In this document: positions 1 through 64,000 of the stretch, one piece after another | Numbering within the stretch: the stretch's first letter is position 1 | Layout of the letters: the number at the start of each line of letters is the position of its first letter | Program-made: the position numbers and the translations under genes | Notes under the pieces: generated by a model | Told to the model about the DNA's origin: nothing | The model's database searches: none | Seen by the model: the letters and a program-made list of their open reading frames with translations, nothing else | NCBI GenBank assembly: GCA_038496445.1 | Contig: JALMLS010000015.1 | Location: 186,001 to 250,000 of the forward strand | Reading direction: 5' to 3' | DNA from: Trichosphaerium sp. ATCC 40318 | Taxonomy: Eukaryota; Protista; Tubulinea | DNA: 64,000 nt

Positions 1-295
1 GTTTGGTGTTAGTCAAAGATGTAGTGCTTTTTGCAGCGCAAATATTGAATACATTACCAACTTGCGTACAAATATAGCTACAGGCGCAGTTTAGCGTTCC
101 GTTAACAATATTCTACGCAATGCGCCTGCTGCACACTAAAAACAAACTCTGCTATACTATCTCCGCTCAAAAGGCCTTTAAAAAAACAAACGCAAAACAT
201 GGCACTTAAGGCACAGCGAAAACTCTAAAAATTTGGAAAACGCAGGTCGCAGTCCCAGCCAAGAAAAAGACTAACATCAACTAATCTTAGGTAGC

Positions 296-2834
<2,539 letters not shown>

Positions 2835-3226
2835 CTCGAAAAACAAATAATAAAGAAAAACACTCAAAAAAATTTTGGACTGATGATTGGTTGTGTACAT
2901 GGGTCAGGTGGGTTTTGTTTGGCAAACCAGCAACGGTTTTTTTAAAATTGATGGTGGTGATTCCTTCATTTGCGGTTTGTAAGTAAATGGTATTACCACT
3001 CAATTTTGTTGATCCAAGAAACACTATGTTTAGTCGCTATGGTAGATATTGACGCACTATGTTCGCACTATGGGTGTCCTTAAAATGTTTATTTGAATAA
3101 TCACTCCAAAGCGTAGATACACAGAAGTGGTTCACAGAAGTGTTTTAATCACAATGAACAACAAGTTTCATAATAATTTTGCACGTGCCTAACCAACAAA
3201 CGTACTTCCCGCATAACATAAATAAG

Positions 3227-4683
3227 ATGCTTAAAGATTCTTCATCTATTCGTTTGACCCTACAATTGAACATCAAAGAACCTAATCAAGAAATACTCTC
3301 AAACTTACTAAACAAACTCCTTTCACCTTGTGGATTACAATCCATTGAGGCAAAAACAAATTCAGTACGACCTTCGCTTTTCTGACCTGCCTTGATACTT
3401 ACGTCATGTTTAGCTATGTCAAACTGCTTTTACTACTTGTGGGGTATCCGCAGTGTTCCCAGGAAGTGGTCCTATTGAGGCCGTCGAAGTGACAATGGCA
3501 TCAACTGATGAAGCACAGTTTGTAGAAAAAGTGAGAACTCACAAAAGTTTTCTTCGTCACGTGTCTCCTGACCGTCGCGGTGATTGGATAAATGCTCTTA
3601 TATCCCTTAAAAATAGAGGTTATAACCGTTGGATGCCTAATTTTAAAGCAATGAAAGACGTTAGTTTTGATGGAGACCTTGATAAAGTTATAGCTCATTT
3701 GGATGTCCGTATTTTTTTCGTTCTTTGTTATCACGTTGCTTAGTGGTTTAATATTTTCTTTATAGGAGCGAAACGCCATTAGAGAGAAGAATAGAGCAGA
3801 CAAAAAAGCCACACGTCTTGGGAAGCGTAGCCGTGATGATCAAGGACCAGCAAGAAAACGTCGAAAAAAAGCTGTTAAACAACTTCCAAAGTCTGTTCCT
3901 GATGTACCACTGTACGTCCAAACAAATACTATTTATCACAAAGACAATCACCAACCCTTTAATTTAGTACATATGTATTCCCTAATGAAATAACACATGT
4001 CGTCATTGATGCCAATGCAATGGTTTATGCTTGTCCACCACTTCGTAAATTATTTCTTTCAAAAAAACCTGAAGATTTGGAACAGATCGAAACTGTGCTC
4101 ATGTCAATTGCTAAGGCTTTCTCATTAAAACATGAAAATATCGCTAATATAACTATCATCTTCGATCAACATAAACAACAACGACAAGTCAAGTACGTGA
4201 ACCATTAAGTCAAACAAAACTTATTTAAATATTTCAGTTTTTTTGCAATTTGTGCTAACTTTCGTGTAGAATAAACGACACCAAAGAGGTTCTCTTGATA
4301 GGTTGCCACCCTCTCAAAGTAGATGATTGGCTCAAACAATGGACTGATGAAAATGCTGTACATCTCAGTACAGCACTTGTAGCGACTTCTGATAGGTACT
4401 TACTTTTTTATTTTTCCAAGGTTAAAAGAAATAACATGTTAGTAGGAAAGTTCATTTCTTGTTGTCTGAGGCAGGCGTAAAGTCCTTTGCTACGACTAGA
4501 GGTTGGCTTAATATGGTTAAATCAGAGTTGATGCCAAGCGCTAAGAATATTGGACAGATGGTTCGTGTCTTTACAGCAAAGAAACCACGCACTGAAACAG
4601 ATGTAAAAGAAAACAAAGTTGAAGCTGTTGACGAAATGACAGGAGATGAACTTGCAGACCAGCTGACTTCAATGGAGTTATGA
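3227..4683 (+). CDS. Protein with C-terminal NYN/PIN (YacP/Rae1-like) ribonuclease domain, multi-exon
   Basis: Spliced frame gives THVVIDANAM...ITIIFDQ...KVDDWL...VATSDR...EAGVKSF, matching the acidic-residue pattern of NYN/PIN nucleases. The N-terminal half is not recognised. Confidence 0.6.
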
Positions 4684-5244
4684 TAAATTGTATAAAATAT
4701 AAATAAACTAAATGACTACAGACTGTATTAAAGGTAAAAACCGAATGATAAGTTGTCAATTGCCATTGTTCACAAGAGTTGATATTTCGATACATCCATT
4801 TTTTATGTAGTTCACTTCATAGAATTCTCCTTACCTAGCCTTTGACAACTCTGCTTTGATTTCGCTTTTGTTTTTCGACGCCCTTTCTTATTTTGACATA
4901 AGTAGCTATTTGAATACTGCAGGTAAGCTGGTATTGTACATTTCATTCAATTTGTCAAAAATTAGCTTTCAACCTCAGTTATTTTTCCGTAAAAGTGCTT
5001 CCATGCATAGTACAATACGAATAAAGTCCTTAAAGAATGAAAAATTTCTGTCGAAATAACGGCTGGAATAATCGTTAATGTCAATCATGTTTTCAGTGAT
5101 ACTCATCAGGTAATAATAGATTGTGCTTATACCTATATTCCCAGCAGTTGTTTTACCGTATTTCATTGAGTTTTGGGTGAATTCGTCTGGTAAACAGGTT
5201 TCAATTCCACTATTTCTTCCACAGCTTCGCATAAGCACCTCAAA

Positions 5245-6417
5245 ATGAACGCTGACGCAAGCACCAAACGTCTTACATCTACTTCATCAACTATTACGCC
5301 TTCGTATGATAACATTCCTCGTGAACTGTGGAATGTAATATTATCGCTTTTACACACCGACAAAGATCGATGTGCAGCCGCAGCAACATGTTCGGCACTC
5401 TTAAAGCTGATACATAATAATATCGGCTACGACAAGATATACGCGACCGAAGACAACGTAAGAATGATCTCCGAAAGCAAGGCAATACAACAAAACACCC
5501 TCGTCCTCGTTTCGTCCCGTTTTCTGAAAAGCAACCCTGACGAATCCGTTTGTTTCCTAGCTGGAGTGCATACAATCGATTTGTCAGAGTGCAGAAACGT
5601 CACTGACGTGAGTTTAAAAGCTCTTGCCGGAGTTTACGAAATAAACCTCATCGACAATCAATCAATCACAGATGAAGGTATAAAAGCGCTCGCTGGTGTT
5701 CATACTATCAATATTGAGAATACCAAAGTAACAGATGAAGGCGTCAAGGCACTAGCAGGCGTTCATTCTATAAACATAGGTATCACTGCAATAACAGATG
5801 AGAGTTTAAAAGCTCTTGCTGGAGTGCATACAATCGATTTAACAAATTGTGTCAATATCACAAATGAAGGCTTGAAACATCTTGCAGGAGTTCATACTAT
5901 TTCGTTGAGAGCAGGCAGAAATATAACAGATGCTGGCTTGAAGCACTTGGCCGGTGTTCATGCTATTGATATAAGCTATATGGAAACAGCAAAACTTGGG
6001 AGAAGGGGAATTACAGGTGAAGGTCTTGCGGAATTACAAGGCGTTCATACACTAAATATTGCTGGAAATGAAGGTTTGATACCTTCAGACTTGAATGATC
6101 TTACAGGTGTGTATGCAATCAATCTAGAGGCTAATCTCTACATGCCATCTATGGCTATCAGTATGAACGCTCTGAAGAGTGTAAAGGTAATGAGTCATGG
6201 TACACCAGGATACGGAGATGGAGACAATGAGGATTTCTTGTTACCTCTTGAGGGGATTGTCGTAAATACTGTTGAGATTTCTAGAAATTGGATGAAAGTT
6301 GTCAATGGGAAATGGGTTGATACCGGATCTATGGCACATCCTGATCTTAAAGAAGTCAATTGGGATATTTTAAAAACATTCGAAAATTCTACTGAAGATG
6401 GCATATTTTTTCTTTAA
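5245..6417 (+). CDS. F-box-like + leucine-rich repeat protein, intronless
   Basis: N-terminal DNIPRELWNVILSLL...RCAAAATCS is F-box-like. It is followed by about 9 LRRs of consensus LAGVHTI(D/N)Lxxx(x)ITDEGLKA. Confidence 0.85.
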   Translation: MNADASTKRLTSTSSTITPSYDNIPRELWNVILSLLHTDKDRCAAAATCSALLKLIHNNIGYDKIYATEDNVRMISESKAIQQNTLVLVSSRFLKSNPDESVCFLAGVHTIDLSECRNVTDVSLKALAGVYEINLIDNQSITDEGIKALAGVHTINIENTKVTDEGVKALAGVHSINIGITAITDESLKALAGVHTIDLTNCVNITNEGLKHLAGVHTISLRAGRNITDAGLKHLAGVHAIDISYMETAKLGRRGITGEGLAELQGVHTLNIAGNEGLIPSDLNDLTGVYAINLEANLYMPSMAISMNALKSVKVMSHGTPGYGDGDNEDFLLPLEGIVVNTVEISRNWMKVVNGKWVDTGSMAHPDLKEVNWDILKTFENSTEDGIFFL

Positions 6418-6620
6418 ACTGTTGTTCTTTTTAATAAACTTCAAAACCTTTACTCCTTCACGTGTTCGTACTTTATCCCTTTTTCTGTGCTACGGCAATT
6501 TTAGTTCTCAGTAGTGAAACCAAACCTATTGAACTGGGAGGTAGCTACAACAACATTTTCAGAAGCTTGGATAAGTAATCATTATGTAAGCATAAACAGT
6601 CTGTCAATGTTGCACTTAAC

Positions 6621-7247
6621 TTAGTTGACTTTATTTGATTTACTTGAAGTTTGTACAGAAAGACGTAGGGTGCTTTTAGAGATCAAATGGTGCTTATACC
6701 ACTTTTTTGATGATTTAATTGATGTGTTAATTGTTGGAGGTGTATAGTTCAAGATTTTGTGAAGTATTGTCCTTTCCCATTCGGCCATATCTCTGCTCTT
6801 GTCACATATGTCTCCTGGTACTTTATCATTTGCATCTGCATTCATAGAGGATGAGTTGTAATCGAGTATTCCATCAGGGGTTATGGACCAGCCACTCACA
6901 ACAACAGCAGGTATTAAAATCTTGACATTCTTCTTAGTTTTATACATTTCTTTTATGCCATTCTCTAGTTTTTGATGAGCTGTCTTCCCACCACGTTTCT
7001 TATCAGATTTGTATCCAGTACCCATAGCAATAATGATATGGTTTGGGAGGTAAATTATAATACCAGTATATCCAGTTGAGTGTCTTTTTGGCATTTTGTG
7101 TGGACTGTCTTTGCTTACCATGTTTTCGTAAACTGTAATTTTATTTGACTCTGATATCTTGATTGGTGTTCCTTTAGGTGGTCTTGTATCTTCAAATTGC
7201 CAATTGGTTTGAAGAAATGTCAATAGCATGTCTTTGTGTTTGCCCAT
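6621..7247 (-). CDS. Uncharacterised basic protein, intronless; paralog of 48115-48630
   Basis: ATG at 7247 (MGKHK...). Shares GYxGxIxY, AHQxL, VSGWSI, YNSxSxN and SRxxAxWE motifs with the 48115-48630 ORF. Confidence 0.8.
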   Translation of the reverse strand: MGKHKDMLLTFLQTNWQFEDTRPPKGTPIKISESNKITVYENMVSKDSPHKMPKRHSTGYTGIIIYLPNHIIIAMGTGYKSDKKRGGKTAHQKLENGIKEMYKTKKNVKILIPAVVVSGWSITPDGILDYNSSSMNADANDKVPGDICDKSRDMAEWERTILHKILNYTPPTINTSIKSSKKWYKHHLISKSTLRLSVQTSSKSNKVN

Positions 7248-7895
7248 TGTTGCTAGATAGATTGTTATTGTCAAGAGGTGTTGTCGTTGTTGTGAGAGTT
7301 ATGTACTTAACAATTACCTTCTTTGTATTCAGCTGAATATTCACGTGATCATTTATTAAGTTAAGTGTAACGTGAAATATCATCACAATTAATGAGGTAT
7401 CCATTACCTTCTTGTTGTCAACAATGCTAGTATGGCAAATAGGATAACTAAGTTCTACGGAGTTAACTAATACCGATATAATTTTTGGAGTGCACATTAT
7501 GTGAACATAGTTATCCCGTTCGCGGGAAAATAAAAACAACATGAAATGAAAACACATCTTGTTGTTTAGTTCTTGTGATTGCTTATTTTCTGTTAGGCGG
7601 AAAAGTGCAAGTTCGAGTGATTGTTTTACTGAACACGTGATTTTACTTTTTTTTTCATCAATTTTACGTACATGGGTCTATACGCTCAAGTACGAAAACT
7701 TTTGCCTGAGTACAACTTGGAGATATCTGAAATGAGCAAGCACTAACTCTACTATTTTCACTACGAGGTTACTACGCCATCCAAAATGAAAGTAGGTCTT
7801 TGGATCGGGAAGACTGTGAACTGTACGCAGTTTTTCTTGCCACCAAAATGAACTGCCTTAAAACGCATTGGTAACTAACGCACATTATAAAAGCA

Positions 7896-8570
7896 ATGAT
7901 TTCGGCATTAAAATAAGCACATACAGACGCTGTAGAATTTAATTCGCTACCAGAGGAGGTAAAAGCTGTAATGTGTGTTTTACTTGACGACGTCGATCGC
8001 TACTCTATGTGCTGCTGCTCTACGCTCTTTGTTCGCATTATGAAAAACACTGTGGGAGTTGACAAGGATGCCTTTAAACATCTTGTTAATGTAAAAGAAC
8101 CTATCTTGTACTTACGGTAACGGTTTTAGATGATCGTCTTAAGTGCTTTGAAAACCTTGAGAGTCTTAACCTAACAACTTATAACAGACGAACACTACAG
8201 AATGTTGGAAACTAAGAAATTTGATTTTAGAAGGAAATCTCTTTTTACAACAGAATGTTTACAACATCTCGAAGGCGTTGAAGAAGCTTACTTGCTTTGT
8301 GAAGGATCGTTTAAATCAAGTATCTCTCTGGTATACGGAAGCTAGAAGTTGTACGACAAGGTCCACACGATGCACCATGCGATGAATTGTTGAGTTACAT
8401 GCCGGTGTTGAAGATATTTGCATACCAGGCGCACATAAAGGATTAACGGCACAAGGTATTAAATACCTTTCTGGCGTGCATACTGTTAATTTAACCGAAA
8501 CGTCTGTTGACGATGAAGGTCTGAAGTACCTCTCAGGTGCTCGTAGAGTAACTTTGCATGGTACGTTTTA
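7896..8570 (+). pseudogene. Degenerate F-box-LRR gene
   Basis: ATG at 7896 with an in-frame TAA at codon 7, then EFNSLPEEVKAVMCVLLDDVDRYSMCCCS...VGVDK (homologous to the 5245 N-terminus). A frameshifted middle follows, then LRRs GIKYLSGVHTVNLTETSVDDEGLKYLSGA at about 8440-8560. Confidence 0.75.
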
Positions 8571-8795
8571 CTTTTGTTTTTCAAACACGTGATAAGCACG
8601 TGCATGTTGATTGACATTTTGGGGTGAAATCAGCATGCTGCTTTTGAATATTCGTTTTTCTTTGTTTGTTTGGGTTCAAGTAAAAAAAGCAAGGCCGATG
8701 TTCTGATACATTTTTAATGTTTATGTGGTTTGTATACAACAAAAACCGTTTTGTACATACGGTAGTAATTCACGCGCAGTAAAAAAAATATTGGA

Positions 8796-11700
8796 TCAAG
8801 AAGAGGCTGATTTTTTCTCAAGTTCTTTAATTTCTTGATCTAAAGAGGTCCACTCGCTAATAATTCGTACTAAAACACAGTGTTAAATAATAAACAAATA
8901 AGATTTTTAACAAGACAAATCAACACCACAAGGTCAAAAGCTTTTGACTTAAAGTATTTTTTTTTTGCGAGGATAGAAAAAAAAAAACTAATTGTTTGCG
9001 GCCACAACCAAGTTTTGTTAGGTTTTTGTTTTTAAAAACGTGTAGCGTACCTGCAGCTTCAAGTTTAGGTGTCTTTGTCAATGGATTATTGCACTAAAAA
9101 GAATGTTAGTTGGCCTCAGTTTAAAGGAATAAAATAAAAAGAAATAGGTACCAAATCGATTGTTTTTGCTTTAGATTTTGACTCATCAGTACACCATGTC
9201 TCACACCAAAGCCATTCCTGAGGTAGACTATGTATAGGTACCATATGTTGTAAGTAATTAGGTAAATCCTGGTCAAGATTGGATAAACTATTTGGGTCTT
9301 TGCTTAAACCATCATAAGTTGATCTCAAAGTATCGCCATGACCTTTAAGTCTCATTCTTACTAAGTCCACAACAAACAAAGCGCTAGTAAAATCTTAGTT
9401 AGATAGATAATATACCGTTTAGCTATCATACCTAATATGGTACGGTTTTCCTTGTAAGTGATCCTTCCAGTAGCCTGAGTCCCAGAAACGGAATCCTTTT
9501 GTTTCATTCCTCTTTGTCTCATGCTGACAGAATGGCGTAAACCCATAAGTAGCTCCCTTCAAATCTCTATTCCATAACTCACTAACATCAGAACGAACAA
9601 CCTTAAGATAAACACATAAGAAGAAGCAAGAAACCAACCAGGAGAAGGCAAAAAAAAGCGCACTTGGTCGGAATCAATGAAGATAATTTTCTTAACATCC
9701 AGAGGAAACATGACATCAAGGAAGAGAATCTTGTATCCCCAGATTAATCTCATTTTGGTCTTTTGGAAATTTAACCAACGTGGCCATCTGTACTGAACCA
9801 ACTCAACCTCAAAGTCATATTCTTTTGCCATATCATGAACAAAGTTCTGGTCGAAGAAAAAAAAGTAAGAAAAAAAGAAGAAAAATTCAGATCGCTGTTG
9901 AAACAACAGATGGTGTCAACTGTACCTTAAAGTAAGGTGATAGGTAGTTACCCAATAACCAAAACTTGACACGATGCTCTGTATTTTTAACAACACTTAA
10001 CATCATGATACGTGTTAAACGTTCGTAAAGATGTCCAGAAGCAACTGAGAAAACATGAATAGTTTCTTTTTCCTCTTCTTTATTTTCTTCTGGTTTATCT
10101 TCTTTCTTGTCCTTCCACATACTAATAAAACAAATAGTTAGCAACCCCATTGTCATAAAAAGGTCACATTGGTCCGAAAATGAATACGTACAACAAAGAA
10201 AGAAATTAAAACAAAAAAAAAAGAAAATGTGTACCCAGATACAGTATCCCAAAGGTTTCCACCGATTGTTTCAGGCTCTATACCATCATCGTCTGACTCG
10301 TCAACAAGAAGAGAAACATCTTCTTTACCTGGGTTCTTTTTAACCTATAAACAAAAAGTTACAACAACCCTTAGACTAACAACAGCCAATACCTTCAAAG
10401 TTAATTGAGCTCCACCAAATTTATCAACGGATACAGCATAAGCATCTCTTCTTTCTCCATCAATATGGTAAATTTCATTCGATCTACCACTCTTTATGGT
10501 GAGATTCCATCGACCAGGGTGAGCCTTAAGCTGGAAGTAGCCTTTTAAACAAAATGCGTGAGCAAACACTTTACGAAACAAACTTCGTACCCAAATTAGA
10601 CATAACAATTGTATCCTTGTAATTTGGGTTGCTTTGATTACCAAGAGAAAGCTCAAGTCCTCGTGGAGGTATTCCGCGGTTACTCATATCTCTACAACTA
10701 CCTGAAAAAAAAAGTTGTCAACACATGAAGCACTAAAAAGAATCAAGAGTCTGAACACTAACCTTCCACTAAAACGTGCGATAGTTGGTATTTACCAAGA
10801 ACTGTATTTTCATTTCTTGGTAAACTATTGAGTTTAATGTTGTCCATATCATATTTAGCATCATAAGACTCAATAAGCCAACTATAATCAAAAAAAGTAA
10901 GTAAGAAAATTACATTAAACAGCGAGGTGCAAACAATTGTCGTACCTGTGTGGCGGATGAATATTAAGAGTGTACAAACGAGTGGTTGGCACGTTTGTAA
11001 ATCTAGCCACAGCGTAGCTGTCAACAGCTCTATAAAGATATTAGAATGTGTTAGGTCATGATTTAGTGCTACGTACTCTCCATCGTCCGTAAACTCTGGA
11101 GAACCGGTTACATATCTGTAGTAGTTTTTAAGTGGTAACTCGGATAGTTCCAGTTGTGGGTTCAGTACAATATCGACTGTACAGTTGATGTATTGACGAA
11201 GATGCTAAAGATACAAATATCAGTACCTCAAAGAGCAAGGCATAATAGTTTGTAGTTAAATGTACCATTAACATAGGTGTGAATCTTTGTGTTTCTTCGC
11301 TCAATGGGTTCAAGAAAGCTGTAATCTTTACAAGTGCATCACCTTCAGATTTTAGAGTAAAGTGACTAATCGTAGTTAATATACAAAAGCAAAGATAACA
11401 CAAAATGTTTTACGTACGGTCTGACTACTGTAGGTAGCTTAGCAGATTGATCAGACTCAACAGCCTGTGAGTTAAGCAAAGCAACAACATAGTTGATAAT
11501 ATTAGACCTGCTCAAGGTTAAGAAGAGCTCAGATTTAACATTCTAACTGCGTACATTTCTTCAGCTGTTTTATCTTCTATTTCAGCGAGTAGTTCGGTTG
11601 CTACGCCGTTAGCATATGTCTCAACCATGAAAGATGTCAAAGAACGATAATCGTGCTGAGTGAATTTAGGTGCATCAGCTGCTGATATACCCATTACCTT

Positions 11701-14700
11701 ATTGTACATAAGCACTAGGAATAACGACTTCTGTAGTGGGCAAAAGAGTAACGTACTCTTCCATTCACATAAATCTCGAAGGCATCTGTTTGAAGACCAA
11801 AAAAGCTCTTACATAGTAATCTCTGTGAAGAGAATATATCTTCATACTCGCTTTTACTCCATTCAGATTTGAACATATCAAACTTATCTTCATTAAGCGC
11901 TTCCTTAGCAATATCAAGTGCGTTTTCTTGATTGAATTCTTCCTCTGACTTAATGAATGTTCGTAGTAATGTTAATCCTGTCTCCATATCATTTTGAAAT
12001 GCTTCAGCTACAACATACCTATAACAAAAAATTAAACAAGCTAGCAAAATACAAATAGTCGTACGCTGCTAAAACAAGTGGGTTGTTACCACTCTTACTG
12101 TTGTCCAAGAAACCAAAACGTGCTGTTTGTGGTACAGAATCAAGCTACACAATGTAAAGTAAATAGACAAGACTAGGTCAAACAAAAACGCACCATGTAT
12201 GTAATTGCGTTGAGCATTTCTGAGGAAAAAGAAGCGTTAGAGTTCATCTTAGTGTAAAAGCTTTATAAATACCTTTCTTGCCATCTTTAGATGATGTATC
12301 AATTGCTACAATGTAAGAAATAGACTTGACGTCATCTTCAGCTACATACAAAAACAGTCAATAATTATAATTCAAAAAAAAGATGATGTGTCTTTTAAAA
12401 CTATACTACGTACCATATGGAGCACTCAAGTACTTAACAGTATCCAAGGTATCCTTTTTCCGATGAATCTTTGCAAATTTTGCTGGAGACTCCTCAGTAG
12501 GTATCAAGTACTTATTATAACCTAAGACGAGAAGTAAACAACACAAGTAGAAAACAATTTCTACATACCTGGTAACCCTCCTTCTGTAGTAGTCAAAGCT
12601 TCATGTAAATCTTCTGTTACATCGTTAATATCTCCGCTTCTAACTAATGCTTGAATTTTGTGTCTTGTCTCAAAAATCTTTCTGATACACATGTTTGGAG
12701 CAATCTTGATTTTGTTAGTTCTATATCACTGTTGAAACAGTTTTTTAAGAGTTTTTCTTTGCTATGACATACCTCAGGTGAAGCATACTCGACAACATGA
12801 CCATTCATAAATAGCAAGTTTCCTCCATAGACACCGATTTCTTTACACCATGTATCAAGTTCAGCGTTCTCTATTTCATATTCTTTTTCAAGTTTTTCAA
12901 CTAATTCCTCGAAAGATTGTTGGGAGCTCATTGTCTAAATCATTGACAATTAGATTACTCCTAAATAAAAGCTATGTATATTACCCTGTATGATTTTTCA
13001 ACATGTTCCATTGTAACTTCTTCTGAAGCGCCAACAAAAGCCGAAACCTGAATAAGATTTTAGTCAGAAAATATTATAAAACACAGATATGTTGACGTAC
13101 CTGAGCTACGAAACGATCTGCCTTATTGATATCCAAGGTGTAGAAATGTCTCCATAGATTCCTCACAACGGCTGAAACCTAATAATTTGAAAGTGAGCAG
13201 CTAATAATTCTAAACAAAAGAAATTTACCGATGCTTCTCCTTCAACAGCTTCAGGTACGTGGAAAGCATAACCAACACGAATAGGTAATCTAGCAACAAC
13301 TTGTTGCATTGCGTGAGCTACTTTAATACCTTGAGAGGTACCAGGATCAACTAGAAAGTGTCAACAATAAAATCCAAAACAAACAAGGGAAGAAAAGTCA
13401 ACTCCTAGCTTTATCTCTTCGTACCTGCAACGAGAATATTGTAGATGTTTTTAGCCATAAAGTGTAGTTGCCCAGGATATATAGGTCGAAGAATAGCGTT
13501 TACAGAAGAGTCGTATCTCTTCCATCTATAATCAGATTCAATATCATTAGCCCAAGCAATATTCTCGCTATTGACTGCAAAGAACGGTGATGATGATTTT
13601 GGTAGTACACTTAAAACCTTGTGTGCTACATCACCTATTGTTTAAACATCACCAAGAGGAATCCAAATGCACTTTCGTACCTGTTATACCTACGCTCTCT
13701 TCCAAAGAGTCGTAGTTGAGAACTTCACCCTGAACCAGTTCTAATAGACTACAAAATTAAATTAGTAAGTATTGATTAATGTTGGCTAGAAAGTAGTACG
13801 TACTCGAACATACCACCTTGAGCTGGATCAAAAACTCGGCTATTAATCCAAACATGACTGTTGCCACGTTGTACCATTTTTGTCTTTGTCCTTAAGTCGC
13901 TCTACATTAACAATCAGACACGATTTAAACCAATAAAGGGTTAATACACGAAATTGATCCTCTACAGCTTGTCTTGATAATCCCTTGGCCATAGAAGGCA
14001 AATTTTGAGCAATGTCTCGCATGACACGCAATTTATCATCAGCCATGTTTATTCTGTATGCTGCTTGGACACCAAGATCTAAATAAAGGTAAAATGAGTT
14101 GGTTGTCTTTATATTTTTCTATGAATTACCTTTGATATCCCATGCTTTAAGTTGGTCCAAGTCTCTATCGTGAGACTCAAGATGAGCATTGAATGTATCC
14201 AATTCAGAAGCAATTTCACTGTATCTCTCTTTCAATATTTTAAAGTTAAATCCTTCTACATCAGTCTCGCTTTCGTCATCATTGGTTTCTTCTTCAGCCG
14301 AATCTAAACATGTGTCAATTCAATAACATTTGCGAAGACATGGTCACAAATGTTGGCGAAAAGAACAAATAACTTACCTTCAAGTTCAGTGACGGCTTCT
14401 TCATTAATAGCTTTATATTCCAAGCTCTTTAGCGCAAGTTCTGCACCGTAACCTGACAAAGTTTATTAGTTTAAAAACCCATTTCTAACATGACTCACCT
14501 TGAAGTTGTGCAGGAGTTCCCAAAGACTCTTGAGGTACATAAATACGTACTACATATGTAAGTTTATCATTAGTAGCTTCTGCGGATAAGTAATCGTGAA
14601 ATGCTGCGAAAGAAGGAGTGCCAATTTGACCATAAACAACAACTACATTATCAGGATTTTGTCCTTTTGGAAACACGTGGTCAGTTTCCCAAACGTCTTC

Positions 14701-15361
14701 GACATTGGTTGTCCTTATCAGAGAGATGAGTTGCTAATATAGACTTGAAGACTAACCTTTTGCCTAACACCTCTTTGAGCTCCTCTACAGTACATAGCGG
14801 TTCTCCTTCCGAAATAACAAACGTGACACATTCAGTAGCCTGAACCCTGAAGTAAGTAACATGTGCGTACACGGGGAAGGCGATGAGCCATCGCTCCGCA
14901 TCCATCGAAGAACGTACCGTGAGTTTTTTAAGCGCTTCTTCAGACAAGAGCGTATTTATGGCTTCCGTTGATCTTTGGTTTATCAATTGTACTCTAGGGT
15001 TGTATGTGTGCAAGTCTAGTGATAATAGAAGCAATCCGCCTCTAGCGACACGTTCATTAAAGCCGTAAACTTTATGAAACGCGTGTAACCGCTTAGGAGT
15101 GTCTAGAGGTAGTTTGACATCATTTAACGCGTTTACATATTGCCAATAGGAAACATCCGACACGTCAGCGTAAAATTCACTACACCAGTTAAGCGCCTAC
15201 GCTTGACAAACGCTTTTGTACCCTGCTTCAAGTTGTTTAGGATAGTCTGGCCATGTTGTCTCCATTGTGGCGTCAATCTTTATATTTCGACGTGCCTGCG
15301 TGACTGGCACCAAGCACGAGAAAATACAAGCGACTGTTAACAATCGTTGCAAAAACTCCAT
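8796..15361 (-). CDS. UGGT: UDP-glucose:glycoprotein glucosyltransferase, many exons
   Basis: Signal peptide [25 protein letters not shown]24 domain motifs [69 protein letters not shown]. Ends ...ELEKKSASS*. Confidence 0.95.
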
Positions 15362-15566
15362 TGTGACCTTCAATTAGCGCCACTCACGTGTTAAAGGTTT
15401 ACTAAGAGTGCTACCCTTGTCAGGGAGATAGTATGTCTGATTTACAACCACTTAACAAGCGAAGTATTAAGTAAGCCTTCTTTATGTTTGTTTTTTTTTT
15501 ACTATTAAGCACAGCGCGATACAAAAAAATTTGCTGTGTAAAACTTTACTGTCAGTTTTATTTTAA

Positions 15567-16871
15567 CTAAGTCTTCCATACGTAGTTCAAACCAGCCATG
15601 GTGTACTCGTACACTAGGGTGAGATCGTAAGTGTCAAAAAAAGTGTAATAAAAAAATATTAAAAGGAGGCGTACAAGTAAACACAATGGCGACATCTGCA
15701 CAAACTCGCATGAGACGAGCTCCTGTTCCTTTATAGAAAGCCATAGGACCCTAAACAAATAAGTACAAGGTGGTTTACGATTGACGTTTGTCCGCAACAT
15801 ACCTCGTTCTTAAAAATCTGAACGCAACAATCAATAGGTCCCTTGTAATTCTTGGCTTCCAAACCCTGCATACGCGTTTTAACTACGTCAATAGGTGTAT
15901 TACCCAACACAGACGCTCCACCAGCAACAGCACCGGCAAACATGGTTTCCCATGGTGGTTTCAAGTCACTAGAGAGAATTTAAGAAGCGAACGAAAAAAA
16001 AAATTCGAAAACAAAATTTTCCGGAATAAATTGGAAGCTGTAGGAAAAAGTCTAAAAACTACTTACCGCTGTTGATCACCTTTGAGCCATTCACCGACCT
16101 TCTTGTAGACATAGAAACGGATCATTTGATTGGTACCTTGCTTCAAAATTGTAGGAAACAAGCCCTTGTAAGTTCCAGCGATACCTTCTTCTTTTATTAT
16201 TGTTGAAACGCCGTGAACGAAACCTTTGTAGCGAGGGGTTCTGAGGGTCTGGTCGTGGATGAATTTAACTTTAATAGTTTCCATAGGTGTCACAGCGAAA
16301 ATGGCTTCTGTTACACCAGCACCAAGACCGCAAAGGAGTTGTTGACCGTCAGTAAGGTCTTTTCCTGTATTACCAACAACCAAGTTGCGAAACATTTCAA
16401 ATCCTCCAAAACGCACTGCGACTTTAGGGATAGACATCCAAAAGAGGGGTGAAAGCCCTTTGTACAAGCCAAAAAAACCGTACTCTTTAACTGTCATTTG
16501 CTAATAAATTAGTGAGGTCAGTTATCGTTGAGTTTACGTACGGCACAGTGTATAATACCATTGTACTTTGGGGTTCCACGCGCTTGGAGCTGAAGTTGGG
16601 TTTTAACACTATACCAAGTAAGTGGCGAGATTGTGGCTGTGTATGAGCGCAATTGCTAAATAAGACTCTCGTGTACACGAGTAACGTACTATTCGGTAGG
16701 GAATGTGATGCATATTTCGATACCCCCAGCGATACCGCCTGCAATGATAGCCTTTCCAAGGTGTTTCTGCTTTCCCTTTCCAGGACCATGAAGGTTGTCA
16801 GGCAATACGTCTACAGCGCGCCCATATGGCGTAAGAGGTAGCGGTTTTTGACCAAAGTATCTCGAAAACAT
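15567..16871 (-). CDS. SLC25A1: Mitochondrial citrate/tricarboxylate carrier (SLC25 family)
   Basis: [43 protein letters not shown] and [14 protein letters not shown] are characteristic of the citrate carrier. Confidence 0.93.
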
Positions 16872-17297
16872 TTCTTGCCACCTCAGCTCACAAAGCGTCA
16901 AAAGGACTTATCAACATGACTTTAAGCAGACTATTTCAGGTTACAAACAGCGTATTTTTACTCACTAAGCTTCTCGGAGTTCTTTTTAGTGTACTGCAAG
17001 TAATTATAGAAGGGTTACATTATTTTTTACTATTTGAGTAATGCCTGCTCATCTATTAGCCTGTTTTTGGTTACCGATGCGTGTAAATGCGCTTTGGGAG
17101 GTTTTAAAAGGTGTATTGTAACTGCCGTACGAAGAGCGAATTCCACTTGATTGTACACATCAATTTGTGGTAGTTACGAATGTCAGTTGAGGCGTTTAAC
17201 GTTTTCATCCGCTAAATTTGCTTTCGCTGTCAAAATCTGGTTTTCAAAACTTCACACATTCAACAAAGTACAACGCATGATTTTTTAGAGTTATACG

Positions 17298-20200
17298 ATG
17301 GAATCAAACGTTGTTAGAGTCAATCTGGTGCTCGTAGGTCGAGTGATCGACGTACAAGCATCAAAGGCTACAAGGTATTGTACTGTAGGTTTTTCTCGCT
17401 GCGCCTGACGTATTTTTAACCAGAGTGGATTCTCTCAAGTATGATCTGTTCAGAAGCACTGAAATACCTCAAACGGATCAAATATTACTCTGCGATTCGC
17501 GTAAGATTGAACCCAATGGTTCGATGCAAGATTACGGCCTGCCTTCCTTGGTAATTCACCTCACTGAATTCCGTTGCTTAAATTAACTATGAGTAGCATA
17601 AGATGGTGTATTTATTCGATAAGAGACAATTACATCCCTCCGCAAGAGGTCCTGCGAAAACTCTCATAGAACCTGTAAATCCAAGACGTACGTACCCTCT
17701 ACGCACCAACTGACTGGTTTTCGCCAAAAATACGTAGTTGGGAACGCTCCAATAATCAATACCAATGACACGCCGTGCCTACAAAATTATCGTGTACTTA
17801 CATAGAGTGTAGTTCCATTGAAAACGCGGTTTATTGGTGAACCATCTGACAGCCCACGTATGCGTACCCTGAAAGAGTACCAACATCAATTTTTATACAA
17901 CTTGTCTGTTGTACAGGTGCGTAAAGAGGAACTAGAATTGGCCTAACAGTTTTTTTTATTTTTATTTTTACCGCTACATTTTTTTTTACGTTTACCTGAC
18001 GTTGTTTAGGCTGTATTTGCCGCCAGTAAAGCGAAAAAAATGCTGTGTAAGCAATGTCATGAGGAACAAGCAAATATGGCGAAAGGGCTACAAGCCGCCA
18101 TACGTAACATGGACGTACATCGTGTGTACGTGTTATCGTAGTTGGCTTGATGTTGATATAAATTTGTAACGAAATACTGTAGGAGCACGGAAACAACTTT
18201 GAAATCGTTTAGTTCGTATTTTGAACACCACACTGCTAAGCATAGAAAGTCGCTTGGAGAGTTCAATTCAAACCTAAATTTGGTATTACATTGTAACATC
18301 CATAAGCGAAAACACTAATAATGTCGGTAGCTTGGCGAAACGATACTTGATCCTGCTTTACAAACACCGGAGAGGAAGAAACTTATCGACTACGTGCCAG
18401 CTATTAAGCTTAAAAAATGGCACACGCGATGCAAACAGCAACAAGGTTAGCTAATACAACAAGATCAGTGAGAATAGAACCTAACTTTTTTAGAAAATCT
18501 TGAAAAGCTCTTTTCTTCTGTAAAAAAGCGCATTCAAGACATCAAAATAGAGGTAGAACAGCACAAAAAAGCTATTGAGGCTTCTGTAGAGTACGTGTTT
18601 TATTCCTCCTTTACTTGAAATTATTCTGTCAAACGAGCTCATTTAAATTAGTTTCCGTGTTCAAAGACATAGTATTGATGTAGCAGAGAGTGCAATAAAG
18701 AAAATAGCTCAGTACATTGACACAATAAGCCAAGGTAAGCATGGGATCAATTAAGTCAAAAGAATATTCTTATGCATTAGTAATGATTGATTCTCACTAA
18801 ATTGTTTGATGTTGCGTGTTTGTGTTTTATTCTAATGTCATATAGCGATTGCCAAAGCCCGTGTTGTTATTAGTAGACGAATTGATCCAGATGATGCAGT
18901 ATTAAGGGAGTTTAAAGATATGCTTACCGTTCAAGATAACACAATATTATCAGCAACTCACCTTGACACACAAATCAAGAAAATAGTTTTGGACTTTGCA
19001 GCTGAAAAAGTACGCGTAGCCAGGATGCTTTACGCACAGATTTGGTTTTCCTTGTTGAACTAATATGTACTGACTTTGTTATAGTCTAAATTTGCTGTTT
19101 TCGTGCATAAAAAACTGCAGGCTTCAAGTCGCGTAGCTGATCTTATGGGCACTGTACACAGTAAATTTGTGGCTATTCGTGAAGCCATGTCAAAGCACAG
19201 ACAAGATATGTCCCAATTGGCTTTTGTAGATTGTCTACCAACTACTTACGAAAACTGCGTTACAGAAGTCAGGTACCACGCACCTTTAATGCTCCTGCTC
19301 CTTCTTACTGTTTTTTTTAGGCGGAGGAAAGCTTGGAAGATTGCGCTTATGGCTGAACTTCAAAGGATGCGCGAAACAATAGTTTGTGTCCGAGATAAGG
19401 AGTTGCAGAAGAGAGAGCGATTTTTTAAAAACCATAAACAATACATACCAAAGCCTCTCTTCCCTGGCTTGACAGATTTCCTACCAGAAGTTAAAATAGC
19501 AATAGATGACTTTGATACTTCTTTACCTAATGTAGCACCAGGTACGTTTTTTTTTTTGCTTACTCTACAATTTCGGTGAATGGGATAAATGGCTTACGTG
19601 TCTTTTTTGTAGGCGATGATGTTGCTATTGATTTTAGCTGTGTACCTCCTACTGATCACAATGCATCTGGTGAGTCGTCCCTTGCGCTTACAAAAAATCT
19701 TCGCGATGACCTTGCCAAACAAGAGAAAAGCGCTGCTTTGGCTCAAACAGAACTTGTAAAGAAAGAAGCGCGTATTGCCTCTCTTGAAAGTGAGCTCATG
19801 GAATACAAAGAAAAAGCAAAGGTAACCATTTAAAAAACCGAAAACCGGACCTTCTCCTTTGCCTTACTTGTTTTTACGTTAACCTAATATCGTAAAAGGG
19901 CTATCAAACACGTGTTAGTGATCTAGAAGCTAAGCATGCGACGATATACCAGAGCTTTATGGATTCTCAGCACAACTTACAATTATTTCAAGAACAACAA
20001 CAGAACGAGTTGGATGCCAGCGCTATTTTCAAGGTTAGTAACCTGTCTGTAACCTCTTCTTTTTCTTTATTTTGTTGTAACAAAAACTGACTTGTTGTGG
20101 TATAGGAGACCGCCAAGGAAGCCGAGGAAAAGTTGAAAAAGCAAGAGGAGATTCTTGCTGAAAGAGAGCGTCTATTGGCTGAGAAAAACGAAAAAATTAA

Positions 20201-22493
20201 CTCTCTTGAAACCTCAGTTGTACAAACAGAAGAGAAGTATGCTGCTATGGAAAAGAGTGCCCAAGACCGCCTGGAAGCGCTTGAAATAGCGAAGAAAAAG
20301 GCAGCTGTACGTTTAGAGTTTTATCAAGAAAAGTTTTTTCGATTTTATTGTTTGGTGCTTATTGACTTGGGATAGGAGCTTGAAGAAAAGCTTATTAAAA
20401 CAGCAGAACTTCACCAAAATACTACAGGAGATAAGAACCAGTTAGAACAATCTCTGATTGTACAAAACAAAGAATCAGATGAGTTACGAATGAAGCTTAT
20501 TGGAGTTGAAAAAGAGGTAAACAAATGAACTTTTTTTTCTTTTTCTTCTCTTCTTGCTTTTTGCGCGAGTTTGTTGATGAAATTAATGGTTTTATTTAGA
20601 AAGAAGAAGCTGAGAATAGCTTGATGGAATCTAAGCTCGAACTGAATAGTATCACAGCAGAGATGAAGAAGTTTGAAGAAAAGTTAAAAGCTGCACAAGC
20701 ACAAGCTAAAAAAGCAATTGAAGAGTCCAAAAAGAATGCGTACGCATACAAGAATTATACATCAAAAATATCGCCTCGTCTTTTTTGCTTACTGGTGTCT
20801 AGAGATGCAAAGAGAGCTATTGAAAGAAAGCTTGAGGCTTCTGTTAAAATAGAGGATAGAAAAACTCGTGAGTTAGAGCAAGAGAAGAACCGCTTGAGTA
20901 CAGGTACGTTATCTTCAAAGAACCCAAAACTTTTTTTTTGGAATTTATTTTCTGATTTTGTTTTTTGCATCTCTAGAAATGAATATGCGCGTTGAGAAGA
21001 GTAAATCACTTGAAGCGTCCCTAAAGAAGGAGAAACAAACGGTTTTAACTCATAAAAAGGCAAGTTAACGTCAATCACAGTTGAGAGTTGAAACTGACTT
21101 TTAATTCTTGTATTAGGAACTGAATAAGCTAAAAAAAGACTTACAAAAATCAACAAGAGAACTTAAAAGTCTTACACAAGAAAATGAAAAGCTTAACAAA
21201 AATATTGCTAAATTTCGTGATGAGTTACGTGATGTACAAAGCGAAAAGAGTGGTGTCGAGGAGGAGTTGATCCTAGTCAATTCGTACGTAAAGCCATGAA
21301 CAACATAATTATTTTTCTTTCAACCTCTTTTACGCAAATCCAAGCCTTTTTGTACACTGTGTACTTCTCGTCGATACTTTGACGTCTGAGCTTCTGTTTC
21401 TTTTTTTCAATGCTCTTTCCTTTGCTTGCTTCTTTTGCTAACTTTTGTAAACAGGTCAATAAAGAGAAAGCTTGAGAAGCTTCAACTTGGTCTAGGACTC
21501 AAATTAGACAATTCTGTAGATATAACGTACGTGATGTCATTTTTCTTTTTTTTACTGTCATCAAAAAATCCTGTAAGAGTCAAAATGATGGTAATATTCA
21601 AGACGGGGATGATTACCTGATTATAACCTGAATCCTGACTGCTCTTGATTCATAATTTGTGTATTTTTGGAAGACAAGTTCGCCAAAACAATTTTTTTTT
21701 TCATCGAAATTTCAACCTTTTTTGTGTCTGTTGTTGGTACTAAATGTGTTTTTCTTTGTTTAGTGTCCGTCTTGATGATGTTGTTAACAAATTGAATGAG
21801 TTTGATATACATAAGTTGAAACGTGAGAATGATATGCTTAGAGAAGAGATTATGAGGAGTATAACTTTATTCAATTTCAAGGCTGGTTCTTTGGTTATGT
21901 TTAAGCCTCATGGTAAATTTCATGTTATATTTGCTACTGTAGAGGAACCAAAGTACTTCTTGGATCCTCAATGTAAACAAATATTTAAAAATGTACGTAC
22001 AGGACATTTTTTTCTTTCTTCCCTTTTTTTTTTTTAGTTTTTTTTTTGGGTTACAACGTCACCTGATTGAATAGACAAGTGCATTTTGCTTTTTGTTTTT
22101 TGTTGGCTCTGAGAGTCAGGAGATTTTATAAGCAAGTACTTTTTTTTGGGTTGGCTATAATGTCACCAGTGAATACGTAAAAAAAGTATTTTTTTCAACC
22201 TTTTTTTTGTCTTGTTGTTGTTGTTTATTCGCTTGTATTTTTGTTTAATTATATTGATGGTTTGCTTTAGGAAATTGATAATGGTCTTGTGATCATGGGG
22301 CGTTGTATTTTGTTTGAAAAGAAAGTGGCTGTACGTGATAAAACTATGGAACAAAAACTTTTTTTTTTGTTTGCTTAACAAACATTGACATGTTCTTTTG
22401 TAGAAAGCTGGTAACCAATTTGGTGTACCAACAGATAGTGCTTATGTTACTGTCATGGCTGAAAGAGCTTTTCCGCAACCATCTTCACAGTAA
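17298..22493 (+). CDS. ATG11: Autophagy scaffold ATG11/FIP200 (RB1CC1)-like, many exons
   Basis: N-terminal ubiquitin-like region (TEIPQTDQILL...DYGLPS...VYLFDK), EVxRRKAW segment, long coiled coil, and C-terminal claw-like domain (ITLFNFKAGSLVMF...PKYFLD...NQFGVP). Confidence 0.8.
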
Positions 22494-23154
22494 GTGAGAG
22501 ATAAGCTTTGACCAAGTTTTGCTAACTTTTTTGCTCTCAAGGTAAAAAAAAATTGTATTTTCTAAAACGAACCAAAAAAGGAAGAAAAAAAAGAGTGTGA
22601 CACTCCCATCGTGTAAAAAAAAATTTGTATTTCTAAGTGCGCATAACTTGATAAAAAACTGTCTGTAATAAACATGGTATTAACAAAACAAAAAAACACG
22701 TGTCACGTTAATCTAAGACAAGGCCAACTTGGTCAGCTGCTCAAGAAGAGAATCTATTTACAGCAATTACGTGCGACACAGAAATTTGTTGGCAATGATA
22801 CACTTTATAGTCGCCGTAAAGGATTAGCACAGCCTGGTTCTGTTGCTGAAGATGCTCGAAAGTTTAAATCTCATTTGCGTAAAGACTGGTACGACTAATT
22901 TTTTTTTTTGTTGAATACTATTGACGTTTATTACACAACCGTGTTACAACAAACAGAACTCACCTCAAGCTGTTCTTTTATAATACAAACAACTTTTGGA
23001 CCTGAGAACGCTGGAGTATGTATTTTAAGTTAAAATACCTTTAAAATTGCTACAACCGATTACGACTACTAGTTATAGATGCACAGCATCCTATTTTCGC
23101 TTCACAACAATTTTTAACTACTTACAAGAACTACTAGGTTCAGAAAGAACAAAA

Positions 23155-24221
23155 ATGCAAAAAACAAGCGTTATTTTAGACACTGATATTGGTGATTGGA
23201 TTGATGACACATTTGCTCTTGTGTTTCTCTTAAACAGTCCAGAAGTAGATATAAAACTTATAACTACTTGTTATGGTGATACACTATCACGTGCAAAAGT
23301 TGTAGCAAAGTACTTACAGGCACGTTCCCTAATTCTGTTCAATATCCAAAGTAACATCTTAGCAAACACTAGCACTCTGTATCTTCACGCTTCTTACTTT
23401 GCTCTAGATTGCCAAGAGGGAGGATATACCAGTTGGTGTAGGAGAGAAAAAAACAGGGCTAGACTCAGGATGCCAGTTTCCTTGGGCGTCCTCCTTAGAT
23501 GTTAATAACTACAAAGGAACCATCCATTTGGATGGCGTTGATGCTATTATTAGTACTATTAAAGCTTCTCCTGGTCCTGTCACATTTCTCGCTATTGGTA
23601 GTATGACTAACTTGTCAATTGCTATATCGCGTGCTCCAGAGATAGCCAGTAAGATTATCCTTGTAGTTCAAGCTGGAGCCTTCGGATTTACAAGCCAAAA
23701 AGATTTCTTTGCAAGTTGGAATATTCAGATTGATCTTCAAGCTGCTAAGAATGTATGGAACACACAATGGAAAGATTTCATTATTGTACCATATGATGTT
23801 ACTAAAAGCGTTGTAATCGATGGTGATAATTGGAAACGAATAGTAAGTCATTTGTGAGCCCTTTTTGTAACCTTTTACTAGACATCTTCTCAGAATCCTT
23901 TGACTAAAGCTCTCATTGAGGGTCATTGGACTTTTTCCAAGACTCGCCCAAATTACCCTAATGACAAATGTTATACATTGTTTGATACAGCTGCAGTATT
24001 ACTAGCTATTAATCCAAACTACTTAAAGTACGACTACAGCTCTTTTTCACAAAGAAACAAATGACCTTCCTAACATTGTTTGCTTCAGACCAGAACCTGC
24101 TAAAGTAACACTTGACGATAGTAGTTGTACACATATTTCTGATAGCGGCAAGGAATGCAAAGTGACTAAAAAGTGGGAAGACCTTTCTGGTTTTATTACT
24201 CTTTTATCCGGTAGATTATGA
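23155..24221 (+). CDS. Inosine/uridine-preferring nucleoside hydrolase family protein
   Basis: VILDTDIGDWIDDTFAL aspartate cluster, EDIPVGVG, AIGSMTN, SWNIQID, VPYDVT, LFDTAAV. Three introns, the first GC-AG (23320-23407). Confidence 0.9.
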
Positions 24222-24479
24222 GGCTACGTACAATCATTTCCAGTACAAGTTTATTGCTTGGAATACCAACAAACGAAGAGCGAAATTTTGGACAGCTTTT
24301 TTTGTGTAACGGATTCACGTGTTTGTGCCTGAAATAAAAAAGCTTGTCAGTTGTAGACATTTAGCCACAAGCTATACAAATGCTGTACTATTGTGAAGCC
24401 ATGTAGTGCAATGATCAATTGTTTACTTTTTGCGACTTAAAATGCAGAAGCTGCTTCATTTTGATGAACAACCGCACAC

Positions 24480-25184
24480 ATGGACGTCTTACATTCGTAT
24501 TTATCCCGCATATTAAGCCTTCCTGTGGAGATACATCTCCTTATTATTGACTTAGATCATGAAGTGTATATAAAGTGGCCATTACTTTCAAAACATACAG
24601 CAATGACAACAAGATTTGACAATCAGTTAAAAAAACACGGGAAATGGAAAAAAATATTAAAATCGCTTGTTATCATTCAAAGATACTGGAAACACGGTCT
24701 ATCTCATGGAACATATAAGTCTTGGTACGATAATGGACAAATAAGGAAGCAATGCCATTTTCTTGATGGTAAACTAAGCGGTGAATACCTAATATGGCAT
24801 GACAATGGCACTCTAGCAGAGCATAAACATTATGTTGATAATACACTTGAAGGTGAGTATAAGACATGGAGCTCTGATGGTCAATTGTGGGAGCACTATA
24901 ATTTTGTTAATAACAAACTACACGGAGAATACAAGTCTTGGCAACTTTATGGTATTCTATGTAAGCATTGTAGTTATGTCAATGATGAACTAGACGGAGA
25001 GTACAAGAGTTGGTATGCCAATGGTCAAATGGAGGAGAAATGTTACTATGTTGCTGGTAAACGTGAAGGAGAGTCTCGTAAATGGTATAGAGATGGTCAA
25101 CTAAAAAGCCACCATCAATATGTTAGTGGAATCCGTGTTGTTCAGAAGCTTGAAACCAGGGACAGCACGTGCATTCTACTGTAA
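24480..25184 (+). CDS. F-box-like + MORN variant (MORN_2/YwqK-like) repeat protein, intronless
   Basis: LSLPVEIHLLII N-terminus followed by 24-aa repeats G(E/T)YKSWYxNGQLxxxxxYVxxKL. Confidence 0.85.
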   Translation: MDVLHSYLSRILSLPVEIHLLIIDLDHEVYIKWPLLSKHTAMTTRFDNQLKKHGKWKKILKSLVIIQRYWKHGLSHGTYKSWYDNGQIRKQCHFLDGKLSGEYLIWHDNGTLAEHKHYVDNTLEGEYKTWSSDGQLWEHYNFVNNKLHGEYKSWQLYGILCKHCSYVNDELDGEYKSWYANGQMEEKCYYVAGKREGESRKWYRDGQLKSHHQYVSGIRVVQKLETRDSTCILL

Positions 25185-25255
25185 CCCGAAACAATAGAGA
25201 CTATTTTGAATTGGTTCAAGAACACTGTTTTACTAAAAAGAAGTTTACAATCTTG

Positions 25256-25650
25256 TTATGCTCGTTTCTTTTATACATGTGTACAATTCACCATTCTCAT
25301 ACCACTCTATGCATTCTCCATTACATTCATTATGTACATAATAACAATTAATTTTAAGCTACCAATAACGCCCTCTTTGTAATCTCCATGTACATAATGA
25401 GAATGGATTTTTAGTTTACCAATACGGTCCCACACCTTATACTCTCCATGTTGTTTATCGTTTACATAATGAGATTGCTTGATATTGTAGCCAAGATATG
25501 TTGTTGGAGATTCCAGTACAACTTTGAATAGATAACTTCGAAAAAACTGTTTTCAAAAACTTCTGCAAAAACACCTTTGGGTATGACTTTTTTGGAGCGA
25601 TAAAGGCTCGTCCATCAACTTCAGTACACGGTAGTGACTTCTCATTCAAT
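25256..25650 (-). pseudogene. Degenerate MORN_2 repeat gene
   Basis: Minus-strand fragments YVNDKQHGEYKVWDRIGKLKIHSHYVHG and KINCYYVHNECNGECIEWYENGELY lie in different frames. Convergent with 24480-25184. Confidence 0.7.
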
Positions 25651-25722
25651 TATTCATTTATTGTTATTTTATTTTACAAATTGTGTTTCTTACCAAAAAA
25701 CGTAAGCGGCACGTGGATATTT

Positions 25723-27069
25723 TTATATTTTTGTTTTCTGTTTATGTCCTTTCTTTTTAAGGGATAATTTTCTCAGCCATCTTCTACTACTTTTACCATG
25801 TTTACCATCCTTTTCATTATGTTCTTCTTCCTGCGCTGGAGGAGTTTCTGCAGGTGCGGTAGGCTTCGACCAATCTGATTGAACTAATGCTTATGAGACT
25901 TTTGAACGTTAAATTGTGGCCACGTGTTCATTGGCACGGAGTGGGGAGTTCAAAAAAAAATTGTAACGTACTGTTATGCTTCGAGTTGAAAATTGTGACG
26001 CAGTCTTCGCAGACTAGCCCAAAACGCTCTACGTTAAGCAAGTCTTCATCAAGGTATAGGCCAAAACATGAGACGCATTCATGCCTGTTTGCAATCTTCA
26101 TTCCTTTGAGCTGGTCAGGCGACATACTCTATGTAAACACAATGTTAGGCCATTATGATTGTTTACAAAATAACTTGTTTTAAACAACACAAAAACCTTC
26201 CGGAATACGATAGTAGTATACTCCTGAGCATATTGTACGCGTTCAAACGTTTGGAGGCACAAAAATTGTTGGCAGTAAACAACGTGATTGCTCTGATTTT
26301 TGAGCTTTTTTTGTGTTTCACGTGACGTTTAAACAACGGTAAAAACACGGACGTACGTTACGTATAGGCTTAACGTTAACCTTCTCGCTGGGTTTGCCCA
26401 GGTTAATACTATTTGATCTACGCATGCTCATTGTATATAAGATTCTGGGTAAGCCGGCTTCAGTGCTTCGCTGGTTGTTTACGCTTGGTGTTTTTAAGGT
26501 AAAGTCAAACAATTCCTCAAAAAAACTGCTTAATCGCTATATAGCGCTACAAACGTGGTGTATAGTTTTTGTACATTTACCGAACTCCGCTTCACCAGGA
26601 CGTGAGGGCTGCGCAGCTCTAAGCTAAAAATATTTTCAGTGAATAGGGGTTTCTTTTTTCTTTTGGGAACTCTTTACCTTGCTTTATTTTTGCGACAAGA
26701 TACGAGAAAACAAAACCCCAATAGTGAGAACAAGCTTTGAGTACTACAAGATAAAACTTGCAAGAAGTCACGTGCATACGTATGGTTTGACTGTATATAA
26801 CATTATTAGACATCTAGCACTCCTTAGAAGTACTCAACAACATTTTGATGACGCCTCTTGGTTCTACTGCAAAGTACTGCTTACAATTTTCTCGGATGCT
26901 TAATGACGTCAGTAGGAGAGTGCCTATTCACAGCTTTTACACCTTTTTTAGAAGTTGAGAATACTTGTTTGCGTAAACCAATACCTGACTTTCCTAGCGT
27001 TGAAAACAAGACAAGTTGGTTAAGCCAATAAAAAAAGCGTGTTTTCCAAACCCAACCAGCCTTTTGCAT
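25723..27069 (-). CDS. Hypothetical multi-exon protein (start uncertain)
   Basis: GT-AG junctions join RLSSFFEELFDFTLK..., LKNQSNHVVYCQQFLC..., SMSPDQ...CVSC...CEDC... and QSDWSKPTAP...KQKTKI* in frame. No recognised family. Confidence 0.5.
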
Positions 27070-27155
27070 ATTATGACCGATATCTTACGTAAGCTACATT
27101 ACTGTTGTAAGCTTGGAAGAGTAACATTAGCGAATAGGACGGCTTGACAATGGTA

Positions 27156-28571
27156 TGGCGGTGCTTGACATTTCGACATTTTATACGCAAAACAAACAAG
27201 CTCAGGAGGAAGTAGCCGCTTGCTTAAAACAAGGCATAGTAATAACACCAAGCAGAAGAGAATTTATCGTATTTCTTTCTGTTTAAGCTGAAACGTACTT
27301 CATTTTTAGAGATGGAAGGAGTTGGTAGCCTATGGATTACTGGGACGGGTATTGATCAGAGTATAGTGAAGAAAATGTTTGATGAAACTACAAAATTCTT
27401 TCAAATGCCTCTTGAATACAAGAGAAAGCTTATAAAGAGATCAAAGATGGGTCGCGGTTATATTCCTTTTGAGACGGAGAACGGTAATAAATTTGCTGTA
27501 CGTGTCAATAGAACAGTCATTATAATACGTGCCAATCTATTGGTTGACAACCTTAACCGTTTTTTGAAATGTTGACACCAAGAGCTCTGCAAATGGTCTG
27601 AATGCACTAGAAAGTAGTAAAAAACGCGGTTTTAACTATTTATTTTTTAAAAGAAATTCATTCAAGACTATAAATTGGCGTTTTATCTTTTGTAGTGAAT
27701 AAACTTTAGGGCAGGGACGGATTCCCAAATGACCCTATTGAGAAGTTTGGTATTGGTCCTTTACATGTTCCAAACGAAGAAGTGTTCACGTGTGATGAAC
27801 TTAGTTGGTTCTACGATGATAACGTATGGCCAGATAGACCTCGTTTTGAACTTGCTTGGAGGGACTATACTCATGCAATGAGAAATCTTTTGTTCGTTAT
27901 ATTGAGGTTCGCTGATTAGCAGTGATGGTATAACTAATTGCTATGGTAGAATAAGTAGTATGGCTCTGGGTATCGATGAAGAAAAACTTATAAAAGCACA
28001 CTATAACGGACCTTTCTCTCTGAAAGGAATGAACTACCCGAAAGTTGAAAATCCAAAAGAAAACCAAAATGCTAGATTCCCTGAGCACACAGATATTGGT
28101 ACTTTTACTATTTTATCTATGACAGATGCAAAGGATTCTTTACAAGTAAAGAATGTTTCAGGAAACTGGGTATGCGAGATAAGATACTCAAAAGACAACT
28201 CGTTTCTGACTTTTTTTTTCTTCGAAAACAGATTCCTGTTGACCCTGAACCTGGTTGTTTTTTTCTGAATATAGGTGAAACGATGGCACGATGGACTAAC
28301 GATAGATGGCGCGCAACACCTCATCGCGTAATATGGCCGTCAATTCCTCAGGTAACCGAAAAAAACTTCAGACTATTTCTACCTTTTTTTGTAGCAACGT
28401 ATGTCTTTTGGGTTTTTCGCATTACCACGCCCTGATACGCCCATTGATTGTATAATCCAAGGTTCTGAGAATAAAAAATATCCTTCAATTACTATGAACC
28501 AAATGTTCCAAGAAAGAATGGCTGGTTTAGCTGGCTTGGCGTCAACACGAAAGTTACAAAAAAAGCAATAA
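27156..28571 (+). CDS. 2-oxoglutarate/Fe(II)-dependent dioxygenase (isopenicillin N synthase-like)
   Basis: VLDISTF, RGYIPF, EHTDIGTFTIL (HxD), NIGETMARWTNDRWRATPHRV (distal His). Confidence 0.9.
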
Positions 28572-28893
28572 ATCAAAATATGTTCATAAACTCTTCATAA
28601 GAGATCAAGATATTGAGACATACCCTCTGAGCTATCTAGTATTTCTGAGTTAATACTAGCTGCTCAAAGAAGCAAATAAGGGTATTTTGTAGCCTCACAA
28701 AGAGATGTGAACGTTGTTAAAATAGAATGTTCAAGAATCAACTTGACCAGACGAAATACCAATACAAAATTAACTCTACTGGCTGTAAACCGTCGTTAAC
28801 CGTTCACTCAATCATATTACATTTTGTACAGAGCGTATAGACCCAATACACTTAAAATACAACAACAATTGAACGGAAGATTGAAACAAGACG

Positions 28894-30171
28894 ATGGACG
28901 ACTCTAAAAGGCGTAAGGACACCTGTTTACATGATAACGTATTAATTTTCTTCTAAAAGACTTTAAACCGGCCCCACAAACTCTCTCGATATCAGACCTT
29001 CCATCAGATGTACAAATACTCATTTCAAGCTACACCAAAGAGATTTTCTCCAAATGGCACGTGAGCAATAAAGCGAAAAAATCCGAGAAAGAAAATGGAT
29101 GTTCTCGTTTTTTTAACTCGTATTAGGCATATACTCTCACGTAAGATGGCTACAATGACACATTACGATAATGAGTGTAAACGTAGAGGCACATGGCTTT
29201 CGTGGCACGATAATGGGAGAATATTCAGGTCTGTACATATGCGTAATGATGAAGCTTATGGAGAACACAAAGAGTGGAGTGATAATGGACAACTCGTTCT
29301 AAAAACATTCATGACACCTAACGGCGCCACAGGAGATTACTTTCAATGGTATGAGAATGGGCAAATGGAAATGAAGTGTTTCCTTAATAACGGTAAGGAG
29401 GAAGGTGTATACGATGAGTGGTATGATAATGGACAAAGACGTGTAAAGTGTTTTTTCATTAACGGAAAACAAGAAGGAGAAAGACTTGTTTGGCATGATA
29501 ACGGCCAACTTTTTGTAAAATGTCAACGCAAGAATGACTTGTTCGAGGGTGAGTATCGTTCATGGCATCCTAATGGACAATTACGCGTTGAAAAGCGTCT
29601 TGAGAAAGGTAAAGAAGTCGGTGAATACAAGCGTTTTTATGATAATGGACAAATCGAAATTCAATGCTTCAAGGAGAAGGATAAACAGAATGGTCCTTAT
29701 ATTCAATGGTATAAGAATGGCCAAATGGAACTTAAGTGTATGTTGAAAGATGGTCTTGAGGTTGGAGAGTATTACGAATGGTTTGATAACGGCCAGACGA
29801 AAATTCGCTGTTTTTTCATAAAAGGAAAACAACAAGGTCAAAGAAGAGTTTTTTATGATAACGGACAGCTCCGTGTTGAAGGCATAATGAAGGATGGTAA
29901 ATGGGACGGACTACTAAAAGGTTGGTGTTACTCAGGACAGCTCACATCCGAAAAACATATGCTTGATGGTGTCATAAATGGAGAGTGTAAAGAGTGGTAT
30001 AATAATGGACAGATAAAGACTCACTGTTTTAAAGTTAATGGATTGAAGCAAGGAGAGTATAAATTATGGTCAGCAAATGGTATTCTATTGGATTGGAGTA
30101 TGTTTAAGGATGACCAAAGGATTGAGCGTTTATCTAATTTAGTACAAGCAGAAGTACCAATTACGTTGTAG
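28894..30171 (+). CDS. F-box-like + MORN_2 repeat protein (two short 5' introns)
   Basis: Upstream exon SISDLPSDVQILISSYTKEIFSKW joins HILSRKMATMTHYD through a GC-AG intron (29057-29126) and aligns with the 24480 N-terminus. About 12 MORN_2 repeats follow. Confidence 0.85.
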
Positions 30172-30381
30172 TACCAGTTGTGGATAAAAAACGAGTTTTT
30201 TTTAAATCTTTATTCGTAAAACCTACTTTCTTGTCGCTTATTTGTCCTATGTATAGTTCTTGTGAGGTGATGTAGTACAGCCACTTCAATTGCACAATAC
30301 ATTTTTGGTTTGACCGCACGTGAATTTGACTGATTGTGATAAAAAGTCTTTCTCCGACTATTTTTGTGACAAAGAAGCAAA

Positions 30382-33300
30382 ATGGCAACAGCAGACTTCA
30401 CAGCGCTCATAAAAGATAATCTAGAACCTTACTATGCTCTGTCTAAGAAATTTGGCGGCCCCGTTGCTGAACAGGTACGATCAGTTGGATCTAATTTAGT
30501 AACGTTACATTCTATCAAAAACTAGTTATTTCGCCACAAACCGCGCCTGTGGTTTATACAGCAATTGTTTTAGCACATTTTGGTTATTTCGCTCTACGCT
30601 CACTAAAAACGCTAGGCGGACCTCGTAAAAAAAGCTGTTGATCTTGAATTGGCACTTGTTAAAAAAGCGACAGGCACAAAGAAACCAGGCCAAGCAGCCT
30701 TTATGAAGGAGCTCGAACCTATCAGCAACCTCATGAAGCAAATTAGCGGTATGAAGGACAAGAACAGAGGTCATAAGCACTTTAACCACTTGAGTGGTGT
30801 TGGTGAAGGTAAGCGAGCGAACAGAACGCGGTTTTGACACAAAGTAAACAATATTGTCCGTTTCTTATCGGTTTTTTTTTAGGTATTCAAGGACTCGCTT
30901 GGGTTTGCGTCGAACCTACACCTGGTCCATTCGTAAAAGAAAGTATTGGATCTGCTGAATTCTGGACAAACAAAATCCGCAAAGAGTTCAAGGGAAAGTA
31001 CGTGCTGCCCCACTCATTTGCTCCTGTTTCCTAGCGGGTTTTTTTTTTTGTACTAACGTTTGCGATTTTAGAGATGCTGACCAAATTAAATGGGTAGAAG
31101 GATACACTGGCTTCCTAAAGGCTGTACGTGTCACAATAATTTTTTTTGTAGAGTTACTCTAAAAATAAGCTAAATGTCAATTTTCCCTTGTAGTTGATCC
31201 CTTACATCAAACAATACCATACAACCGGTTTATCTTGGAACACTGGTGGCGCTAAACAAGCCCCTGCTGCTAGTGGTGGCGCTCCTGTATCATCAAGCGG
31301 ATGTACGTTGTTTTGTCCGTTTCTGTAGTCAAAAAGCGTCAATATTTCTCTACGCGCGTTCCAATTATGTCTTCGTGTTTGTGACGTTGTTGCTGTACCT
31401 ACACGATTTTTTTCAAGCGTTTTTAAGCAAAAAAATCTAACACATTTCATAGCTGCCAGCGCCTTCGCTGCACTCATCAAAGAGCACATTGAACCGTATG
31501 TCGCCATCTCAAACAAATATGGAGGACCAGTAAAAGAACAAGCAGCTGCATTGAAGAAAGCTCTTGATCTCGAACTCGACTTGTTGAAAAAAGCTGAAGG
31601 CATGAAAAAACCAGCTCCAGCTGATTTCCAAAAAATGTTACAACCAATCAGTGCATTGATGATCTCTATTGGAGGCTTCAAAGATAAGAACAGAGGTCAC
31701 AAGCACTTCAACCATTTGAGTGGTGTCGGCGAAGGTAACCTTTTCAACAGGTTGGTGTTATTAATGACTTTGTAGGTGTTCAAGCGCTCGCTTGGGTTTG
31801 TATCGAACCTACACCAGGTCCTCATGTTAAGGAAACAACTGGATCTGCTGAATTCTGGACAAACAAAATTCGTAAAGAGTTCAAGGGAAAGTACGTCCTT
31901 GTCTATCATCAAACTACTTGTTTTATTGTTTATGGTACTAATCTCTTTGTGTAGAGACGCGGAACAAATCAAATGGGTTGAGGGCTTCACTGGATTCTTG
32001 AAGGCTGTACGTTGTTACTTTTGCACGAATGCGACCAATTGTACTTATTTAATGATTTATTAGTTGGTTGGATACATTAAACAATACCACACAACCGGGT
32101 TATCTTGGAACACTGGTGGTGCCAAGAGCACAGGAAGTGCTGGTGCCGTTCCTGCACCTACTGGAGGAAGTACGTATTTTTAAGAGTTTTTTTTGATTGT
32201 GAATTGTTATTCTTATTGTATTAGGTTCCGCTGGCTTCGCTGCACTCATCAAAGAGCACATTGAACCATACGTCACCATCTCAAACAAATATGGTGGACC
32301 AGTAAAAGAACAAGCAGCTGCATTGAAGAAGGCTCTTGATCTCGAACTCGACTTGTTGAAAAAAGCTGAAGGCATGAAAAAGCCAGCACCAGCTGATTTC
32401 CAAAAAATGTTACAACCAATCAGTGCATTGATGATCTCTATTGGAGGCTTCAAAGACAAGAACAGAGGACATAAATACTTCAACCATTTGAGTGGAGTCG
32501 GTGAAGGTAACTTTTACTCAAAGTATGCTATTTACCTTCTAATCTGCTTGTAGGTGTTCAAGCGCTCGCTTGGGTTTGTATTGAACCTACACCAGGTCCT
32601 CACGTCAAAGAAACAATTGGATCTGCTGAGTTCTGGACAAACAAAATCCGCAAAGAGTTCAAGGGAAAGTACGTAGTACTTACTTACACTTATAAATGCT
32701 GACGTGTATATGTAGAGACGAAGAACAAATTAAATGGGTTGAGGGTTTCACTGGATTCTTGAAAGCTGTGCGTTTGAAACATCCTCCAAGCGTTGAAACA
32801 CGAACTAATATGGTTTAGCTCGTTGTTTTCATCAAACAACACCACACAACTGGTTTATCTTGGGGCACTGGTGCTGCACGTCCAAGTGCTACTGGCGGAG
32901 CCGCTCCAGCAGGTATGTCATTATTACTACAAGCAAAAATGTAACTAGTTTGTTTTCTTAGTTGCTGGTGGCTTTGATGGTATTATCAAAGAGTTCCTCG
33001 AACCATACGTTGCATTATCTACAAAGATTGGTGGACCAGTTGCTGAACAAGTTCGTATTTTTGCTTTTCACAAATTATTTTTGGAGCGTCATTCTCACGT
33101 GATTGGTTTAGGCTAAAGCTTTTGAAAAAGCTGTAAAACTTGAAGGTGATCTCATCAAAAAGGCAAAGGGAATGAAGAAACCTGCTCCAGCTAAATTACA
33201 AGAACTCCTTGGACCTATCAGGTACGCCTTTTTTTGCTTTCTCGCCTTAAGTTTTCTTGTTGCTTTGTGTACTTATTAATGTGTGATTATTTAGCAAAGA

Positions 33301-33707
33301 GATGATGACTGTTTCAGCTTTCAAAGATAAGCATAGAGCTCACAAGGATAAAAACTTCATTGCTGGTGTTGCTGAAGGTGTTGCTGTATTAGGATGGGTT
33401 GCTGTTGAACCTGCTCCTGGACCTTATGTTAAGGGCACTATTCCTAGCTCTGAGTTCTGGACGAACAAGATCCTCACTGAGTTCAAGGGAAAGTACGTAT
33501 CACTTGATCTTTTATTTATGTTTCCTAACGCGATTGAATAGAGGTGAAATGCAAACCAATTGGGTTAAGGCATTCAACGGATTTTTAAAGGCGGTACGTA
33601 TTCTTGATGTCTTTGTTGTTATTTGTTGTTCCCGTTTACTCATTTTCTATTAGTTGTTGCCATTCATCAAGGCTGAGCATACCACTGGATTGACATGGGG
33701 AAAATAA
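30382..33707 (+). CDS. Protein of four tandem N-terminal CAP/Srv2 helical folded domains; no WH2 or C-CAP domain
   Basis: Four copies of LEPYxAxSxKxGGPVxEQ...(FNHLSGVGEG)...LAWVCVEPTPGP...SAEFWTNKIRKEFKG...HTTGLSW, joined by short G/A/P linkers. Stop directly after repeat 4 (GLTWGK*). Confidence 0.9.
31463..32770 (+). repeat. Near-identical exonic duplication (N-CAP repeats 2 and 3)
   Basis: 31463-31734 and 32234-32506 are almost identical at nucleotide level, and downstream exons also match. The introns do not. Confidence 0.9.
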
Positions 33708-34499
33708 GTTTGATTTATTGATCTTATCCTTTGTCCTTATTAAACAGAAATTTCAGAGCAATAAAATCTGTTTACTGTCAAAATTTTGTTTGTAATTTTT
33801 GTTAGGGTTCCGATTTTTTGGAATTATTACGCCTGTAAATAGAGAGACAATATTCTAATTGCTGTAGTAACGATAAACTAGTCCGTTGCAGCACATACAC
33901 GCGCTTTATTACATCGTTTCTTTGACATTCTTCAAAATGTTGTACAGTCGAAGTATTCCATTTTATTGTACATAGAGGTACAACAAAGTGCTTTTGTATC
34001 GAATCCTCCAGTTCAGTGTGTCAACAAAAGGTGAAAAAAAGTAGCTATTGTTAGCTGACACGTCAAGTTTACCATACTTTCGTAAATGCATTAAAGCTTA
34101 CGTAAACAGTACTTGTGGCGTTTGCCGCTACCTACATACAGATAATTTAGCCAAGCTTGTCCCTCTAAGTACGTCAAACAGCACATTTATAGCATGTGTA
34201 GCTTATTAGTATAGCACTTCTCGATCCAAAGACAAAGAACAGAGAAGATATTAATGTAGTATAAGTTGATTCGTTACATTACTCTAAGAAGGTAAACGAC
34301 ATAGGAAATGCCAAAAAAAAAAGAGAAATAAAATTCAGAGAAACAAAAACCAAAACAGGCAAGTAAATAATTAAAATAAAACAGTATAGTATTAATATCT
34401 ACATTTAATTTATGTGCGTATAGAACGCCTTTACATTATTTACAGAGTTTAGCCATTATGTACAAAAAAACCAAGAGTGGTTTCGTCGGGTTGGCATCT

Positions 34500-35312
34500 T
34501 TAGTGGCATGAGCATTCTCCACTTTCATGTAGATCCAAGTCGGCAATGATCGCGTAGCCGTTACCATTTTTTTTAACGTTGTTGATCCCAATTGTTCGTA
34601 GTTTATGTTCGTGGACGTCCCAGTGTGTTACTTCTTGAACGAAGAAAGACATTGGTACATCGAACTCTGTTGTTCCGTTTCGAATGCGTAAATCCGTCGT
34701 GCTTGAGGTGATAATCTTCCCGTGAGCAACTGTGCTGTCGTTTACTTGTAAATTGACGTTTTCTGATAAGTCGATTTGAATTGTCGAGACTGTCGATTCG
34801 TTCTCTTGGATGACCGTGAGGTTATGACATCTCGTTATTTCTAAGCTAGAAATAACACCGTTGAATCGTACTACGCAGTTATCGCAAGCTACGATTGAAA
34901 GATGGGCGACACGTCTTGGAATCGTAACATTTGTATTTTTGCAAAATGAAATGTCAACGCCTTGTCCCATAGTAGCTTTGTTCACAGTGATGTTACCACC
35001 GTTGAACCGAGATACCTTCCAAGCGCGTCCACGAACACCAAATACGGATGTTTTGCCAAAGGCAAGAGGATTTGCTTGAGGTTTTGGTTTTTGGCCTTGT
35101 ACGAAGTTTATGGTTGCTCCATCTTTGATATTATAATCCCCGACGCGTTTACTATCTGATAGCTCGTCTCCGGCGAAAAATAAGCGTTGAAGCGAAAGTG
35201 GAATTCCTACTTCGGCTTGAAATTTTTTCTTCAAAGAATGTATGGTGTCTTTGTCTTCAATGTCGAATGTATATGTACTGTAATGTTTGATTGTTCTTAT
35301 ATGTACTCTCAT
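34500..35312 (-). CDS. Ubiquitin-like domain fused to C-CAP (CARP beta-helix) domain, intronless
   Basis: Residues 1-73 are ubiquitin-like (TIHSLKKKFQAEVGIPLSLQRLFFAGDELSDSKRVGDYNIKDGATI), with no C-terminal GG. They are followed by VDISFCKNTNVTI...LSIVACDNCVVRFNGVISSLEITRC...TIQIDLSENVNL...IITSSTTD...EFDVP, typical of C-CAP. Confidence 0.8.
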   Translation of the reverse strand: MRVHIRTIKHYSTYTFDIEDKDTIHSLKKKFQAEVGIPLSLQRLFFAGDELSDSKRVGDYNIKDGATINFVQGQKPKPQANPLAFGKTSVFGVRGRAWKVSRFNGGNITVNKATMGQGVDISFCKNTNVTIPRRVAHLSIVACDNCVVRFNGVISSLEITRCHNLTVIQENESTVSTIQIDLSENVNLQVNDSTVAHGKIITSSTTDLRIRNGTTEFDVPMSFFVQEVTHWDVHEHKLRTIGINNVKKNGNGYAIIADLDLHESGECSCH

Positions 35313-36330
35313 TTGTTGTCTTTTGTTGTTATCCTTGTATGTTTTTTAAATTATGGTTTAAGTTAGGTCGGGCATTTCGTTCAGAAAAGTCGGTTACGCG
35401 ATTTTTTGGGAATTTTTTTCAGAAAAAAAAAAGGTCCTTTGTTTTCTCCGCCGCGTTCTTTTTGACGAACGTATTGAAGCCGTGAAATACGTGCTTTTCT
35501 ATTGTAAACAGCTTTAGAATAACATTCTTGAATTCTCCTATCGACATTTCGTGATGCAATGTCGTTTGACATTTCGTCGTAAAAACATACGTAAACAACT
35601 CCACAAGATGCCAAAGGTTCAATACGTACGTCTATAACATCACGGGTATTTTCAAACTTCACGAAATTCGATTCAGTGAAAATGGCGTCTTGGAGCGTTT
35701 ATGGGGTTTCTACGTTTTACCCACTTTTATTCACATAAGTTAACAAATGGATACCGTCTCAAAGGCATTGTATTCACTCCGGTAGTCAACGGGTTCACAC
35801 TTGGAAATTTCAATCCGGAGCAAGCTAACATTCTAAGAGCCTTTACTGCTGCGTAAACAACAAGTTTATAGTACTACCTTGCAATGTATGATGCTATATT
35901 GCCTACGTAGGCACGTACAAAGAACATGTGCTTCAATACACACGAAATTATTCGAAAAAAACCTTTGCAGAAGTGCCAAGTTACAACCGTGTTGCACATG
36001 TGAATAGTGTATTTACAATAACATTCAACAAAACGCCTTTCGGAGGAGCAAGGAGCACTACAATTTTATTTAGCATGAAATGTTACAACATATCATGTTA
36101 TATTTTTTTACACAGGGCTTCCCTCTGAACAGTTTATGATGTTCAGTACCAATACTAAACAACTTGCGAAGCTACAATTTTCCGCTAACAGACTTAATGT
36201 AACAGCACTTAAGTCAGTTGTCGAAATATGAACTCAAATACCGCATTAAACGAGATGATTTTAACAATGAATACTAGTTTATTACAACAGAAAAGTTATC
36301 ACGTGACGTGATAAGTGTTTTTTGAGTGTT

Positions 36331-36828
36331 TTAAATTGCTTTGAAGGTACACTTGAACTTGGAGCGGTTCCAGCTCAAAACAATGTAGTACTTATACAAT
36401 AGAGCGCTCCAAGCCTGTCGGGTATGATCTTCCTTCCCTGGTAAATTTTCAGGCACTGATATCTGTTTGTTCGTCATTGGATTAAATACCCTCTTTATGC
36501 CGGCGTATAAAAGTGCTTTCCATACAAACTTCATCATAACACCACAAAATACTGTATTTGAGTCCAACGTCCCTCCTTTAACAGCATCAGTTGCAGAATT
36601 TGCACGAACCAATAATGCGTCCTCGTCAAGGGACGTTTTTGAAGAGCCTTTGATGAATTTTACAGTGTCTTCACATCTACTGCGATCGTCTGTGAGAACT
36701 GCGTAACCGTCGAAGTGGCCTGGAATATCGTTCGTAGCCTTGGCGACACCTTCAGATGTTAACTCTACTGTTGTTTGGTCCACGTTCATGTGTCTTAGAA
36801 GACATAGCTCTACACTCTCTGCTAACAT
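36331..36828 (-). CDS. Divergent histidine-phosphatase-like protein, tandem copy 1
   Basis: LCLLRHM...LTSEG...DDRSRCEDT resembles the RH(G), LTxxG and SxxxRAxQT motifs. Paralog of copies 2 and 3. Confidence 0.6.
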   Translation of the reverse strand: MLAESVELCLLRHMNVDQTTVELTSEGVAKATNDIPGHFDGYAVLTDDRSRCEDTVKFIKGSSKTSLDEDALLVRANSATDAVKGGTLDSNTVFCGVMMKFVWKALLYAGIKRVFNPMTNKQISVPENLPGKEDHTRQAWSALLYKYYIVLSWNRSKFKCTFKAI

Positions 36829-37660
36829 TCTTGCGTTGCTGTTGATGTTTTGTTGTTGTTTAGTTTTGATTTGAGTTGATGCAGTCTTGTGAATTGAGAA
36901 ATGTGGCGTTATGATAAATAATAAAAAACTACAGGTGGTAAATACCGGTCTGTAAACAGTAACGAGATTAAGAATTAACGGAATTCACGTTCAGTGAACA
37001 TCAACGTTTATTTCAATTCTCTTTAGGAATCAGCTACTTTGTTGTAGTACTAAACGCTTCAAACCGAACTTCTAAGGTTGAAAGCCGTCTCAAGCTTAGA
37101 TATGCAGCTAAATATATACGCTATACTTTGACTTTAAACTGATTTCTAATCAACAATTAGTGGAAACGAAAAAAAGAGTGTTTGTCATTCAGCACTCACC
37201 AAAAACGTTTGAAGACACTTGTCGCGTGAATATAGGAGTAGAATAATACATACAAATACATATTTTTTGAGTGCGGGACCAAGAAAATTAAAGGGAGTCC
37301 TTGAACAAAATTGCATTTCGCATTTTTTTCTGATTTTCCATTGATACTTACACCCTTGATTTTGGACTGTTTGCAACTAGTATTTTGTACTGTGTCTAAT
37401 AAAACTACAAAATACAGCGCACAAGTTGCACTTCGTGTCTAATATATTCTACAATACAGAATCGCTTCATCTGACAAAAGTTGCTAACTAGTTTTCTTGC
37501 TTGCCAGTGTAATCAAGAAATATTGCAACACTATGTACATATGCTCATAGTTTGTCAACAGCACCAACTTAACACTACAATTTTCTGTGACCATACTAAA
37601 CTTTAGTGATGAAACGTATTTTATTAGTTTCACAAAGGTGATTAACAACAGAAAAGTTAT

Positions 37661-37672
37661 TATCACGTGATA
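37661..37672. promoter_or_regulatory. Perfect palindrome TATCACGTGATA in the 3' UTR; also at 38561-38572, with a hairpin variant at 36296-36314
   Basis: Lies 17-30 nt beyond the stop codon of all three tandem genes and upstream of a minus-strand AATAAA. Confidence 0.5.
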
Positions 37673-37689
37673 GTCATTTTTTTATATTT

Positions 37690-38175
37690 TCAAATTGGTT
37701 TGAATGTACACTTGAATTTGGTTTTGTTCCAGCTCAAAACAATGTAGTACTTATACAATAGAGCGCTCCAAGCTTTTCGGGTTGGATCTTCCTTCCCTGG
37801 TGTACCATCAATCACTGATATCTGTTTTTTCGTCATTGGATTAACTACCTTCTTTATGTTGGCGTATAAAAGTGCTTTCCATATAAACTTCATCAAAACA
37901 CCACAAAATACTGTATTTGAGTCCAACGTCCCTCCTTTAACAGCATCAGCTGCAGACTTTACACGGGCTAATGCCGCGGCCTGGTCAAGAGACGTTTTTG
38001 AAGAGCCTTTGATGAATTTTACAGTGTCCTCACATCTTTTAACGTTGTCTGTGATAACTGCGTAATTGTTGAAGTGCCCTGGAATATTGTTTTTAGCCTT
38101 GGCGAGACCTTCAGGCGTTAACTCTAGCGTAGCATGGTCCACGTTCATGTGTCTTAGAATACATAGCTGAGCCAT
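37690..38175 (-). CDS. Divergent histidine-phosphatase-like protein, tandem copy 2
   Basis: LCILRHM...LTPEG...DNVKRCEDT. High identity to copies 1 and 3. Confidence 0.6.
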   Translation of the reverse strand: MAQLCILRHMNVDHATLELTPEGLAKAKNNIPGHFNNYAVITDNVKRCEDTVKFIKGSSKTSLDQAAALARVKSAADAVKGGTLDSNTVFCGVLMKFIWKALLYANIKKVVNPMTKKQISVIDGTPGKEDPTRKAWSALLYKYYIVLSWNKTKFKCTFKPI

Positions 38176-38590
38176 CCTTGTGTTGCTTATGATGTTTGTA
38201 CCGTTGTTTATACGAGAATACGGTTGTGAATCGCTAGTATGGCGTCATTATCGCAATAAAAACTCAGAAATAAAATTAACTTGTAAGCGTGGTTGACTAT
38301 GTTCTCTACAATACCAACTGGCACTTCGTTTCAAATTAGAGGAGTTTTGCAGTACGTTTTTTCGTAAAGCAATACCACTACAATGTCCAGGTCTGTAAGC
38401 GAACACGTCATGTTCGTATCCATTTGTAAAACCACTGAGTAACAACGATTTCCAGTAACAGATGTATCAAAGCGCACTAATCAGTTGTCGAAAACAACAG
38501 TCATTTCACAAAGTAATTCTAGTGATGAAAACGTATTTATTGCATTCCCAACAGAACAGTTATCACGTGATATGGCTATTTTTGTGGGGT

Positions 38591-39076
38591 TTAAATTGGT
38601 TTGAATGTACACTTGAATTTGGTTTTGTTCCAGCTCAAAACAATGTAGTACTTATACAATAGAGCGCTCCATGCCACTCGGGTTGGATCTGTCTCCCCTG
38701 GTAAATTTTCAGGCACTGATATCTGTTTGTTCGTCATTGGATTAACTACCTTCTTTATGTTGGCGTATAAAAGTGCTTTCCAGATAAACTTCATCATAAC
38801 GCCACAAAATACTGTATTTGAGCTCAAAGTTCCTGCTTTGACAGCATCGGCTGCAGAATTTACACGGGGTAATAAGTCGGCCAGTGGGAGAGACGTTTTT
38901 GAAGAGCCCTTGATGAATTGTACAGTGTCTTCACATCTTTTAACATTGTCTGTGATAACTGCGTAATTGTTGAAGTGCCCTGGAATATCGTTTTTAGCCT
39001 TGGCGAGACCTTCAGGTGTTAACTCTTGCGTAGCATAGACTACGTTCATGTGTCTTAGAAGACATAGCTGTGCCAT
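38591..39076 (-). CDS. Divergent histidine-phosphatase-like protein, tandem copy 3
   Basis: True ATG at 39076 (MAQLCLLRHM) by homology with copy 2. Same motifs. Confidence 0.6.
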   Translation of the reverse strand: MAQLCLLRHMNVVYATQELTPEGLAKAKNDIPGHFNNYAVITDNVKRCEDTVQFIKGSSKTSLPLADLLPRVNSAADAVKAGTLSSNTVFCGVMMKFIWKALLYANIKKVVNPMTNKQISVPENLPGETDPTRVAWSALLYKYYIVLSWNKTKFKCTFKPI

Positions 39077-39445
39077 CCTTGTGTTGCTTTTGATGTGTTT
39101 GTACCGTTGTTTATAAGAGAATACGGGTGTGAATTGTGAAATATGTAGCGTTATGATAAAACAAAACGAACATAAAATACAATCACACATGGCTGTCATC
39201 GATTTGTGACAGCACAAAAGCTATCTAACTGCTGTAAACAAACATTCGTGTATTCAGAAAAAAAAAACCAAAATATTTTTCAAGCATGAACAGATGTTCC
39301 TTACCTCCCAACAACGTCGTAGTTTGTAGATTTAGGATCCAGAATAACTGGTCTAACGAGCAGTAGCTTTTACCAAACTGTAAGTAGTGACATATCACTT
39401 CAAACTGCAATTTTATGACGTGATGAATGACATTTTAAAAAAAAA

Positions 39446-40450
39446 TCATCGTTTATTTGACGTGAACCATTCATATACATACGGCTCTATATCTGATGTA
39501 TACCTATGTAGTGCATCTGGTTTTAACTTAAACGTAACATCAAATCCTTCCGTTTCGTATATGTTCCTTGCCGCTTCAGACACTGCCCGATATGTATCTT
39601 TTTCTCCAGTGACAACAAGAATAGGTGTCTTACGGTCGTCCTCTTTAAGCAATGAAAAATCCAGATAGTAGAAGGGATCCTTACCAATCCCACCCATGTG
39701 TGTACAAAGACCAGCAAAAAAATTAGGCAAGTACAAAGGCAAGAGACATCCAAAAATCCCACCATTACTATGACCCATGTAAAACATATTATTTTTATCA
39801 ACCACATGGTCAGGCACGTGATTGGCTAGATGTTTATCAACGGCAGGTACTATATTTCTAACGTATTGCAAGTCATTTTTGAAGCGTTCTGTCTTATCTC
39901 TTACTTCAAAGTACCGTTCTCCACAAGCTACTCCACCAAACTTGCTGATGTACGCCCATTGTTCTTTTGTAGGATTGGTAAGCTCTTTTTTCTCGTAGAG
40001 GCTTGCGTGACCGAATACAGCGAGAAAGCGATGCTTTTCAGCTAGTTCTATCCATTTTGTAAGTTCTGTAGCCGAATACCTTCAAACGACGTTAAAAAAA
40101 CAAATCCAGCTTTCTCAAGTGTACCATGCACTCCCTCGGGCGCCGTGGAAGAAGAACACGAGCGGTAACTGTTTTTGTAATTCTGGGTTGGCTTCTATTG
40201 ACTTTGGTACGTGGATGACACATAAGCGGTTGTTGGGAAGTGATAGCTCTGTCGTTGTGCCATATTGCGAATTTAGAACGCAAGTATTCATGAATCGTCT
40301 AATACGCGCCAAACGCGTCTCTTTTGTTTGTTTAAACATCAACCCACGCTCGTCGTTGAAAACAATCGAAGCGATAACCCTTTTCTTTCCATTGACGGTT
40401 ATTTCTTTTTCTACAGTAAGGATATCAGACAGAAGTGCTTGAGCAGCCAT
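39446..40450 (-). CDS. Alpha/beta hydrolase, PHB-depolymerase/LpqC-like esterase (one intron at about 40080-40123)
   Basis: LPLVFFFHG oxyanion region, GHSNGG nucleophile elbow, TGEKD Asp and LHRY His. Confidence 0.85.
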
Positions 40451-40845
40451 GCCACGTATTTACACCTGAATTACTGAGTTGGTAATTAACTGAATTTTGG
40501 TGCGCGTCACATGAACTGTTAACTGCGTGAAACTACTCATGAACATCATTAATGATATTTATTACAGTCTTTGGGTATATTTACAAGAGCTTGAGTGGTT
40601 TTCGTATGGTACAAGTGAGTATTAATTAAATTATTTGAATTAGTCATTTTGTATTTCGTTTTTCACGTGGTTCGTTTCGCTTGAAAAATATCGAGAACAA
40701 ACCGGTATACGCCTCTTTGACGGGCTTCTATTGGATAAAATGTTAGCATATAGATCTAAAAAAGAGAATGACGCGCACTTGGACTATTTTTTTGAGAGGT
40801 ACTAGTATGAGGAGGTCGCTAAAGAAACCACGTCAGCATATTTGA

Positions 40846-41521
40846 TTACTTTTGAGAAAAAAATAAAAGATCATAAACATAAGTGCCCTGTACATTTACC
40901 TGAACTACACCAACTACGTATTTGAGCATGCTTTTCTTTGCCTCTTTACTATGTTTTACGAATTTAAACCTATCATAGACGTTAAACAGCAGACTTTCCA
41001 AAAAAAAAGAAAATCGTGTCATTCTTTCGCTAGAAATGTATTAAAAGACGTACAATTCGGTTACATCCTCTCCTGCGTGGTCTAATAGAACACCTCTACC
41101 TCCTGGGTGTGTTTTGAATTTCGTAATATCCAACACGTATTCACCAATGATTATCCATGCGTCTCGCTTTCTATTATGTTGAGCAACTTGCTCTGGCGTA
41201 TATTTTCGGTGCTAAGGTTAATTTTAGTTTCAGAAAACAATTGTGGTTCATCAAGAAAAAGAATATGCGTTAACGTACTGGCCATACGTTCGAATCTGTA
41301 ACGCAAACGTAGAATTGCTTGGAAACTTGACGAAGTGTCTCTAAATCTCTTTTGCACTGTAATTCCGCTACCATTTTTAATACCTAGCGTTGTTAGGTGG
41401 TATTTGGTACAGTACAAGGTTGTACGTTATCAGGTAGAGGAACTTGCTTAGTATAGCTATTTGTAGGTACTGAAAGCGACTCACGCCTTTTAGAGAAGTA
41501 TCCTTGTAGTAGGCCCTTCAT
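40846..41521 (-). CDS. F-box + cytochrome b5 heme-binding domain protein (4 exons; missed by ORF track)
   Basis: Exons 41521-41426, 41383-41279, 41211-41054 and from 40969 give ...LPDNVLKMVAELQCKRDLETLRQVSKQFYVCVTDSNVW (F-box). This is followed by KYTPEQVAQHNRKRDAWIIIGEYVLDITKFKTHPGGRGVLLDHAGEDVTELFKFVKHSKEAKKSMLKYVVG (cytochrome b5). Confidence 0.85.
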
Positions 41522-42010
41522 TTGCTTTGTTTTCTAGTCTGAGATGGGATAGCTTAAGCAAAGTTCAACGAAAAGCAAGGGCTAAGCTCGACTAAGAATT
41601 TTCGCAAAAAAGGTAATAAAAAAAGTCCACGCGATAAATCAAAAAGCTTCTTAAACTGCTCCATTAGTGAGTTTTGAAGTGTTTTTTCAAGAACAAGTTT
41701 AATTTAATGCTCATTATTCGCTAATTTTGCGGAGCTTGTTGATATGTACGTACCGGCTTATAAACCGCGAGAATAAAAGTATGAGGGCAGAGTTGATGTG
41801 TTTAACAACACTGAAGCAGAAATTAGGTTAAGTTGTCTTTACTTAGCGAAGAATACGTCTACGTTCTCGCTGCAAGCGCTAATCTACTTGTGCAGTTACA
41901 AAATACCAACATTTGTACCAACACATCACGTGAAACGTTTTACTCTCTTGAAAGGTAAAATCGCATTCCCGAAGCAATAATTACAAAGGTTTTTATTAAA
42001 ACAAGCGAAT

Positions 42011-44896
42011 TTAATGAGTGATCAATCGTACGCCACCAAAATCGCCAATATCATGAGGAAAACTATGCGAAGTGAGTTCCCTTGTACACCAACAAGCGAG
42101 AAAAAACACCAACAGAGTTTGCGTAAATCACAAACGAGTAAAACGCGAAATGGCTTTTAAAAAATAAGAGGTTACCGTACCTGTCGCTAGGACATGTAAT
42201 AAAACAAAAATTGATAGGCACATGTAAGTGCTTAGCGAGTTGTTGAACATAAAATGGACCAAAATCTCCTCTAGCGAGTAACTAGGTGGTTTGTTAGCTC
42301 ACAGCTTGTATTTTTTGTAGAGTAAAGTTTATGCGTACCAAATCGATTGTGATCTTCGGATACATCTTATCCAATACCTCTACGCCTTCTTGTAGTTTTG
42401 GTGGAATACTATCTTCTTCGTCGTATACGTGTACAATAATAATCTTATCTGTCAACTCGTTCTGTCGTACATACAACACTGCTTTGTTGAGTACATCTAT
42501 TTCATCTGTTTTTGTAAAGAAAACAATTGGTTGATCTCTTACAAACTTGACTTGACGTTGTACGAATGCTAAGATGCCAGGACAGAATGGTAGGTATGTT
42601 AAGAAGTATGCCAATACTTTCAGGATGAAAGTACGTTGAAGCATCGCAACAACAATGATAAACGTTGCAGAGAAGTAAATACTAAAGTATTTAACATAGT
42701 CTAGACCTGCGATTTGACCATAGATAATGTTACCAATCAAAGCTGCCGAGACAGCTATGAGTGATGCGATTACTGTTGGCCATAAAGCGCGATGGGTACG
42801 AGGTATGCGACCTAAGAAAGCGAGCATTAATAGAAAAGAACGAAAGAAAACTCGATGTGTTCAGACAGCTTGACGCTTGCGTAACGAAGACGTACCACGT
42901 TTATACTTCAAGAGCATGTTACCAATAGCAAATAGAGCCATAACACTCAAGAAAGAGATTGTGTATACACCACTGAGTATAGATACTTTACCCTGAACAA
43001 TAAGGAACAAAGATGATGTAACCAAGAAAAATGCAATAATAATCCAATGATTTGTTTGGCGCCATTTATTTATCTGAAGCAAAAATTGTGGAAGAATTCT
43101 AAAAAACCATGGAGTCAGTTCAGTGATAAAATCACGTGTTGTGAGGGTTTTGAAAGCAAAGTGATAGAGCTTACCTGTCAAGTGTCATACGTCTTACAAG
43201 ACCTGTTACACCGACGTAACTCGTTAATACAGCACCTGAGAGAACCATAACAGCGTCTACAGCTACCTAAACATATTTTAGTGGCCAAAACTTTATGTTT
43301 GTTATTGGGTTAATTCTTACAATGTATTTAAGCCAAGCTGGAGGACATTTATCGCATAAATCAGCACCAACAACACCAGCCATCTCAGCAAGTAGACGGG
43401 TTGTAATTGGTTCATGTCTGATCGAGTCAAGTGTCAATACACCTATAAAAATAAACTTGTAAGAATTCTGCAGATCTGGCAAATTGTTTAAGTGGTACCA
43501 AGAGATAAAAGACTGATGAGTGGATTAAATACTGCGACACAAATAATCATGTTTCTGAGTGTCTTTGGAAATACTCCAGGCTTCTGTTCTTCAATGTAAT
43601 TAGCAGAACTTTCGAATCCTGAAACTCCCAAAAGTCCAGCACAAAAACCAAAGAATATATCCGTGGGCACGTTACGTATCAGTGGTGCCCTGTCGAAATT
43701 ATAATAGAAAACATCTGGACGCCTTGCAACGTATATAATGCATAGAACAACAAGTATGGCAAGAGTAACAAGATGAATAGTAAAAATTATAGCAGCAACT
43801 ACTGCTGATTCTGAAATACCAAGAATGTTCAAAACAGCAAATAGAAAAAGCAGACCTAAACCCCAAAAAATGTCAGAATTCTGTAATTTCTGTTTACTGA
43901 AAAAAAAATGAGGTTTTGAGAAGCTCTTTTCTTACCTATGGTGGACCAAAATGGATCCCACTTATCCCACAATACATTTGCATATCCCATCGCTTCTCTC
44001 GCCGATACAACCGCTTCGATAGGCGTCAAAAGGTGTACTTATATTTTAGAACGTACCCGTAGCCACGTACGACAGCAGTGTTAACATAGCAGCCACTGAT
44101 GCAAGAAATTTTGAAGTAGTATTCAATAGAACATTGTATGCCCCACCGTTAAGAGGAAGAGCAGAACCTACTTCTGCGTATACGTTTTTGAAAAGATAGA
44201 GAGTAATGACTACCTAAAAAACGCGTGAGCATGTCTTTTTGATGGGATCTTTTTTCCTTTGGCGCGAATTTCACTAAACGCTGCTTGCGTTATTATATGA
44301 CGTACCAGTATTAATGAAATAGGCGCTAGTTTACCAGCCGGAACAGCTACAAGACCAGCAACAAAAAGAACAGAGGACTATGTCAAAAGGTCAGAAAATA
44401 ATAATAGGGTAGGGAGTAGTTGAAAGCGAAACGTGTGGTTTCTGTTTGCGTTTGTTAATGTACTAATCGGGTTGATTTTTAAAGAACGAGACGAGAATCG
44501 TTTATCTCACTACAACGGCTGCTGAGCGTACCGTAATATCGTTTCCAGCAATCGAGGTTGCCAAGTATTGCCCAAGAGTTTGCGAATTATGCTACGATAG
44601 CGTCAGATGCATCAAATTAGTAGCTGGAGAGCTTGGAAACGAATTTTAGCTTCCTATTTTACTAACCCACGCAAAAGTGTCGTATCTCTCCTCTGTCATA
44701 TCTACATTTTTTACGGAACCCCATCCAGCAAATTCCCTTAGTGCTGTGAGAAAGCAAGTTTTCACGAATGTTACTGTGAATATATGTACCAATCGCCTGG
44801 CCCACGTAGGGGCGTAGCCTCCGAAGAGCCATTGATGGCCGTATTGGTCCTGATTGCCGCAATTGGCTCTGTTGCAGTCCCACCGTCAGTGCTCAT
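42011..44896 (-). CDS. APC-superfamily amino acid permease with C-terminal cytoplasmic domain (start uncertain)
   Basis: LGQYLATSIAGNDIT, YAEVGSALPLNGGAYN, LGVSGFESSANYIEEQKPGVFPKTLRNM, LLKYKRG, DVLNKAVLYVRQNE, GDFGGVRLITH*. Confidence 0.9.
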
Positions 44897-45118
44897 AATT
44901 ACCGGGCGTGTGGCGTGCAATATAGTGGGTTTTTGTTCTGAATGATGCTCGTTTAAGTCTGTTTCTTTTAAGCGGTACAAAAACGTCAGTCAGACATCAA
45001 CGGGTATAACATAACGTAAATAGTAATACCAAACGTGGTGTCGCGCCTGTTCGCGTTTACATAACTCAACTCACGCTACAGTATTACATAATGACACCAT
45101 TTACGGTGAAATAACGAA

Positions 45119-47472
45119 ATGAGTCGGTTAATTAGCAGTATAGCCAAGCAAAAAGCAAAACCCAGTCGTGGTTCGTGAATACTTATAAATCTGCCACGCT
45201 GTGGGCTGTTTCGTAAACTTATGCTGTATTGTAACGGTTTTATACAGGTGAAAACAAAAGGCATATAATACACCATAAAAAAGGTCACTGGCAAATACTA
45301 CACAACCAACGAGTGTTTTTTGACAAAGATCTTGGCGAACAGCTTGATGTTAAAGTTTTAGACGATTGGTATCGTGTAAGACACGACGATTTCGATGATT
45401 GTAAGGGTGCCTATGGATCCATAGCGTCGTAAGTGCGATATCAGCTGTTTAAAAAAAACAATACGCTAAAGACGCCAAATTAGTTATAAAATGTCTATAC
45501 CTCGTGCCTTGGGAGCAATCTACCCAGAATACTCATGGGTTCCTTGGAAATTTGGGTACTAGAGGAGTAAAAAGTGTTTCTTTGCATAATTTTTTTTTGA
45601 TAAGGAATGTACCCCAAAACTATTGGGACAATGCCAAACATCGAACAGAAAAGATTCGTGACGTTGGATTAAACTTGGGTATAACCGATGATAACCTAGC
45701 GGATTGGTATAATGTCACGCAAGCTCAGTTTATAGCTGCAGGTGGAGGTAGTGTCCTTACAAGGTACAAAGATACAGTGCGTGAAACATGTGTTAACTCA
45801 TTTTTTTTCAGAACGAATTCGATGATCAAGAGTTTAAAGGCAGCGTACCCAAAATATGATTGGGTTGGTAGATACTTTAAGTAAATTCATTAGAATATCA
45901 TGCTTTTAATTGCGGTTATTGACTTGCTATTATAGGGTTGGGCCGAGTAAAAACTTGGTTGGGATACATCGTCTGTTTTTTTTAAGGAATGCTAAAAAGC
46001 TGAATGTTAAAGTCCTTGGTGATTATCCTTTGGTAGGTAATGAAAGGATTATTAAAAGTGGTGGTAGTAGCATGTTGAGAAAGTAAGTTGCCTTTTTTTT
46101 TGAAAGACTGACACACGTTTTTTGCTCTCCGTATCAGAACGTGGTTGCTCTTTTTTTTTGTAATCTATTTTTAGGTATAATTGGTCGCTGGCACGTGCTC
46201 TACAGTATAGTTTTCCAGAACATGATTGGTACCTAATAGAGAGTTGTATATTCTTCATATCTTAGTGTTGTTTAGGTCCTGTTTCTTACCTCTAGGACAT
46301 CCTAAGAATTATTGGTCCTATGAAGGGAATAGACATAAATTTTTAAAGAGTGTTGAATTAGAATTTAACCTAACAAAACCTCACCATTGGTATGCACAAG
46401 AAAACAAAAAAACTCGCAAAATGTTGTTGACACATTGTGACATGTTTCATTCTTTTTTCTTTTTTTTTGCATGGTTCAGAGAAAGCTCTAATTTGCTTTT
46501 AAGGTATCGTGTCCCCATAGATGCTATACGGCGTCTTGGTGCGGGATTTTTACAACATTATCCCCACGCATTAAAGAATTACTACCCAACAGTAAAGTGG
46601 GAATGGAAGGAGTTCTCACATGTACCATTAAAAAAAGCGAAACAAAGGTAACGACATTTTTTCGTTTGAAAAAAACAACAAATTAACGACGCTTGAACAA
46701 TTGGTTATATTTCTAAACTCCCCATGTTTAAGGATACTGATCGAATCTGTGAAACGGTTGTTCCCTGATTTCCAAGTTTTTGAAGAACGATTTATTGGTG
46801 CTGGTTATTCCAACAAACAGCATGTTGTCGTTGATATATTTGTCCCAGGTAGCTTACCTACAATGTTTTTTTTTTATTTGTTAGGATATCTCAGTATTTG
46901 CTACCAAAATTACTTACTATCTACAACAGAAATTGATCTTGCGCTGGAGTACCAAGGTAACCATAAAAAGCTCCAAGAATGCTTAATTACTTGGTATTTA
47001 TTAACGTTATTTTTGTTCAAGGTGAACAACACTACAAGGATATTGTGGCATTTCAAGTACCTGTACCAATCATAGAAGCACGTGATTCTATCAAATCGTT
47101 ACTTTGCAGAGAAAATGGTATGTTTAGAGCTCTACTTATAAGCGTTCTTGAAGACTATTTCTCTCTTACTTTGTTTTTTTAGGTATCACATTGGTCCCGG
47201 TTCCATTCACCTGGATGGGAGATCTTGCTACTTTGGCTGCAACTATTAAGTTTTATAACCCAGATTTGGCACATTTATTGGAACATATACCTTATAATAT
47301 GCCGCTGGACCCTCCAGTCATTTCACCTAATAAGGGTAATAATGTTTTCTTTTTACTCAAAGTTTTCTGCAATGTGGACGTAACAGTTTAAATTAACCCT
47401 ATTTATTTAGAAAATTATCGTCGAGTAATGACGCCATTGGCATCAGTAGCTTCACCGACACAGAAGATGTGA
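45119..47472 (+). CDS. Protein with about 4 tandem 75-aa repeats and a C-terminal PD-(D/E)XK (Vsr/RAP-like) nuclease domain
   Basis: Repeats of (Y/H)W...DWYxV...GG.S....S...AL...YPxxxW, then VVVDIFVPEIDLALEYQGEQHY...RDSIKSLLCRENGITLVPVPFTW. The N-terminus is basic and lacks acidic residues. Confidence 0.75.
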
Positions 47473-47520
47473 AATAAAATAATTGTATTTTTAGTAATTA
47501 TCATTGTTGTGTTGAGTTGC

Positions 47521-47940
47521 TTTCAACAGTACACCAGCGAATGCTATCATTCTGATAGAAGATGCAGATGATGCTTTCCAAACCGCAACGGTACAGAAAA
47601 TCCGCTTACGAAAAGTGACATTTAGCGGCATTCTTAACTGCTTAGATGGAGTTGGTTCTGTGCAAGGAAAGGTTATTTTTATGACAACTAACAATTCGAC
47701 CAACTCACAGATCCAGCTCTTATTCGTCCTGGTCGTATAGACAAGCTTGTGGATTTACAACTGCTTCGAGATCAAGCTAAAAAGATGTATTTACGGTTCT
47801 TTCCCGAAGAAAAGGATTTAGATAAAGAAGTTTCTCAAAAAATTCCTGAAAAAAATCTCGATCAGGGATGAAACAACATAGTATCTGACTCAGGCTTCTA
47901 AAAATGTTTCTGAACTACTTGATCATATGAAGTATATGAT
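47521..47940 (+). pseudogene. BCS1-like AAA+ ATPase C-terminal fragment
   Basis: AIILIEDAD (Walker B), VTFSGILNCLDGVGS, IFMTTN, then a frameshift, then DPALIRPGRID. No Walker A or start codon, no introns. Confidence 0.8.
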
Positions 47941-48114
47941 TTAACATTGTTGATTGATGTAGCGGTGTTAATGAGACTGTAATAAAATTATCACACATAC
48001 ATAGTTCGTATAAGTTCATATAACAAAAATCGTCACTATTGGTTTAGTAATGATTACATTGTGAAATGTTTCTTTTTATTGAGCATCTATTTACAGTTGT
48101 TTTCATGAAGCAGC

Positions 48115-48630
48115 TCAGCTCCTCGATGATGAGCTTTTTCGCTTAGGCCATACAGAATGGATCAACTCCTGCTCCCATTTAGCCAGCTCTCTACTGCCAT
48201 TATTTAATGGGCCATTTCTATTGCATGAGTTCGAGTTATACCCAAAAGCGTTGTCAGACTTTATAGACCACCCACTAACGTGAAGTACTTCAGTTTTCGG
48301 GTTTATTATCTTTTCTTTTATGCATTTGCCTAAGAGGTTCTGGTGTGCTACAACACGTCCGACACGCGGGCAGTACTTACCCTTGCACGCGATAACAATA
48401 GTCTTTTTGCGTTCGTATACAATCAATCCGCAATACCCATCTTCGCATTTAGGTGGAACAGGGGATGGTATTCGTTCAAGGGTTTGAACAGCAAGACTTT
48501 TTTTATCTGATTTCAATGAAGTGATGAGCAAGGCGGTGATTGGGTTTTTATCAATCTCCACTTTTGTTTTTTCCCTCTTTTTTGTTTTTCTGCCGAGGTC
48601 TTTTTGAAGTTCGCTTTTACTTTTGCCCAT
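48115..48630 (-). CDS. Uncharacterised basic protein, intronless; paralog of 6621-7247
   Basis: MGKSK... with GYCGLIVY, AHQNL, VSGWSI, YNSNSCN and SRELAKWE motifs. Confidence 0.8.
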   Translation of the reverse strand: MGKSKSELQKDLGRKTKKREKTKVEIDKNPITALLITSLKSDKKSLAVQTLERIPSPVPPKCEDGYCGLIVYERKKTIVIACKGKYCPRVGRVVAHQNLLGKCIKEKIINPKTEVLHVSGWSIKSDNAFGYNSNSCNRNGPLNNGSRELAKWEQELIHSVWPKRKSSSSRS

Positions 48631-49327
48631 TGTAAGTAGTTTGTTTTTAGTTAGTTGTTGTTATTGTTGTGTTAGATGTTAGATAATGTTCTTGAGCTAA
48701 TGCAAAGATGTTGTGAATATTCTTCAAACTCAGAAGAAATTCACGTGAACTGGATAAATCACGTGAACATTGCACATGACCTATGTCGTCAACACAAATT
48801 TCTCCAATATACATCCACGTGATGCACGTAAAATATTACTGCTATTGGAGGTATTACAATCGAAATTATGAACAGTTTGACGCTACAATACTCCATTTTT
48901 TTTTTATTCACATGAAAGCTCAGGTGATAGCGTCATGCGCCCGCAATTCCACTAGACCCAGTATTGATTGTATGTTATTTCTAGGGCTGTTCATTGCTAG
49001 GATCATTATCCGTTTTGTGTACTGTAATTAATACGTATGGCGTCATCGAAGATCCAAAATGTAACATAAACTATAGCTTGCACAATTAACAGCTTTTTGC
49101 AAAACAAGGGTTGAATCTTCTAGTCTCCCATTCTTCATCTTAGCCATTTAGTAACGACGGTATCAATTGAATCATCTTCGGCGTAATAATTTGTGCTGAT
49201 AAGAAACAGTCTTTTTATTGGTACCCACAATGTATTTTATATTAATAGCCACGTGAGCGAATGTTCAAAATTTGTACGGAACATCTGACAACATGTGAAA
49301 GTAAGTACAATTTACACTGGCTGTTAA

Positions 49328-50644
49328 TTAGAGGTGTGGAATGCCTCTACTATGTTGTCCTAGAGAATAATGTATAAATTCATCAAAGTAATCAACACGA
49401 CGTGCACGCAGCTGGCACCTGGTTTCTATGCAGAAAGGAGTACTAAATCTACTTTTTTCAATGGCATAAACCCCTGCAAGTGATTTGACACCTTCATCTG
49501 TCACTGATGTGCCACCAATGTGAATAGTATGAACGCCTGCAAGTTCTTTTACTCCTTCGTCTGTAACTGAAGTATCTTTAAGGAAACTGTATGAGCCCTT
49601 TTCAATGCTTTGACTCCTTCATCTATGACTGCAGCTCCGTTAAGATAAATAGTATGAACTCCTGCAAGTGGCTTTAAACCTTCATCAGTAACTCTAGTGT
49701 CAGTAAGGTTAATTGTATGAACACCTTTCAATGACTTGATGCCTTCATCGGTAATGTGTTCACAATCAAACAGGTCAATAGTGTGAACGCCTGCAAGTGC
49801 TTTGAGTCCAATATCTGTCACAAAAGTGGAAGTAAGATCAATTTTATGTACACCATTCAATGCCTTGATACCTTCATCTGTGATTGAATCACAACAATAG
49901 AGGCAAATAGAATGTACTCACGCAAGTGCCTTCAGATCATGATCATTGATAACTCCTTTTTTAACTTTTTTCAACTTTGGGTTTGCTTTGAACGATGAAT
50001 CAAGGTATCTACAGCCAGATATCAAAGAATTTACAGTATTATTTTCAACATTCATAACAATGACACTGTTGTTCATGATGCCGTTGTACTGTCTGATCTT
50101 TAAAATATCTGGAATATCATATATGAACACTCTTTGATACCCAACAATGTCATGGATAATATCAGCCATCAAACGACATGATTGAGCAACAGCAAATCTT
50201 GATTTCGCTTCTGTATGACTTAGAATTGTGGATATTACTTCTGGTGTGAAATTGGTAATGCTAACTTTGTGTGGACTTGTTTCTCTTCTACATAATTGTT
50301 TTATTAGCATACAAGAAGAATGAATTCATAGTTAGTAGAACTTACCGTCTTGTTTGTTTGTAATTTGGTATTGGCATGTCCTTCGATTGTGCCATGAGCT
50401 TATCTTTTTGCACATCAAAGGTTGGAGAATGTAATGGCTGTTTTGTTGTGTTGCTATCAGTATCGGTGTTGTTAATGTATTCGTCTAGTTGTTTTAAAAG
50501 ACTCAAGTTTGCATTGTTTAAGATACTTTCAAGTTGTTTTACGAATATTTCACGATGTTTTGCAACAATTTTACTGAATTTCTCTGTATGCTTCTGGCAA
50601 TAGTATGTGATAGCTTGCTCAACTGAAGCACCTGGTAAGTTCAT
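49328..50644 (-). pseudogene. F-box-LRR gene with nonsense and frameshift lesions
   Basis: Exon 1 at 50644-50346. F-box-like NFTPEVISTILSH...RFAVAQSC. In-frame TGA in place of the LRR Gly at 49918-49920. LAGVHTIDL repeats with a frameshift near 49575. Confidence 0.8.
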
Positions 50645-51276
50645 TACTTTGGTACTGCTTTGATTAGATTAATACAAATAAAGAAATCTTGCGTGCTGAG
50701 GCTTAACTAAACGATTAAGCAAGGGATTACTAGGTGTCACTTTACTTTTAACTCAACAAGATTACAAGCAACGCTTTTTGCAGCCACACTTCATTCTTCT
50801 CTGAGTGACTGTAACAAAATGGTCGCACAATGTAGCCTTGTCGAGATCTATCCATGTGAGTTTGTCTTCTTTGGGTGATTCAACCAAGCCTCACATTTTT
50901 CTTTCGCCCAGAAGAAATTTCAGGCACGAACAACGTCGTTTGTCGCTGTCAGTAATTTGGTAGAACATGGTTACTTGGTTGGAACGCACAATAGCAAGTA
51001 GTGACTCTTTCTTCAAGTATGGACTCGCATTGACTGTGTGAGTTCTTTTTTTGGGGTTGTTGTTACTGTTATTTAGTACAACCGCGCTAGCTTGCGTTGT
51101 GATGGAAAAGCAAGCTAATGAGCGATAGCGTAAGCTGTTTAGTGTCGGGTGTATGTTGACATTTTTCCGCCAGGTCAAAGCAGCACGCTACGCATGTAAG
51201 GTTATTATAGAATGTTGTTTGGAGATAAAACAGATTGTAAAGAAACGCTCGTTGCCAGACGCAATAATAATACATA

Positions 51277-54068
51277 ATGACGACAGCAGTGTATTCTCAA
51301 AGGAATTTAGGGCCTCAGCAGCAAGGTAAGTGCATTACTACCACTTTTTACTAAAGGCCTCACCACCCAACGTAGAGCGGCCGTGAATACGCTAAAACTA
51401 AGTAATTACATTGATTCTGTCGTTACGGACAATTCGCATAACTACTTCACTCAAAGTGTACTTCAGTCCGTTTTCGACCTTAAAAAAGCGATAAAAAGCT
51501 ATATAGAAGAAGCTAGAACGAGTTATGTTAACCGTGGAGGTATAGCGCCATTATCAAGCAAAATAGCTCATATCGCTGCAAAGTACGCTTCATCGCCGTC
51601 CAATTTTTGTAGAAATCAACTTGCTTTCCAAAACAAAAAGTTGTCACGTGGTTAAACAAAAGATTTTAGTTTACGATCTATTATTGCCGCAACAAGCTCA
51701 TGGCATTCTACGGATATTATTGATCCACCTCCTCAAAACACATTGTCAAGTGTACCAGAATATATGGCCCCTCAAAGTACACTGTCGGTTCACCATAGTC
51801 CACGAAGTGTTGTCGAAAATAAGAATGCACCATCAACTGCGCCTGAAAATAAGCTTCCTCTGTTATCTCTTAGCAGTGCTCCAATACCAACGATATCTAT
51901 TGATGAACCTGGTTCTCCGCCTGTTGTATCCCCGCTAGTAAGAAGAAAACCATCACTAGGTGATTCAGGAAGAAGTATTTCTTCTAGGCAGTTGCCTAGA
52001 AAAAAAATTACACAAAAACATGTTAAACGAAGCGTTTCTTCTAATTGTATTGCTGATATGTTATCTGATGATACGGCAATATCTACAAGAAAGCGTCCAA
52101 TGGCCATGAGATTTACAAGGGCACCACTAGGCACGTTTTTTCCTCGAGTAACGGCCTGTCCTTGGAAGAACTTGAAATATCTGATTGTTTTTTAGGCGTT
52201 GTTTATAAATCCAAGAAGGATGTTTATAAACCTGATAGTCTTGTTGACCCACTTGGATTTATAATTCCAAACGAAGATGAAGTATTGTTTGGAGAGTTTT
52301 TAGCATGCTACGCTGTTAGTAATCACACAAGGAGTAAAGTGTGGGACACAAAAATGGTATGTACTTTCTATTTCCTGTTTTTTTCTTAATGATATATTTC
52401 TAAGTAAGTGTACCATAATGCTAATAATTTTATTGAAGGAAACTCTAAGATTATTTGATGACCAGTACGTTGAGAAGTTATCTTCAAAAATGAGAACTCA
52501 AAGGTGCTACTCCTTTCGCTTTTGCATTGAAACAAACATCAATCTCACATTTTTTTCTTTCTTTAGAGGAAGTATTAATATGCCTTGGATAATGACAAAA
52601 GAGAGCGAAATTAGACAAATGATACATAGAGGTATACCCCACCATTTAAGACGAAAGGTATAACACATTGTTTATGAATACAGTTGAGAAAGAAATCTTA
52701 GTTGTTTTTTTCTCCTATTTGGATTTGTTTTTGGTCTTTTCTCGGTTTAATCTGTTGTAGGTGTGGCCTATGATTAGTGGATGTAATCAATACAAATTTA
52801 AGTATCCTTCTGGGTATTATGATGCTTTACCTAAGTGTGACAGTCCGTGGCTTGTAGACATTGATAAAGATGTCATTAGAACTTTTACTCAAAATGTAAA
52901 ATTCCCAACTGAGCATAGAAAAAAGCTGCGAAAAGTACTTATAGCATTATCTCTTCATAACAAACTTATTGGTACGAATATGTTGGGAATAGTTTGTTTA
53001 CATTAGTTATTACAGTAAAAATGAGGTTAGTCCATAACATGACACTTTAGGATACTGTCAAGGCATCAATAATATATGTGGAATGCTGCTTTTAGTTCTT
53101 GAAGAAGAGGAGACTTTTTGGATGCTTTGTACTATCCTTGAGACTCTTGTACCGCCTAATTATCACTCTGAGGTATGTATAGATTATTTTAGTGTGAGGC
53201 TAATAGTTGGAGTAGACTTTACGTGCTTGTCAGTGTGATCAAGAAGTTTTGAGCTGTTTAGCTAAAGATAAGATTCCAAATATTTGGCATCATATGCAAC
53301 GATTGCAGGTTTCCTTTGCTATGATAAGTACTGGTTGGTTCTTACAGATATTTTCAGCTACTCTACCATCGGAGGTATGAATGATACTTTCTTTTCTTGC
53401 TCCTTGTTTATTAGGACGATTTTTCTTTGTTTGCCGTTCTTATATTTTTCGTACTTATTTGTTAATTTTTTGTTTGAATAGACACTGTTGAGGGTTTGGG
53501 ATACGTTCTTCTTAGAAGGATCAAAAGTATTATTTAGGACTACAATTGCATTGATAAAAATGCATGAATCTGCTATTCTTGCTACAAGAGATGCTTCTAG
53601 CCTTCTCCTGGAGCTACAAAATTGTGCAAAAAGGGTACGAGATTTTTCAAAAAACAAATACTCTCACAGCAAATCAAACAATCAACAAAATTGTTTTATC
53701 ATCAACACGTTAGTTTTTGTTCATCACGTGTTTTTGTTTGCTTATTAAAGAAGTACACCATGGCTTTTTTTTATTTACAATAACAGTGAAGGAATGATTC
53801 TATTTCAAGCCTCACAAGTCTGTCTCACATGAATCTCTTGCTTGCGCTATAACTTTTTTTGGTATTAACTCTAATGCTCTAGTGTTATAATGCTGATAAA
53901 CTGGCTACTATTTCATACCGCAATGTTGGTAGATTTCCAAACAGAAAGATCGATAGGCTCAGAAAACACTTTATGGCAAGTGCTGAAACTGAAGATATTG
54001 ACCGCAATATACGCCCATCTCCTCCTAGGATACGTCCAGGTGTTAGAACACGATCACTAACATTCTGA
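51277..54068 (+). CDS. TBC-domain Rab GTPase-activating protein
   Basis: RGIPHHLRRKVW, IDKDVIRTF (R finger), GYCQG (Q finger), EEETFWML, LRVWDTFFLEGSKVLFR. Confidence 0.9.
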
Positions 54069-54580
54069 AAACAAACCAACGTTCAACAAAAGAAAAGAAA
54101 TAACAACTGTACATAAATTTTAAAGCCGTTAACAGAACTTGTTTAAAAGGATTGCCTTTGTAGTTTTATTACCTAGTACACATCTTGATGTAAGATTTTC
54201 TTAGTTGTTGGTTAGATGTAGAGCATTAAAACCAATGGCTTTGTGGTCCTTTACGCAAGTGCAATATTGTTCCTTGAAGGTGCACTAGTCTTGTAATTTC
54301 TCCCTGAAGGTATTGCAAAATGGCTAAATACAAATTCAATACATTAATATTACCAATGGTACCCCAAAGAACCCAATCTAGCCAGTAGTGCCAACCACAA
54401 GATTGAACTTTATTGATTGTATGAAGATAAGCACTTCATAATACTACTAAATGCACTAAAGATAAACTAAACATTGCACAACAGCTGTAACCAAATCAAT
54501 AGGTCAAATCTAACAACTTATTGTGCGTTTAACTTATTCAATTAGACTTTACAATAAATTGAGTTTTTTATTTGTTATGA

Positions 54581-55842
54581 TTAAAAACATTTTCTATGAA
54601 CAAGACTTGGACCATATTCATCATATTCTTCGTCAGACATAGCAGATTGTAAGTACAAATTGCTAAGACTTCCTAAAATAGATCCACCAACCCAAGCAGC
54701 AATACTTCTTTTAGGAGGTTGTATAGCCTTAACAGTAATAGTACTCGGAGCTATATTCATTAAATCATATTGTAAACGATCACCAAAACCAGGAATCATA
54801 GAGGAACCACCAGTAACAAGAACATTACGATAAAAAGTAGTACACAGTGACATGTCACATTTCCTAATTCCTTCCTGTATTATCTCAACTATTTTTCTTT
54901 TTTCTTCAACTCCTTCAATAAGACTAGGATTTAATAACACCTCAGGACAAGTATATTGTTCCTTAGATAAAACAAAGGAGTGTCCATTCATATCATATTT
55001 CAATTCTTTATCCAATTTCTTACTATAAAATGGAAGTCCTGGATCCATACAACAAACAGACTCTTTCATTGTATTATAGCTTTCAAAGGAAGGAGTGAAA
55101 GGCTTATCTGAGGATACTCTTTGTGGCTCTGGAGCTATTTTCATCAGATACTCTGTTACATCCTTACCTCCAACTTTTATGCAATATGATGCATGTTTTA
55201 GTACTTTATCTGCAAATATATATGTTATGTATGTAACATCGTAATTTGATTGAACTACACAACCCTCTGATCGTCCAGTTGCAAATAATGCAAGTACAGG
55301 ACGCGGCATGAGTAGTAAGTGGGGTGTTTTGTATTTTTCGAACATAATCTCTGTTGTCTTTTCTCTACAAGTTCATTTCATTAGCGGTTGATTGTTAAAA
55401 GGTTTGTTGCTACCTATTTTCGTTTGGGTTCATTGGCGCTTCTGTGAGAATAACTCCTGTCTCTTCAGGGGATGCACAAGCACCTTCATACATAGCATAA
55501 CGCCATATCTCATCGATAGCATCGAAATCGGTTATGTGGCCATGTTTTACTGGGTATTTCAACTCCAATATGTCTCGTAGCTTTTGGGCTTCGTTTCCAA
55601 CGTATGACCGCGGTTTTGCGTTCGTTTTACCTTGATCGGATTTCGCTTTACCCCAAACCGTTGGAAAAGTAGTAAATGGGTCATCAGAACCCGCAATACC
55701 CACTCTGCACGTCCTGGAGCCAGTATCAATTACAATGGGATCTAATTATGGGTCAACTCGACCATAAACCATCGCTCAGCGAATGGCGCTTGGTGCTAAA
55801 CAACTAAAACTAGTTTCTTCACGTACAATCGTCTTCAGACAT
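54581..55842 (-). CDS. Divergent actin / actin-related protein (2 introns)
   Basis: PIVIDTGSRTCRVGIAG, LKYPVKHG, VILTEAPMNP, GGKDVTEYL, NVLVTGGSSMIPG, AWVGGSILGSL, EYDEYGPSLVHRKCF. Confidence 0.9.
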
Positions 55843-56284
55843 TTAGAAACTCGGTGCTTGTGATAGAAAACACAATCGTACTACACAAGACTCTTGTCAA
55901 GTGATAAGCAACGTATTGAGTGAAGGCGCGTTTAAGGCAGAAATAGATAAGGCAATGTTTCAAAGAGCAATAACAGGCTGTGCAGTGTCGTTTATTCGCT
56001 ACTCAATCTCTTCTACGCGAAAACCAAACGTTAAAGGTGCTTTTCATCACTACAAACTGTTACTAACAAAAACGACTAGTTTTTAGCTCCAAACGCATAC
56101 ACACAGTATTTAGTACCAATTTACGCGTCAGATTATCCAGTTGCGTAACAACATTATTTCTCCGCTATCGCGTTTAATTTCGCCCGGTCTGACAGCCATC
56201 GCGATAATAATACACCGCGTTTGACCAACAAACCATAACACAAAGCAAAACACTTACACTTTAATAGCCACAAATATAGCAGCG

Positions 56285-57596
56285 ATGGCGTCACAAGTAC
56301 CTATAATGACTTGGCAACAGCTAGAAAGCATGACAGACTACAGTATTGATTACGTGAACGGTCCTACAAACCCGCAGTCCAAGCTTCGTCTCTTTGGCAA
56401 ATCTGAGTCTGATGTTCGCGTCACACTATTCAGAGATCATCACGCTTGGTGTCCTTACTGCCAAAAGATTTGGTTGTGGCTAGAAGAGAAGAAAATCCCA
56501 TACAAAGTTGAAAAGGTCACAATGTTCTGCTACGGCGCAAAGGAGCCATGGTATAAGCGTAAAGTACCTTCTGGTATGCTTCCAGCAATAGAACTAGACG
56601 GTAGAATCATTACAGAGAGCGATGATATCATAGTCGCTTTAGAAAAAGTATACGGTCCTTTACAGAAGGGAATGCGTGATTCAAGAGTTGTTCCACTTCG
56701 ACAGCTCGAAAGACTCCTCTTCAGGGCTTGGTGCGCATGGCTATGTCGTCCTCTTCGATCAAAACGCGAAGAAGACGCTATGCGTGCTAAGTTTCAGCAA
56801 ATAATGTCAAAAGTTGAAGAAGCACTTGGACGCACAGAAGGTCCTTATTTTCTTGAAAAATTCGGAACAACTGATGTCATTTTTACTCCTTATGTTGAGA
56901 GGATGAATGCCAGTTTATATTACTACAAAGGATATAATATGCGTAAAGAGAATCCTAAGTTTGGTGAATGGATGGATGCTATGGAAACACGTGATACTTA
57001 TCGTGGTACTCAGAGTGATCTACATACACATGTTCATGATTTACCTCCTCAAATGGGTGGTTGTTGGGAGAGTGGTGCGCCAGAGATGCTTGAGTGTAAA
57101 GATAGAGTAAATAACGGACCTTGGGAAGGACTTCCTGATGTTGGTTTTCCTGAACCTAAAATGTCAAAGGAAGAAGCTCTTTATCGTGTTTGTAAGCATA
57201 GAGATAATGTTATCAAGACAAACCCTGCCGATAATACATTATTTGATACAGCGCTCAGATGCGCATTAACAAATATGATGACAGGGAAAGGTACAAACAA
57301 AGAAAATTTTGAGAAAAAAAAACCTTGATGTATTTTGAAGCAGTTTTGGTTGCTCAGTGTTTTGTTGTGGTTGTTTGTTAATGTTGTTTTTAGTTTGTAC
57401 ACCTCCAAGCGGATCAGATGTAGCATTGAGATACATGAGAGATCATATAAGTGTACCAAGAGATATGTCAGTATGGGCAGCACGTGTCTTACGAAAATCT
57501 CTTGAAAGTACAGCTGCTTTGGCTGGGGACGGGCAAAGTAAGCCGCTAACGAAGAATCATCGTCGTGACCAAGATCCTACACGTTTTGCTAATTAA
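56285..57596 (+). CDS. Glutathione S-transferase family protein (CPYC type), one intron at 57291-57392
   Basis: [59 protein letters not shown]. Confidence 0.9.
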
Positions 57597-57845
57597 CAAT
57601 AACACTCATGCAAATGCGCTACACTCGCTGTAATTCCGATAAAAACTGTTTAATAAAATTCTGTTTGTTCTTTTCTAGTATGATTTGCCACAATCATTAG
57701 TTATAAAGAGATGGTTTCTGCAATGAAGCAAAACAAATACTTCTTTGAACCGATGGAATGCGAAAGACAACTCCGTAAAGAGCACATACTATCTTATAAA
57801 ATAATGCTGACAAGATGTGTCACGTGTTTATTATTATTTGTCTGT

Positions 57846-59427
<1,582 letters not shown>

Positions 59428-60112
59428 AGTAAATACTAACCAGCTTTTCCAAACCACGTACTTTGTTGATCAACCAGCTACTAAAAAGTTTTTCAGTTGA
59501 CTTTCCAAGACAATTCGTGTTTACCTCAATTCAACGTAACGCTTATGTCTTGGATAAGGGAATATAACGTAACTTCCTTATTACTCTTAACACTGTAACT
59601 GCAGGTATTGTTGCTGAGTTGTGCAACAAAAATTCAACACATTACTTATCACTTGACATGGGTAGTTTGTGAAATGGGTGTTTCTACGAACTGAAGGAGA
59701 TTGAGTTTTATTAGGATGTCTTGACATTGTAAGATTTACAACATTAATTGTCCGTAAAAAACATATCAGCTTTATATTTCTCTTTTAAGTGTAGACTGTG
59801 GCAAATACTTGAAGAGCAACTGTATGTATTTGCCTCAAAGAGCCTATATGGGTTTCTCAAGTACAATATCTAAGCAGTAATAAAGATACCTCCCAGCAAA
59901 ACAACGCCGACCTGCGTGTCAGGTATTAAGTCAGACTATGTGAACTATTTTACAATAGCGTGACACCAAATAACTAGAGTCTGTGTTCAAGTCACACTTC
60001 ATACTGTTTCCCTACCAATAGAGACTTGACAGTCTTCATAGATTTATCCTTTATCTTAATAAATACCCAAAATCACACGGCGCGTGGAACAAAACGTGAT
60101 ATTCTTATAACA

Positions 60113-62411
60113 ATGCAACCAAAAAGCGTTTCTCTTGTTATCTCAGTCTTACTATCATGCTTTGCATTTGCTCAAGTAACGGAAGGTATGTGGCTGTACA
60201 ACATTAAAACTTCTGCACCAGCTGAAACAAAAAAAAGAGCTCTGTAGTTACTTTTAAAACCACTTTACCAACTTTTCTTCCAACCACTGTAAACAATAGT
60301 GAGGTGGTTTTTTGTTTTGTTTTTTTGCTCGCCTTTATGACCTACGAACAACTGAAGCTACGTGCTGCTACATTGACTAAGTACTCGGAAACACTAGTTA
60401 GTATAATTTAATTTGTTTCGGGTTTTTAATTTAGGCGCGTGGCATTTGTTTATCCACAACTGTTTGTAGTTAATGACATACACATTGCTAACTCATTTTT
60501 TGAAAGAACTAAGCTTTGGTGTTGAACCTGGCGCTGAGTGCTTGCTTGTAGTCGACAACTGGATAATTGTGTGCTCTAATCACTCTCTAACGTATTACCT
60601 GTGGAATGGTAAGTCCTGAAACCCTTGACAAGTCATCCCTTACAATTTCTAGGTACCGCTATACTTGCGAACCACACAAAACCCTTCTGGGACGATGTCA
60701 ACCAAGCCTATAAAAATGGACATCCTCAAGGTGAGACAAAAGTTGTATGAACTAATATCAACAATACCTAAAGGTATTACTACTGGAAGTATACTAGCCG
60801 ATATTTTTGTAACTACTGGTTCGGAGAATGACAGCCAAATAGTACGCTCCTCTTTCTTAATTTTTCCACATGTGCCACGCAAATAACTTGAAATTGTAGG
60901 CGGTTTTAGATAGTGATTTCAATTTCACGCGAGCCTTGCATTTAAGTTTAATCAACAGTCCAAATTATGCACAGATAGCTATTGATCCTTCTGATACATA
61001 TATTCTTGTTGCTGTGTTTGGAACTATTCCTGGTATCTACCAGTACCTCATTGACGATGGTACCAAACAGATATTTACGTTGAATATGACCCATTTCAGG
61101 TTCTCACACAGGTACTTATCAAGCCTCTTATAATGCTAGTACGCCACAGGTACAGCAGGATTCGAATTCCTATTAGTGGTCATCTGACACCTATGGTGAC
61201 CTTTCTAATAGCTAGTAGGGAGTATCATTCATTACCACTGACGTACTAATTGTACCATCAACCGGCTACCTGTTCTACTTTAACTTTAGTACATTTCATT
61301 CAACAGTTCTTTTTGTATAACAATAATGCGATCTCTAGTGGAATATGGCCAACCAAATGGCCAAATTGCAAACAGCATACCTATGGAGGATCAAGGTGTA
61401 CACGCATACTCTTGGGCAGATGTTTTTATACTTGAGAGCACCCGTGTTCGCCTTTTTTTTAACAATGGTATCTAACAAATATTATACCAAAACTGCCCTA
61501 TATTTACAGTATTTAGGAAGTTTTGCAGGAATCCCTGTAGGTCCTCCATCCTCGGCAGTCAAAGTGACAATAGACAGATATGGAAATATCTTTTGGATAA
61601 CCAACGTAGTGTTGACTGTTTCTCCAAAACCAGCGTTCATACCACAAGCTCCAACTTTTATACCTACCACTATGTCAACCCCAACATCTATACAACCTGT
61701 TACAGCTACACCTCAGGCTCCACGTGCGCTTTTTGCTAGCTAATTTTGTGTAAACTAAGTACTTTTAGCAATCGTTTGTGCTACAGGAACATGTAGAATA
61801 GAAGGTGATTATATTATCGCACAAGACATTTCTATTGTCGGAAATAGCTCTATTGTCGTAACTGGTGAGTTTTTGTATCTACAATAATGGTTGATGAAAG
61901 TTGTTTAGGTGACGTAGAATGGAAATCAGGAAGTGTTCTTACTCTTGATTACTTGACGAATGTTACAGTAAAAGGATGTTTAAACTTGACAAATGCTTCA
62001 ATTGTACTTGTTCCTCCTTCTGACAAAAACTCGTTGGCATCTCGAGATCGTGCACTCCTCTTCAGTGCATCAGAGTGCGATATTGATACAAGTGGATTGC
62101 TGGTAGACTTTGGAATACTTGAGTGTATAAACCCATCTCTTGATACATCAGGTACCAAATGAACACTTTACAACTTTCTAATTATATTTGAAGGGCTGAG
62201 GAAGATTTTTGTATTGTTTGATGACACATGCCAAGGTAGTACTAGCAACGTTGTGAAGTACTCATTGATCGTTGTTGGTATTGTGGCGGGTTTGATAATA
62301 TTGTTGCTGATTGTTGGTGTCATCTGGAAACCTCAGATATTCTTCCCATTTCACAACTACAGAAAAAAAAGACAGCGAGAAAATGCCAAGATCAAAAGTG
62401 AGCAGTTGTAA
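60113..62411 (+). CDS. Type I membrane protein: signal peptide, beta-rich ectodomain, P/T-rich stalk, single TM helix
   Basis: MQPKSVSLVISVLLSCFAFA signal, PAFIPQAPTFIPTTMSTPTS stalk, LIVVGIVAGLIILLLIVGVIW TM and a short basic tail. Confidence 0.75.
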
Positions 62412-62729
62412 ATAAAGCATGCTTCCATATTTACTTAGATTATAACCTGTATTGAGAATTCACTGACCTTAGTATTTTTAGTGTATCAGCAGTTTTCATT
62501 GAGTTACTCTTCAACACTTGTTTCTTTGAAAAAATACAGGTTGTAATTTGCTAACCAACATCGCTTTTGGGTAATATCTATTCGCTCTGCACTTACAAGA
62601 ATTAGTTTTAGTGAAGAGTAGAAGTATCTTACTGTTCTCCAAAAAATTAGACGAATTTCACTAGGTCAAAGACGCTCTAATTATTAGTACCTGGTAGCTT
62701 AAAAAAACCTGATAGGATTCCATTTTCTA

Positions 62730-64000
62730 ATGCCAAACAGAAACATTTTAATGTTTCTCCTTCTATCTACCTTCGCTTGTATTATGCTGAATGCTCAACC
62801 CGAAGGTACGTTCCGAGCTTGTTAGACAAATAGTTTTCCAAACCGAAGAAACAGCTGCTTGCCCTGTAGCCATTCTTTGGCTAAGTGGCGTAGTAATTAC
62901 TGGTTTTTGATTTAAAATCCGCTTTTTTGTGAGGTTCTACAGTTACTAAAGTTGTTGAGAACCAAACCATAGGTTTAGATACTATGCTAGGCGTTAGCAA
63001 TTTCTAGATTTAATTGTCCACGTGACCGAGTACTAAGAATTTTTATTTTCTAGAGCTGTATGCTATGGATATTGAAGCTGGCTCTGAATGCTTACTTGTC
63101 GTCGACGAAAGGCTACTAGTTTGCTCTAATCGATCATTAGTTGTTTACAACTGGTCAGGTAATTAGCTTATCTTGTAGCGCCTTGACCTAACGCCTGCGA
63201 ATATGTACAGGAGACATGTATACGCTAAGTGTTAGAAAAATCAATTGGGGGAACGATGCGGATGATACCTTTCGCGATTCCCATCCCCAAGGTACCATAG
63301 CGATGAAAGGAAGCTGTAAGATTAACATCAAATAAATAGGTATTGCCACAGGAAGATACTTGTCTGATATTTTTGTTACGACTGGTTTTACTGACGAGAG
63401 GCAGATAGTACGAGCTTGTTTTCTTACTATTGTGATAAGTTTTTTAGGCTGTTTTAGATAGCGAGCTAAGTTTGAGAAGAACTCTAAGTTTAGATTTAAA
63501 CTTGATCGATCCAGATTATAGACAGATAACTATTGATCCTTCTGATACTTATATACTCGTTTCTGTCTTTAAACCAATCGCTGGTATCTACCAGTATTTT
63601 ATTAATGGTGAGATAATAATTTTTCGCACACTGCTTACCATGATAGGCACTCACACTGGTACGTACAAAGCCAACTATGGTGAAGACTTCCCTCAGGTAC
63701 TGTTACACAATCAAATGCGCTCTACCAACAACATGCTCTAACATTGAATAGGGAGTAGGGTTTATATCAAATGATGTGCTAACAGTACCATCTACCAAAT
63801 TCCTGTTGTACTTTACAATTGGTACGTATGTGCTCCTTTGTTTTTTCTTGTAATGTGCACTGTTAAGGTGACTATGACCAGCCAACACATAACACAACAA
63901 ATCCCGATCCTTTCAAAGGTCAGGCTATACATGCATATCCTAGCAACGACTTCTTCATACTGGAGAGTGAAAACGGAGCATTTTTGCTTCATAGTAATGG
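62730..64000 (+). CDS. Tandem paralog of the 60113 surface protein (runs off the window)
   Basis: Signal peptide, plus shared ECLLVVD...VCSN, HPQG, DIFVTTG and QIxIDPSDTYILV...GIYQY motifs with the same intron positions. Confidence 0.75.

What the first reader, a model, noticed from the sequence alone, without database searches (positions are those of the whole stretch)
30382..33707. Four HFDs in one chain may replace CAP oligomerisation
CAP HFD activity on cofilin-decorated filaments depends on oligomerisation through an N-terminal coiled coil (established). This protein starts directly at the HFD and strings four HFDs on short Gly/Ala/Pro linkers (seen). A covalent tetramer could supply the same avidity, giving a stand-alone depolymerase or severing factor (inference). 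Repeat 4 is the most divergent (NFIAGVAEG replaces NHLSGVGEG).
Basis: partly seen in the sequence, partly recalled or inferred. Interest (0 to 1): 0.75.

Follow-up and report, generated by a model that had tools for sequence, protein, structure and literature searches.

The report
Four-domain CAP actin-disassembly protein, amoeba-type
This is a real, expressed gene whose protein is just four copies of the actin-filament-end-binding domain of CAP on flexible linkers; it belongs to an undescribed family in amoebae that probably replaces CAP's usual self-assembly with a single covalent chain.

Summary
One + strand gene (ATG 30382, stop ends 33707; 18 exons, 17 short introns) encodes 720 aa. It consists of four gap-free 166-aa CAP helical folded domains (HFDs) joined by 20, 19 and 15 residue Gly/Ala/Pro/Ser linkers. 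It has no N-terminal oligomerisation motif, no WH2 and no CARP domain.

A transcriptome scaffold from a public sample matches the spliced model across all 17 introns and all three linkers. All four copies are under purifying selection (dN/dS 0.10-0.18).

The architecture is not unique. HFD-only arrays of three or four copies occur in tubulinean amoebae (Nolandella, Rhizamoeba, Arcella) and in soil metatranscriptomes. Separate tandem-HFD expansions occur in red algae, a diplonemid, Pygsuia, Rigifila and a cryptophyte.

The oligomerisation motif is present in 28 of 33 canonical CAPs but in none of the complete arrays with three or more HFDs. The idea has not been tested biochemically.

The downstream CARP domain belongs to a separate, convergent, expressed gene that fuses a ubiquitin-like domain to CARP. 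I could not establish whether this organism also has a canonical CAP. The window is not human.

The parts
30382..33707 (+). Whole coding region of the 4xHFD gene. It has 18 exons: 30382-30474, 30616-30808, 30883-30997, 31072-31123, 31194-31302, 31453-31734, 31776-31890, 31955-32006, 32064-32169, 32225-32506, 32554-32668, 32716-32767, 32819-32912, 32962-33050, 33112-33221, 33295-33492, 33542-33593, 33654-33707. The product is 720 aa.
   Evidence: Splice model. Transcript scaffold L002 matches the spliced sequence from 30376 to 33779. There is an in-frame TGA at 30367-30369.
30385..31241 (+). HFD 1 (aa 2-167), interrupted by 4 introns
   Evidence: Pfam CAP_N on exon pieces. It keeps 25 of 28 residues conserved in canonical HFDs.
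31242..31301 (+). Linker 1, 20 aa rich in Gly/Ala/Pro/Ser, followed by phase-1 intron 31303-31452
   Evidence: Transcript L002 positions 1-611 cross this junction in spliced form.
31302..32111 (+). HFD 2 (aa 188-353)
   Evidence: Pfam CAP_N E 2e-21 on its first exon. PDB 1s0p and 6rsw match. It keeps 25 of 28 conserved residues.
32112..32168 (+). Linker 2, 19 aa, followed by phase-1 intron 32170-32224
   Evidence: The linker is crossed by the exactly matching part of L002.
32169..32866 (+). HFD 3 (aa 373-538). It is 93% identical to HFD 2, with dS 0.34.
   Evidence: The AlphaFold2 model gives a six-helix bundle with pLDDT above 90. Foldseek TM 0.88-0.92 to CAP HFD structures.
32867..32911 (+). 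Linker 3, 15 aa, followed by phase-1 intron 32913-32961
   Evidence: pLDDT is below 50 in the model.
32912..33701 (+). HFD 4 (aa 554-719), the most divergent copy. NFIA replaces NHLS. The protein ends one residue after the domain.
   Evidence: It keeps 21 of 28 conserved residues. It aligns in full without gaps to 1s0p and to human CAP1 46-209.
34500..35312 (-). Neighbouring convergent single-exon gene of 270 aa: a ubiquitin-like domain fused to a CAP-type CARP domain. It is not part of the 4xHFD gene but may be functionally linked to it.
   Evidence: Pfam ubiquitin 1.7e-18 and CAP_C 2.1e-18. Its own 989-nt transcript, L001, is colinear with 35372-34387. The CARP fold is closest to CAP CARP structures.

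Best explanation
Shown: the gene encodes an intact, expressed, selectively maintained chain of four CAP helical folded domains joined by disordered 15-20 residue linkers. It has none of the other CAP modules: no oligomerisation domain, no polyproline, no WH2, no CARP. It belongs to a family of HFD-only arrays with three or four copies. Family members start at the HFD and end one to four residues after the last one. The family is found in tubulinean amoebae and in soil metatranscriptomes.

Inferred: the protein acts as a covalently multivalent version of N-CAP. Two neighbouring HFDs would occupy the pointed-end faces (actin subdomains 2 and 4) of the last two subunits of a cofilin-decorated filament. 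The clash between them would push off the terminal subunit, as in the published two-HFD structures. The remaining HFDs would keep the protein at the shrinking end, supplying avidity and processivity. In this reading, valency comes from the polypeptide chain rather than from the N-terminal coiled coil.

Also inferred: recharging of the released ADP-actin, which canonical CAP does with WH2 plus CARP, must be done in trans by another protein.
For: Gene and transcript:
- Gene model.
- Spliced transcript across all introns and linkers.

Domain identity and integrity:
- Four full-length HFDs by Pfam, PDB sequence search and predicted fold.
- Linkers are predicted disordered and pTM is only 0.55, so there is no fixed arrangement between domains.
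- dN/dS is 0.10-0.18 for every pair of copies. dS is saturated except for copies 2 and 3, so the copies are old and each is constrained.
- 21-25 of the 28 residues conserved in canonical HFDs are kept. In copies 1-3 these include the FNHLS..E stretch, which lies within the actin-binding helices (human CAP1 P107-Y172) (PMC13048244).

Family:
- Complete 4x members: Nolandella P0002, P0178 and L011. Complete 3x members: P0179, P0181 and L007. All start at the HFD and end straight after it.
- Position-by-position orthology of d1-d4 between Nolandella, L011, L014 and P0005 shows that the four-domain layout has been conserved over substantial divergence.

OD and valency:
- The OD motif is in 28/33 canonical CAPs and in 0 complete arrays with three or more HFDs.
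- Tandem expansion recurs independently in red algae, a diplonemid, Pygsuia and others.
- Literature: monomeric HFD needs more than 20-fold higher concentration, GST dimerisation partly rescues this, activity rises with valency up to a tetramer, and a tetramer model assigns two arms to the two terminal subunits.
Against: - No biochemical evidence exists for any tandem-HFD protein that I could find.
- All four copies have Leu or Gly at a position where canonical HFDs have a highly conserved Arg (repeat position 42), and Trp where they have a conserved Tyr (position 122). I could not map either change onto the published interface residues.
- Copy 4 has lost three conserved residues of the NHLS stretch inside the actin-binding helices, so it may not bind actin the way the others do.
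- I did not check whether a 15-20 residue linker can span two HFDs bound at a pointed end. No coordinates were available to me, so I have only a length estimate.
- The OD correlation rests on only about three independent lineages of arrays with three or more HFDs.
- Whether this organism has cofilin or a canonical CAP was not determined.
Confidence: 0.6

Rival explanations
1. It is one half of a split CAP. The HFD array would work only together with a separately encoded C-terminal half, which takes over and recharges the actin monomers the array removes. The candidate here is the adjacent ubiquitin-like/CARP protein, or another C-CAP elsewhere in the genome. On this view it is not an autonomous depolymerase.
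For: - A CAP-type CARP gene lies about 800 bp downstream in convergent orientation and is expressed.
- In an unrelated lineage (locus L006), a 4xHFD ORF is followed 1.27 kb downstream, on the same strand, by a polyproline-WH2-CARP ORF.
- A diplonemid has 4xHFD and CARP in one chain.
- N-CAP and C-CAP are known to work as separable halves (PMC7543520).
Against: - The neighbour has no WH2 motif and lacks several nearly invariant CARP residues (the GKVN and PEQF motifs).
- The word search found no relative of the neighbour, so it is not a conserved partner across the family.
- Published N-CAP alone gives full depolymerisation activity.
- This rival is compatible with the best explanation rather than opposed to it.
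Confidence: 0.15
2. It handles monomers rather than filament ends. Each HFD would bind the pointed face of a cofilin/ADP-actin monomer, so the chain would collect up to four such complexes. It would act as a buffer or delivery scaffold, or as a pointed-end cap, without speeding depolymerisation.
For: HFD binds ADP-G-actin together with an ADF-H domain in the crystal structure, and N-CAP blocks filament reannealing (PMC6876575). The conserved actin-binding stretch is kept in copies 1-3.
Against: In the published work, multivalent HFD constructs accelerate depolymerisation rather than merely capping. Nothing in the sequence distinguishes the two behaviours.
Confidence: 0.13
3. The HFDs have been re-used for a partner other than actin, so the array has a non-actin role.
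For: All copies differ from canonical HFDs at two highly conserved positions (Arg to Leu/Gly, Tyr to Trp), and copy 4 differs at three more.
Against: 21-25 of 28 conserved residues are retained. The predicted fold matches actin-bound HFD structures at TM about 0.9 and rmsd 1.1-1.7 A. Strong purifying selection acts on the same positions as in CAP.
Confidence: 0.08
4. It is an artefact or a decaying gene: an assembly expansion of a repeat, a mis-joined gene model, or a neutral duplication with no function.
For: The transcript scaffold has a 100-N gap and a short chimeric stretch where copies 2 and 3 are nearly identical.
Against: - The copies differ at saturated synonymous distance, except for copies 2 and 3, so they cannot be collapsed or expanded reads.
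- The reading frame is open through 18 exons.
- Every intron is removed in the transcript, and the gap falls inside one genomic exon.
- dN/dS is 0.10-0.18.
- Complete orthologous architectures exist in several other organisms.
Confidence: 0.02

Closest known systems
Canonical cyclase-associated protein (CAP/Srv2; e.g. Dictyostelium CAP, mouse and human CAP1)
   Same: Each of the four units is a full-length HFD. Sequence matches: PF21938, E 5e-35 to 1s0p, 38-43% identity. Predicted fold: TM 0.88-0.92 to HFDs, including those bound to actin pointed ends. Most residues conserved across canonical HFDs are kept.
   Different: It has four HFDs instead of one. It has no N-terminal oligomerisation motif, no polyproline, no WH2 and no CARP, so the whole nucleotide-exchange half is missing from this chain.
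HFD-only tandem arrays of tubulinean amoebae (Nolandella sp. AFSM9 EP01128_P010313, 722 aa; Rhizamoeba saxonica EP01130_P006868; Arcella intermedia UniRef entry named 'CAP N-terminal domain-containing protein'; unnamed soil metatranscriptome ORFs L007, L011, L014, P0178-P0192)
   Same: The layout is the same. The Met is followed at once by an HFD. There are three or four HFDs on 14-21 residue Gly/Ala/Pro/Ser linkers. The protein ends 1-4 residues after the HTTGLxW motif. Identity is 41-55%. In the second tree, which holds only the amoeba-type arrays and six canonical CAP HFDs, the array domains share one clade with moderate support. One long-branch canonical CAP (P0119) also falls inside it, and the other five canonical HFDs fall outside.
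   Different: In the window's protein the four copies are each other's nearest relatives rather than matching positions d1-d4 of the Nolandella group. The AU test rejects grouping its d4 with theirs, p = 0.02. So its copies were either duplicated or homogenised within its own lineage.
Red-algal tandem-HFD proteins (Porphyridium purpureum KAA8499829.1, 960 aa, 5 HFDs, annotated 'Adenylyl cyclase-associated protein 1'; Compsopogon, Rhodosorus, Pyropia relatives)
   Same: They are HFD-only chains without an OD motif. The linkers are 20-30 residues.
   Different: They form a separate clade in the domain tree, so the expansion was independent. Linkers are longer and charged. Some unnamed relatives in this clade (not tied to a species) carry an extra degenerate HFD-like N-terminal region of about 185-250 aa.
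Full-length CAPs with several HFDs (Namystynia karyoxenos EP01062_P014336: 4 HFDs + CARP; unnamed P0023, P0082, P0110, P0117: 2-3 HFDs + CARP)
   Same: HFDs in tandem in one chain. Namystynia also starts at the HFD without an OD.
   Different: They keep the C-terminal half. P0023 keeps the OD motif as well.
Engineered multivalent N-CAP constructs (GST-dimerised HFD; OD replaced by dimer, trimer or tetramer modules)
   Same: Valency of the HFD is supplied by something other than the native coiled coil. The published constructs show that this is enough to raise activity (PMC6876575, PMC7543520, PMC13048244).
   Different: Those constructs are hub-and-spoke oligomers. This protein is a natural linear chain, so neighbouring HFDs are tied head to tail.

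Membership tests
CAP helical folded domain (Pfam PF21938) | Sequence match above the curated cut-off over the whole 159-position profile | tested here: met
   Exon pieces score 47.9-77.7 bits against a cut-off of 27. P0001, which equals residues 221-720, scores 496.6 bits with three stretches, one covering profile positions 1-159. My own HMM finds four domains covering positions 1-166.
CAP helical folded domain (Pfam PF21938) | Six-helix bundle fold superposable on solved HFDs | tested here: met
   The AlphaFold2 model of copies 3 and 4 has mean pLDDT 90.4 and six helices per copy. The ten best Foldseek PDB hits are all CAP HFDs, with target TM 0.88-0.92. The model depends on an alignment of family members.
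CAP helical folded domain (Pfam PF21938) | Conservation of the actin-binding helices (human CAP1 P107-Y172) | tested here: inconclusive
   Copies 1-3 keep FNHLS..E, GWV/AWV, PGP and F.TN. Copy 4 has NFIA in place of NHLS. All copies have Trp in place of a conserved Tyr. The individual contact residues from the published structures were not available to me.
Canonical CAP/Srv2 | N-terminal oligomerisation motif (CAP_N-CM, 'RLE' heptads) before the HFD | tested here: not met
   Only one residue precedes HFD 1. An in-frame stop lies four codons upstream, and the previous gene ends 210 nt upstream. The motif is present in 28/33 canonical CAPs in the comparison set.
Canonical CAP/Srv2 | Polyproline, WH2 and CARP domain C-terminal to the HFD in the same chain | tested here: not met
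   The protein ends one residue after HFD 4. The stop codon is confirmed by the transcript, which continues 72 nt into the 3' UTR. The nearby CARP domain is on the other strand, in its own transcript.
Canonical CAP/Srv2 | Acceleration of cofilin-dependent pointed-end depolymerisation and nucleotide exchange on G-actin | not testable with these tools
   This needs biochemistry.
HFD-only tandem arrays (undescribed family, tubulinean amoebae) | Starts at an HFD, has three or more HFDs on short low-complexity linkers, and ends just after the last HFD with no other domain | tested here: met
   Window: N-terminal overhang 1 aa, linkers 20/19/15, C-terminal overhang 1 aa. The same holds in Nolandella, P0178, P0179, P0181, L007 and L011.
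HFD-only tandem arrays (undescribed family, tubulinean amoebae) | Domains group with those of other family members rather than with canonical CAP HFDs | tested here: met
   A 14-row clade with SH-aLRT 97 in the first tree. A 25-row clade with support 93/91 in the second. One long-branch canonical CAP (P0119) falls inside both, so monophyly is not clean.

The most novel reading that the evidence does not exclude
Stringing HFDs in one chain may be a recurrent evolutionary substitute for coiled-coil oligomerisation of CAP. It arose at least five times, and the coiled coil was lost whenever three or more HFDs are present. In this amoeba lineage CAP would have been taken apart into a stand-alone covalent tetravalent pointed-end depolymeriser and a separately encoded CARP protein next door, fused to a ubiquitin-like domain. 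That would be a natural separation-of-function experiment on the CAP machine.
Probability: 0.3. Interest if true: 0.7.

Novelty: new variant of a known kind. Interest (0 to 1): 0.55.

Why it matters
How many HFD arms CAP needs, and what its oligomeric state is (tetramer or hexamer), is still under discussion. The most recent structural work proposes a tetramer with two arms on the filament end and two in reserve.

This family offers natural proteins in which valency is fixed by the chain at three, four or five, with no coiled coil and no C-terminal half. That makes the avidity and processivity model directly testable with monomeric, stoichiometrically defined proteins.

The repeated independent origin of such arrays, and the loss of the oligomerisation motif in arrays with three or more HFDs, argue that HFD multivalency is the property under selection.

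The finding also flags that automatic names such as 'Adenylyl cyclase-associated protein 1' are being given to proteins that lack half of CAP.

Tried and rejected
- The word search with the ubiquitin-like/CARP neighbour found only itself. I therefore could not show that it is a conserved partner of the arrays.
- The first PDB search with that whole protein was swamped by ubiquitin. I repeated it on the CARP part alone.
A 6-sequence alignment worked. It returned no contig of the window's own transcriptome sample, so it could not tell whether the organism has a canonical CAP.
- I looked up the samples of the three canonical CAPs most similar to the window's HFDs (P0173, P0193, P0194). All come from other samples.
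- I tried to decide whether the 4xHFD and polyPro-WH2-CARP ORFs of locus L006 are one spliced gene. The obvious donor/acceptor pair is out of phase, and I left the question open.
- Positional orthology of the window's copy 4 with copy 4 of the Nolandella group was tested and rejected (p-AU 0.02). I named that group only after seeing the tree.
- Seven literature searches found no description of tandem CAP HFDs. The phrase search was dominated by 'high-fat diet'.
- No tRNA genes are present in the window.
- The full 720-aa protein could not be handed to the search tools as one sequence. It is spliced and I did not type it. I used exon references and P0001 (residues 221-720) instead, so repeat 1 was analysed only in local scripts.
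Full report
**What is in the sequence**

The window is eukaryotic: GC is about 38%, and the introns are very short with GTACGT...TAG ends. I do not take it for human. Its transcripts are in a JGI transcriptome-type sample, and its nearest protein relatives are from amoebae.

ORF listing across 30382-33707 gave only fragments. I joined them by 17 GT..AG introns of 41-150 nt. The result is one open reading frame of 2163 nt, 720 aa, from ATG 30382 to a stop ending at 33707.

The protein is four 166-residue units that align to each other without any gap. They are separated by linkers of 20, 19 and 15 residues made of Gly, Ala, Pro, Ser and Thr. One residue precedes the first unit and one follows the last.

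**Are the units CAP HFDs?**

Yes, on three kinds of evidence.
- Exon pieces given by reference hit Pfam PF21938 (the CAP N-terminal helical folded domain) at 48-78 bits against a cut-off of 27.
- PDB sequence searches hit only CAP HFDs: Dictyostelium 1s0p/1tjf, mouse 6rsw/6rsq and human 9q7o. Copy 4 aligns end to end with 1s0p at E 5e-35.
- An AlphaFold2 model of copies 3 and 4, built on an alignment of 26 two-domain segments, gives two six-helix bundles at pLDDT above 90. The linkers fall below 50 and pTM is 0.55. That is what independent beads on a flexible string would give.
- The ten best Foldseek matches in the PDB are all CAP HFDs, with target TM 0.88-0.92. They include the HFD bound to G-actin and to filament pointed ends.

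**Is it one gene, and does it start at the HFD?**

The exhaustive protein search returned P0001. This is a 500-aa protein 100% identical to residues 221-720 of my model. It sits on a 2375-nt scaffold of JGI sample 3300016894 (L002).
- Scaffold positions 1-611 equal the spliced model from 30376 through exons 1-5, across linker 1 and into exon 6.
- After a 100-N gap, positions 712-2374 equal the spliced model from the start of copy 2 to 33779, 72 nt beyond the stop. There are seven mismatches.
- All seven lie in the first 154 nt, and each is the copy-3 variant. This is a short-read chimera where copies 2 and 3 are nearly identical. From there on the match is exact.
- The gap falls inside a single genomic exon. 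So all 17 introns and all three linkers are confirmed as spliced into one mRNA.

At the 5' end, an in-frame TGA lies four codons before the ATG. A MORN-repeat gene on the same strand ends only 210 nt upstream. That leaves no room for an exon encoding an oligomerisation domain.

**Are all four copies maintained?**

- Synonymous divergence between copies is saturated (dS 1.6-2.3), except between copies 2 and 3 (dS 0.34).
- dN/dS is 0.10-0.18 for every pair. The copies are therefore old, distinct and individually constrained. This also excludes an assembly artefact.
- Intron positions are shared between copies: repeat positions 133 and 151 in all four, 95 in copies 1-3, and 31 in copies 1 and 4. 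The three inter-repeat introns are all phase 1. The array therefore grew by genomic duplication of intron-bearing units, and whole units could in principle be skipped in frame.
- Of 28 positions that are at least 80% conserved in 28 canonical single-HFD CAPs, the four copies keep 25, 25, 23 and 21.
- Copy 4 replaces NHLS by NFIA. By the gap-free alignment this corresponds to human CAP1 N129-S132. That lies inside the three helices (P107-Y172) reported to contact actin (PMC13048244).
- All copies have Leu or Gly for a conserved Arg, and Trp for a conserved Tyr.

**Relatives**

I ran the exhaustive search because the claim rests on the absence or presence of relatives with this architecture. The query was the 93-aa first exon of copy 2. 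It found 170 proteins at E up to 1e-3. About 28 of the 150 listed representatives have two to five HFDs.

| Relative | HFD copies and other domains |
|---|---|
| Nolandella sp. (722 aa, complete ORF) | 4 HFDs |
| Rhizamoeba saxonica | 3 |
| Porphyridium purpureum KAA8499829.1 | 5 |
| Compsopogon | 4 |
| Rhodosorus and a Pyropia relative | 2 or more |
| Pygsuia | 2 |
| Rigifila | 2 |
| A Rhodomonas relative | 2 |
| Namystynia karyoxenos (diplonemid) | 4 HFDs plus CARP |

Several unnamed proteins combine two or three HFDs with CARP.

The word search with P0001 added about 18 further HFD-only clusters at 49-55% identity. One is from Arcella intermedia. Counting domains showed complete 4x (P0178) and 3x (P0179, P0181) members.

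A metagenome scan added three soil-metatranscriptome ORFs. L011 is a complete 4x with an upstream stop, and it ends with the same last residues as the window's protein. L014 is 4x. L007 is a complete 3x.

Nolandella, Rhizamoeba and Arcella are all Tubulinea.

**Domain trees**

In an 83-domain tree the window's four domains form one clade (SH-aLRT 95). That clade sits inside a clade with the Nolandella, Rhizamoeba and P0005 domains (97).

The red-algal domains form a separate clade (99). The copies within Pygsuia, Namystynia (d1-3), P0082, P0128 and P0117 (d2-3) group by protein. Tandem expansion has therefore happened independently in at least five lineages.

A more careful 30-domain tree shows position-by-position orthology of d1, d2, d3 and d4 among Nolandella, L011, L014 and P0005. 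In that group the four-domain layout is ancestral and conserved. The window, L007 and Rhizamoeba domains instead group by protein. Forcing the window's d4 to join the other d4s is rejected (p-AU 0.02). The window's copies were thus either duplicated or homogenised in their own lineage, long ago given the saturated dS.

**The oligomerisation domain**

| Protein class | OD 'RLE' motif upstream of the HFD |
|---|---|
| Canonical single-HFD proteins with a complete N-terminus | 28 of 33 |
| Two-HFD proteins | present in four (Pygsuia, Rigifila, P0023, P0065) |
| Complete arrays with three or more HFDs that start at the HFD (window, Nolandella, Rhizamoeba, Porphyridium, Compsopogon, Namystynia) | 0 of 6 |
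| Long red-algal-type proteins | absent; their N-terminal extension looks like a degenerate HFD |

The complete arrays found later (L007, L011, P0178, P0179, P0181) also start at the HFD. This is the pattern expected if a chain of three or more HFDs makes the coiled coil dispensable. It rests on only about three independent lineages.

**Mechanism**

Published work gives the following.
- Monomeric HFD needs more than 20-fold higher concentration than oligomeric N-CAP, and GST dimerisation partly restores activity (PMC6876575).
- Replacing the OD by dimer, trimer or tetramer modules raises activity stepwise (PMC7543520 and PMC13048244).
- Cryo-EM shows that the second HFD, bound to the second subunit, displaces the first subunit by up to 7.6 A when cofilin is present. 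The proposed tetramer has two arms on the end, one recycling and one in reserve.
- N-CAP alone accounts for full depolymerisation activity.

My best explanation is therefore that this protein is a covalent, linear equivalent of the N-CAP tetramer. The domain identity, integrity, expression, flexible linkers and lack of OD are shown. Binding to cofilin-decorated pointed ends, the use of adjacent copies on the two terminal subunits, and processivity are inferred.

The linker reach is roughly 50-70 A if extended. I only estimated this and did not check it against coordinates.

**The neighbour**

About 800 bp downstream, on the opposite strand, a single-exon ORF (34500-35312) encodes 270 aa. It has a ubiquitin-like domain (E 1.7e-18) directly followed by a CAP-type CARP domain (CAP_C E 2.1e-18; TBCC falls below its cut-off).
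- Its own 989-nt transcript is colinear with 35372-34387. It is a separate convergent gene, not a downstream exon.
- Its CARP part matches CARP domains of many CAPs. By sequence it is closest to Cryptosporidium CAP 2b0r. By predicted fold it is closest to CAP CARP structures, well ahead of RP2 and TBCC. That model was built on an alignment of CAP CARPs, which favours this result.
- It has no WH2 and lacks the GKVN and PEQF motifs.
- The word search found no relative.

Finding the two halves of CAP side by side is unlikely to be chance. I could not show a functional link.

In locus L006, which groups with the red-algal domains, a 4xHFD ORF is followed 1.27 kb downstream on the same strand by a polyproline-WH2-CARP ORF. 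Whether these are one gene or two is unresolved. In Porphyridium the 5xHFD gene is followed by a single-HFD gene on the opposite strand.

**What stays open**

- I could not determine whether the window's organism also has a canonical CAP. Its transcriptome sample is not in the scanned contig collection, and the most similar canonical CAPs come from other samples.
- Seven searches of the held literature found no paper describing tandem CAP HFDs. That library is incomplete.

**Verdict**

The protein is not unique. It is a member of an unstudied family whose sequences are already public, some under automatic CAP names. I rate it a new variant of a known kind, of moderate to good interest to people working on actin disassembly.

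Noticed in passing
window 34500-35312 (- strand): A single-exon gene encodes a ubiquitin-like domain fused directly to a divergent CAP-type CARP domain, with no WH2. It is convergent with the 4xHFD gene, about 800 bp downstream of its stop, and is expressed as its own 989-nt transcript. The word search found no relatives, so the domain combination appears unusual.
   Followed up: partly
L006:9989-15083 (Logan SRR23272274 contig): A 4xHFD ORF with a degenerate HFD-like N-terminal extension is followed 1.27 kb downstream, on the same strand, by a 236-aa ORF. That ORF starts with polyproline, then a WH2-like LKK motif, then CARP. It is either a split CAP or one gene with a long intron; I did not resolve which.
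   Followed up: partly
L005:10001-13626 (Porphyridium purpureum VRMN01000001.1): The 5xHFD gene is followed immediately by a 176-aa single-HFD gene on the opposite strand.
   Followed up: no
window 30475-33653: Most of the 17 introns begin GTACGT and all end TAG. They are 41-150 nt long. The three introns between repeats are all phase 1, so skipping a whole HFD unit would keep the reading frame.
   Followed up: partly
window 24480-25184 (+) and 29095-30171 (+): Two MORN_2-repeat protein ORFs. The second ends only 210 nt before the start codon of the 4xHFD gene.
   Followed up: no
window 54581-55345 (- strand): An ORF with an actin-family match (Pfam Actin E 8.6e-51, profile positions 117-410). 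It is probably the 3' exon of an actin or actin-related gene, about 21 kb from the CAP-derived genes.
   Followed up: no
window 56285-57328 (+) and 5245-6417 (+): A glutathione S-transferase-like ORF (GST_N_2, GST_C_5) and a leucine-rich-repeat (LRR_6) ORF.
   Followed up: no
L002:612-865: The public transcript scaffold for this gene has a 100-N gap followed by a chimeric stretch carrying seven copy-3 variants within copy 2. The gene caller split it into a 209-aa and a 500-aa product, so the public protein (P0001) is truncated and shows only three HFDs.
   Followed up: yes
P0004, P0008, P0020, P0061, P0137 (N-terminal 185-250 aa): Unnamed multi-HFD proteins whose domains group with the red-algal clade carry an N-terminal extension that looks like a further, degenerate HFD. 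Pfam does not detect it.
   Followed up: no

What the first reader, a model, noticed from the sequence alone, without database searches (positions are those of the whole stretch)
30382..35312. Apparent split CAP/Srv2 system: 4x N-CAP gene converging on a Ubl-C-CAP gene
Canonical CAP/Srv2 is one chain: oligomerisation domain, HFD, polyproline, WH2, CARP (established). Here one gene encodes only four HFDs. The next recognisable gene, about 800 bp away and tail-to-tail, encodes only a CARP domain behind a ubiquitin-like domain (seen). Finding both halves side by side suggests fission of an ancestral CAP locus, each half gaining a new architecture. That would separate filament disassembly (HFD) from monomer nucleotide recycling (CARP) (inference).
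Basis: partly seen in the sequence, partly recalled or inferred. Interest (0 to 1): 0.85.

Follow-up and report, generated by a model that had tools for sequence, protein, structure and literature searches.

The report
Four-HFD gene beside Ubl-CARP gene
In a marine protist genome, one gene encodes only four copies of the filament-disassembling domain of the actin regulator CAP. The gene next to it encodes a ubiquitin-like domain fused to CAP's monomer-binding domain, so the two halves of a normally single protein lie side by side as separate genes, though a true gene split is not proven.

Summary
Positions 30382-33707 (+) carry an intact 18-exon gene of 720 codons. It encodes four complete CAP helical folded domains (HFDs) and nothing else. 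Positions 35312-34500 (-) carry an intronless, transcribed gene of 270 aa with a ubiquitin-like domain and a CARP beta-helix. The genes converge, with 792 bp between their stop codons.

The CARP domain is CAP-type, not TBCC/RP2-type, by three tests:
- Pfam: CAP_C 67 bits; TBCC 23 bits, below its cut-off.
- Sequence profile against solved structures: only CAP chains match.
- Fold search: six CAP C-domains rank above RP2 and TBCC.

The fission reading is only partly supported.
- Ubl-CARP is an older family, also found in the amoebozoan Vermamoeba at about 35% identity.
- Three Vermamoeba-type genomic loci show no HFD gene in the flanks held, up to 10 kb each side.
- The window protein does not keep the residue triad that mouse CAP1 needs for ADP-actin binding.
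- I could not test whether a canonical CAP exists elsewhere in the genome.

My best reading is two specialised CAP derivatives. The four-HFD chain would act as a covalent substitute for N-CAP oligomerisation. It is a new variant of a known kind, of moderate interest.

The parts
30382..33707 (+). Four-HFD gene, coding part: 18 exons, 17 GT..AG introns of 41-150 nt, 720 codons plus TAA. Exons: 30382-30474, 30616-30808, 30883-30997, 31072-31123, 31194-31302, 31453-31734, 31776-31890, 31955-32006, 32064-32169, 32225-32506, 32554-32668, 32716-32767, 32819-32912, 32962-33050, 33112-33221, 33295-33492, 33542-33593, 33654-33707.
   Evidence: Splice model checked by phase arithmetic, with no joined sequence built. 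Exon-wise Pfam CAP_N hits.
30382..31302 (+). HFD repeat 1 (exons 1-5) with its Gly/Ala/Pro/Ser linker. The HFD profile starts at residue 6, so there is no oligomerisation domain.
   Evidence: proteins 1-3; match to the end of the Dictyostelium CAP N-domain, 2.5e-4.
31453..32169 (+). HFD repeat 2 (exons 6-9) with linker.
   Evidence: CAP_N 2.6e-21 and 1.7e-13. (Dictyostelium 1s0p 4.4e-13, mouse CAP1 HFD 1.6e-11).
32225..32912 (+). HFD repeat 3 (exons 10-13) with linker; close paralogue of repeat 2.
   Evidence: 2.1e-22, 1.5e-13. (82% DNA identity to repeat 2). (22 synonymous against 7 non-synonymous codon differences).
32962..33707 (+). HFD repeat 4 (exons 14-18), the most diverged, with a different intron pattern. 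It ends at the stop codon 33705-33707.
   Evidence: proteins 8-10. (human CAP1 residues 113-173, 9.6e-13).
33708..34386 (.). Spacer between the HFD stop codon and the 3' end of the Ubl-CARP transcript; no recognisable coding sequence.
   Evidence: Six-frame reading; transcript bounds.
34387..35372 (-). Ubl-CARP transcript as assembled in an MMETSP/JGI transcriptome (L002). It is colinear with the genome, so the gene has no introns.
   Evidence: 986 nt at 100% identity.
34500..35312 (-). Ubl-CARP coding sequence, 270 aa plus stop.
35091..35303 (-). Ubiquitin-like domain (residues 4-74). There is no C-terminal di-glycine, so it is not a conjugatable ubiquitin.
   Evidence: PF00240, 1.7e-18. (alignments).
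34644..35048 (-). CAP-type CARP beta-helix (residues 89-223).
   Evidence: PF08603, 66.8 bits. (profile finds CAP chains only). (fold: CAP C-domains first).

Best explanation
These are two separate, intact nuclear genes of a marine protist. The protist was sampled by MMETSP, and the nearest protein relatives are amoebozoan. Both genes derive from the CAP/Srv2 family and each is specialised.

Gene A encodes four complete HFDs on one chain, joined by linkers of about 20 residues. It lacks the N-terminal oligomerisation domain. I infer that it works like N-CAP. Several HFDs held together would bind the pointed ends of cofilin-decorated actin filaments and speed their depolymerisation. The covalent repeats would replace the coiled-coil oligomerisation that canonical CAP needs.

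Gene B encodes a non-conjugatable ubiquitin-like domain followed by a CAP-type CARP beta-helix. It belongs to a small, older family also present in Vermamoeba. It probably handles actin monomers or a related partner, but its actin-contact residues have diverged, so this half is less certain.

The adjacency most likely records a local rearrangement of CAP-derived sequence, either an inversion or an inverted duplication. It is probably not a recent clean fission. Whether the pair replaces a canonical CAP or supplements one is open.
For: Shown:
- The 18-exon model is intact.
- There are four CAP_N sets, with CAP N-domains as the only meaningful PDB matches.
- Repeats 2 and 3 differ by 22 synonymous and 7 non-synonymous codon changes, while their introns are only about 22-55% identical. 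Both copies are therefore under purifying selection.
- The mouse CAP1 HFD contact residues R118/E119 and F162/Y163 (PMC6876575) are K/D and F/W in all four repeats.
- Gene B is transcribed and has no introns.
- Its domains are ubiquitin plus CAP_C; the fold and the sequence profile are closest to CAP.
- Relatives with the same architecture occur in Vermamoeba and its near kin.

From the literature:
- The HFD is the minimal depolymerising unit, and dimerising or oligomerising it lowers the concentration needed (PMC6876575; PMC7543520).
- CARP-only CAPs of malaria parasites catalyse nucleotide exchange (PMC5951797).
Against: - No transcript of gene A was found. Both scans of the metagenome collection failed, and that collection did not return the known transcript records either.
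- No binding or activity data exist.
- In mouse CAP1, changing K365/N367/D372 to alanine abolishes ADP-actin binding. The window protein has R/A/V at these positions and the Vermamoeba group has K/N/V.
- The WH2 motif needed by yeast and mouse CAP for exchange is absent.
- Both structure models have only moderate confidence (pLDDT 62.6 and 63.4), and the C-terminal 60 residues fall below 50.
- The distribution of multi-HFD proteins could not be searched, because the spliced protein has no reference.
Confidence: 0.5

Rival explanations
1. Strict fission. The organism's only CAP gene broke in two at this locus. Each half gained a new architecture: HFD amplification on one side and capture of a ubiquitin-like exon on the other. 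Together the pair replaces canonical CAP.
For: - Both halves are CAP-type and are immediate neighbours.
- Neither gene contains the other half.
- One inversion with a break inside a CAP gene yields a convergent pair and exposes the 5' end of the CARP half to a new upstream exon (inference).
- The two halves can work in trans in yeast (PMC10638096).
Against: - Ubl-CARP already exists in Vermamoeba at about 35% identity, so the fusion is old.
- In Vermamoeba no HFD gene lies in the flanks held, up to 10 kb each side, in three loci from two lineages.
- The CARP domain is much more diverged from canonical CAP than the HFDs are.
- Absence of a canonical CAP was not tested.
Confidence: 0.2
2. Unrelated neighbours. 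Gene A is an extra N-CAP paralogue. Gene B is a CARP-family protein that no longer acts on actin. It might act on another nucleotide-bound partner, as TBCC and RP2 do, or on a ubiquitin-receptor-linked process. The adjacency has no functional meaning.
For: - The actin-contact triad is lost in the window protein.
- There is no WH2 motif.
- A weak sub-threshold TBCC match is shared by all four family members.
- Linkage is absent in Vermamoeba.
- Ubiquitin-like domains occur in the tubulin cofactors TBCB and TBCE (my own knowledge, not tested here).
Against: - CAP_C outscores TBCC by more than 40 bits in every family member.
- A profile search of solved structures returns no RP2 or TBCC chain even at E = 10.
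- The fold search ranks six CAP domains above RP2 and TBCC.
- Chance adjacency of the only CAP_N gene and the only CAP_C gene in the window is improbable (inference).
Confidence: 0.25
3. Artefact or decay. The four-HFD region is a pseudogene array or an assembly duplication, or the two genes are really one mis-read gene.
For: No transcript was recovered for gene A.
Against: - All 18 exons are open, with consistent phases and canonical splice sites.
- Synonymous changes outnumber non-synonymous ones 22 to 7 between repeats 2 and 3, and the introns have diverged, which rules out an assembly duplication.
- The two genes are on opposite strands.
- Gene B's transcript ends at 34387.
Confidence: 0.03

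Closest known systems
Canonical CAP/Srv2 (yeast Srv2, mammalian CAP1/2, Dictyostelium CAP)
   Same: The HFDs are about 36% identical to the Dictyostelium and mouse HFDs, with the key contact residues kept conservatively. The CARP beta-helix is of CAP type.
   Different: - Canonical CAP is one chain with an oligomerisation domain, one HFD, polyproline, WH2 and CARP.
- Here the HFD is quadrupled on its own chain, and CARP sits on another chain behind a ubiquitin-like domain.
- The oligomerisation domain, polyproline and WH2 are absent from both.
CARP-only CAP of apicomplexan parasites (Cryptosporidium CAP, PDB 2b0r; malaria-parasite CAP)
   Same: It is a natural CAP reduced to the CARP domain, without HFD or WH2. 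It is the best sequence and fold match to gene B. The malaria protein still catalyses nucleotide exchange (PMC5951797).
   Different: It has no ubiquitin-like domain. Cryptosporidium keeps the K/N/acidic contact triad, whereas the window protein has R/A/V. No HFD-only partner gene is described for those parasites.
Engineered multivalent N-CAP (GST-dimerised HFD; artificial dimer or trimer domains on human N-CAP)
   Same: Several HFDs held together without the native oligomerisation domain restore or raise pointed-end depolymerisation (PMC6876575; PMC7543520). The four-HFD chain is a natural counterpart in design.
   Different: Those are laboratory constructs joined through a separate dimerising domain. 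Here the HFDs are joined head to tail in one polypeptide, and activity is untested.
TBCC / RP2 (the other CARP-domain proteins)
   Same: The same beta-helix fold class. RP2 and TBCC appear in the fold search at ranks 7 and beyond.
   Different: The Pfam TBCC score is below its cut-off (20.8-23.4 against 24.8 bits). There is no sequence-profile match to solved RP2 or TBCC chains.

Membership tests
CAP/Srv2 | Helical folded domain (Pfam CAP_N) | tested here: met
   Four sets of exon-wise CAP_N hits. PDB matches are CAP N-domains only.
CAP/Srv2 | N-terminal coiled-coil oligomerisation domain ahead of the HFD | tested here: not met
   The HFD profile starts at residue 6 of the protein. An in-frame stop lies four codons upstream of the ATG.
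CAP/Srv2 | Polyproline stretches and a WH2 motif between HFD and CARP | tested here: not met
   No WH2 family among the Pfam hits of gene B at E up to 1. The linkers of gene A are short Gly/Ala/Pro/Ser stretches. The spacer has no coding signal.
CAP/Srv2 | CARP domain (Pfam CAP_C) | tested here: met
   66.8-68.2 bits against a cut-off of 23.8. Fold search places CAP C-domains first.
CAP/Srv2 | HFD and CARP on one polypeptide | tested here: not met
   The two genes lie on opposite strands. Gene A stops at 33707; gene B's transcript spans 35372-34387.
CAP/Srv2 | HFD residues that contact actin (mouse R118/E119, F162/Y163) | tested here: inconclusive
   All four repeats have K/D and F/W at these positions. 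The changes are conservative but not identical.
CAP/Srv2 | CARP primary actin interface (mouse K365/N367/D372) | tested here: not met
   R/A/V in the window protein, K/N/V in the Vermamoeba group, K/N/E in Cryptosporidium CAP (mapped with PMC5951797 Table 1).
CAP/Srv2 | C-terminal strand-swap dimerisation and exchange-critical tail | tested here: inconclusive
   Sequence alignments to CAP stop 15-40 residues before the chain ends. The model has pLDDT below 50 from residue 211 onward.
TBCC / RP2 | Pfam TBCC domain above its gathering score | tested here: not met
   20.8-23.4 bits against a cut-off of 24.8 in all four family members.
TBCC / RP2 | Catalytic arginine finger of the GTPase-activating face | not tested
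   No tool-derived residue alignment to RP2 or TBCC was obtained. The profile search found no such chain.
Ubiquitin (conjugatable) | Beta-grasp fold with a C-terminal di-glycine | tested here: not met
   The fold is present (PF00240, 1.7e-18; TM 0.9 to ubiquitin). The chain runs on into the linker with no di-glycine. It is therefore a built-in ubiquitin-like domain.

The most novel reading that the evidence does not exclude
This organism has no canonical CAP. Instead it runs actin turnover with a natural two-gene system. One gene supplies a covalent tetra-HFD depolymerase, which needs no oligomerisation domain. The other supplies a ubiquitin-like-tagged CARP protein for monomer handling. The two are kept as neighbours since an ancient inversion split the CAP locus. 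That would be a natural experiment on the open question of why the two autonomous halves of CAP are joined in one molecule (PMC10638096).
Probability: 0.2. Interest if true: 0.7.

Novelty: new variant of a known kind. Interest (0 to 1): 0.5.

Why it matters
CAP is one of the few actin regulators found in all eukaryotes, almost always as a single multi-domain chain. Laboratory work shows that its halves can act in trans and that HFD multivalency, not the coiled coil itself, drives pointed-end depolymerisation.

A natural protein made of four HFDs alone would independently support that model. An unlinked CARP partner would show how far the two functions can be separated in a living cell.

My literature searches found no description of the Ubl-CARP architecture. 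It is present in at least two distant lineages. It also hints at a link between actin-monomer handling and ubiquitin-receptor biology.

Tried and rejected
- **Whole-protein searches.** Searching the 270-aa protein against solved structures and against the 1.84-billion representative library was swamped by polyubiquitin. Only one true relative surfaced, P0150. I then searched the CARP part alone.
- **Word-based homologue searches.** All three were used. They found only four clusters, and no short CAPs or canonical CAPs.
- **Metagenome scans.** Both were used. The HFD exon found nothing. The Ubl-CARP alignment did not even return the known JGI transcript records. The lack of an HFD transcript therefore says nothing.
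- **Exact look-ups of seven other window ORFs and of the GST ORF.** None is on record, so the organism could not be named.
- **RNA genes.** Rfam and tRNA scans of the window found nothing.
- **Tandem Repeats Finder.** It found no array, because the repeat unit of about 750 nt exceeds its longest period. blastn between the units worked.
- **Short exons.** Exons of 17-36 aa give no Pfam hit on their own.
- **Joined exons.** The exons of gene A were never joined. A spliced 720-aa protein has no reference, so I left out the searches that need it: a length-matched homologue search, a fold prediction of a whole HFD, and an exact look-up of the product.
- **Rejected readings.** TBCC/RP2 identity, an assembly duplication and a pseudogene array were all rejected.
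Full report
**Setting.** The window looks like compact eukaryotic nuclear DNA. GC content is 35-41%. ORFs are broken by very short introns. No rRNA, tRNA or other Rfam family is present. Other genes in the window encode MORN-repeat proteins, an F-box/LRR protein, a GST-like protein and an actin-family protein. Nothing in the window resembles a virus, a toxin or human DNA.

**Gene A, four HFDs.** On the + strand from 30382, open stretches in alternating frames repeat the same protein pattern four times.

- I placed the exon bounds by reading the splice sites.
- I checked the model by arithmetic only. It has 18 exons and 17 introns of 41-150 nt, all GT..AG. Phases are consistent, there is no internal stop, and the coding sequence is 2163 nt, or 720 codons plus TAA at 33705-33707.
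- Searched exon by exon, by reference, the pieces hit Pfam CAP_N (PF21938) and essentially nothing else (one sub-threshold ATP-synt_G match apart). Four successive sets cover profile positions 1-129.
- The short C-terminal exons are too small for Pfam. The last exon of repeat 1 matches the C-terminal end of the Dictyostelium CAP N-domain.
- The only meaningful solved-structure matches are CAP N-domains: Dictyostelium 1s0p/1tjf and mouse or human CAP1, at about 36% identity.
- The HFD profile starts at residue 6, and an in-frame stop lies four codons upstream. There is therefore no oligomerisation domain.
- The repeats are joined by linkers of about 20 residues rich in Gly, Ala, Pro and Ser. 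They contain no polyproline run and no WH2 motif.

The searches that need the spliced 720-aa protein were omitted.

**Is gene A functional?**

- Repeats 2 and 3 are 82% identical as DNA.
- Their exons differ at 22 synonymous and only 7 non-synonymous codons out of 147. Their introns align at only about 22-55%.
- This is purifying selection on both copies. It excludes an assembly duplication or a decaying array.
- In mouse CAP1 the HFD contacts actin through R118/E119 and F162/Y163 (PMC6876575). All four repeats have K/D and F/W at these positions, which are conservative changes.
- Intron positions give a history. Repeats 1-3 share four intron positions. Repeats 1 and 4 share a phase-0 intron that repeats 2 and 3 lack. 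Repeat 4 has one private intron and lacks another.

**Gene B, Ubl-CARP.**

- The ORF 35312-34500 (-) encodes 270 aa: ubiquitin (residues 4-74, 1.7e-18) and CAP_C (residues 89-223, 66.8 bits). TBCC scores only 23.4 bits, below its cut-off of 24.8.
- A 989-nt transcript contig from a JGI/MMETSP transcriptome matches 35372-34387 at 100% identity and is colinear. The gene is therefore expressed, has no introns and is complete.
- The ubiquitin-like domain runs on into the linker without a di-glycine.

Three lines of evidence agree on CAP.

1. Pfam: CAP_C beats TBCC by more than 40 bits in all four family members.
2. A profile of the CARP part, searched against all solved chains, finds only CAP C-domains: Cryptosporidium 2b0r at 3e-15, human CAP1 at 1.6e-10 and yeast at 1e-5. 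No RP2 or TBCC chain appears even at E = 10.
3. A model of the CARP part has a core pLDDT of 59-93 and an overall pLDDT of 63. In the fold search, six CAP C-domains take ranks 1-6 (E 1e-5 to 1e-3). RP2 follows at 4e-3 and TBCC at 0.03 or worse. The full-length model gives the same top hit.

The test does not refute the finding.

**Will it bind actin like CAP?**

- In mouse CAP1, changing K365/N367/D372 to alanine abolishes ADP-G-actin binding (PMC5951797).
- Through the tool alignment to human CAP1, these positions are K/N/E in Cryptosporidium CAP, K/N/V in the Vermamoeba group and R/A/V in the window protein.
- The second cluster, K347/Y351/Y353, is not kept either.
- There is no WH2 motif.
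- The C-terminal 60 residues align poorly and are modelled with low confidence. The dimerisation strand and the exchange-critical tail therefore cannot be judged.
- The CARP half is CAP-derived, but its activity is uncertain.

- The exhaustive search was swamped by polyubiquitin but gave one true relative, P0150. It has 34% identity over the full length and the same architecture.
- Word-based searches added two more clusters.
- Cluster membership names the source as Vermamoeba vermiformis (EukProt), an amoebozoan of the Tubulinea.
- Some members lie on long genomic contigs. I read three loci: L006, its 95%-identical variant L011, and L010 at 80% identity.
- None has an HFD match at E up to 0.1 in the flanks held. 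These are 10 kb each side in L006 and L011, and the whole 6.2-kb contig of L010.
- In L006 the neighbours are a Ras-family GTPase, a low-complexity protein and a ubiquitin-conjugating enzyme.
- So the Ubl-CARP fusion predates the split between these lineages. In the only relatives with genomic context it is not linked to an HFD gene.
- At 35% protein identity, loss of synteny is expected anyway. This weakens the fission reading but does not refute it.

**Weighing the fission idea.**

- For:
  - Both genes are CAP-type, are immediate neighbours and are complementary in content.
  - By my estimate, chance adjacency is of the order of 1 in 10,000 for single-copy genes.
  - One inversion with a break inside a CAP gene would give a convergent pair (inference).
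- Against:
  - The Ubl-CARP family is old.
  - The CARP domain is much more diverged from canonical CAP (about 21% identity) than the HFDs are (about 36%).
  - Linkage is missing in Vermamoeba.
  - It is unknown whether a canonical CAP exists elsewhere in the genome.
- Weights: strict fission about 0.2. Two specialised CAP derivatives, whatever their exact origin, about 0.5.

**Mechanism.**

- Published work shows that the HFD is the minimal pointed-end depolymerising unit. A monomeric HFD is weak. Dimerising it with GST, or adding artificial dimer or trimer domains, restores potency (PMC6876575; PMC7543520).
- A single chain of four HFDs without an oligomerisation domain is the natural equivalent. 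This step is inferred, not shown.
[quoted passage not shown] A two-gene system is therefore plausible.

**Verdict.** This is a new variant of a known kind, with interest 0.5.

Noticed in passing
window 54581-55745 (-): A divergent actin-family gene of at least two exons lies about 19 kb from the CAP-derived pair. Its last exon aligns end to end with actin residues 123-375 but scores only about 163 bits (Pfam Actin 8.6e-51). It looks like an actin-like paralogue rather than conventional actin.
   Followed up: partly
window 30475-33653 (introns of gene A): The introns are very short (41-150 nt). The donor site is unusually uniform: 10 of 17 read GTACGT and two more begin GTACG. Acceptors are nearly all TAG after a T-rich run.
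   Followed up: partly
window 30475-30615 and 33051-33111: Repeats 1 and 4 share a phase-0 intron at the same codon, which repeats 2 and 3 lack. Repeat 4 also has a private intron and lacks the one that splits the conserved Gly codon in repeats 1-3. This suggests stepwise duplication with intron loss or gain.
   Followed up: partly
window 24480-25184 (+) and 29095-30171 (+): Two single-exon genes made of MORN_2 repeats. The second ends only 210 bp upstream of the start codon of gene A, which shows how compact the genome is.
   Followed up: no
window 34500-34529 (-): The window Ubl-CARP protein runs nine residues, containing Cys and His, past the point where all the Vermamoeba-type proteins end. 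In canonical CAP the last four residues are critical for nucleotide exchange.
   Followed up: no
L006:11620-12283 (-): In the Vermamoeba-type genome, a ubiquitin-conjugating enzyme (E2) gene lies about 1 kb downstream of the Ubl-CARP gene. This is a possible but unexamined link to ubiquitin biology.
   Followed up: no
L001, L005, L010, L011 (gene calls of 273-351 aa): Vermamoeba-type Ubl-CARP proteins are recorded with N-termini of different lengths (265, 273, 294/295, 318 and 351 aa). The extension is Ser/Asn/Thr-rich, and it is unclear which start codon is used.
   Followed up: no
(tool behaviour): The metagenome-contig collection did not return the JGI transcript contigs that the look-up of encoding contigs holds (L001, L002). 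A blank from that collection therefore says nothing about expression in those samples.
   Followed up: yes
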